From an uncultured Candidatus Peribacteria bacterium (lineage in GTDB: Bacteria > Patescibacteriota > Gracilibacteria > UBA1369 > PNNO01): a DNA stretch of 39,117 nucleotides. This document shows, one piece after another, positions 1-39,117 of the stretch. The translations under genes and the position numbers were made by a program. The notes beneath the pieces were generated by a model. That model searched no databases, was not told the DNA's origin, and saw only the letters and a list, made by a program, of their open reading frames with translations. The stretch's first letter is position 1. The number at the start of each line of letters is the position of its first letter. The DNA lies in contig CAYFUK010000002.1 in assembly GCA_964346325.1 (NCBI GenBank), positions 1 to 39,117 on the forward strand, given 5' to 3'.

Positions 1-1625
1 TGCAGCACGAGAGATTCAGCTTTGTTTCTTATTTCTATACCTTCTTTCTTTTTCTTGTCTTCTTCAGCGTGGGATTCTGCTTCTTTCTTCATCTTCTCGA
101 TTTCATCATCACCTATATTGGAGCTTCCGCTGATTGTTATATGTTGTTCTTTATTTGTTGCTTTATCAACGGCTTTTACATTCAGGATTCCGTTTGCGTC
201 GATATCAAATGTGACTTCAATTTGAGGCACACCTCTTGGTGCGGGCGGAATTCCGTCAAGAATGAATCTACCAAGAGATTTATTGTCAGCCGCCATCGGT
301 CTTTCACCCTGCATAACATGAACTTCAACCGAAGTCTGATTATCCGCAGCGGTTGAGTAAACCTGCGATTTGCTTGTGGGAATTGTCGTGTTTCTCTCAA
401 TCATCGGGGTTGCAACACCTCCGAGTGTTTCGATAGAAAGGGTTAGGGGAGTAACATCCAATAACAGAATGTCTTTAACATCTCCCTGCAATACTCCCGC
501 CTGAAGCGCAGCACCCATTGCCACCACTTCGTCGGGATTAAGCCCTCTGTGTGGTTCTTTGCCGAAAATTTCTTCAACTTTTGCCTGAACAGCGGGCATT
601 CTTGTCATACCTCCAACCAATATTACTTCATTAATATCACTTGCGTAAGTTTTTGCGTCATCCATTGCTTTGCGGCATGGGTCAACGGTTTTTTCAATCA
701 AATCAGCGAAAAGGTCTTCCATTTTTGCCCTGCTGAGTTTGATATTCAGATGTTTAGGGCCGCTTGAATCTGAAGTGATAAACGGAATATTAACATCTGT
801 TTCATGCTGGCTTGAAAGCTCAATTTTTGCTTTTTCAGCCGCATCTTTAAGACGCTGTAGAGCAATTTTGTCTTTGCTTAAATCAACTCCCTGATCTTTT
901 TTGAATTCTTCAACAAGCCAATCCATTATTTGTTGATCAAAGTCATCACCGCCCAGCTGAGTGTTACCGTTTGTACTTAATACTTCAAATTGTTTTTCGC
1001 CTTCAACATTTGCGATTTCAAGAATTGATATATCAAATGTTCCGCCTCCCAAATCATAAACAGCGATTTTTTTGTCTTCTCCTTTTTTATCAAGTCCGTA
1101 AGCAAGTGCGGCAGCCGTAGGTTCGTTTATGATTCTTTCAACTTCGAGTCCCGCGATTTTACCTGCGTCTTTTGTAGCCTGACGCTGGGAGTCGTTAAAG
1201 TATGCCGGAACTGTTATAACGGCTTTTTCAATTTTTCCACCTGTGTATTTTTCCGCATCGGCTTTTAGTTTTTGTAAGATCATAGCCGAAATTTCGGCGG
1301 GTCTGCGCTGTTTGCCTTCAAGAATCATTTCCACTTCACCGGATTTACCTTTTGCACATTTAAAAGGCATTCTTTCGATATCTTTTTTAGATTCATCATA
1401 AGTATGACCAATAAAACGTTTTGCTGAAAAAATTGTATTTTCAGAATTTGTAACAGACTGTCTTTTCGCTGAAACACCGACTAAACGTTCTCCGTCTTTA
1501 ACAGCCACCATAGAAGGTGTTGTCCTATTGCCTTCTGCATTCGGTATAACGGTTGGTTCTCCGCCTTCCATTATTGCCATACAGCAATTTGTTGTTCCTA
1601 AATCAATTCCGAGTATTTTTGACAT
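1..1625 (-). CDS. dnaK: Molecular chaperone DnaK (Hsp70); N-terminal ~541 aa, C-terminus runs off the window start
   Basis: Minus-strand ORF open at the window edge, so absent from the ORF track. My translation from ATG (1623-1625) reads [38 protein letters not shown]...[19 protein letters not shown]...[12 protein letters not shown]...[10 protein letters not shown]...[23 protein letters not shown], which are classical Hsp70 signatures. Confidence 0.97.
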
Positions 1626-1648
1626 TTTTAATTTGGTTAATTTTAATG

Positions 1649-1675
1649 TTAGCACTCTCTATTATAGAGTGCCAA
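1649..1675 (-). promoter_or_regulatory. CIRCE operator (HrcA binding site) in front of dnaK
   Basis: Plus strand reads TTAGCACTC-tctattata-GAGTGCCAA, versus the CIRCE consensus TTAGCACTC-N9-GAGTGCTAA (one mismatch). It lies 24 nt upstream of the dnaK ATG. Confidence 0.85.
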
Positions 1676-1689
1676 TTATATGACGTCAA
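1661..1689 (-). promoter_or_regulatory. Sigma-70-type promoter for dnaK (TTGACG-17 nt-TATAAT), with the -10 inside the CIRCE spacer
   Basis: Minus strand reads cTTGACGtcatataattggcactcTATAATagagagtgctaac. The hexamers are near-consensus with 17-nt spacing. Confidence 0.6.
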
Positions 1690-1696
1690 GAAATTT

Positions 1697-2188
1697 TTAA
1701 GTACCGTCTCCGACTTTAACTTTAGCCGGTTTTAAAGCTTCTTCTCCGAGCATGTAGCCGCCTTCAAACTCTTCCGTAATTACATCTTTTTCACCCGGGC
1801 CGCTTGCAACAGCTTCATGAAGGTTGGGGTTAAATTTTTCACCCGCGGTTTTCATTTTTTTAATATTGAATTTTTCCATAATCTGTTCAAATTGTTTCAC
1901 TATTGAATCAATTCCTTTTGCCCAGTCATTATCTTTTAAGTCTTCGGGTATATTTTGTTTTGCTCTTTCAAAACTGTCAAAAACAGGCAGGATTTCCAAA
2001 AAAACATTGGCACAAGCAAACTTCGCGAATCGTTCTTTTTCTTCTTCCATTCTTCTTTTGGAATTCTGAAGTTCGGCGGTTGCACGTTTGGCGGTATCCG
2101 TCAGTTCTTCGATTTTTGAATTTGCCTGTTCCAGTTTCTGACCCAGTTTTATTAATTCCGGATTTATCTTTTCCTTTTCATCATTCAT
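1697..2188 (-). CDS. grpE: Nucleotide exchange factor GrpE (short, 163 aa)
   Basis: Sits between hrcA and dnaK. It has an N-terminal coiled coil (ELQNSKRRMEEEKERFAKFA), then ...LPVFDSFERA...GIDSIVKQFEQIMEKFNIKKM...GEKFNPNLHEAV, typical of GrpE. Confidence 0.9.
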   Translation of the reverse strand: MNDEKEKINPELIKLGQKLEQANSKIEELTDTAKRATAELQNSKRRMEEEKERFAKFACANVFLEILPVFDSFERAKQNIPEDLKDNDWAKGIDSIVKQFEQIMEKFNIKKMKTAGEKFNPNLHEAVASGPGEKDVITEEFEGGYMLGEEALKPAKVKVGDGT

Positions 2189-2199
2189 TTTATATAAGG

Positions 2200-2910
2200 T
2201 TATTTGTTTAATAAAGATTTAACTTCTTCAAGTACGGCTCTGTTAAAGGGATAATTCATCCTTGTAGGCCCCAGTATGCCCATATATCCCTTAAATCCGT
2301 CTTTTTCATATGTGGTAACCATAAGAGTGCAACTGTGAATTTGTTCCAATATGTTTTCTTTTCCGATAAAACTTTTAACGGAATCATCAGTATCAAGTTT
2401 TTCCAAAAGCCTTCTGAAATAATCATCACGCTCAAGAACTTCTATTACCTGGCTTGCATTTATACTTTGACTAATAAATTCAGGCTGCTTTAAAGCATTG
2501 GCAATGCCCAAATAAAAAGTTCTTTCATTGTCCGGTGTTGTTGCGAAACTAACATTTTCGGTTGCTCTGGAAATAAGATTAACAGCATCGTAAATTTGTT
2601 CTTTTATTTTTTCTACATGATACTGTTTGCGAATTATTTTTAATTTTGAGAGTGCATTTTTTTTGGCTTCTTTATAATCGGCTATTTCATCGACATAAAG
2701 TCTGTAACCTTCATCAGTGGGAATACGTCCCGCGGAAGTATAAGGTTGATAAATAAGACCTTCCTTTTCGAGATTGGCCATATCATTCCGAATAGTTGCC
2801 GGACTTACATCGAATCTGTAACTTACCAGAATGGTTTTACTGCCAACAGGTTCGGCGGTTTGAACAAAGTGTTTAACTATTGCTTTTAATATTTTCTGTT
2901 TTCTGTCCAT
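2200..2910 (-). CDS. hrcA: Heat-inducible transcription repressor HrcA (236 aa from MDRKQK; the ORF-track start at 2931 is a GTG inside CIRCE and is unlikely)
   Basis: N-terminal w[77 protein letters not shown] and C-terminal [20 protein letters not shown] are HrcA hallmarks. The order hrcA-grpE-dnaK is the classical operon order. Confidence 0.9.
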
Positions 2911-2924
2911 AATTACAGATTGAA

Positions 2925-2951
2925 TTAGCACTTGTTATTATATAGTGCTAA
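2925..2951 (-). promoter_or_regulatory. CIRCE operator upstream of hrcA
   Basis: TTAGCACTT-gttattata-TAGTGCTAA, with one mismatch per arm to TTAGCACTC-N9-GAGTGCTAA. It lies 15 nt upstream of the hrcA ATG at 2910. Confidence 0.8.
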
Positions 2952-2964
2952 TTATTTTTTTCAA
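2937..2964 (-). promoter_or_regulatory. Putative hrcA operon promoter (TTGAAA-16 nt-TATAAT), with the -10 inside the CIRCE spacer
   Basis: Minus strand reads TTGAAAaaaataattagcactaTATAAT. It has the same architecture as the dnaK promoter. Confidence 0.5.
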
Positions 2965-2971
2965 TATTTTA

Positions 2972-3016
2972 TTAAAAATGCCGGGTCTGGTTCAATAATG
3001 AACCAATGTCCCCGGC
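2972..3016 (-). terminator. Rho-independent terminator downstream of the 166-aa ORF
   Basis: Compound hairpin GCCGGG-tct-GGTTCA-ataa-TGAACC-aatgtc-CCCGGC (2980-3016). On the minus strand it is followed by aTTTTTa. Confidence 0.5.
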
Positions 3017-3044
3017 TAAGTTGGCGATAGCTAAAAAAGAGCAA

Positions 3045-3545
3045 TTACAAACTGATAAAAGGACCAAGAGCAACACAGGACTTTCGGATTAACAACCAGG
3101 CTTTTTCCACTTCAAGTTTAGAGAAAAGCGGAATATCCGCCGGATTAACCACTGTATTAAAGGTTGCTTTATTAAGCATATGCCCTTCTCTTTTTTCGCA
3201 GAATTCAAGAAATTTAAGTACCAATTCTTCAGACGGTATTCTTTGGTTATTCCTTTTACGCTCCAAAGAACCCAGAAAAATAGTTGCCTGCAGCGGTATT
3301 GTTACAAACTGAGTTGGAAGAAAATGCCAGATTTGGTCTACTTTCAGGTTGTCAGGGAAAAATTCCCTGATTAGTTTTCTTGCTACTCTTCTTACTTCTT
3401 CTTCGTTATTAATAACTCCTTCCAGCTTCCGCATGTATTTCATGGGCTCGGTGACTGCGATGTGATCTGCGACCTGTTTTTGCAACTTGTCTCTCCTGCA
3501 GCGGTTTGTTCCCGGAATTGCCTTTTCAAGCATCATTTCGTACAA
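3045..3545 (-). CDS. Hypothetical protein (166 aa), no recognisable motif; probably co-transcribed with gap
   Basis: Clean ORF starting 41 nt downstream of the gap stop and followed by a terminator hairpin. No TM segment or signal peptide. Confidence 0.6.
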   Translation of the reverse strand: MYEMMLEKAIPGTNRCRRDKLQKQVADHIAVTEPMKYMRKLEGVINNEEEVRRVARKLIREFFPDNLKVDQIWHFLPTQFVTIPLQATIFLGSLERKRNNQRIPSEELVLKFLEFCEKREGHMLNKATFNTVVNPADIPLFSKLEVEKAWLLIRKSCVALGPFISL

Positions 3546-3586
3546 AAAATAAGCTTAATAAATTTTCTTATAAAGTCAATATGTAA

Positions 3587-4591
3587 TTACATTTTACTGC
3601 CGATATAGGCTGCCATATCAACTGTTCTTTCGGAATAACCCCATTCATTGTCGTACCATGCAATTACTTTTACCATATTGCCTATTACTTTTGTTGATAA
3701 AGCATCAATAACCGCCGAATAATGTGTTCCTTTGTAATCCACACTGACCAAAGGGTCTTCACTGTATCCTAAAATATCTTTCAAATTATCTTGTGAAGCT
3801 TCTTTTAACACTTTGTTAACTTCTTCTTCAGATACTTCTTTTTCTACATTGCACACAAAATCTACAAGAGAAACAGTCGGTAAAGGCACTCTTATAGCCA
3901 TACCATCAAGTTTGCCTTTAATTTCAGGGTAAACAAGTTCAACAGCTTTTGCGGCACCTGTTGTTGTCGGTATCATTGAACTTATTGCCGCCCTCGAACG
4001 TCTGAAGTCTTTACTTGAAGCATCAAGAATATTTTGTGAAGTTGTTACGGCATGAACAGTTGTTAACAAACCTTTCTCAATACCAAAAGCCTCGTTTAAA
4101 ACTTTAATCACGGGAGCGGCACAATTGGTGGTGCATGAAGCATTTGAAATAATCTGATCTTTTTCAGTATGCAAATCGTTCTCATTAACTCCCATCAATA
4201 AGGTTCTGTCGATATTTTTACCCGGAGCGGTAATTAACACTTTTTTAGCGCCGGCCTGAAGATGTTTGCTTGCGCCTTCACGGTCTCTGAAAACTCCCGT
4301 TGCTTCAATTACAATATCAATATCATTTTCCGCATGTTCAAGTTCTTCGGGTTTTCTTGTGTGATAAACTTTTATGGATTTTCCGTTAACTTTAATTTCA
4401 TTATCATTCACTATTTCAACATCACCTTCAAACGGTCCGTAAGACGAGTCGTGTTTAAGCAGATGAACAAGCATTTCAACTTTATTCGGATCATTTATTC
4501 CTATAACATCGAGTTTGTTTCGCATTGCATTAATACGAAAAACCAGCCGGCCGATTCTTCCGAAGCCGTTGATAAATACTTTTGGTTTCAT
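3587..4591 (-). CDS. gap: Type I glyceraldehyde-3-phosphate dehydrogenase
   Basis: INGFGRIGRLVFR Rossmann motif, the catalytic SNASCTTNCAAP segment and a WYDNEWGYS C-terminal motif. Confidence 0.95.
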   Translation of the reverse strand: MKPKVFINGFGRIGRLVFRINAMRNKLDVIGINDPNKVEMLVHLLKHDSSYGPFEGDVEIVNDNEIKVNGKSIKVYHTRKPEELEHAENDIDIVIEATGVFRDREGASKHLQAGAKKVLITAPGKNIDRTLLMGVNENDLHTEKDQIISNASCTTNCAAPVIKVLNEAFGIEKGLLTTVHAVTTSQNILDASSKDFRRSRAAISSMIPTTTGAAKAVELVYPEIKGKLDGMAIRVPLPTVSLVDFVCNVEKEVSEEEVNKVLKEASQDNLKDILGYSEDPLVSVDYKGTHYSAVIDALSTKVIGNMVKVIAWYDNEWGYSERTVDMAAYIGSKM

Positions 4592-4606
4592 AATAAATTA
4601 GTTAGG

Positions 4607-4635
4607 TTGCGTGCATAGTAATAGCGCAGTAGAAT
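4607..4635 (+). promoter_or_regulatory. Putative promoter for tsaC (TTGCGT-17 nt-TAGAAT)
   Basis: Hexamers with 17-nt spacing, 25 nt upstream of the ATG at 4660. Chance matches are frequent in AT-rich DNA. Confidence 0.35.
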
Positions 4636-4659
4636 GGTTTCGGTCAATAACAAATCATT

Positions 4660-5268
4660 ATGAAAAGGTTGACAGTTAAAGGAGATAAATGGGGAACTAC
4701 AGTGGAAGAGGAGTTTGTCCGGACACTGGACAAGGGAGGTATTGTTTTACATCCTACGGAAACATGCTATGGACTCGCGGTTGATATTTTTAACGAGGAT
4801 GCAATCGAAAAACTTTATCAATTAAAAAAAATGCATCAGTTTAAACCTGTAAGTATCGTAGTCGGTGATATTGAGGATGCCAGGCACTGGGGTGAAGTAA
4901 AAGGCGATTCTCTGGAATTAATGAAAAGATTTTGGCCGGGCCCTTATACTTTTATTGTTAACAGATCTTCAGCAATACCAAGGTTTTTTAATAAAGGTAA
5001 TGAAAAAGTGGGCTTAAGAAACCCCGAATATGAAAGTCTGCTGAATTGTACAAAAAAGCTTGGACATCCCTTTACCACAACTTCCGCCAATATCTCGGGC
5101 AAGTCGGAAACATATGCTGTTGAAGATTTTTTTACACAATATAAAAGCAATCAAATGACTCATGAACCCGATTTGATTATTGACGGAGGTTTTATAGGTG
5201 TTCAGGAACCGAGCACGGTTTATGATTGCGTTGATGATAATTTAATAAGAGGGGAGATAGATATCTAA
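4660..5268 (+). CDS. tsaC: L-threonylcarbamoyladenylate synthase, YrdC/TsaC family
   Basis: GGIVLHPTETCYGLAVD...FKPVSIVV...FWPGPYTFIV...TTSANISG are YrdC-domain motifs. At 202 aa it is a single-domain protein. Confidence 0.85.
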   Translation: MKRLTVKGDKWGTTVEEEFVRTLDKGGIVLHPTETCYGLAVDIFNEDAIEKLYQLKKMHQFKPVSIVVGDIEDARHWGEVKGDSLELMKRFWPGPYTFIVNRSSAIPRFFNKGNEKVGLRNPEYESLLNCTKKLGHPFTTTSANISGKSETYAVEDFFTQYKSNQMTHEPDLIIDGGFIGVQEPSTVYDCVDDNLIRGEIDI

Positions 5269-6212
5269 ATATCATGGAAATAAAGTATTTTTAATACTGC
5301 ATAAATAATAAAAGCCACTATTAATAATGCAGATTCTCTTTTTCGAAGTTTTTCTTTATATCTGAATAAAACCAAAACCAAAACAGATAAAATCAATAAA
5401 GCGGGTATATCGAATATTATTATTTCTCTGCTGATTTTAAGTTCCGCAATTACAGCCGCTGCTCCTATGGGAATCAGTGTATCAAAAATATTACTTCCGA
5501 TAAGATTACCAACTGCAATTTCTCCGGCCTTTTTTCTTATGGCAGTAATCGAAATTGCAAGTTCAGGCAGGCTTGTGCCCAGGCCGAGTAGCAAAACACC
5601 TATTAATGATTGCGAAAGATTGAATTTTTCACTTAGAGCTACGGCGTTATCCAATGTTAGATTTGAGGCTCCGTATAATAAGGCAAACCCGCCAAGCAGA
5701 GAAAGCGTTGACCATAGAATATGAAGCTTTGGCGGTAAAATAACTCTCTCTTTAACTTTTTCTTCTCTGTATAAGCTGATAACATAAAAAATATAAATTA
5801 TTATAAGTATCAAACCTTCGATTCTTGTGATATCTCCGTTAAAACTTACAAGAAAAAGCAAAACCGTAGATGTGATTAAAACAAGTCCGTCTCTGTAAAT
5901 TTGTTTTTTTGTTAATTTGAGTACGGCAAATAAACCGACTATCCCCATTGTTAGTCCGATTTGTCCGAAATTGCTTCCAATAACATCACCCACAATTATT
6001 CCTGAAGTTTCTGTTCCTCCCAGCCTGTTAAAGGCGCCCTGAATATTTATAAAAAGTTCGGGCAGATCACTACCGAAAGAAAGTATGGTGAGGCCGAGAA
6101 TCAGGTTTGATATTTTATAATGCTTGCCAATATTCAAAGCCCCTCTTGTAACGAGTTCAGCTCCGATTAAAAGTCCGGATATTCCCAGAATCAGAAGTAA
6201 TGTTTCTGTCAT
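5265..6212 (-). CDS. Ca2+/cation antiporter (CaCA family, YrbG-like Na+/Ca2+ exchanger)
   Basis: Polytopic membrane protein carrying the two alpha-repeat signatures GSDLPELFINI and GTSLPELAISI. Confidence 0.85.
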   Translation of the reverse strand: MTETLLLILGISGLLIGAELVTRGALNIGKHYKISNLILGLTILSFGSDLPELFINIQGAFNRLGGTETSGIIVGDVIGSNFGQIGLTMGIVGLFAVLKLTKKQIYRDGLVLITSTVLLFLVSFNGDITRIEGLILIIIYIFYVISLYREEKVKERVILPPKLHILWSTLSLLGGFALLYGASNLTLDNAVALSEKFNLSQSLIGVLLLGLGTSLPELAISITAIRKKAGEIAVGNLIGSNIFDTLIPIGAAAVIAELKISREIIIFDIPALLILSVLVLVLFRYKEKLRKRESALLIVAFIIYAVLKILYFHDI

Positions 6213-6243
6213 ATTTTAATAATAACATGAAAACCGCTTTGTT

Positions 6244-6271
6244 TTGTAAATATAATAAGTTGTTGTATAAT
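6244..6271 (+). promoter_or_regulatory. Putative promoter (TTGTAA-16 nt-TATAAT) for the SLH protein gene
   Basis: Hexamers read directly from the sequence, 29 nt upstream of the ATG at 6300. Confidence 0.35.
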
Positions 6272-6299
6272 TTTCACCAAGTACCAATAACCCGATGAA

Positions 6300-8483
6300 A
6301 TGAAAAAAATAAGTATGCTTTTTATTATGGCAGGCTTCTTTATTAGTTCAGTTACGGTAAATGCTGCATTAATAACATCAGAAGATACACCTCCGCCATT
6401 AATGAATTTATGGGCTGCTGACGATAATTATCAAACCGCTTTGGCATGGGCCTTTGAGAATAATGTTCTTACAGGCGACGGAACAACAGGTGACATTAGA
6501 CCAACAGATTGTGTGAAAAGAGCTGAAATATTAAAAATGCTTTATAATGTGCTTAAGATTGAAACCGACGGTGCGCAGGCAGAGCTTTTTTCAGACACTT
6601 ATGCGGATCAGTGGTACGCTGATTATGTAAAAAAAGCACGAGAAAAAAACACTGTTAAAGGTTACCCGGATGGAACTTTCAGACCCGCACAATGTGTGAA
6701 CAGGGTTGAAGCTTTAAAGATGGCTCTTTTGGAATTTCCCAATATAAATGCCGAAAGTGTAGCTTTAAATAGTTATGCCGATGTTTCTCCGGAGGAGTGG
6801 TATTACCAGTATGCCAGTTATGCTATTTCAAATAATTTTGTTGGATTGAAGCATACAACCCGGACCCCTGATTATACAAAAATGAATTATTTTCCCGGGG
6901 ATTCAATGACCAGAGAAGAATTTGCTGAAATGCTATACAGGTTAAAAACAGTTCAGGATAATGGTTTGATTGGTTATGATTCTTCTTATGGCCCTGAAAA
7001 CGTTATTACAACCACTGTAAAGGATTATAATTTGGAACCGGAAGAATTTTTTGATTATGAAACCCCATTGTTCGCAGTTTTGGATACAAGAAACGAAGGT
7101 CTTGTAAGTATATTGGATGGATATCTGAATCAATCTCCCGCCGGTGATGCCGAAGGTTTTATTGAAGTGGCACTTGAGGATTTAACAGATGAGTTGTTAA
7201 AAGCAAATTTGAATTATGAAGATGATCTGGCTCCTGCTTTTGAAGGTGGTTTTGAACTTATGTATGGTCAGAATTTACTAATAACGGTAAGCAATTCTAC
7301 CGCTCTAAATTCGGTTATTGATAAAATGGCTGAACTGGATGATTATTCAAAATCGAATTTATTCGGTTTTAACACTTTTACTAACGAAAAAGAGCAAATT
7401 TATTTAGCTTATACAGATGATGTATTGGTTGCATGGCCCAGTTTTTCAGCAAGATATCTTTCACTTCAGAGTATAAAAAACGATGAACAAAATCTTTTAC
7501 AAAATACTGATTATACACAATACGAAGATACAGTTCCTTATCCGAATGTTGGAACCTTTTACTTTAATATGACAACAACAGGCGAGTCGGGTATTTTTGC
7601 ATTGGTTCCGGATACTGAAGGATTAAAATTCCATTATAGAATGGAAGGTTATGGAAACAGTGCATCAAAAGTTCCATATATGTATCAAAATCTACCTGCA
7701 AACAATATTTTGCTTTATGGAGAAAATTACGGCCTTGCTGACAGAACAACTTCTCTTGGTTATGACACTATCACTGAATTGAAAAATGAAGGAATTATAG
7801 TTAGTGATGGTGAATGGCTTAATAAGGGTTTCGCTTTATTAATACAGGATACGGGGTCTCTGATTCCGGGAATTTCATATTATTTTGACGCAGACGGATA
7901 TTTACCACAGGCTGAAGATGACCTGGAAGCATTTAACGGTTTGGTTGACCAAATGATTACTGAAATGCAGGCTGAAGATGCTGATTTAGCTAATTTGATA
8001 AATAAAGACACGGTAAATTTTGACGGTGCGAATTTGTATCGTGTGACAATTGACATTGCATCGCTTCCTCGGGAGGAACTTGATGAATTAGCTGTATTTG
8101 CTGACTTTTTCACAACACCGCTCGAATTTTATTATGGAATTACCAGTGATGATTATGTGGTACTTGCATTATATTCAGGTTTTGATTCCGTATATGGTCA
8201 GGTTCCGGCTATTTCCGAAGATCGGAATATTGCCGAAGGCATGAATTATCTTGAAGATTATTCAAATGGTATGAGCTATGTTTCTGTAGCCAATATGGTT
8301 AATTATATTGACGAATTGGTCCTGGCAATTGAAGAAAGCACCGAACCAATGTCTGTTGATACCAAAGAATCATATAATGAATTTATGTCATATTTTGATA
8401 TCGTAGAATATATTATAACAGGCGAAAAAGAGTTTGAGGATTTTGCCGGTGGTTTAATGTTTGTAAAAATGAATTCAGAATAG
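6300..8483 (+). CDS. Secreted S-layer-homology (SLH) domain protein with a large acidic C-terminal region of unknown function
   Basis: Signal peptide MKKISMLFIMAGFFISSVTVNA. Three SLH-like repeats follow, e.g. FSDTYADQWYADYVKKAREKNTVKGYPDGTFRPAQCVNRVEALKM. The next ~500 aa are D/E/Y-rich with no motif I recognise. Confidence 0.85.
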   Translation: MKKISMLFIMAGFFISSVTVNAALITSEDTPPPLMNLWAADDNYQTALAWAFENNVLTGDGTTGDIRPTDCVKRAEILKMLYNVLKIETDGAQAELFSDTYADQWYADYVKKAREKNTVKGYPDGTFRPAQCVNRVEALKMALLEFPNINAESVALNSYADVSPEEWYYQYASYAISNNFVGLKHTTRTPDYTKMNYFPGDSMTREEFAEMLYRLKTVQDNGLIGYDSSYGPENVITTTVKDYNLEPEEFFDYETPLFAVLDTRNEGLVSILDGYLNQSPAGDAEGFIEVALEDLTDELLKANLNYEDDLAPAFEGGFELMYGQNLLITVSNSTALNSVIDKMAELDDYSKSNLFGFNTFTNEKEQIYLAYTDDVLVAWPSFSARYLSLQSIKNDEQNLLQNTDYTQYEDTVPYPNVGTFYFNMTTTGESGIFALVPDTEGLKFHYRMEGYGNSASKVPYMYQNLPANNILLYGENYGLADRTTSLGYDTITELKNEGIIVSDGEWLNKGFALLIQDTGSLIPGISYYFDADGYLPQAEDDLEAFNGLVDQMITEMQAEDADLANLINKDTVNFDGANLYRVTIDIASLPREELDELAVFADFFTTPLEFYYGITSDDYVVLALYSGFDSVYGQVPAISEDRNIAEGMNYLEDYSNGMSYVSVANMVNYIDELVLAIEESTEPMSVDTKESYNEFMSYFDIVEYIITGEKEFEDFAGGLMFVKMNSE

Positions 8484-8936
8484 ATTTATAACTCCCGTTA
8501 TACCGAGTGTAATAAGAGTTGCGGCAATAATTAATCCCATAGATATATAGCTGATTGCTTTCCAGTATTTAATGCCGAATAAAAAGGCTACCAAACTTCC
8601 TGTCCAGGCACCGCTTCCGGGTAATGGTATGGAAACAAATAAAATAAGGAATATGGGTCCGTATTTTTCTATAGCGTCTTTATGTTTGTCATGAGTTCTT
8701 TTATATAATTTGTTAAAGAATTGTTCAAAAAATGCGATATGACGCGATAAAAATTCAGAAATGGGTTCAAGTACCCAAAGTATAAAAAATGTAGGTATTA
8801 AATTGCCTATCAATGCATATATAAACGTGGTTTCAGCGGGAAGATTAAGTATAAAGCCTAAAGGAATCGCTCCGCGCAGTTCCGTTACAGGCAGCATTGC
8901 AGAAAAAAACACTAATAATTCAGGGGGTATGTTCAA
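8475..8936 (-). CDS. Small integral membrane protein, COG2426 / 'small multidrug export'-like family
   Basis: 153 aa with four predicted TM helices. The N-terminal motif LPVTELRGAIPLG is as I remember it for this family. The family assignment is from memory. Confidence 0.55.
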   Translation of the reverse strand: MNIPPELLVFFSAMLPVTELRGAIPLGFILNLPAETTFIYALIGNLIPTFFILWVLEPISEFLSRHIAFFEQFFNKLYKRTHDKHKDAIEKYGPIFLILFVSIPLPGSGAWTGSLVAFLFGIKYWKAISYISMGLIIAATLITLGITGVINLF

Positions 8937-9150
8937 AAGTTTTATACTTATTTAATAATTCAAACTACTTATTGTTTTATCACAGGGGAAAGCAAAAGCC
9001 AAGTATTATTTATGTATACATTTGTTATACAATAATGTGTCAATTGTTCAACATAAATGTAATTAGTTGGAAAGTGGCTTTATATAAGCAAGTTTTGACT
9101 ACTTCTTTTACATCGGGAGCACAAATTTTATACTAAAAATTTTAATTTTA

Positions 9151-9179
9151 TTGACATTATTAGCTTGAAAGCTTAAATT
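9151..9179 (+). promoter_or_regulatory. Putative promoter for rsmH-ftsL (TTGACA-17 nt-TAAATT)
   Basis: Consensus -35 TTGACA at 9151-9156 and TAAATT at 9174-9179. The spacer contains the palindrome AGCTTgaAAGCT. Confidence 0.45.
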
Positions 9180-9260
9180 AAAGCCGTAATTAGACGTTCA
9201 AAAAAGTTATACACATATTGTGCACAAGTTTTGAACATCAAGAGAGGTAATAAAAAGAGA

Positions 9261-10214
9261 ATGTCGCTTAAAAAAAAGAATTATGCTCACACTCCTGTCC
9301 TTAGTAATGCTGTTGAAAACTATACGTTATTACAAAAAGGAGACACTGTAATAGATTGTACACTCGGACTGGGAGGTCACAGTAAAATATTCCTTGAAAA
9401 AATAGCACCAAATGGAACCTTAGTAGCATTTGAACTTGATAAAGATAATCTTGAAATAGCAAAAAATCGTCTTAATAACAGCAGAAACAAAAACAAAATT
9501 CTCTTTATCAATAATAACTTTGCTCATTTAAAAGAAGAAGTGCAAGAAAACGAAATTACCGATGTAAAACTGATTTTTTTTGATCTTGGACTGTCATCAC
9601 CGCAGGTTGATGAATCTGAAAGGGGATTCTCCTTTCTAAAAGAAGGTCCTTTGGACATGAGGTTCGATAAGAACCAGATAGTTACGGCAGAAATGATCCT
9701 TAAAACATATTCCGAAAGAAAACTCGCAGAAATTTTTAAAGAGTACGGGGAAGAAAGGTATGCAAAGAAGTACGCACGCATAATAAAAGACAACTTACCT
9801 ATAGAAACCACCACTGAGTTAGCAGGATTAATTGCTTCGAGTGCTCCACGCTTTAAAAAAGGCAAGAAAAGTAAAAAACATCCTGCTACTCAAGTGTTTC
9901 AGGCCCTGCGCATCGCGGTTAACAACGAGCTCGAAACACTCAAAATCGCACTTAAAGACGCAATTAATATATTAGAACCGGGTGGAAGACTGATTGTTAT
10001 CTCGTATCATTCGTTAGAAGACAGAATAGCAAAAAATATAATCAGAACAGAAAGCAAAGAATGCATTTGTCCGCCCCAAATCCCTATCTGCCGATGTAAT
10101 CACAAACCGCAGGTCAAAATAATCACAAAAAAACCAATCACGCCGGAACAAGAGGAAATAAATGAAAATTCAAGAGCAAGGAGCGCAAAAATGAGAGTAG
10201 CGGAAAAATTATAA
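9261..10214 (+). CDS. rsmH: 16S rRNA (cytosine1402-N4)-methyltransferase RsmH/MraW (ATG at 9261 preferred over the TTG at 9231)
   Basis: HTPVLSNAVENY...DCTLGLGGHS...FDLGLSSPQVD...RGFSF...GPLDMRF...SYHSLEDRIAK...NSRARSAKMRV. AGAGAGG precedes the ATG at 9261. Confidence 0.92.
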   Translation: MSLKKKNYAHTPVLSNAVENYTLLQKGDTVIDCTLGLGGHSKIFLEKIAPNGTLVAFELDKDNLEIAKNRLNNSRNKNKILFINNNFAHLKEEVQENEITDVKLIFFDLGLSSPQVDESERGFSFLKEGPLDMRFDKNQIVTAEMILKTYSERKLAEIFKEYGEERYAKKYARIIKDNLPIETTTELAGLIASSAPRFKKGKKSKKHPATQVFQALRIAVNNELETLKIALKDAINILEPGGRLIVISYHSLEDRIAKNIIRTESKECICPPQIPICRCNHKPQVKIITKKPITPEQEEINENSRARSAKMRVAEKL

Positions 10215-10243
10215 CCGGAGCGAATCAATAACCTCATATATAA

Positions 10244-10600
10244 ATGTCACAAGTAATAGTACAACGCAATACACTTGCTTTTAGAAAAAGAAAGCAAAAT
10301 TTCAATCCTGCCAGATACAAATCTTTATTTATGATTTTTAGTCTCGGACTGGCTGTGACTTTTTTAAGTGTGTCGATGCTTGTGAATTTTAATCATGTTT
10401 CAACTAAAGGCTACACAATTAAATATTTAGAAGTACAACAACAGGGACTTTATGAAGAAAATGAAATGCTTAAAAAAGAACTTTTAGAGAAAAAAGCACT
10501 ATCACAATTGGCACTAACAGAAAAAGCGAGCTCAATGAGATTACCGTCCGATATTCAGTTTGTAAGAGGAAATAGTGCAATAGCTCTTAATGATTCCTAA
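10244..10600 (+). CDS. ftsL: FtsL-like cell-division protein (single TM segment plus coiled coil)
   Basis: 118 aa lying immediately after rsmH. It has a TM helix (LFMIFSLGLAVTFLSVSMLV) followed by a heptad-like region (LEVQQQGLYEENEMLKKELLEKKAL). The call rests on position and topology. Confidence 0.55.
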   Translation: MSQVIVQRNTLAFRKRKQNFNPARYKSLFMIFSLGLAVTFLSVSMLVNFNHVSTKGYTIKYLEVQQQGLYEENEMLKKELLEKKALSQLALTEKASSMRLPSDIQFVRGNSAIALNDS

Positions 10601-10647
10601 TCTCGATTTTACAGATAGGGTTGCTAAGGCTTAGGCAACTAGCAAAA

Positions 10648-10687
10648 GGCCTCTTTTAGATAGGCTTTCCTAAAGAGGTCTTTTTTC
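10648..10687 (+). terminator. Rho-independent terminator after ftsL
   Basis: ggCCTCTTTtagataggctttccTAAAGAGGtcTTTTTTc: a GC-containing stem followed by a T6 run. Confidence 0.7.
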
Positions 10688-10690
10688 AAT

Positions 10691-10719
10691 TTGATCCTGT
10701 AGTTTTTTTCAGGTATATT
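10691..10719 (+). promoter_or_regulatory. Putative promoter for fba-fbp (TTGATC-17 nt-TATATT)
   Basis: Hexamers read directly from the sequence. The -10 overlaps the inverted repeat CAGGTA-N6-TACCTG (10710-10727). Confidence 0.35.
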
Positions 10720-10757
10720 TTTACCTGGCTTTTCGTTTCAAAATTAACCTGAAAACT

Positions 10758-11795
10758 ATGTCTGACGTACCTGATTTTAGCAAGGATGTTAACCCAAATG
10801 TACGAGTTTTAACAGGAGGGTACACCCTTTTTAATCTTAGACAGCTTTTAAAAGTCGCTGATGATAATAATTTTGGAATTCCCGCATGTAATGTGCGCCA
10901 TGAGGATATCGGTGAAGCGGTACTTGATGCCGCGTGGGAATTGAAGGCACCGATTATTCTTGAAATTGCCGAAAGCGAAGCTGGATATTGCCCTATGCCT
11001 CCTTCAAAATTATCTGATTATGCGCATAATGCGATTGATAAAAGGATTAAAGAATATGGTTATGCAATACCTGTTTGTCTGCATCATGATCATATTCAAA
11101 AGGATGTTGACGGCTGTGTTCAAAAATCGATTGATGCAGGATTTTCTTCGGTTGAAGTTGATTTATCAAAATATCCGTTAAAAGAAAATATTAAAAAATG
11201 TTATGAAATTGCTGAAAAAGTGCATCCTTTAGGTATGAGTATCGAAGTTGAAGATGGGGAGATCGGAGCTGCAAGTGCATTGGCTGATCCGAATATGGAA
11301 GAAAATATAGAAAGTTATTTTACAAAAGTGGAAACAGCCATAGAGCTTGTTGAAGCGGTTAAACCCGAAGCTCTGGCCTTTTTTGTAGGTAATGGTCATG
11401 GTGTTTATTTGAAAGAACCAATACTTGGATATGACAGAATAAAAGAAATTTGTAACAGAATAAGGCCGATGGATTGTTACGGTGTGCTTCACGGCGGATC
11501 GGGAATTTCTCCTGAAATGTTTCAGAAAGCGGTTGATGCCGGTGCACGAAAATTCAATTATGCCACTTCACTTCAGAATATATGGTTTAAACACTTTCCT
11601 GAAAGTCTGACTGAAAAAATGAAGCAAACGGCAGAAGAGGACGGTAAACCTTTTAGAAAAGTTCTTTATAAATTCGTTGATGAAGTAAATAAACTCGATA
11701 TGACAGAAGCTAAAAACGAAATGAAAGAGCACATGAAAATGATGCTCAAAGAAGCATTTAATACCGCTAACAGAGCGGAACTTTACAAACGATAA
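10758..11795 (+). CDS. fba: Class II fructose-bisphosphate aldolase
   Basis: Zn/active-site motifs of class II aldolases: VCLHHDH, SSVEVD, FVGNGHGVY, VLHGGSG. Confidence 0.92.
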   Translation: MSDVPDFSKDVNPNVRVLTGGYTLFNLRQLLKVADDNNFGIPACNVRHEDIGEAVLDAAWELKAPIILEIAESEAGYCPMPPSKLSDYAHNAIDKRIKEYGYAIPVCLHHDHIQKDVDGCVQKSIDAGFSSVEVDLSKYPLKENIKKCYEIAEKVHPLGMSIEVEDGEIGAASALADPNMEENIESYFTKVETAIELVEAVKPEALAFFVGNGHGVYLKEPILGYDRIKEICNRIRPMDCYGVLHGGSGISPEMFQKAVDAGARKFNYATSLQNIWFKHFPESLTEKMKQTAEEDGKPFRKVLYKFVDEVNKLDMTEAKNEMKEHMKMMLKEAFNTANRAELYKR

Positions 11796-11807
11796 CCTTT
11801 TAATCAA

Positions 11808-12722
11808 ATGAGTATTTCTTTAGACAAACATTTACGTGACAGCAAAACAGATCACGATTTAAGGCATTTGATAGATAAAATAGCCATTACTTCAAAGTAT
11901 ATTCACCATGCAATGCAAACGGGTGATTTGGGCCTGGCCGGAACATCGAACATGTACGGAGAAGCCCAGCTTGCACTTGATGTTTTGGCAAACCAGATTT
12001 TTGTGAATGAACTTGAAGATTCGCATTATACGGCATGCCTTGCTTCGGAAGAAATGGAAGAAGAATGTAAAGTCCCGAAAGAAAAAAGAGGCGAATATAC
12101 GGTTGTATTTGACCCTTTGGACGGATCTTCGCTGGTTAACGCAAATTTTGCAATAGGCAGTATTTTCGGAATTTATAAAGGCGATAAAGTTATAGGCTTA
12201 AAAGGCGATGAGCAGGTAGCTGCGTTGGTTGTTGTGTACGGGCCTCGTGTAAGCTTGCTTTACACAACAAAAAATGGTGTTCATGAGTTTATTCTTAATG
12301 CGGTTGGTGAGTTTGTTTTATCCAAAGAAAACATTCAGATTGAAAAAGATGCCAAAAACTTTGCCCCCGGAAACTTAAGAGCGGTAGCAACCGAAGAAAA
12401 GTACATGAAACTTGTTAATGAATGGATGCAAAATCAATATACTTTAAGATATTCGGGAGGAATGGTGCCTGATATAAACCATATTTTTATGAAGGAGCAA
12501 GGTATATTTACCTATCCTGCGTATAAAGACAAACCAAACGGAAAATTAAGACTTTTATATGAATGCGCACCTATGGCACTTTTAATGGAACAAGCGGGAG
12601 GCCTTGCAACAAACGGTAAAAAACGTATTCTGGATATTGAAGTTGATAGCCTGGATCAAAGAACCCCTGTTTTTATAGGAAGTGAAAATGAAGTAAAAAA
12701 AGCTGAAAAGATGCTTGCTTAA
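11808..12722 (+). CDS. fbp: Fructose-1,6-bisphosphatase, class 1
   Basis: VVFDPLDGSSLVNANFAIGSIFGIY, YTLRYSGGMVPDINH, GKLRLLYECAPMALLMEQAGG and RTPVFIGS are canonical FBPase I motifs. Confidence 0.92.
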   Translation: MSISLDKHLRDSKTDHDLRHLIDKIAITSKYIHHAMQTGDLGLAGTSNMYGEAQLALDVLANQIFVNELEDSHYTACLASEEMEEECKVPKEKRGEYTVVFDPLDGSSLVNANFAIGSIFGIYKGDKVIGLKGDEQVAALVVVYGPRVSLLYTTKNGVHEFILNAVGEFVLSKENIQIEKDAKNFAPGNLRAVATEEKYMKLVNEWMQNQYTLRYSGGMVPDINHIFMKEQGIFTYPAYKDKPNGKLRLLYECAPMALLMEQAGGLATNGKKRILDIEVDSLDQRTPVFIGSENEVKKAEKMLA

Positions 12723-12782
12723 ATTGATGATTTTGTAAAATTAGATAGGCTCATCGGTTTAATTAATTGATGAGTATTATAA

Positions 12783-13367
12783 ATGACTATGCCTGAAGAT
12801 AACAAAAATTATAATAATAAACAGATAGAGGAGCTTGTTAAAAAAAGTCAGAAAGGCGATTCTGAGGCTTTTGCGGAGCTATATGAGCATTTTGTGACGC
12901 CTATTTATCGTTACATTTTTTTTAAAGTCAAAAAAGAGGATGTTGAAGATTTGACGGAAACACTTTTTTTGAAAGCATGGGAAAATATAAAAAAGTATAA
13001 AAAGAAAAGAAACACCAGTTTTAAATCGTGGATATTCAGGATTGCTCATAATCTTGTTGTTGATCATTACAGATTAACACGTGAACACGGGAGTCTGGAT
13101 CCGCGGATTAAAGAAACCAGGAGAGAAGCGAATCCAATAGATAAGACCGATTTGAATCTTAATAACGAAAATTTAAAATTTGCTATCAGTAAACTTAAAA
13201 AGAACTATCAGCAGGTATTGATTCTTAAATTTATTAATGAACTTTCCAATGAAGAAACAAGTAAAATCCTTAAAAAAAGCGAGGGTAGTATAAGAATTTT
13301 GCAATTCAGGGCGCTAAAAGCTTTAAAACAGACTTTTGAAGATATGGGTATAACAAACATTGAGTAA
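12783..13367 (+). CDS. ECF-type RNA polymerase sigma factor (sigma-70 family, group 4)
   Basis: Region 2 (FAELYEHFVTPIYRYIFFKV...WIFRIAHNLVVDHYR) and the region 4 HTH (LSNEETSKILKKSEGSIRILQFRALKALK). Confidence 0.9.
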   Translation: MTMPEDNKNYNNKQIEELVKKSQKGDSEAFAELYEHFVTPIYRYIFFKVKKEDVEDLTETLFLKAWENIKKYKKKRNTSFKSWIFRIAHNLVVDHYRLTREHGSLDPRIKETRREANPIDKTDLNLNNENLKFAISKLKKNYQQVLILKFINELSNEETSKILKKSEGSIRILQFRALKALKQTFEDMGITNIE

Positions 13368-13412
13368 CAAAAAATACACCTTTACGTTTATATAAGCGAA
13401 CAATCAAATTTT

Positions 13413-15161
13413 ATGGAGATCGATAAATACAAAAAACTGGAACTTAAATTAAAAGAGCTTAAAAAGCCTGAACTTACCGCTAAACAAAAGAGCGGTATAA
13501 AGAGCGAAATATTAAGCTCAATTAAAACTGAAAATAATTTTGAGTATTATCCTTCGTTACAAAAAGTAAAAAATTTAATTTCAAAACTGTCTGCCGATGT
13601 TAAACCCGATTCTGTTTTTAGAGCACGTTTGGCAGAAACAATAAATTCATTCACAAAAAATCATAAATCCGCATTTGTGTGGCATATACGTAAAATTTTT
13701 GCTTCAGCTCTTGTTGTTTTAATTACTTTTATGGTTGCAACCGTATATATTTCCGATATTCCCGTAATAAAGGCTGCAAGGCAAACAATAATAACCAATT
13801 TAAGCGGACAGGTTGAAGTTGTTAGGCAATCCGAATCCATAGATGCATATTCCAATATGTATCTTAAACAGGGTGATATTTTAATAACCGGAAGTAACGG
13901 AACCGCAATAGTAAGGTATATTGATGAAAGTGTGAGCAGGCTTTCACCCAATTCCGAATTAAAAATAAAAAAATTATATCAGGATGAAAATAAACGATCC
14001 GAAACAAAGGTGAAAATTGAGATAAAAAAAGGCAGGGTATGGAATCAGGTAATCAATATGGTAGGAAACGATTCTTCTTTTGAGGTTGAAACAGAGGAAG
14101 CAACAGCAAATGCATCGGAAAAGGCTTCTTTTGAAGTAAAAGCCGAACAACCTTTCAGGACTGAAATTTCGGTATACGACAATAAAGTTGAGGTAAGTAC
14201 AAAAGATGAAAAACAGACGATTTTGGAGGGATATACAATCGACGCAAACAAGCTTTATCCTCAAATAGATAGAACCGCTCTTTATACTCAGGAAGATAAA
14301 GAATGGGTTTATGAAAATATTGCCAAAGACAGAGAATATAAGAACGAGGTAATGCAAGAAATAAAGAAGGAAACAAAATCGGAAGCCGGTTATACATCTG
14401 AAAGTCCTTTGTATAGCGCAAAAAAATTTAATGAATCAACAAAATTGTTCTTAACGGGAGATGCCGAGGAAAATGCGAAATTAAAGATTGATATCGCATT
14501 AAAACGTTTGAATGAAGCAACTGTTTATATTAATGAAGAAAAACTTCCTGAAGCTGAAGATTTAATAAAAGAATTCCGTTCAATTGTTAATGAATTAAAA
14601 AATTCCGTTAATGATTCGGAAGAAGTAAAAGACTACTTTGAAAATTCTTTTTCTGAAAAATCAAAAGATTTTATTGTGGTTTTGCCCGATGATCCACTTT
14701 ATAAAATTAAAGAGGAATTAAGAGATGCCAAGAGGAGTCTGGCATTTAATGACAAAGAAAAACGTACTATAGAATTAATGGAAGCTGAAGAAAAACTCAT
14801 TGAAATAAAGGAATTAATAAAAGAAAACAAGAAAGATATTGCACAGGAGAAATTGATTGAGATACAAGAAGCGGTTGTTGGTATATCATTTGACGATTCA
14901 GAGAAAGATGAAGAGTTCATTGAAGAATATATAAATACTCTGAATTCGGCAAAAGTATTGCTCGAAGTGGCCGAGGTTGGGGATGATCCCGAAATGGTGG
15001 AATTGGCCGAATTCACTCATGCGCTTATTGAGGATGATATAAATGATTCCATCAATGAGAAACAGAAAGAAATTAAGAATGATGTGATTGATACGCATGT
15101 TGTTGAACAGCAAGACACACTGATTGAAGTAACCGAAGACCCTGTAATAACCGATCTCTAA
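13413..15161 (+). CDS. Membrane-anchored putative anti-sigma factor with a FecR-like domain and a DUF5667-like helical region
   Basis: Lies directly downstream of the ECF sigma gene. It has one TM helix (IFASALVVLITFMVATVYI) and a FecR-like beta region (GDILITGSNGTAIVRYIDESVSRLSPNSELKI). A long helical region follows (PLYSAKKFNESTKLFLTGDAEENAKLKIDIALKRLNEA) that resembles DUF5667 from memory. Confidence 0.7.
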   Translation: MEIDKYKKLELKLKELKKPELTAKQKSGIKSEILSSIKTENNFEYYPSLQKVKNLISKLSADVKPDSVFRARLAETINSFTKNHKSAFVWHIRKIFASALVVLITFMVATVYISDIPVIKAARQTIITNLSGQVEVVRQSESIDAYSNMYLKQGDILITGSNGTAIVRYIDESVSRLSPNSELKIKKLYQDENKRSETKVKIEIKKGRVWNQVINMVGNDSSFEVETEEATANASEKASFEVKAEQPFRTEISVYDNKVEVSTKDEKQTILEGYTIDANKLYPQIDRTALYTQEDKEWVYENIAKDREYKNEVMQEIKKETKSEAGYTSESPLYSAKKFNESTKLFLTGDAEENAKLKIDIALKRLNEATVYINEEKLPEAEDLIKEFRSIVNELKNSVNDSEEVKDYFENSFSEKSKDFIVVLPDDPLYKIKEELRDAKRSLAFNDKEKRTIELMEAEEKLIEIKELIKENKKDIAQEKLIEIQEAVVGISFDDSEKDEEFIEEYINTLNSAKVLLEVAEVGDDPEMVELAEFTHALIEDDINDSINEKQKEIKNDVIDTHVVEQQDTLIEVTEDPVITDL

Positions 15162-16225
15162 AAATTAATAGCCAGTAGCGAAAGTATAACTCCGAAGATT
15201 GAAAATATACCTCCGACTATCCAGAATCGCATAACAACTTTGCTTTCGGGCCAGCCCATATATTCATAATGATGATGCAAAGGCGCAACTTTAAATACTT
15301 TTTTACCGAAAACTTTTTTGGAAAAAAGCTGTATTACGATTGACAAAGTTTCAATAACAAAAATAAATCCGATTAAAATAAGAGCGATAAACGAATCTGT
15401 CATCATTGCTATAACACCCAGCGTGGCTCCCATTGATAAAGAGCCCGTATCACCCATATAAAATTTTGCGGGGGGAATGTTGTGCCATAAAAAACCAAGA
15501 TTTGCTCCGGTTAAAACCGCACACAAAGCTGATAAAATCAATAACCCTTTTGCAAAAGCGATTATACCGAAAGATGCAAAAGCAATTACAAGCAACCCGC
15601 CCGCAAGTCCGTCCAGGCCGTCCGTAAAGTTTACGGCGTTTGATGTTGCAAGTATAACAAGCATAAATAAAGGTATGTACCATAAACCTATAAAAATATC
15701 ACCGTAACCCGGAAAATGAACCTGATCATAACCCAGTTTAAAATAAAACCAGAGCGCTCCAATAAATGCGAATAAAGTAAGCCAGAAAAACTTTGGTTTT
15801 ATATTTATGCCTTTTGATTTACCAAGCCCTCTTATATTAAAATAATCATCCAATGCACCCAGTAAAGCCACAGCAAGCAAGGTTGCAACAGCAAGCCAGG
15901 TTTCTTTTCTGTTTAATAATGAGCTGCCTGTTACACCCAAAGCTGATAATACGCGGCTGCCAAGTACTATTATGAGTGTTGTTCCCCAAATCAGTATTCC
16001 TCCCATTGTCGGGGTTCCCGCTTTACCTTTATGCATTTTGTGGTATCTGCTTGCTTTTTCACCGGTTGAGGCGATTTCGCGGATTTGTTTGTGAATTTTA
16101 TATTTTTTTAAAATCTTTAAAAATGGTTTCGCCAAAATCAGTGAAACTAAAAAGGCGGTTGTAAAAGAGAAAAATATAAGAATCAAATGCCGTAAAACAA
16201 TATCGAGATCGAATACAATTGTCAT
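15158..16225 (-). CDS. mraY: Phospho-N-acetylmuramoyl-pentapeptide transferase MraY
   Basis: TPTMGG, NAVNFTDGLDGLAGG, MGDTGSLSMGATLG and APLHHHYE motifs in a polytopic membrane protein. Confidence 0.95.
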   Translation of the reverse strand: MTIVFDLDIVLRHLILIFFSFTTAFLVSLILAKPFLKILKKYKIHKQIREIASTGEKASRYHKMHKGKAGTPTMGGILIWGTTLIIVLGSRVLSALGVTGSSLLNRKETWLAVATLLAVALLGALDDYFNIRGLGKSKGINIKPKFFWLTLFAFIGALWFYFKLGYDQVHFPGYGDIFIGLWYIPLFMLVILATSNAVNFTDGLDGLAGGLLVIAFASFGIIAFAKGLLILSALCAVLTGANLGFLWHNIPPAKFYMGDTGSLSMGATLGVIAMMTDSFIALILIGFIFVIETLSIVIQLFSKKVFGKKVFKVAPLHHHYEYMGWPESKVVMRFWIVGGIFSIFGVILSLLAINF

Positions 16226-16236
16226 TAGTTATTTTT

Positions 16237-17127
16237 TTACCAAATATAAGATCGGAATGCCCACGAAGCGAGCATTTTGGTTTCGGCGAATCGGTCGGGG
16301 CTGTTTAAAACAACAGTTATTATTTTATTGCCTTTGTTATTTTCAATTATCGATACAAAGCATAAACCCGCCGCCCCTGTGTGTCCAGTTTTTAACCCCA
16401 TTATATTTAAAAAACTGTCTAATAATTTGTTTGTGCTTTTTAATTCATGGGTGAGTTCACCGTTTGTGGATGAGACGGTTGTGCTTTTTGTTTTCACTGC
16501 ATCTCTTACAAAAGGCTTTCTGTAAGCATATCTTGCCAAAAGTGATAAATCGCGTACAGTTGAATAATTTTCCAAATCGTCAAATCCGATAGGATTTGCA
16601 AATTTTGTTCCGTAAAGCTTTAGTTCTTTTGCTTTTTCATTCATCTTTTCAACAAATTCTTCGGTTGATCCTCCCACATGTTCCGAAATTGCCACTGCCG
16701 CATCATTCCCCGAGTGTATAAGAGAAGCTTTTAAAAGGTTTGACAATGTTATCTCTTCACCGGAATAAAGCCATATTTTAGAGCCACCGGTTTTTGCCGC
16801 ATTTCTGCTTACAATAACATTTTCGCTTATGTCTCTTTCTTCAAGGGCAACTATTGCTGTCATTAATTTTGTTATACTGGCGATTTGCATTTTTTTATTA
16901 TGATTTTTACCCCAAAGTACTTCACCACTGTCAAAATCAACTATTATTGCAGCATCGGCACCAATAACGGGTTCAACCGCATTATGCTTTTTAACGGGAA
17001 TCATTGAAGCCGGGAGGGTATCTTCGTATGTTAAAACAACAGGTTCGGGTTTTTTAGCGGGATCTGAGATTTCAGCAGGGGACCCCAGAGTGATTGTTGC
17101 ATATAAATTAAGAAAACTTGTCAGCAT
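16237..17127 (-). CDS. D-alanyl-D-alanine carboxypeptidase (peptidase S11, PBP5/DacB-like)
   Basis: SxxK (ASITKLMT), SxN (HSGNDAA) and KTG (LKTGHTGAAG) motifs in the correct order and spacing. Confidence 0.9.
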   Translation of the reverse strand: MLTSFLNLYATITLGSPAEISDPAKKPEPVVLTYEDTLPASMIPVKKHNAVEPVIGADAAIIVDFDSGEVLWGKNHNKKMQIASITKLMTAIVALEERDISENVIVSRNAAKTGGSKIWLYSGEEITLSNLLKASLIHSGNDAAVAISEHVGGSTEEFVEKMNEKAKELKLYGTKFANPIGFDDLENYSTVRDLSLLARYAYRKPFVRDAVKTKSTTVSSTNGELTHELKSTNKLLDSFLNIMGLKTGHTGAAGLCFVSIIENNKGNKIITVVLNSPDRFAETKMLASWAFRSYIW

Positions 17128-17831
17128 ATTTGATTTGAATCAATTCTTTTATAAGAACCCTTTTTTAAAGTTCCCAATTTAAGCTTACCGATTCGCAAGC
17201 GGTACAAGTATATAACTTTATTACCGGATTTTTCAAACATTCTTTTAATTTGCCGCTTGCGTCCTTCGTGTAAAGTTATGTTTAATTTGTCATTATTATG
17301 TTTTGTAATTTTACACGGAGCTGTTTTTTTGCCATCCAATTCAATGCCTTTTTCAAGTTTTTTTATTTGCAGTTGAGTTATCGGCTGTTTGAGTTCAACA
17401 TAATATTCTTTTTCGTGTTCGAATTTGGGATGAGTTAATTTATGAGCAAGGTCACCGTCATTTGTTAAAACCAAAAGCCCTTCGGTATCTTTATCAAGCC
17501 TGCCAACGGGAAATAAATCTTTGTACGGGATTAAATCCATCACCGTCTTTTTCGCATAAGGATCACTTTTTGTCGTTACATAACCCGCAGGTTTGTTAAG
17601 CATTATCGTTAATCTTTCTTTTTTCGGCTTAATAATTTCGCCATTTACATAAACTTTGTCTTTTTCGGGATTTATAGATTCTCCTATTTCTGCAATTCGA
17701 TTATTTATTTTTACTTTATCTTGCTCAATAAACTCTTCAGCTCTTCTTCTGGAGTAATCCGAATTAAGTGATATGAAGCGCTGAAGTCTGATTTTATTCT
17801 TCCGTTTCTTCACTTGTTTCTTCTTCATCAT
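17121..17831 (-). CDS. Pseudouridine synthase, RsuA/RluB family with an S4 domain (start taken at MMKKKQ; the ORF-track start at 17912 lies deep inside the upstream gene)
   Basis: S4 domain (RLQRFISLNSDYSRRRAEEFIEQDKVKINN) and a catalytic GRLDKDTEGLLVLTNDG motif. The Lys-rich N-terminus is typical of RluB. Confidence 0.85.
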   Translation of the reverse strand: MMKKKQVKKRKNKIRLQRFISLNSDYSRRRAEEFIEQDKVKINNRIAEIGESINPEKDKVYVNGEIIKPKKERLTIMLNKPAGYVTTKSDPYAKKTVMDLIPYKDLFPVGRLDKDTEGLLVLTNDGDLAHKLTHPKFEHEKEYYVELKQPITQLQIKKLEKGIELDGKKTAPCKITKHNNDKLNITLHEGRKRQIKRMFEKSGNKVIYLYRLRIGKLKLGTLKKGSYKRIDSNQIC

Positions 17832-19314
17832 CAGATGAACCATTGTCAGTTGGATAGTATAAATAGAAAATGTCGTCAGGTTTCGATTCCGCATAGTCTT
17901 CACCCAATTCAATAATTACGTCCGCTTCACTCCGGTATTGCGGTTCAAAATATATTTCGGGAATATTTTCCGAAATTTCCCCGGGTATGAATTGTTTAAT
18001 AAAATATAAAGCTTCGGGTGTTTTTTGTTTTTGCTCCAAATCTTCTTCAGGGCCTTCTTCAATTTCGGATTTGTAATATAATGTCGTATTTTCAATATCC
18101 TGTGATCGCGCATTACCAAATCTTATTACATCAAAACAAAGCCTTTGAAGCATGGCTTTGGATTCACCTGCAAGCCCCGGTGTTTTTGTTCCGTTCAACA
18201 CTTGTATTTGTATAGGATTCTTATTTAATTCGGGATAATGGAATATGAGATCAACATATTGATGAATAAAACTATAATCATTGCCTATCGGAACGAGCAC
18301 ATATGCGCCACCGAACAAATTTCTTTCAGGTACGTATAAGAATCCTCCGCATTTTGTCGGGTCATCCGTGATAACTCTTGAAACAATATTTTCTTTGTGA
18401 AAATCCTGAGATATTTTTGCCAGTTCAATAATATGCCTTATGGAAAGATTTGTTTCAATATGCGAACTTACCGCATTGTAAAGATCGGTTATTTTATTCG
18501 GATTAAGTAAAACATTTTTTGTCATGGCTTTATTTTTGATTGCAAATAAAAGTTTTTGCTGTCGCCTTGATCTGTCAAAATCACTTGTTGTTTTACGGCT
18601 TCGCGCATATTTGAGTGCTGTTTCTCCGTCAAGATTCTGCTCGCCCGCTGCAAGATTGAAAGTTTCATATTTGATGGTGCCGTCTTTGGGATAATAAGGA
18701 TCATGAATTGCATTTTCCACATAAATATCAACACCGCCCAGACTGTCTACAATATCTTTAAATCCGTCAAAATCAATTTTTACATAATAATGTATGTCTA
18801 CGCCCGTTATTTCTTCAACCGATTCTTTAACCAGATTCATTGCTGTAACAGAGTCGTATTTAGCTTTACCAAGTTCATAAATGTTATTTATTCTTACTCC
18901 GCCTCCTATTTGCGGGACATCAACATAAAAATCGCGAGGAATTGAAAGCATCGGCACAAGTTTATTTTTTTGATCCATGCTCGCGAGAATAATCGTATCT
19001 GTTAAATCAGCCCCGTCATGGCCTTTCCCGCCTGTTCCCAGCATCAAAACATTGGTGTTTCCGTAAACATCGGTTTCCAACGGTTCGCCGAAGAATCCAA
19101 TAACATTTATAAGGCCGATTCTCGAAACAACGGCGCTGCATCCGTAAAAAAACAAGACAACCACAATCACTATGGCAATTATCAAACCGAAATTAGTTTT
19201 TTGTTTGGCATTTGTAATTGTTTTATTATGCTTGAAAACAGAGCCTAATTTATTAATAAAATTTTTAAAATGGCTTTTTCTTTTGTACCTGATTTTTCTT
19301 GTTTTGAAATTCAT
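17794..19314 (-). CDS. LytR-CpsA-Psr (LCP) family cell-wall polymer ligase with a C-terminal LytR_C-like domain and an acidic tail
   Basis: N-terminal TM anchor, then NVLMLGTGGKGHDGADLTDTIILASMD...LSIPRD...INNIY...DFDRSRRQQKLL, the LCP catalytic motifs. The tail reads SSDDEEETSEETEE. Confidence 0.9.
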   Translation of the reverse strand: MNFKTRKIRYKRKSHFKNFINKLGSVFKHNKTITNAKQKTNFGLIIAIVIVVVLFFYGCSAVVSRIGLINVIGFFGEPLETDVYGNTNVLMLGTGGKGHDGADLTDTIILASMDQKNKLVPMLSIPRDFYVDVPQIGGGVRINNIYELGKAKYDSVTAMNLVKESVEEITGVDIHYYVKIDFDGFKDIVDSLGGVDIYVENAIHDPYYPKDGTIKYETFNLAAGEQNLDGETALKYARSRKTTSDFDRSRRQQKLLFAIKNKAMTKNVLLNPNKITDLYNAVSSHIETNLSIRHIIELAKISQDFHKENIVSRVITDDPTKCGGFLYVPERNLFGGAYVLVPIGNDYSFIHQYVDLIFHYPELNKNPIQIQVLNGTKTPGLAGESKAMLQRLCFDVIRFGNARSQDIENTTLYYKSEIEEGPEEDLEQKQKTPEALYFIKQFIPGEISENIPEIYFEPQYRSEADVIIELGEDYAESKPDDIFYLYYPTDNGSSDDEEETSEETEE

Positions 19315-19315
19315 T

Positions 19316-21772
19316 TTATTCCGTATAAAGTACTGTTATATATAAGCTGCTCCATTCATTCTGCGCAATGCCGATTCCGATTTTTTTCCAATTTTCAAGC
19401 AATATGTCGCTATCCAGTATTAATTTGTTAAATAAAGAATTCAATGTTCCTTCTTTTAAAATATATGCTTTGCCCTGATTTGTTACTCCGCTGTTTTGAA
19501 CTTCATCAATCAGGTTTATACCAGAAGGGGAGATAAAAGAAAAGAAATTATCTTCTATCATTTTATTCGACCAATCTCGTGCGATATCAACTAAAGCTGA
19601 ATTGACAGTTAAATTATTAATGCGTTCATTATTGATTTTATCAAGCAGCTGATTTTCAAAATTCTGCAGATCATCTGCATCCCATAAATTATGTGAAAAC
19701 TCCTGAACAACCATCATGTCACCGAGACCGTCAAGCTCTATTCCCAGGCCGAGACTTTCCCAATTCGGATTCAGTATGTTTTCACGATGAATCGCGCTTC
19801 GCATTAAAGCCTGATGCGCAAAATATACACTCGGTGCATGCGCCAGATTCTCACCAACATTTGTTTTTATATTAAGGTCTTTTCTTCTTGTATCAGGATT
19901 TCCTCCATCAGCATCTATATGTGAAAAAAACATTCTTTCCACCATGTTTAGAGCATAATTCTGCGCAAGAGTGTTGAGGTCGGATTTTAATGAAACACCG
20001 CTTAATCCGTGAACTGCACGTTCTACATTTATATAATTAAGAAGCTCCCGCCTTTTGGAATCGAGGTCGAGTTTATAAGTTTCTTCGTAAGGGTCCTGTA
20101 AATCAAAAAAGTCAGGTATTAAAGGTATAATATCTCCTATATAAATGGGGATATTTAAAACAGCGCTGCCTCCCTGATTATTGATTTCCAGAATATATAC
20201 TCCTTCGGTTCGGGGACTGTAAGTAAAGTTAAATGACGAACCCGCGGAAATTACTTCGTTGCCATAATAACTCAGCAAATTGTTGTCGGTTTTTATCTCG
20301 AATGAATCGGTTAATCCATCCGGTTTTATTACGGCCCCTTTATTAAATATATTTTCCTGCGTTGTTCCCGAAACAAATATAGGTTCATTTGAAGAAAGTA
20401 TTTCAGGTATATTGGAATATTTTATTGAATCATCAAGAGATAATCTGAAGTTGTGAGTAACAGCGTCAAAAGAATCCGTATTGCTTTGGGTCCATTCCGA
20501 TTCAAGCTCAATCGGAGCTAAAGATGATGCTTTTGCTCCGAAAATTTTCCAATTAACGCTTCCTTCTTCAAAATTTTTAAAATCTTTATAAAAAATATTC
20601 AATGAATCTTTATCTCTTATTAAATATGAATGTACAGTGCTGTTTTGATAAAAATATATTCTGAAAACATTGTTACCATTCGGATCCCAATCAGTAGTAG
20701 TATTATCATTTTCAAAATTTATTCGCAGATTTGTCGGTTTGCCCGGATTTTGAGTTTCACCTTCTAAAGGAATTCCATCCAAAACAGTAATTTCAGCAAC
20801 ATTGCTTTCTCCCGAAAGGCCGGGAATTATTCCAAGCTGGTATTTGCCGGCTTTTCTGAAAACCAAAGGGATCTCAAAATTTTCACCTTCTGTTTCTCCG
20901 GGCATATGAGTAAATACTGTGCTTTCTCCGTTTTCTTTTGCAAAAAATGCAAAAATAGAATCATAATTGTTGTTTTCAGTTAGCCTGCCTTCAACCATAT
21001 ATACTTCGTTTTTGTAAAAAGTATTCGGCATTTCCTTATCAAGTTCTATTTTATTAAAAAAAGTTGTGTTTATTGTTTCAAAGCCGGCAGGTGTCTCAAC
21101 TTCATTAACGTCGTCAATAATATCTTCGGCCGTCCGGAAAGGCTCATAAAGAATTACCTGTTTAACAATACTTTGATATACAATTTCCGCCATATAAGCC
21201 CGCGTGATTTCTTTTCCGGGCTTCAGATAATCTTTCTCTTCAATTAACAAGCCGTTTTCTTTTGCAAAATGCACATAGGGCGAATACCAACTAAAACGGT
21301 ATGTGTCTTTGTATGCCGCTTCGGGAACCTCCGCCAAAGCAAGCATATCCCATTTTTGAACCTCGCCGAGTATTTTTATGGCTTCAACCTTATTGATTGG
21401 ATTTAAAGGCCTGAAAGTATTATCGGGATAACCCTTTACCCAACCTTCTTCTTTTGCTTTTCGTAAGTAAGGAATATACCACCGGTTTTCATCAACATCG
21501 GTAAAACCGGTAGGTTTTTCAGTATCAAGAGGAACATCCGTTCCTTCAAGTACAATTTTTAAAAATTCAACTCTGTTAATAAGATTGTCGGGTCTGAACG
21601 TATTATCACCGTATCCTTCAACAATATTATTTGATTGAAGATATGAAATGGAATCGCTATTGGGGTGCGTATACGGAACGTCACTAAAAGTTGAGGCTTT
21701 TACTTCAGGTACCGCAATTAACAGCGATATAATTATAATAAAACCTAAAATTTTGCTGATTTTCTTTTTCAT
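19316..21772 (-). CDS. Secreted SLH-domain protein with two C-terminal CAP/SCP (YkwD-like) domains
   Basis: Signal peptide MKKKISKILGFIIIISLLIAVPEVKA. Three SLH repeats follow (FSDVPYTHPN...EGYGDNTFRP; FTDVDENRWY...KGYPDNTFRP; a third is degenerate). A ~350-aa beta-rich middle precedes two CAP-like units (LNYINVERAVHGL...FFSHIDADG...ENLA...HRENILNPNW and a second INNERINNL...FFSFISPSG...). Confidence 0.85.
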   Translation of the reverse strand: MKKKISKILGFIIIISLLIAVPEVKASTFSDVPYTHPNSDSISYLQSNNIVEGYGDNTFRPDNLINRVEFLKIVLEGTDVPLDTEKPTGFTDVDENRWYIPYLRKAKEEGWVKGYPDNTFRPLNPINKVEAIKILGEVQKWDMLALAEVPEAAYKDTYRFSWYSPYVHFAKENGLLIEEKDYLKPGKEITRAYMAEIVYQSIVKQVILYEPFRTAEDIIDDVNEVETPAGFETINTTFFNKIELDKEMPNTFYKNEVYMVEGRLTENNNYDSIFAFFAKENGESTVFTHMPGETEGENFEIPLVFRKAGKYQLGIIPGLSGESNVAEITVLDGIPLEGETQNPGKPTNLRINFENDNTTTDWDPNGNNVFRIYFYQNSTVHSYLIRDKDSLNIFYKDFKNFEEGSVNWKIFGAKASSLAPIELESEWTQSNTDSFDAVTHNFRLSLDDSIKYSNIPEILSSNEPIFVSGTTQENIFNKGAVIKPDGLTDSFEIKTDNNLLSYYGNEVISAGSSFNFTYSPRTEGVYILEINNQGGSAVLNIPIYIGDIIPLIPDFFDLQDPYEETYKLDLDSKRRELLNYINVERAVHGLSGVSLKSDLNTLAQNYALNMVERMFFSHIDADGGNPDTRRKDLNIKTNVGENLAHAPSVYFAHQALMRSAIHRENILNPNWESLGLGIELDGLGDMMVVQEFSHNLWDADDLQNFENQLLDKINNERINNLTVNSALVDIARDWSNKMIEDNFFSFISPSGINLIDEVQNSGVTNQGKAYILKEGTLNSLFNKLILDSDILLENWKKIGIGIAQNEWSSLYITVLYTE

Positions 21773-21883
21773 AAACAGTACGATTATAATACTCTTTTTA
21801 TTAATATTAGGAAAGATTACTTAAGCTTTACATCCATACGCTATTTTATTACAATTCCGTTTGTAAACTTTAACCTTTTACAT

Positions 21884-22903
21884 ATGAAAGTTATTTCAAA
21901 AGCACTACTCTCTGCACTGGGGATTACAACAATTATATTTGCCGGTGGATGTGCGCAGGAAGGCCTTCCGGCAGGAATGTCACCTGAAGATGTAATCAGA
22001 GAAGCTTTACTGAATCAGACCGAATACACCGAGGCTGTATTTGAAGTAAAAGCTGACGCTGATCTTAAAGGAGAGGTGGATGGAGAAGAAAATTCTCTTG
22101 ACGGAAAATTTTCTCTTAGCGGGTCTTCAAATTCGGAAACCGAAGAAATGAGTGTTGTTATTGATGTAAATGCTGAAATGAACGGAGAAAGCTTTGCAGG
22201 TAAAATTGAATCGAGAACAACAAGTGATGGTGTATTCATTAGGATTAATAATATAGATGTATCCGAGGAAGAAACTCAGGAACTTGTTGAATTGATGTTG
22301 GAAGACTATTTGGATCAATGGGTGAAACTTACATTTATTATGCCTGATGAACTTATTGAATCGGGTTACATGGACGTTGATTACGAAGAGGGTGATACAT
22401 TGCCTTTCAAAAACATCGAATATGTTGGAACCGAAGATGTACTTGGTTTAAACAGTTACCACTTTACAGCTGAAATTGATGAAGAGGTTATGCTTGATGT
22501 GATGCAGGGTGAGGATAGTTCGGATGCTGAACAATTCTTTGAGGCAGCTGATATTACAGGTGATGTATATGTCGCTGTAGATAAAATGGTTATGACAGGC
22601 TTTGGAGGAGTTGTAACTTTGGATGATCCCGAAATGAACGGTGTTGTTAATTTGACATTCAAAATAAATCCTACCAAATCTGCAAGTGTTGATACTCCAA
22701 AATACGAAAAAGAATTAAATGAAGAAGATATTATGGGATTGATGTTTGGTGGGGCAATGATGTCGGATCCCTCGATGATGATGGATGAATCTACGCAGGA
22801 AGGTGTTGAAATGCCCGAGGGGGCGGAAATGCAAGGTCTCCCATCGGTTGAAATGCCCGAAGGGGCTATGGAAGAAGCAATGGATGAAGCTGCAAATCAG
22901 TAG
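21884..22903 (+). CDS. Acidic lipoprotein with a methionine-rich C-terminal tail
   Basis: Lipobox ...TTIIFAGG-C at residue 22. The body alternates beta-like segments, possibly a LolA/LppX-like fold (guess). The last 56 aa contain 12 Met, including a duplicated VEMPEGA. Confidence 0.75.
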   Translation: MKVISKALLSALGITTIIFAGGCAQEGLPAGMSPEDVIREALLNQTEYTEAVFEVKADADLKGEVDGEENSLDGKFSLSGSSNSETEEMSVVIDVNAEMNGESFAGKIESRTTSDGVFIRINNIDVSEEETQELVELMLEDYLDQWVKLTFIMPDELIESGYMDVDYEEGDTLPFKNIEYVGTEDVLGLNSYHFTAEIDEEVMLDVMQGEDSSDAEQFFEAADITGDVYVAVDKMVMTGFGGVVTLDDPEMNGVVNLTFKINPTKSASVDTPKYEKELNEEDIMGLMFGGAMMSDPSMMMDESTQEGVEMPEGAEMQGLPSVEMPEGAMEEAMDEAANQ

Positions 22904-22926
22904 GCGAAACATTATTTCCGAATTTT

Positions 22927-22958
22927 AAAACCCTCTGTTTTTAACAGGGGGTTTTTTT
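22927..22958. terminator. Bidirectional rho-independent terminator between the convergent lipoprotein and TrmB-like genes
   Basis: AAAA-CCCTCTGTT-ttt-AACAGGGGG-TTTTTTT: a stem flanked by an A-run and a T-run, so it can function on both strands. Confidence 0.7.
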
Positions 22959-23673
22959 ATGTTTTGTTTTTCCAGACGTGTTCGAACTGTTTTTCAAAAT
23001 GATTGACTATATCGGAGTTTTCAATTTCAACTCCGTAATTTTCTTCAGTTGAAAGTATGAACACTTTGTTTAGTCCAATGCATTGTGTCGGTTTTATCGG
23101 CGGCAATGAATTAACCTCGTTTGAAGAGGTTATATGATATTTATCATAGGAATTTTTATTGTTTATAATCAGGTTAAAGGAAGGATGTTTATTTAAATAA
23201 ACCGGAATAATATTTTTAAAAAAGTAGTGTGTGTTTTTTGAAACTTCCGCAAAAACCCAGAGTTTTGACTGATCTATGATTTCATTCAGAATTTTATTTA
23301 TTCCTTCTTTGCCGATAAAAGATTTAACATTCGGAATTAGTTGAAATGGATTTTTTAATGCTTCAAGTTCGGGTATTTTTTGATCAATTGCATTTTTATA
23401 ATGTACAAGTGCTCTTTTTTTATCTTCAATATATTTTAAAAGATGATGCGGTTCCACAGCGGTAAAATATCTGATATTGTTTTTCTCAAATTTAATTATT
23501 AAATCTTTTTGCACAAGGCTTTCCAGAGTTGAATACATTGTGCACCTGTTAAACTGTGCATGTTTAGCTATTATACTTGCCGGATTTGTGCCTATTTTAA
23601 GGGTTATAAGATAAGCTTTTGATTCTTTTTCGGTTAATCCTATCTGTTGCAGGAGGTTTATTAGGCTATACAT
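22957..23673 (-). CDS. TrmB-like wHTH transcriptional regulator (start taken at MYSLINLL)
   Basis: N-terminus LLQQIGLTEKESKAYLITLKIGTNPASIIAKHAQFNRCTMYSTLESLVQKDLI matches the TrmB-type HTH pattern. The C-terminal ~150 aa are uncharacterised. Confidence 0.65.
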   Translation of the reverse strand: MYSLINLLQQIGLTEKESKAYLITLKIGTNPASIIAKHAQFNRCTMYSTLESLVQKDLIIKFEKNNIRYFTAVEPHHLLKYIEDKKRALVHYKNAIDQKIPELEALKNPFQLIPNVKSFIGKEGINKILNEIIDQSKLWVFAEVSKNTHYFFKNIIPVYLNKHPSFNLIINNKNSYDKYHITSSNEVNSLPPIKPTQCIGLNKVFILSTEENYGVEIENSDIVNHFEKQFEHVWKNKT

Positions 23674-23829
23674 TTTATATTTAGTCAAATAATAAGTAAG
23701 ATATATATTAATAAACAAAATTGACTTTTTGTAAAGTAAATGGCGTTGTTATAAACTGCCAACACACCTGGTATGAAATTTTAGAATTTGTTTAGAGAAA
23801 CTTTAAATTTTAGTTTTACAATTGATAAC

Positions 23830-25302
23830 ATGAAAAGTTTTTTACTCAAATCATCAATACTCTTTTTCCTTTTATCAGTGTTTGTTTTTGAGAAGTTCAC
23901 AGCTGATTACAAACTTTTGATATGCATTATTATTTCATTCTTTTTTTTAATAATTTTATTTAAAAAATATTTTTATTTAATTTGTTTGTTTTTCATCATA
24001 CTTGGCTTTTTCAGAATCGAATTCGCATATCCGGTTATTGACGAAAACTCCGTACATTTCTATCAAAATGAGGATATTAATAGTCATATTAAAGGTGAAA
24101 TAGTCGATGACCCCGACAGAAGACGTGATAAAGCGAATTATATTTTAAAAGCTGAAAGTATTTTAATTAATGAAAAGTGGCACAAGGTTGAAGGTAATAT
24201 TCTTTTTAGTATGAATTTGTACCCTGAATTTTATTACGGAGATAAAGTGAAGCTTAAGGGCAGGCTTACGGAACCAATGGAATTCGATACATTTTCATAT
24301 AAAAATTACCTTCGTTTGTTTGATGTCCATTCTGTCATGTATAGACCGCGTGTCGAGATCCTGAGCAGAAATAACGGAAGTATTTTTTATGAAAAACTTT
24401 TTGCCCTTAAATCGAATTTTGAAAACCGGCTTAACAAACTCATGCCCGAGCCAATGGCAAGTTTTGAGGCCGGTTTACTGACAGGTTCAAGAAAAGGTAT
24501 ACCCGAAGAATTAATGAAAAATTTTAATCTTACCGGATTAACCCATATTATTGCTATATCGGGATATAATATATCATTGATAATTGTTTTGATATCCGGA
24601 TTGTTCAAAAATGTTTCACGTAATAGAAAAATTCCTCTAATTATATTGATAATCATTGTTTTCACTTTGTTTGTAGGGGCTTCGGCTGCTGTTGTCCGTG
24701 CATCAATAATGGGAATAATTTCGGTGATTGCTTTATGGTTCGGCAGGCAGTCGCAGGTTATAAATGCTTTGCTTATATCCGCTTTTATAATGGTTTTGAT
24801 GAATCCTTTTACTCTGATTTACGATGCCGGATTTCAGCTTTCTTTTCTTGCCACACTCGGACTGATTATTACAGGGAAACATCTGGAAAAATTATTCGGA
24901 TTTTTACCCGATCAGTTTGGACTTCGTGAAGCATTTGCAATGACATTCAGTGCTCAGCTGTTTGCTTTACCTGTAATAATGCTGAATTTCAGGAGGTTAT
25001 CAATAATTTCACCTGTGGCGAATGTATTGGTTGTGCCATTTATACCTTTTGCAATGTTTTTTGGATTTGTTTCCGTGATTATAAGTTATTTAAGCTTTGA
25101 TTTGGGGTTTGTTTTAATGCTGCCTGCATGGCTTTGCTTAAAATATATAGTTAAAGTAACTGAAATACTTGCAAATTTACCATTTGCATCTATTCAGGCT
25201 GAATGGTTTTCCGTTTTTCACTTACTTGCATATTATCTATCTTGTATTTTCTTTGCCTATCTCATATACCCATATTTTAGAGATCGCCGTATCCCTGCAT
25301 GA
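23830..25302 (+). CDS. comEC: ComEC/Rec2 DNA-internalisation channel protein, short form (DUF4131-like OB region plus competence TM domain, no metallo-beta-lactamase domain)
   Basis: GEIVDDPDRRRDKANYILKAE...GDKVKLKGRL (OB-like region). This is followed by FNLTGLTHIIAISGYNISLI...GASAAVVRASIMG...DAGFQLSFLATLG. The ORF ends right after the last TM helix. Confidence 0.88.
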   Translation: MKSFLLKSSILFFLLSVFVFEKFTADYKLLICIIISFFFLIILFKKYFYLICLFFIILGFFRIEFAYPVIDENSVHFYQNEDINSHIKGEIVDDPDRRRDKANYILKAESILINEKWHKVEGNILFSMNLYPEFYYGDKVKLKGRLTEPMEFDTFSYKNYLRLFDVHSVMYRPRVEILSRNNGSIFYEKLFALKSNFENRLNKLMPEPMASFEAGLLTGSRKGIPEELMKNFNLTGLTHIIAISGYNISLIIVLISGLFKNVSRNRKIPLIILIIIVFTLFVGASAAVVRASIMGIISVIALWFGRQSQVINALLISAFIMVLMNPFTLIYDAGFQLSFLATLGLIITGKHLEKLFGFLPDQFGLREAFAMTFSAQLFALPVIMLNFRRLSIISPVANVLVVPFIPFAMFFGFVSVIISYLSFDLGFVLMLPAWLCLKYIVKVTEILANLPFASIQAEWFSVFHLLAYYLSCIFFAYLIYPYFRDRRIPA

Positions 25303-25890
25303 CGGCTCAACATGTACAGGCACCCATTCACCTATATGAAACGCATATGAAGTAACACGCGCTCCCTTTTTTAAATCTTTTTCAAATTTGGGAATAAACT
25401 TTTTAAGAGTTTCAGGAAGCATATAGGTAACTATGTGATCAGCATCCGACAAATCATGCCTCCTGAAATCACCGTATTTTATTTCAGCTTTTGATCTCCA
25501 TAATAACTGTCTGATTTTTGCTATTAAATAAACAATGGGGGAGAGCTCAAACCCTGTCGCCTTTGCCCCGAACTCTTTAGCGGCAACATAACAAAGCCGC
25601 CCGTCTCCGCATCCTATATCAATTACTTTATCACCTTTTTTTATGCCCGCTGTTTTAAGCATTTTTCTAACCGCACGCATCGGAGTGGGGACAAAAGGCG
25701 CTCCCTGAACAAGTGCGATTATGGTGGGTATGCCAATTGCAAGAAACAAAGCAATTGTTAAAAAATTAAAATCACGGGGCATTGTTAAATACATTGCAAA
25801 AATTGCAAATCCGCTAACAAAAATAAATGTTAAAAAATCCAGAAATCTAAATTTTGTAGAAGTAGAGTGTGGGTATTTTTGTTTTTTCAT
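25237..25890 (-). CDS. Membrane-anchored class I SAM-dependent methyltransferase, paralogue 1 (FAM173-like); the true start may be the internal Met at 25794 or 25782
   Basis: One or two N-terminal TM helices, then APFVPTPMRAVRKML...VIDIGCGDGRLCYVAAKEFGAKATGFELSP...IWVYE. It carries motif I (hhDhGxGxG) and the acidic post-I residue. Confidence 0.8.
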   Translation of the reverse strand: MKKQKYPHSTSTKFRFLDFLTFIFVSGFAIFAMYLTMPRDFNFLTIALFLAIGIPTIIALVQGAPFVPTPMRAVRKMLKTAGIKKGDKVIDIGCGDGRLCYVAAKEFGAKATGFELSPIVYLIAKIRQLLWRSKAEIKYGDFRRHDLSDADHIVTYMLPETLKKFIPKFEKDLKKGARVTSYAFHIGEWVPVHVEPSCRDTAISKIWVYEIGKENTR

Positions 25891-26371
25891 TTTTTTTGAT
25901 TATTCTCTGAGGCTTTAGGCCTTTAATTTTAAATGTATTGCTTATTATTCGTGTATCTTTTTTACATTCTTTTTTTATTTTTTTCGCGAGTTTATTTAAT
26001 TCTTTCGGCATTAAATAACAAAAAATAACATCCGCATCTTTTAAACTTTCATTAAAAAAGTTTTTAAAATGTATTTTTACTTTGGATTTTTTTATTAATT
26101 TTTTTATAAGTGCAAAAATATAAATCAAAGGAGCAATTTCATATCCGTGACCATTTATTTTATTTAATTTTTCAGCTTCAATAAGCATCCTTCCGTCACC
26201 GCAGCCCAGATCATAAAAATTTTCTCCTTTTTTTAAATTTGCTTCTTTAAGAATCTTTTGCATAACCTTTTTTTTCGTCGGAACATAGGGGACCCTCAAT
26301 ATAAGGCTTACAACAGCTGTTGAAATATAAAGTATCGTAACCGCAATTATTAATAAATATATAATTGTCAT
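25847..26371 (-). CDS. Membrane-anchored class I SAM-dependent methyltransferase, paralogue 2 (FAM173-like)
   Basis: An N-terminal TM helix, then VPYVPTKKKVMQKIL...FYDLGCGDGRMLIEAEKLNKINGHGYEIAP. It is collinear with paralogue 1, roughly one third identical by eye. Confidence 0.8.
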   Translation of the reverse strand: MTIIYLLIIAVTILYISTAVVSLILRVPYVPTKKKVMQKILKEANLKKGENFYDLGCGDGRMLIEAEKLNKINGHGYEIAPLIYIFALIKKLIKKSKVKIHFKNFFNESLKDADVIFCYLMPKELNKLAKKIKKECKKDTRIISNTFKIKGLKPQRIIKKNEKTKIPTLYFYKI

Positions 26372-26459
26372 TCCTTTGTTTAGGTTAAGTTCCCTTCATT
26401 TTAGCATATTTTTCGCTTAAAATAAATAAAGAGCCTAATTTTTTAATTATGGATTTCAT

Positions 26460-28721
26460 TTAAGCGGCCAGTTCTTCTTCAACATATTCCGCTGCGGCAG
26501 ACAAAACCTGTTCAGCCTCTTCCGGTTTTAATCCATTAATTCTTTTGGCTATACTTTTAGCCAATTTTGTTTTTCTTGTATCAAGTTGATCTTTTACTTC
26601 ATTTGTTTTAAGTTTTCTTCCACTTAGGGAATCATGGAATTGTATATCTGAAAGATTCTGATTAGCTCCCGTTGCATCTATTTGCTGTCTTAATTTTCGG
26701 CTTTCAGCTTTGTTTTCCTGCCCGAAACCGGACAAGTCTATATTTCTTACCGCTTTTAATTCACCGTTTTTATCAAGAATTTGTTTACCTTGGCTTTTCT
26801 CGTAAACTTTTTGATGAACCCTTTTATCAAAAGAACCGTCACTTAAGTGGGAAGTCTGCTTGGCTTTATCCTGGACTCCGCTGTTTCTTAATATATTCTC
26901 TTCCTGATCCTGAAGAACTTTTTGTGAAATTTGTATTTGTTTAAGCTCTTCCTGTGCTTTTTCCGATTGAACCTGATTTTCAACAGCCGTTAAAATATCT
27001 TCATCCATTAAACCATCCATTGTTTCCATATCATCTTTTAGTTCTTTTCTCTTTTTTAAACTGTATTCATTATCTGGATGAAGTTTTAATACATAGTTGT
27101 GTTTATCGATACATCTTTCATATTCCCCCTGCGCTTCAAGTTTATCAGCTTCTTCATGAAGTTCATTTATAATTTCCCGGATGTCATCACTCTCAAGTGC
27201 CAAGGGCCTTTCTGTTTTTTCCGTTTCTTCAGTATCTTTTTTTTCTGAATTTTCCTGATCTTCTTTTTTGTTTTTGCTTTCGTAAAGTATTGCCTCTCGA
27301 TATATTTTTAACCTGGCTTTGTGCCCGCGTTCATAAAATGAACCATATCTTTTTTGTGTTTCATTATTCAGTTTTTCAAAATCTTCCAACAGTTCCCGTC
27401 TGACTTTCATCGAAGTTAAAATATTTCTGCATAAATTGCTCCTTTCTGCAAGTGTAATTCCGGTATATAATTCAATATACCGTGATGCTGTTTTTTTACT
27501 TATTGACTTATTTTTAAGCGCTTCTTTAATGGTTTTATCAAAAGGTTTAACAAGTTTTAACTCAGCATTCATTTGATTGAGCATTTGTTCTTTTTCTTCA
27601 AACTTTAATTTTTCCCAGTCCTTTTCATTATATCCTTTTATTTCAACTTTTTTTCTGGTTTCGGGATTTGTTAAGTATAAATTTTTTTTAGCTTTTTTAT
27701 AATCTTTTGTTAATTTTTCTTCCGCTTCAATAGATTTTGGTAATTGTTCAAGCCACATTGCTTTTTGAGCAACATCACTTAAGTTTAAAAAATCAACAAT
27801 AGCAAAACGTTTTGAATTCTGAGACATTATTTCGGGTTTTACAGAATTCACATCTTTTATATATTTCTGTTCGTTTCCCGCGTCCAGTTTTTCCAGGAAT
27901 GTCCGTTTTTCTTTTAAACCGACTTTTAAAAATTTTTCATCATTTTTATATTTGGCGGGAAGCTTATCGTAAATATCAACCAGTTCTTTACGCGGTTTAA
28001 CAATTTCAGCTTCAAAAACCCTGAGCCATCTTTCCTGTTCTTCAACTGTTTGATCCCTGAATTCTTTGAGGTATTGGGTGGGATTGTGAAAAAGCCTCAG
28101 ATGTGCGTTTATTTTGTTTTCATAAGTTTTCTCGTTTTTTTCCATGCTTTCGATTTCTTTCACTTTATCCTTCATTTCGCTTCTTCGAAGTTTAACAACC
28201 TCGGTTTTGTCCATTTTTTCAAGTAGTCTTTTTCTTAATCTGACTCTTTCGGAAATATCGGTATTTATTAAACCGAGTGCCTTTTGTTTTTCTTGATGAG
28301 ATTGTTGAGCAAACCATTCAATATATTCTTTTGCGGTATCAAGTCCGCGTGATTGATCAATTGTGAATGCAGCTTCTTTGTTAGACATTACTTTATCGGT
28401 ATAACCTTCAACCATACCTTTGATTTGCCCCTGCTGCTGTTCAAATTCTTGTTTTAGTTGCTGCATTTCTTTAGTTGAAATCGTTTTTCGTTCTGCTTCC
28501 TGAAGTCGTTTTTCCCATTGTCTTTTATCCTCATCCGTAAAAATATTACTATCAGCCAGTTTTGCTTTTAGCTTTGATTGTTCTTGCATAACTTGTTGTG
28601 CTTCCTTTGTGTCTTCGTAAGTTCTATCTAATGTACCATTCGCAGCTAGATCCACGTTTTCGGGCTTGTCAATATCTCCTAAGAAGGTCAGCTTTGATTC
28701 AACAAAAAAGATCTTTTTCAT
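26460..28721 (-). CDS. Large Lys/Glu/Gln-rich helical-repeat (coiled-coil) protein, function unknown; no signal peptide or TM segment
   Basis: Uninterrupted 2.26-kb ORF, with ATG at 28721 (MKKIFF) or 28730. It has charged heptad-like composition throughout, a recurring F-x3-[ST]-x2-[EA]-[QKR]-x2-W-L module and a TPR-like stretch QGEYERCIDKHNYVLKLHPDNEYSLKK. Confidence 0.75.
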   Translation of the reverse strand: MKKIFFVESKLTFLGDIDKPENVDLAANGTLDRTYEDTKEAQQVMQEQSKLKAKLADSNIFTDEDKRQWEKRLQEAERKTISTKEMQQLKQEFEQQQGQIKGMVEGYTDKVMSNKEAAFTIDQSRGLDTAKEYIEWFAQQSHQEKQKALGLINTDISERVRLRKRLLEKMDKTEVVKLRRSEMKDKVKEIESMEKNEKTYENKINAHLRLFHNPTQYLKEFRDQTVEEQERWLRVFEAEIVKPRKELVDIYDKLPAKYKNDEKFLKVGLKEKRTFLEKLDAGNEQKYIKDVNSVKPEIMSQNSKRFAIVDFLNLSDVAQKAMWLEQLPKSIEAEEKLTKDYKKAKKNLYLTNPETRKKVEIKGYNEKDWEKLKFEEKEQMLNQMNAELKLVKPFDKTIKEALKNKSISKKTASRYIELYTGITLAERSNLCRNILTSMKVRRELLEDFEKLNNETQKRYGSFYERGHKARLKIYREAILYESKNKKEDQENSEKKDTEETEKTERPLALESDDIREIINELHEEADKLEAQGEYERCIDKHNYVLKLHPDNEYSLKKRKELKDDMETMDGLMDEDILTAVENQVQSEKAQEELKQIQISQKVLQDQEENILRNSGVQDKAKQTSHLSDGSFDKRVHQKVYEKSQGKQILDKNGELKAVRNIDLSGFGQENKAESRKLRQQIDATGANQNLSDIQFHDSLSGRKLKTNEVKDQLDTRKTKLAKSIAKRINGLKPEEAEQVLSAAAEYVEEELAA

Positions 28722-28754
28722 TATTATCATTATTTATTTATGTATGTGCGGATA

Positions 28755-31217
28755 TTATATTGAACACGCTGAGAATCCGCAAGATAAACAAAGCATACAT
28801 CCTTCACCGATTTGAAGCCTTGTATTGCATTCAGGACAAACCTTTCCTTCCATAATTTCCCGTTTGCTGAGAACTTTTTCTTCAACAGCAACGCCTGCCG
28901 AGCCAACGGCTTTATGTTCTCTCGAAGGCTGAATGGGCGGTAGTGTAAATTCTTCAGCTATTATAGTATCGTTATTATCATAGCTTGCGGAAATTTGTGT
29001 TTGATCGGAATTGCCTTCGGTATTTTCATCAGGTGATACAATCGGAAGACTTACCTCCCGTGCTGATGGTTCTTTTATTGAACCGTTGTTTCTTTCATGG
29101 TTAACATCAGGTTTTTTTGGCTCGCTATTTTTCGGAGATTCAGAGTCTTTTTCAGTTTCCTTTTTTTCCTGATTTACCTTTCCGATATTTAGTACCTGTG
29201 ATTCACGGCTTTTGTCTCTGTAAATAGTCACACCTTTGCAACCAAGCCCGAAAGCAAGTTTGTATGCATCTTCAATATCCTGTATTTGTGCATGAGATGG
29301 GAAGTTGATAGTTTTTGAAACAGAAGAATCAACATGTTTCTGAAAAGCCGCCTGCATTTTTATATGCCATTCCGGTTTTATATCCTGTGCAGTAACAAAT
29401 ATATCCTTTACATCCCGGGGAACTTCATCAAAATCCTGAACCGACCCTACTTTTGCTATTTCTCTCATCAAATCTTTAGAAAAGAAGCCTCTTTCTCTGG
29501 CTATTTTTTCAAAAAATTTATTTGTATAAACAAGCTCGGTACCATCCATTACATTTTTGATAAATGATATTGCAAAGTTTGGTTCCAGTCCTCCCGAAGC
29601 TTCAGCCAGCATTCCGATTGTTCCCGTTGGTGCGACCGTCGTAACACAGGTGTTTCTCATTTTGATTCCGTTTTTTTCATGTACGGAACCTTCGTATGCA
29701 GGGAATGTGCCTCGTATTTCCGCTAAAATTTGTGATTTTTTTTGTGCTTCATCATTAATGAATTTCATTATTTTTTCTCCAAAGGATATTCCTTCATCAG
29801 AATCATATTTTATACCAAGCTGATAACAAACATCCGCAAATCCCATTAATCCGAGGCCTATTTTCCTTGTTTTGCGGGTCATATCAGCAATTTTTTGTAT
29901 GGGATAATGATTCACATCAATGACATTATCCAAAAAGTGTGTTGCAAGATGAACAACCTCTCTGAACCTTTCCCAGTCAAGATCGGATTTGTCTTCCAGG
30001 ACAAACTTATTTACATTTATTGAACCTAAATTACAGCTTTCATGACCAAGTAACGGTTGTTCACCGCATGGATTTGTCGCTTCAATATCTCCCAAATGAG
30101 GACATGTATTGTTTCTGTTGATTTCATCGATAAAGATCAAGCCCGGATCACCATTCTTCCATGCATTTGAAAGAATAATATCCCAAACCATTCTTGCCTT
30201 TAATTTTTTAATCGGTTTTTGATCCCTTGGATTAATAATTTCATATTCCGTGTCCTGTTCAAGTGCTTCCATAAATTTATCCGTAACTGCAACAGATATG
30301 TTGAAATTCTGAAGAGTTTTCATGTCAGCTTTCATCTGAATAAAATCAAAAATATCCGGATGATCGATACGAAGTATGCCCATATTTGCTCCCCGTCGTT
30401 TTCCGCCCTGCTTAATTACATCAGTTGCCGCATCAAAAACCTTCATGAATGATACGGGACCGCTTGAAACACCGGTTGTTGAATGAACTATATCGTTGGA
30501 AGGTCTCAGTCTTGAAAATGAAAATCCTGTTCCGCCTCCGCTTTTGTGAATTAAAGCGGCATCTTTTAAAGATTCAAATATTCCTTCCATGGAATCTTCA
30601 ACCGGTAGCACAAAACAAGCAGAAAGCTGCCCCAGTTCGGTTCCCGCATTCATTAAAGTAGGGGAGTTGGGCATGAATTCGAGATTTTTCATTATATTTA
30701 AAAATTTTTCTTCCATTTCTTTTTCATTGCCTCCTTCATAATTTTCTTCGGCTTTCGCAACTGCTCCGGCTACTCTTTTCAACAAATCTTCGGGTGTTTC
30801 CATAACATTACCTCCATCATCTTTAAGAAGATATCGTTTTTCCAACACTTTAAGTGCGTTTGTTGAAAAGTTTAACGAAGAGTCTCCCTTACCTTTACCT
30901 AAGATCGCTTCTTTTTCTTCACGTTCATCGGCTCTTTTCTGCCTCCATAAAATATAGGCTTTTGCTGTTTTTGCATGTCCGCCTTCAATAAGTATTTTTT
31001 CAACCAGATCCTGTATTTGTTCCACTGTTGGAATTTCTTCCGCATTTTTGAAGAAAACTTCCAGTACGGCGGATACCTGGTTTGATATCTTTTGTGATTC
31101 TTCGATATTGCCGCCTCCTACAGATTGAGCGGCTTTCCAGATAGCTTGGGTGATTCTGTCTTGATCAAAATCAACTATGCGGCCATCGCGTTTTTGGATT
31201 TTTTTGATTGGGGACAT
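28755..31217 (-). CDS. nrdJ: Adenosylcobalamin-dependent (class II) ribonucleotide reductase with an N-terminal ATP-cone and a C-terminal Cys-rich zinc-ribbon tail
   Basis: ATP-cone IKKIQKRDGRIVDFDQDRITQAIWKAAQ. Catalytic core NSPTLMNAG...LSACFVL...GGGTGFSFSRLRP...ATNPCGEQPLLGHESCNLGSIN...TVAPTGT. Tail CPECNTRLQIGEGCMLCLSCGFSACSI. Confidence 0.95.
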   Translation of the reverse strand: MSPIKKIQKRDGRIVDFDQDRITQAIWKAAQSVGGGNIEESQKISNQVSAVLEVFFKNAEEIPTVEQIQDLVEKILIEGGHAKTAKAYILWRQKRADEREEKEAILGKGKGDSSLNFSTNALKVLEKRYLLKDDGGNVMETPEDLLKRVAGAVAKAEENYEGGNEKEMEEKFLNIMKNLEFMPNSPTLMNAGTELGQLSACFVLPVEDSMEGIFESLKDAALIHKSGGGTGFSFSRLRPSNDIVHSTTGVSSGPVSFMKVFDAATDVIKQGGKRRGANMGILRIDHPDIFDFIQMKADMKTLQNFNISVAVTDKFMEALEQDTEYEIINPRDQKPIKKLKARMVWDIILSNAWKNGDPGLIFIDEINRNNTCPHLGDIEATNPCGEQPLLGHESCNLGSINVNKFVLEDKSDLDWERFREVVHLATHFLDNVIDVNHYPIQKIADMTRKTRKIGLGLMGFADVCYQLGIKYDSDEGISFGEKIMKFINDEAQKKSQILAEIRGTFPAYEGSVHEKNGIKMRNTCVTTVAPTGTIGMLAEASGGLEPNFAISFIKNVMDGTELVYTNKFFEKIARERGFFSKDLMREIAKVGSVQDFDEVPRDVKDIFVTAQDIKPEWHIKMQAAFQKHVDSSVSKTINFPSHAQIQDIEDAYKLAFGLGCKGVTIYRDKSRESQVLNIGKVNQEKKETEKDSESPKNSEPKKPDVNHERNNGSIKEPSAREVSLPIVSPDENTEGNSDQTQISASYDNNDTIIAEEFTLPPIQPSREHKAVGSAGVAVEEKVLSKREIMEGKVCPECNTRLQIGEGCMLCLSCGFSACSI

Positions 31218-31409
31218 GACTGGTAATAATTAATGAGTAAAGAATACAGACAAGGTCTTTTAAAAGACCCTGAATTTATAAAGCCGCTAGAAAAGCTTGA
31301 AGCTGATTTTATGGTTGGGCTGTTTTTGAGCGCATTTGAATTACAACTCGAATATATTCTTAAGACTTATTGAATGCAATATTAAAATATAAGTTCAAGT
31401 TGCTAGAAT

Positions 31410-31457
31410 CTTGCATATATAGTGTATATTATCTTGCGATAGTACCATATATAGTCA
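31410..31457 (-). promoter_or_regulatory. Candidate tandem NrdR boxes upstream of nrdJ
   Basis: Minus strand reads acACTATATATGcaag (31410-31425) and tgACTATATATGgtac (31442-31457). Each matches about 11/16 positions of the NrdR-box consensus acaCwAtATaTwGtgt as I recall it. The boxes are exactly 32 bp apart, centre to centre. Confidence 0.45.
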
Positions 31458-31701
31458 TGCGTTGGACAATCTTTTTTATAAGCCCAGTTGTTTATTAAAA
31501 AGAAGAATATATATAGCGGTATGTATAAATAATTTGTACAGCAAAAGAAAGTATATGTATGATTTATATTTATTTAATAAGCAAAATTGAAAGAATTTGA
31601 AAAACAATTTAGTTATTAAACAAAATATTGTTGAGTCAACGGGTATGATTTGAAAATAACATTTTCCTTTTAAGTCAGCCATAAAAAGATGTGCACTTAT
31701 T

Positions 31702-32214
31702 TTAAAGTGCTTTTGCTATTTTTTTGCCGAATTTGGATGAGGATTTCGGTCCGTCTGCAGTAATAATATTTTCGTCAATTTCAACTTTTGCACCTGAATA
31801 GTTAGCACCGAAATCTTCGAGGTCTTTTGCGTTCCCATCCCAGCATGTTGCTTTTTTGTCAGTCATTATGCCTGCGTAGCCCAGTATTAAAGGAGCTATA
31901 CATATTGCTGCAACAATTTTGCCTTCATTATAATATTTTTTAGCAAGATCAAGAGCGGTTTGATTTTTAAAGTAAATTTTTGCACCGCCTCCTCCTACAA
32001 ATACTATTCCATCAAATTCCTCAGTGACTTCAGGAAGCATCATATCAACTTTAACTTCTTTTTTATCAATTCCGCTGATCGCCGGATTTGTAATCGAAGC
32101 AACATTTACTTCAACTCCTTTTTTTTCAAGGGCTGCGCGTGTTTCCATATATTCTTCATCTCTGAAATTTTCCGGTGCAATTATCATTACTACTCTTTTA
32201 GTGCTTAGATCCAT
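31702..32214 (-). CDS. DJ-1/PfpI family protein (class I glutamine amidotransferase-like)
   Basis: 170 aa with FDGIVFVGGGGA and the nucleophile-elbow AAICIAP, typical of the PfpI/DJ-1 fold. Confidence 0.88.
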   Translation of the reverse strand: MDLSTKRVVMIIAPENFRDEEYMETRAALEKKGVEVNVASITNPAISGIDKKEVKVDMMLPEVTEEFDGIVFVGGGGAKIYFKNQTALDLAKKYYNEGKIVAAICIAPLILGYAGIMTDKKATCWDGNAKDLEDFGANYSGAKVEIDENIITADGPKSSSKFGKKIAKAL

Positions 32215-32279
32215 AATTATTAATGTTAATTATTAAGTATTAATATGGTACAATGTAAAATAGCTTTTATCCACAATAA

Positions 32280-33626
32280 ATGAATAAAAACAATAAGAAA
32301 AAGTTTGACCTCAAATTTCCAAAAGATTTTATGTGGGGAACCGCTATGTCGGCGCATCAGGTTGAAGGCGGAAATATTAATAATGATTGGTGGGCATGGG
32401 AGCAGGAAGGTAATGTTTTAAACAGGCAGATATCAAATGATGCGTGTAATCATTATGAGCTTTATAAAAAAGATTTTGAAATGATGAAGAATATGCATCA
32501 TAACACTCACAGGCTTTCTATAGAATGGAGCAGAATAGAACCCAAAGAAGGGATTTTTGACAAATGGCAGATAAAACATTACAGAAAAGTACTTGAGGAT
32601 TTGCATAAAAAAGGAATAAAACCCGTTGTGACTTTGTGGCATTTTACTTTGCCACACTGGTTTGCCGAGCAGGGAGGATTTTTGCAAAAAAACGGGCGTC
32701 AAAAGTTTAACAGATACGTTAAACGCATTGTTAATGAACTCGGTGATTTGGTAGATACATGGGTTACAATAAACGAACCTTTTGTTTATGCCAATTTCGG
32801 ATACCATGAAGGCCAGTGGCCGCCGGGTGAAAAGAGTATATTTAAAATGTTAAAAGTTTTAAAAGTGCTTTTGCGTATTCATATAGATACCTACCAGACA
32901 ATAAAAAAAATATATAAGCAAGAAGGCTGGAATAATCCAATGATTGGTTTTGCCAAGAGTTTTATATGGTTTGATCCTTATAAAAAATCAAGCATATTCA
33001 GCAAGTTGCTTTCTGAATTATATCGTTATTTTTACAACAAGTTATATTTCAGACCTTTTTATAGCGGAAGATTTCCATTGTTGCTGGGGTACGGCAAAAT
33101 CCGCGACGCCAAAAATAGTCTGGATTTTATAGGAATCAATTATTATTTCAGATGTGAATGTAAGCTGTCGGCAATAAGATCACCTCTGCATTTCAGGATG
33201 CACGTTTCTCCCGACACAGAGACCTCTCTTTTTAACTGGGAAGTTTTTCCGGAAGGGCTTTATCATTTAACAAAACTTGTATACCGAAAATTAAAAAAAC
33301 CTATTTTAATAACTGAAAACGGTATTTCAACACTTGACGATACTCAAAGAATTTCTTATATAATCAGACATCTTGATGCAATTAATCGTGCAATGCGCGA
33401 CGGCGCCGAAGTTATGGGTTACCTGTATTGGTCGTTTATTGATAACTTTGAGTGGGCCGAAGGCTTTACCCAGCCATTCGGACTTGTTGCATTTAATCAC
33501 AGAACTTTTAAAAGAATTCCAAAATCGTCCGCGCAGGTTTACAGTGAAATTTGTAAAACCGGAAACGTTACAGAGGCAATGATAAAAAAATATGCAAAAA
33601 ATATACGTGACAGAATATTACGTTAA
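32280..33626 (+). CDS. Glycoside hydrolase family 1 beta-glucosidase/beta-galactosidase
   Basis: FPKDFMWGTAMSAHQVEGG, HRLSIEWSRIEP, acid/base WVTINEP, nucleophile ILITENG and WSFIDNFEW. Confidence 0.93.
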   Translation: MNKNNKKKFDLKFPKDFMWGTAMSAHQVEGGNINNDWWAWEQEGNVLNRQISNDACNHYELYKKDFEMMKNMHHNTHRLSIEWSRIEPKEGIFDKWQIKHYRKVLEDLHKKGIKPVVTLWHFTLPHWFAEQGGFLQKNGRQKFNRYVKRIVNELGDLVDTWVTINEPFVYANFGYHEGQWPPGEKSIFKMLKVLKVLLRIHIDTYQTIKKIYKQEGWNNPMIGFAKSFIWFDPYKKSSIFSKLLSELYRYFYNKLYFRPFYSGRFPLLLGYGKIRDAKNSLDFIGINYYFRCECKLSAIRSPLHFRMHVSPDTETSLFNWEVFPEGLYHLTKLVYRKLKKPILITENGISTLDDTQRISYIIRHLDAINRAMRDGAEVMGYLYWSFIDNFEWAEGFTQPFGLVAFNHRTFKRIPKSSAQVYSEICKTGNVTEAMIKKYAKNIRDRILR

Positions 33627-33653
33627 CCAAAAAAAATGAATGAATTTCGGTTT

Positions 33654-35309
33654 TTATTCCAGAACCGCTCCTTTGCTTGCGTTGGTTACTAACCTTGCAT
33701 ATCGGTTTAAGTAACCATTGTGTATTTTGGGTTCGAATTCGGGAAGGCCGTTAATACGTTTGGTAAGTTCTTCATGCGAAATTTTAACTTCAAGTTTATG
33801 ATCTGGTATGTCATAGCTTATTATGTCGCCGTTTCTTAGTGCGGCAACAGGTCCGTTTTCAGCAGCTTCGGGAGATACATGACCTATACACGCTCCTCTT
33901 GTTCCGCCTGAAAATCTGCCGTCAGTTAAAAGAGCAACTTTTTTTCCAAGCCCCATACCCATAATATTAGCTGTCGGCGCCAGCATTTCAGGCATTCCGG
34001 GGCCGCCTTTCGGCCCTTCGTATCTTATAACAACCACATCTCCTTCTTTTACATCTCCATTAAGAATCCCGTCACATGCCGCTTTCTGTGAATTAAAAAT
34101 AACCGCGGGGCCTTCAAATTTTATTAATTCTTTATCAACACCTCCGGATTTAACTATTGCTCCGTCAGGCGCCAGATTTCCGAAAAGCATGGTTAAACCG
34201 CCTGTTTTTGAATGGGGATTTGAAACCGATCGGATTATATCGGAATTTTTAACTTCAGCATCTTTAACAATTTCTCCGAGTTTTTTTGTGGTAACTGTCT
34301 TTTGTTCCAGATCCGGCAAATCTCCGAGTTCCTTTATTATAGCGCTTATTCCTCCGGCATTATGCACATCTTCAATATGCACGTTCTGGTCGGAAGGGCT
34401 TACTTTGCATATATAAGGTGTGGAATCCGACAGTTCATTTATTCTTTCGAGAGGATAATCAATTCCCGCTTCGTGTGCTATTGCAAGAGTATGAAGAACA
34501 GTATTTGTTGACCCTCCGAAAGCCATATCAAGTTTAAATGCATTATCAATTGATGCATGATTCAAAAAATCGCTCGGTTTAAAGTCTTCCCGTATAAGTT
34601 TGATAATTTGTTTACCCGCATTCTCCGCCAACTCTTTGCGCTCTTTTGAAGTTGCAAGTATTGTTCCGTTCCCCGGCAAGCCAAGTCCCAGGACTTCGCT
34701 TAAACAGTTCATTGAGTTTGCAGTAAACATACCCGCACAACTGCCGCAGCCCGGGCATGCGTTGATTTCAATTTCATGCAGTTCATCATCGTTGATAGAG
34801 CCGCTTTTATATTTACCAACACTTTCAAACGCACTTACAAGATCAATGCTTTTCTCTTTAATTTTTCCGGCTTTCATCGGACCTCCGCTTAAAATAAGGC
34901 TTGGAATATTTGTTCTCACCATTGCCATCATCATTCCCGGAACAATTTTATCGCAGCTTCCTATGCAAACCATTCCATCCAAGCGATGTGCCTCTACAAC
35001 CGTTTCAATGGAATCACAAATAAGCTCGCGAGAGGGCAGGGAATAGTGCATTCCGATATGTCCCATTGCAATTCCGTCATCAACGCCGATTACATTGAAT
35101 TCAAAAGGAACACCTCCCGCTTCCCAAACAGCTTCCTTTACTATTTGACCGATTTTATTCAAATGAATGTGTCCGGGTACAATATCAATATAAGAATTAG
35201 CAATTCCTATAAAGGGCTTATTGAAATCTTTATCTTTCAAACCGCATGCGCGAAGCAGCGACCGATGAGGAGTTCTTTCGAACCCTTTTTTAACTTCATC
35301 TGAACGCAT
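33654..35309 (-). CDS. ilvD: Dihydroxy-acid dehydratase (IlvD/Edd family, short ~550-aa form)
   Basis: [66 protein letters not shown] and HVSPEAA. Confidence 0.93.
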
Positions 35310-35351
35310 ATTTAAAAACGTTATTTATACGTTGTTTAAGTTTAACGCAAT

Positions 35352-36905
35352 TTAAACGTTTCTGTAAATGGAACGACCGGTCTTCGGATCTTTATCAACA
35401 TTCCAGTGCCATGTTTCTCTGTAATAATTCGTACCTAAAAAGTGTGAAGCCTGCAGAGTTTTGTCGAGCAGTTGTCTTGTTTCGATAGCTTTTCTGTCTT
35501 TAGAGCTCAAACCGCTTATATTTCCTTCCAATGCTCTGTTATATTGTGCACGGCTTCCTCTGAATTTACGCATTGAGATTTTTTTGCCGTTTTTATGGAC
35601 AGAAAGGTCGATTGCACCTCCGGTATTATGATGTGATCTCCCCGGAGGAGCTACATAACGTCGGTTTAGTGCAAGTGCTCTCCGGTGAATCTCTGATGCT
35701 GAAGCATTCGGATATTTTTTTCGCATAAGCTTTTTACGACGAGCAAGACCTCTGTACCATAATCGTCTTTGGTGTTTTACACTTCTGTATGAAGAACTGA
35801 TATAAACTTCATATCCCGATAACTGTGCATATCTTTTAAATAGAGCCCATCTTAAAGCAGCTCCTGAACGTAACCTTGTTCCCGCTCTTTCTTCCGGAAC
35901 ACTTACAATGGGGTCATTTGCTCTGCAAAGTATTTCATCTTTCATATTCCATAAACGCATTTTGTCATTAATTGACATAATCTCATCCCACTTTTTTTTG
36001 AATTGTTTTTCCAGTTCGTTTTGCGGAACATATTCTTTTGATGAAACAGTACGCGGGGCTTTTTTCCTTTTTGGTTTGCTTTTTGCATTATCAATTTGCC
36101 TCCAATATTCCTGTACGGCTTTTTTGTCTTTTGGATCGGGCGTTTCAAAAGCATATTGTTTTTTGTAAAAGGCCTGATCTTCTTTACTTATTTGTCTTGT
36201 TTGTTTTTCAACTTTATATGAACTTGCACTTTTTTTGTATTCTTCAAGTTCCCGCTTGTTAAATATTTTAACGATTTCAATTTCCGTATTATTGAAGATC
36301 GGAGCATAAGAGCCGTCTTCAAAATAAAAATTACCTGAAAGCCCGCGGCGTGTTGCAAGCCCTTCTCTGCCTTTTCCGCGTTCATTTTTCTGGGTTATTT
36401 TAACCCGCCTTATTTCAGGATGATGTTTGAATAAAGTTCGCATACCGTAATGGTCCTGGGCATCTTCATTGCCCTGAAAATTTATTTTGAGTTTGTCTCC
36501 TTTCTTTGGCTTATAATCGAATTCAAGATTTGTAAAAACTTTGATTCCCGTTCCTTCCTGTAATTCCTCGGCTTTTTCTAATTTGTCGATATCGTAATCT
36601 GAGATTTTTTTAAGGATTTTTTGTTTGCTTAAATTTTTCATGGACTCGCCAAAAGCTTTTTCCAATAATTGTTTATCTTTTGAATTTAAAGAGAAAGTTT
36701 CTTTTTTTCCTGTAATTCTGTCTTTTAACTCACTTAGGCCCGCCTTAACCCTGGCTCTGTGCGTTGCCTTTTTGCCTTCCAGGTTTGCTTTTGCTGTGTC
36801 TTCGGCGGTTTTTGGCCTTAAAGAGGGCTGTTGAGTTTCTTTGCTTTCTTTTTTTTCCGGATTTTTATTTTGTTTTTTGTCTGACATTTTTTTAAGTAAT
36901 TTCAT
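35352..36905 (-). CDS. VanY/M15B-type zinc D,D-carboxypeptidase domain fused to a ~340-aa Lys-rich N-terminal region; no signal peptide
   Basis: The C-terminal ~170 aa carry SSSYRSVKHQRRLW, PPGRSHHNTGGAIDLSV (H...D zinc ligands) and RETWHW (third ligand). The N-terminus MKLLKKMSDKKQNKNPEKKESKE is hydrophilic. Confidence 0.8.
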   Translation of the reverse strand: MKLLKKMSDKKQNKNPEKKESKETQQPSLRPKTAEDTAKANLEGKKATHRARVKAGLSELKDRITGKKETFSLNSKDKQLLEKAFGESMKNLSKQKILKKISDYDIDKLEKAEELQEGTGIKVFTNLEFDYKPKKGDKLKINFQGNEDAQDHYGMRTLFKHHPEIRRVKITQKNERGKGREGLATRRGLSGNFYFEDGSYAPIFNNTEIEIVKIFNKRELEEYKKSASSYKVEKQTRQISKEDQAFYKKQYAFETPDPKDKKAVQEYWRQIDNAKSKPKRKKAPRTVSSKEYVPQNELEKQFKKKWDEIMSINDKMRLWNMKDEILCRANDPIVSVPEERAGTRLRSGAALRWALFKRYAQLSGYEVYISSSYRSVKHQRRLWYRGLARRKKLMRKKYPNASASEIHRRALALNRRYVAPPGRSHHNTGGAIDLSVHKNGKKISMRKFRGSRAQYNRALEGNISGLSSKDRKAIETRQLLDKTLQASHFLGTNYYRETWHWNVDKDPKTGRSIYRNV

Positions 36906-36965
36906 TAAATTATATCATAAAATCTGTTTTATTGGAAGCTTAAGGGAATAATTGAGGTCAAGTGT

Positions 36966-36994
36966 TTGATAGGGATATGATTATATGATATAAT
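36966..36994 (+). promoter_or_regulatory. Promoter for the C1q/collagen-like ORF (TTGATA-17 nt-TATAAT)
   Basis: TTGATA at 36966-36971, a 17-nt spacer and consensus TATAAT at 36989-36994, 25 nt upstream of the proposed GTG start. Confidence 0.55.
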
Positions 36995-37019
36995 ATTATG
37001 ATAAATATATGAGAAAATT

Positions 37020-39117
37020 GTGTTAAAAAGATTTGTTAAGAAAATCAGGTTTATATCGATAGTAATCAGTTTGCTTGTTCTGCAGATAAATTCAGTAAGT
37101 GCTCAGGGAATTTTGATTATTAATTCCGATTATATTGAAGAAGACAATACTTATATATTTGACGCCGATGATTCCGGGGGTGACATTGAATTAAGATTCG
37201 GAGCATCGTTAGGAGAATATCTTAAATGGGATTCTTTGAATAACACTTTTAAATTCAGTGATGATCTGGATTTGTCAGGCAATCAGCTTACTAATTTCAG
37301 AATTGATAATCTGGCTTCGGCACCTGCATGTGATTCTTTATCAATCGGAAGAGCTTATTTTAATACAAGCGAAAATAATTCATATATCTGTAATGGTACG
37401 GATTGGGAGCAAATTGATGCGGGCGGTGGAGTTAGCAGCAATTTAGCGGCTGTTCAGGCAAGACGGACTTCCAACTTTACACTTTCAAATCAAGATCAAT
37501 GGTATGATGTGCCACTTGATTCTACCGATGTAGAAACAGATAACACGGTTATAGAACATGATAATACAAATACGGAAAGAATTAATATTAAGGAAGATGG
37601 CGTTTATAGAATTACGTATCATATAGATGCGCTCGATACAACAACTCCGCATGGAATTCAGGCCAGGCTCAGGATAAATAATTCCAACGATGTCCCCGGT
37701 TCTTTTTTGGAAACAACCAATTATACGGACGAGCATCAGGTTACCCCTGCATCAGTTATCGATGAATTGAGCGGCGGAGATTACATAGCTTTGCAGGTTC
37801 AAAGATTAACATCAAATACCGTAATAGGCGAACCTCTTATAACCGTTGTTAAACTTGAAGGGGTAAAAGGTGAAAAAGGAGACAAAGGTGATCCGGGTTC
37901 GGCGGGCACCGGAACTGACAGTGAAACTTTTACAATAGATCAGGACGATACCGGAGGTGATTTAAAACTCCAGTTCGGTAACAGCCTGAATGAATATTTA
38001 CAATGGAATGATACTGCACAGGCTTTTATTTTAAGTGATGATCTTATATTGAATTTTAATGAATTAAAGCAGTTTAAGATAGAAAACTCGGCAACGGCGC
38101 TTACTTGTAATAGTGGTTATACAGGCCGCGCTTATTATAATACTGCTAATTTTCATACTTATATTTGTGATGGAAGTACATGGGTTCAGATAGATAATAC
38201 AGCTTCCGTAACCGATACATTGGCGGGAGTACAGGCGCGAAGAACAACAAATTTTACACTGACAAATCAAAATCAGTGGTATGATATACCTTTAGATTCA
38301 ACTGATGTGGAAACAGACAGCACGGTTATTGAACATAATAATACAAATACCGAACGCATTGATATTAAAGCGGATGGATTATATCGATTAACATATCATC
38401 TCGATGCTGATGATAGTGGTGTGACTCATGATATTCAGGGTAAACTGAGGTTAAATAATACAACCGATATTCCGGGTTCATTTTTGGAATCAACAAATTA
38501 TCAAGGCGAACATTCACCTTTAACAGGTGCAATAATTGCAGAATTATCAACCGGTGATTATGTAACATTGCAGGCACAACGTTTAACTGCAAACACAATC
38601 ATAAATGAAACCTTACTGACAGTTGTTAAAATGGATGGTATTAAAGGTGATGAAGGTATTCCGGGGCCTACTTATACTCCAACGGTCGGATTGTTTTATG
38701 ATAGTTCAGGTGGTGTTGATTTAAATGTATCAACATCCGTGGCAATACCTTTTAATCAGGAAGTGAGAAAAGATAGTGGTTACACACATGACAATGTAAC
38801 AAATAATTCACGAATCACCTTGGATGAACCGGGTTGGTATGAGGTAAGTTATAATGTTTCAACGGAAAATCAAACTATGGCCAGAAAAAATATCAGATGT
38901 GCAATTGTTTTGGATGGATCAACACTTTCAGTACCTTCCGATTCATATTCTTATAGCAGAAATACAACTAATGAATGGGCTACCAATTCCGCGACAACAT
39001 TAATCCAGACTACCTCAAGTAATCAGTATTATGAAATATTCTGCCGGGGTGAAGGTTCGGGAATTGACAGTGCTTCCGCGAATACGATTGCCGATCAATC
39101 TTGGACAATTGTTGAAA
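37020..39117 (+). CDS. Secreted modular protein (partial, >699 aa, continues past the window end): 2 x [Cys-pair module + C1q/TNF-like jelly-roll + short collagen G-X-Y run] followed by a third C1q-like head
   Basis: The frame is open from 37005 to the window end, so the ORF is not in the supplied track. GTG at 37020 gives VLKRFVKKIRFISIVISLLVLQINSVSA|QG, a signal peptide. G-X-Y runs are GVKGEKGDKGDPGSAGTG (37860-37913) and GIKGDEGIPGP (38637-38669). The jelly-roll-like segments follow the strand pattern of C1q heads, e.g. AGVQARRTTNFTLTNQNQWYDIPLDSTDVETDSTVIEHNNTNTERIDIKADGLYRLTYHL...GDYVTLQAQRL...LLTVVKMDG. Confidence 0.85.
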   Translation, partial: MLKRFVKKIRFISIVISLLVLQINSVSAQGILIINSDYIEEDNTYIFDADDSGGDIELRFGASLGEYLKWDSLNNTFKFSDDLDLSGNQLTNFRIDNLASAPACDSLSIGRAYFNTSENNSYICNGTDWEQIDAGGGVSSNLAAVQARRTSNFTLSNQDQWYDVPLDSTDVETDNTVIEHDNTNTERINIKEDGVYRITYHIDALDTTTPHGIQARLRINNSNDVPGSFLETTNYTDEHQVTPASVIDELSGGDYIALQVQRLTSNTVIGEPLITVVKLEGVKGEKGDKGDPGSAGTGTDSETFTIDQDDTGGDLKLQFGNSLNEYLQWNDTAQAFILSDDLILNFNELKQFKIENSATALTCNSGYTGRAYYNTANFHTYICDGSTWVQIDNTASVTDTLAGVQARRTTNFTLTNQNQWYDIPLDSTDVETDSTVIEHNNTNTERIDIKADGLYRLTYHLDADDSGVTHDIQGKLRLNNTTDIPGSFLESTNYQGEHSPLTGAIIAELSTGDYVTLQAQRLTANTIINETLLTVVKMDGIKGDEGIPGPTYTPTVGLFYDSSGGVDLNVSTSVAIPFNQEVRKDSGYTHDNVTNNSRITLDEPGWYEVSYNVSTENQTMARKNIRCAIVLDGSTLSVPSDSYSYSRNTTNEWATNSATTLIQTTSSNQYYEIFCRGEGSGIDSASANTIADQSWTIVE
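37137..38690 (+). repeat. Two in-frame tandem copies of a 777-nt (259-codon) unit inside the modular ORF
   Basis: Landmarks recur at exactly +777 nt: GAT..GGT of D-x-G-G at 37170 and 37947, GT(T/A)CAGGC at 37452 and 38229, and the G-X-Y run at 37860 and 38637. The copies have diverged, with substitutions of all classes and many at third positions. Confidence 0.85.

What the first reader, a model, noticed from the sequence alone, without database searches (positions are those of the whole stretch)
37020..39117. Secreted 'beads-on-a-string' ORF with tandem C1q/TNF-like heads separated by short collagen triplets; missing from the ORF track
Seen in the sequence: a >2.1-kb reading frame runs off the window end. 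It is preceded by a near-consensus promoter and begins with a Sec-type signal peptide. It contains two 259-aa tandem units. Each unit has a module with two conserved Cys 20 residues apart (PACDSLSIGRAYFNTSENNSYICNG / LTCNSGYTGRAYYNTANFHTYICDG). Next comes a ~140-aa segment whose strand pattern mirrors C1q/TNF jelly-rolls, then a short G-X-Y run. A third, divergent C1q-like segment directly follows the second collagen run. Established knowledge: collagen triplets followed by a C1q-like head is the architecture of the Bacillus exosporium fibre BclA and of many phage tail fibres, and both elements trimerise. Inference: this could be a trimeric surface fibre or adhesin carrying several stacked C1q-like heads. 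I do not know of a described bacterial protein with that arrangement. In a reduced-genome, possibly host-attached bacterium it would be a candidate host-contact structure.
Basis: partly seen in the sequence, partly recalled or inferred. Interest (0 to 1): 0.75.

Follow-up and report, generated by a model that had tools for sequence, protein, structure and literature searches.

The report
Secreted fibre with three C1q-like heads
A small-genome (Patescibacteria/Peregrinibacteria-like) bacterium encodes a secreted 701-residue protein made of three C1q/BclA-type heads, two short collagen runs and two copies of an undescribed stalk module. It belongs to a large unnamed family shared with viruses and is most likely a trimeric surface fibre with a swappable binding tip.

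Summary
Window 37020-39116 is one open frame of 699 codons. A 99.9%-identical contig shows the protein is 701 aa, so the window lacks only two codons and the stop.

The layout is signal peptide, N1, H1, (GXY)6, N2, H2, (GXY)4, H3.
- All three heads match Pfam BclA_C. The AlphaFold model (head pLDDT 83-96) matches C1q, cerebellin, TNF-family and BxpB/ExsFA jelly rolls.
- The N module (about 95 aa, with a covarying Cys pair) has no Pfam or PDB match, yet it hits 4,870 cluster representatives.

The arrangement is not unique: 69 of 114 homologues carry 2-4 heads. Of 135 internal heads, 125 are followed at once by a short KGE/KGD-rich GXY run. That head-then-collagen order is the reverse of BclA and C1q.

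Relatives fall into two groups:
- Peregrinibacteria, Gracilibacteria and other Patescibacteria, with a signal peptide and N modules.
- 58 IMG/VR viral contigs, none with an N module.

The gene sits at a conserved housekeeping locus where head number and tip type differ between genomes.

Best reading: a secreted homotrimeric fibre with conserved internal heads and a variable distal head. Trimer state, anchoring and ligand are untested. It is a new variant of a known kind.

The parts
36966..36994 (+). sigma-70-like promoter match TTGATA-17 nt-TATAAT with an extended -10 TG, 26 nt upstream of the start codon
   Evidence: 11 of 12 positions. This is a consensus match only; the number of such sites in the region equals the shuffle expectation.
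37020..39116 (+). Fibre gene: 699 of 701 codons. The last 2 codons (K, K) and the stop lie just beyond the window end.
37020..37103 (+). Sec-type signal peptide, aa 1-28 (MLKRFVKKIRFISIVISLLVLQINSVSA|QG)
   Evidence: heuristic: 5 K/R, hydrophobic core, VSA|Q. The ortholog P0004 aligns from its ATG.
37104..37430 (+). N1 stalk module, aa 29-137, with the Cys104-Cys124 pair. No Pfam or PDB match.
37431..37859 (+). H1, an internal C1q/BclA_C-like jelly-roll head, aa 138-280
   Evidence: BclA_C 2e-8; pLDDT 88-96.
37860..37913 (+). Collagen-like run 1, aa 281-298: GVKGEKGDKGDPGSAGTG (6 triplets)
37914..38207 (+). N2 stalk module, aa 299-396, with the Cys363-Cys383 pair
38208..38636 (+). H2, the second internal C1q/BclA_C-like head, aa 397-539
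   Evidence: BclA_C 1e-6; C1q 0.012.
38637..38672 (+). Collagen-like run 2, aa 540-551: GIKGDEGIPGPT (4 triplets)
38673..39116 (+). H3 (T-type), the divergent terminal C1q/BclA_C-like head, aa 552-699 of 701, with the Cys627/Cys675 pair
   Evidence: BclA_C 9e-7.

Best explanation
The gene encodes a Sec-exported protein that assembles, chain-in-register, into a homotrimeric extracellular fibre on or around a Peregrinibacteria-like (Patescibacteria) cell.

Shown:
- The domain order is SP-N1-H1-(GXY)6-N2-H2-(GXY)4-H3.
- The three heads have the C1q/TNF/BclA-type jelly-roll fold.
- A family-wide rule holds: an internal head is followed immediately by a short KGE/KGD-rich collagen run, and a head closes the protein.

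Inferred:
- Each conserved internal head (H1, H2) trimerises and sets the register for the short triple helix that leaves its C-terminal strand. The heads would act as structural nodes, or clamps.
- The N modules, each stiffened by a disulfide, form the stalk.
- The more variable C-terminal head (H3) is the distal ligand-binding tip. Between related genomes it is exchanged by module shuffling at a conserved locus.
- The likely role is contact with another surface, such as a host cell, particle or polymer, in the manner of BclA nap filaments and viral fibres.
For: Domain identity:
- Pfam BclA_C gives E=5e-18 over 3 stretches, and C1q scores above its cut-off. Each head alone matches at 1e-6 to 2e-8.
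- The AF2 heads have pLDDT 83-96.
- Foldseek matches single heads to C1QL3 (TMt 0.82), Cbln1, EDA and BxpB/ExsFA (TMt 0.66-0.72).
- The head profile hits adiponectin and ExsFA/BxpB by sequence.

Collagen runs:
- 125 of 135 internal heads in 114 homologues are followed at once by at least 3 GXY triplets, with a mode of 5.
- The runs start G-[VI]-K-G-[DE], and 125 runs contain 103 KGE/KGD motifs. From my own knowledge, these are the most stabilising non-imino triplet pairs.
- G281, G284 and G287 are at least 90% conserved.

Export:
- The CPR homologues share a signal-peptide-like N-terminus. Two viral-type homologues inspected (P0030, P0035) lack it.
- All six Cys fall into three within-module pairs, and the pairs covary.

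Cellular rather than phage origin:
- The 39-kb window is entirely housekeeping or envelope genes.
- The GH1/DJ-1/IlvD/VanY-fibre synteny is conserved in 5 genomes.

Variable tip:
- At that conserved locus the architecture differs: N-H-c-N-H-c-T here, N-H-c-N-h in L002 and L005, N-H-c-T in L006.
- Internal heads are more conserved than terminal heads: 33% versus 21% mean pairwise identity, and higher in 89% of protein pairs.

Literature: Peribacteria are reported to carry strain-variable large exported proteins proposed to act in attachment (PMC4736985).
Against: - No multimer model or experiment was available, so trimerisation is inferred from family knowledge and the GXY pattern.
- The GXY runs are short (6 and 4 triplets), modelled at pLDDT below 50, and do not reach the Pfam Collagen threshold (E=1.6).
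- From my own knowledge, both termini of C1q/TNF jelly rolls lie at the base of the trimer. A head in mid-chain therefore cannot simply sit in line, and the real geometry (U-turns or side-mounted heads) is unknown.
- No anchoring device was found: no LPXTG, SLH domain or second hydrophobic segment. The protein could be released rather than surface-bound.
- The conservation contrast is biased. Homologues were retrieved by similarity to a query dominated by H-type heads, and the best of several internal heads was used.
- There is no expression or localisation data, and the host-contact role is purely contextual.
Confidence: 0.55

Rival explanations
1. Single-chain pseudo-trimer. The three heads of one polypeptide pack around a pseudo-threefold axis, like engineered single-chain C1q/TNF. 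This would give a monomeric globular lectin-like protein with N2 looped out, and the GXY runs would be mere linkers.
For: - The best PDB matches of the whole model are single-chain three-head constructs: 5kca (1.6e-16), 5hzf (TMt 0.50) and 4zch.
- Natural viral proteins of 373-425 aa align across the query's three heads and are about the size of three abutting heads: A0A6J5LW36 and two Hyperionvirus proteins.
- Omnitrophota proteins in L020/L021 show three heads with no spacers.
- The H2-H3 linker is only 12 aa.
Against: - Family members carry 1, 2, 3 or 4 heads, and 54 of 114 have two. Three-in-one packing is therefore not the family rule.
- The strict, conserved GXY run after internal heads has no purpose in a monomer, because one chain cannot make a triple helix from two separate runs.
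- The model has pTM 0.38 and about 24 A rmsd to the single-chain trimers, so the heads are not confidently packed.
- Any apparent H2/H3 packing could be the known artefact of homo-oligomer contacts being satisfied within one chain.
- H1 is separated from H2 by 116 aa.
Confidence: 0.1
2. Viral structural protein: a tail fibre or virion fibril of a prophage, tailocin or contractile injection system resident in the chromosome, not a cellular surface protein.
For: - H-type heads at 31-44% identity occur in 58 IMG/VR viral contigs, many with the same head-GXY-head layout.
- BFVD matches include Gordonia phage minor tail proteins, collagen-repeat phage proteins and a Mimivirus protein.
- The second half of the N module matches the N-terminus of Gordonia phage Clawz gp69, which RefSeq calls a 'tail fiber protein', at 41% identity.
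- phrog_35360 (tail fiber) matches at E=2.8e-4.
- C1q domains are documented as receptor-binding domains of eCIS fibres (PMC12923769).
Against: - No phage, tail or injection-system gene is present in the 39-kb window.
- Five related genomes keep the gene beside IlvD/VanY housekeeping genes.
- A Sec signal peptide is present; from my own knowledge this is unusual for virion proteins. Two viral-type homologues inspected lack it.
- The N module is present in most of the Patescibacteria loci (15 of 17) and in none of the 58 viral loci.
- The Clawz 'tail fiber' label is weak. GenBank calls the gene hypothetical, and it lies after the lysis genes.
Confidence: 0.07
3. A secreted trimeric fibre whose job is not adhesion. 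It could be a structural nap, a glycocalyx or envelope layer (as BclA forms the hair-like nap of the exosporium), or a soluble pattern-binding 'defence collagen'.
For: - It has the same domain evidence as the best explanation.
- N-X-S/T sequons are enriched: 19 against 11.2 +/- 2.8 in shuffles.
- Envelope-related neighbours are common: VanY here, and SLH+DPBB_1 in 4 related loci.
- A 1,425-aa multi-glycosyltransferase lies beside a viral relative in L038.
- No cell-anchoring motif was found.
Against: - Tip swapping at an orthologous locus is more typical of receptor-binding proteins than of bulk structural layers.
- This is a single-copy gene with no paralogue in the window.
- Nothing here distinguishes binding from barrier function directly.
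Confidence: 0.2

Closest known systems
BclA (Bacillus exosporium nap glycoprotein; Pfam BclA_C PF18573) and BclA-like proteins of Clostridioides and Pasteuria
   Same: The heads match the BclA_C profile and have the C1q/TNF-like jelly-roll fold. Collagen-type GXY repeats sit next to the head. The protein is extracellular and presumed to be a trimeric filament.
   Different: BclA has one head at the C-terminus, preceded by a long collagen region and an N-terminal exosporium-attachment domain. Here there are three heads. The collagen runs are 4-6 triplets long and follow the internal heads. The protein has a Sec signal peptide and two copies of an unrelated N module. The organism is a Patescibacterium, and from my own knowledge no spore formation has been reported for that group.
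BxpB/ExsFA exosporium proteins (PDB 8d02, 7r1m, 9h3d)
   Same: They are among the closest solved bacterial matches for a single head: TMt 0.66-0.72 and about 20% identity. The sequence profile hits them at E 0.005-0.04.
   Different: They are single-domain basal-layer proteins that anchor BclA. They have no collagen and no tandem heads.
Animal C1q-domain proteins, including tandem-head members (CTRP4 with two gC1q domains; mussel HcC1qDC6 with three, PMC5519582)
   Same: The fold is the same; C1QL3 gives TMt 0.82. More than one C1q head in a single chain has precedent.
   Different: In animal C1q, collagen VIII/X and adiponectin the collagen precedes the head. The tandem animal proteins lack intervening collagen and stalk modules. 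Sequence identity is only 9-19%.
Viral and contractile-injection-system fibres with collagen-like shafts and C1q/TNF-like receptor-binding heads (uncultured Caudovirales 'C1q domain-containing protein' A0A6J5LW36, Gordonia phage minor tail proteins, Mimivirus AB-566-O17 protein; eCIS fibres in PMC12923769)
   Same: They share homologous H-type heads at 31-44% identity. Many IMG/VR contigs have the same head-GXY-head-GXY-tip layout.
   Different: The viral versions lack the N module (0 of 58 loci). The two viral-type homologues inspected also lack the signal peptide. The viral proteins often carry very long collagen tracts. The window gene lies in a housekeeping chromosomal context.
Streptococcal collagen-like proteins Scl1/Scl2 (my own knowledge)
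   Same: The polarity is the same: a globular trimerising domain lies N-terminal to a charge-stabilised, hydroxyproline-free collagen helix rich in KGE/KGD.
   Different: The Scl V domain is helical rather than a jelly roll. The collagen is long, the protein is LPXTG-anchored, and there is a single globular domain.

Membership tests
BclA_C (Pfam PF18573) | Profile match at or above the curated whole-protein cut-off (38 bits) | tested here: met
   65.6 bits, E=5e-18, 3 stretches. Each head scanned alone scores 29-34.5 bits (E 1e-6 to 2e-8), below the cut-off on its own.
BclA_C (Pfam PF18573) | C1q/TNF-like 10-strand jelly-roll fold | tested here: met
   The AF2 heads have pLDDT 83-96. Foldseek gives TMt 0.65-0.82 to C1QL, Cbln1, Caprin-2 C1q, EDA and BxpB/ExsFA. 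This is a prediction, not a solved structure.
BclA-type exosporium filament | Long collagen-like region N-terminal to a single C-terminal head | tested here: not met
   The runs are 6 and 4 triplets long. 125 of 135 internal heads in the family are followed by GXY, and only 31 of 201 heads are preceded by it.
BclA-type exosporium filament | N-terminal exosporium-targeting domain and attachment to BxpB/ExsFA | not tested
   The N-terminus is a Sec-type signal peptide. No specific motif search was done, and no partner was identified.
C1q domain (Pfam PF00386) | Profile match at or above the cut-off (23.7 bits) | tested here: met
   26.1 bits, E=1e-5, which is marginal. Single heads score 14-16 bits.
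Collagen triple-helix repeat (Pfam PF01391) | Profile match; uninterrupted G-X-Y repeats | tested here: inconclusive
   The Pfam score is 9 bits against 27.2 (E=1.6), because the runs are shorter than the 60-residue model. Uninterrupted GXY of 6 and 4 triplets is conserved in position and composition across the family.
Trimeric C1q/TNF-superfamily assembly | Homotrimer around a threefold axis | not testable with these tools
   Only monomer AF2 was available, with no coordinates or PAE returned.
Phage tail fibre / receptor-binding protein | Encoded within a tail or baseplate gene module of a phage or prophage | tested here: not met
   The window and the syntenic loci carry housekeeping and envelope genes only.
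Phage tail fibre / receptor-binding protein | Profile match to annotated tail-fibre families | tested here: inconclusive
   phrog_35360 (tail fiber) matches at E=2.8e-4 with no significant stretch. The better PHROG hits have unknown function. Only Gordonia phage Clawz-type gp69 matches among 50,697 phage records, over aa 77-132.
Sec-exported protein (signal peptidase I substrate) | Positively charged n-region, hydrophobic h-region, small residues at -3/-1 | tested here: met
   5 K/R, a 12-residue hydropathy maximum of 2.73, and V-S-A|Q. This is my own heuristic script, not SignalP.

The most novel reading that the evidence does not exclude
Peregrinibacteria, Gracilibacteria and other Patescibacteria build their cell-contact fibres from the same kit that viruses use for virion fibres. 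The core of the kit would be an in-line C1q-type head that nucleates a short collagen helix on its C-terminal side, the reverse polarity to all characterised C1q/BclA collagens. A lineage-specific, structurally new stalk module (N) and interchangeable tip heads would then set partner specificity. This would define an undescribed class of modular 'head-clamp' fibres and give a concrete candidate for how these episymbionts recognise hosts.
Probability: 0.3. Interest if true: 0.65.

Novelty: new variant of a known kind. Interest (0 to 1): 0.5.

Why it matters
How candidate-phyla-radiation bacteria outside the Saccharibacteria recognise and hold on to partner cells is largely unknown. The searched literature held no paper on this protein family.

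This gene gives a tractable candidate. It is a 72-kDa secreted protein with confidently predicted heads. It sits at a conserved locus whose tip and head number vary between related genomes.

It also exposes three points of wider interest:
- A recurrent, uncharacterised design rule: a C1q-type head followed immediately by a 3-13-triplet collagen run. This matters for collagen folding and protein engineering, as a possible N-terminal-side trimerisation clamp.
- An unannotated stalk module of about 95 aa that matches thousands of proteins.
- Clear module sharing between Patescibacteria and viruses.

On the other side, the components themselves (BclA_C/C1q heads, bacterial collagen) are well known. 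No function has been shown.

Tried and rejected
- Direct sequence search of the whole protein against PDB found nothing meaningful; the best hit was a P450 at E=2.3.
- Tandem Repeats Finder and self-BLAST did not report the 259-aa repeat. It had to be shown by module-wise alignment.
- The first attempt to seed a genome scan with the full-length alignment failed for lack of conserved stretches. A head-only alignment worked.
- The N module alone gave no significant PDB fold match; the best was E=1.4. The nods to P2 gpV, HylP and the collagen XV/XVIII trimerisation domains are not significant and were not used.
- PHROGs and Pfam scans of neighbours in six viral contigs gave no tail or capsid hallmarks. 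They found only a peptidase, a papain-like protease, a collagen protein, a phosphoesterase, a weak sub-threshold ROS/MucR-type regulator match and a multi-glycosyltransferase. I therefore cannot say that the viral relatives are tail fibres.
- The prophage idea was rejected on context.
- Sortase, SLH or membrane anchoring was looked for and not found.
- There is no tRNA in the window and no paralogue of the fibre in the window.
Head-head packing and the position of the termini could therefore not be examined.
Full report
**1. The observation**

Translating window 37020-39116 (+) gives 699 codons without a stop. The frame opens after TAA at 37002, and GTG 37020 is the first start codon. The ORF is missing from the mechanical ORF list only because that tool drops ORFs that run off an end.

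A protein search found a virtually identical 701-aa protein, P0001, with a single T/S difference. It lies on a 6.4-kb microbial-mat contig (L001) that is 99.9% identical in DNA to the window tail, with 5 mismatches in 5,589 nt. There the gene was called from the same GTG and ends ...WTIVEKK-stop. The window therefore lacks only two codons and the stop, and the gene is not a fragment of something much larger.

A TTGATA-17-TATAAT site with an upstream TG lies at 36966-36994 and matches 11 of 12 positions. Such matches are no commoner in this AT-rich region than in shuffles.

The N-terminus (MLKRFVKKIRFISIVISLLVLQINSVSA|QG) has the three regions of a Sec signal peptide. The close homologues share them, and the syntenic ortholog P0004 aligns from its ATG. 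This was judged by my own heuristic, not SignalP.

**2. Anatomy**

Module-wise alignment gives this layout (aa):

| Module | Residues |
|---|---|
| Signal peptide | 1-28 |
| N1 | 29-137 |
| H1 | 138-280 |
| GVKGEKGDKGDPGSAGTG | 281-298 |
| N2 | 299-396 |
| H2 | 397-539 |
| GIKGDEGIPGPT | 540-551 |
| H3 | 552-701 |

N1/N2 are 48% identical, H1/H2 are 65% identical, and H3 is 26-32% identical to H1/H2. The repeat period is 259 aa.

The six cysteines form three within-module pairs: 104/124, 363/383 and 627/675. In an alignment of 37 N modules, the three sequences lacking one Cys also lack the other. In the terminal head, the pair is present together in 11 and absent together in 8 of 22 sequences. 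Both patterns fit disulfides in an exported protein.

**3. What the heads are**

- Pfam gives BclA_C at E=5e-18 over three stretches (65.6 bits, cut-off 38) and C1q at 26.1 bits (cut-off 23.7).
- Scanned separately, H1, H2 and H3 each match BclA_C, at 2e-8, 1e-6 and 9e-7.
- An AlphaFold2 model built on 44 sequences has mean pLDDT 78. The heads are at 83-96, while the linkers and GXY runs are below 50.
- Foldseek against the PDB matches individual heads to C1QL1/3 (TMt 0.82), Caprin-2 C1q, cerebellin, EDA, 4-1BBL, the Bacillus exosporium proteins BxpB/ExsFA (TMt 0.66-0.72, about 20% identity) and phage receptor-binding heads.
- The top whole-model hits are engineered single-chain three-head C1q, Cbln1 and TNF constructs.
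- A profile of H-type heads also finds adiponectin and ExsFA/BxpB by sequence, at E 0.001-0.04.

The jelly-roll claim is therefore supported by two independent lines.

**4. The N module**

The N module has no Pfam hit. Modelled alone, it reaches pLDDT 79, and about 94 for the disulfide-bearing three-stranded end. It has no significant PDB fold match; the best is E=1.4.

A profile search of 1.84 billion cluster representatives finds it in 4,870 proteins: 639 at E<=1e-10 and 85 at E<=1e-30. Its second half (Cys...GxxYYNT...YxCxGxxW) recurs up to 20 times in a single protein.

Among cultured phages, only Gordonia phage Clawz-type gp69 matches that half, at its N-terminus (41% identity). The 'tail fiber' label there comes from RefSeq only.

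**5. Family grammar**

I used HMMs built from the window's own modules on the 114 homologues.
- 54 homologues have two heads, 10 have three and 5 have four.
- Of 201 heads, 66 end the protein.
- Of the 135 internal heads, 125 are followed immediately by at least 3 GXY triplets. The mode is 5 and the range 3-13.
- Only 31 of 201 heads are preceded by GXY.
- The runs begin G-[VI]-K-G-[DE], and 125 runs hold 103 KGE/KGD motifs. G281, G284 and G287 are at least 90% conserved.

The conserved unit is thus head-then-short-collagen. This is the opposite order to BclA, C1q, adiponectin and collagen VIII/X.

**6. Who has it**

The window's class II ribonucleotide reductase is 77-81% identical to proteins named Patescibacteria or Candidatus Peregrinibacteria. 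It is 85% identical to one on a 1.37-Mb MAG chromosome.

A scan of one genome per species with the head profile returned 20 loci. Seventeen are Peregrinibacteria/Peribacteria, Gracilibacteria, Altimarinota, a 'Patescibacteria group' bacterium or the unnamed MAG L002. There is also one Zixiibacteriota locus, one Gemmatimonadota locus and two Omnitrophota loci.

IMG/VR viral contigs gave 58 further loci with heads 31-44% identical, many with H-c-H-c-tip layouts or very long collagen tracts. BFVD structure matches include a Mimivirus protein (3.5e-28), 373-425-aa proteins that align across the query's three heads and are about the size of three abutting heads, and Gordonia phage minor tail proteins.

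The N module separates the two groups. It is present in 15 of the 17 Patescibacteria-type loci and in none of the 58 viral loci. The close Patescibacteria homologues also share a signal-peptide-like N-terminus, which the two viral-type homologues I inspected (P0030, P0035) lack.

Neighbours in six viral contigs gave no tail hallmarks. I therefore do not claim that the viral relatives are tail fibres.

**7. Context**

Every sizeable ORF in the window that Pfam could classify is a housekeeping or envelope gene: HrcA, GAPDH, aldolase, FBPase, RsmH, MraY, two D-Ala-D-Ala carboxypeptidases, LytR, ComEC, RNR, DJ-1, GH1, IlvD and two SLH proteins. Two ORFs (756 aa and 339 aa) have no Pfam match. There is no phage gene.

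The GH1/DJ-1/IlvD/VanY-fibre arrangement recurs in L002, L003, L005 and L006. The fibre differs between them:
- N-H-c-N-H-c-T in the window.
- N-H-c-N-h in L002 and L005, with a different tip type (28% identity for the L002 protein P0004).
- N-H-c-T in L006.

N1 and N2 are distinct orthologous types. H2 is closer to the single head of P0002/P0004 (76%) than to its own H1 (65%). The extra head is therefore not a recent in-gene duplication.

Internal heads are more conserved than terminal heads: 33% against 21% mean pairwise identity, and higher in 89% of protein pairs. This comparison carries an ascertainment caveat.

**8. Interpretation**

The most economical model is a Sec-exported homotrimeric fibre. 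In it, the conserved internal heads act as trimerisation and registration nodes for the short charge-stabilised triple helices. The N modules form the stalk. The variable terminal head binds a ligand.

This fits the report that Peribacteria carry strain-variable large exported proteins proposed to act in attachment (PMC4736985).

What is not shown:
- The oligomeric state.
- The geometry. From my own knowledge, both termini of a C1q jelly roll lie at its base, so an in-line head poses a topological problem.
- How the fibre is retained. No LPXTG, SLH domain or second hydrophobic segment was found.
- The ligand.

Rivals are a single-chain pseudo-trimer, a resident viral fibre, and a non-adhesive nap or soluble lectin. 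They are weighed in the rival section.

**9. Novelty**

The parts are known: BclA_C/C1q heads, bacterial collagen, C1q heads on eCIS fibres (PMC12923769), and tandem C1q in animals (PMC5519582 and the CTRP4 papers).

I found no description of the following in four literature searches:
- the multi-head, head-then-collagen grammar;
- the N module;
- their concentration in Peregrinibacteria, Gracilibacteria and other Patescibacteria.

I rate this a new variant of a known kind, of moderate interest.

Noticed in passing
window 19316-21772 (-) and 6300-8483 (+): There are two large SLH-domain proteins. The first also carries a CAP/cysteine-rich secretory domain, so the organism appears to anchor proteins to a cell-wall polymer. 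The fibre itself has no SLH domain.
   Followed up: partly
window 26460-28730 (-) and 21884-22903 (+): ORFs of 756 aa and 339 aa have no Pfam match at E<=1e-3. They do not match the fibre's N or head profiles.
   Followed up: partly
window 37104-39116 (mature protein): N-X-S/T sequons are enriched: 19 observed against 11.2 +/- 2.8 in composition-preserving shuffles, with 0.6% of shuffles reaching 19. T, S and N make up 28% of residues. Glycosylation is possible but untested.
   Followed up: no
L001 5658-5843 and 5852-6436 (just downstream of the window end): Downstream of the fibre gene lie a 61-aa ORF and a Cys-rich ORF of at least 195 aa with many CxxC motifs, cut by the contig end. The Cys-rich ORF has no Pfam match.
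   Followed up: partly
L022/L023, L033, L064, L075 (IMG/VR contigs, those with recorded lengths 49-529 kb): The head-bearing ORFs become much longer if TGA is read as sense, for example 916 to 1,405 aa. These 'viral' contigs may be TGA-recoded phages of Gracilibacteria/Absconditabacteria or misassigned genomic DNA.
   Followed up: no
L038 1077-5351 (+), directly upstream of the collagen+head gene at 5403-8978: A 1,425-aa protein combines GT2, GT4 and GT9 glycosyltransferase domains with a methyltransferase domain. This suggests that the neighbouring collagen-like fibre is glycosylated.
   Followed up: no
L020 and L021 4957-9009 (Omnitrophota): 1,351-aa proteins carry three C1q-like heads directly abutting at the N-terminus (aa 36-481) with no collagen between them. 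They are natural candidates for single-chain pseudo-trimers.
   Followed up: no
P0026, P0036, P0040 (one 11,906-bp ENA contig); P0019 and P0060 (one 1.37-Mb Altimarinota chromosome): Several paralogous fibre genes occur on the same contig or genome, which suggests local gene families.
   Followed up: no
L002 10321-11337 (-), L004 4210-5364 (-), L009, L017: An SLH + DPBB_1 (RlpA-like lytic transglycosylase) gene recurs within a few kb of the fibre gene in four loci.
   Followed up: partly
window 28755-31217 (-): This is a B12-dependent class II ribonucleotide reductase with an ATP-cone. Several close homologues of about 1,115-1,160 aa carry intein domains (PF14528/PF14890), but the window's copy does not.
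   Followed up: no
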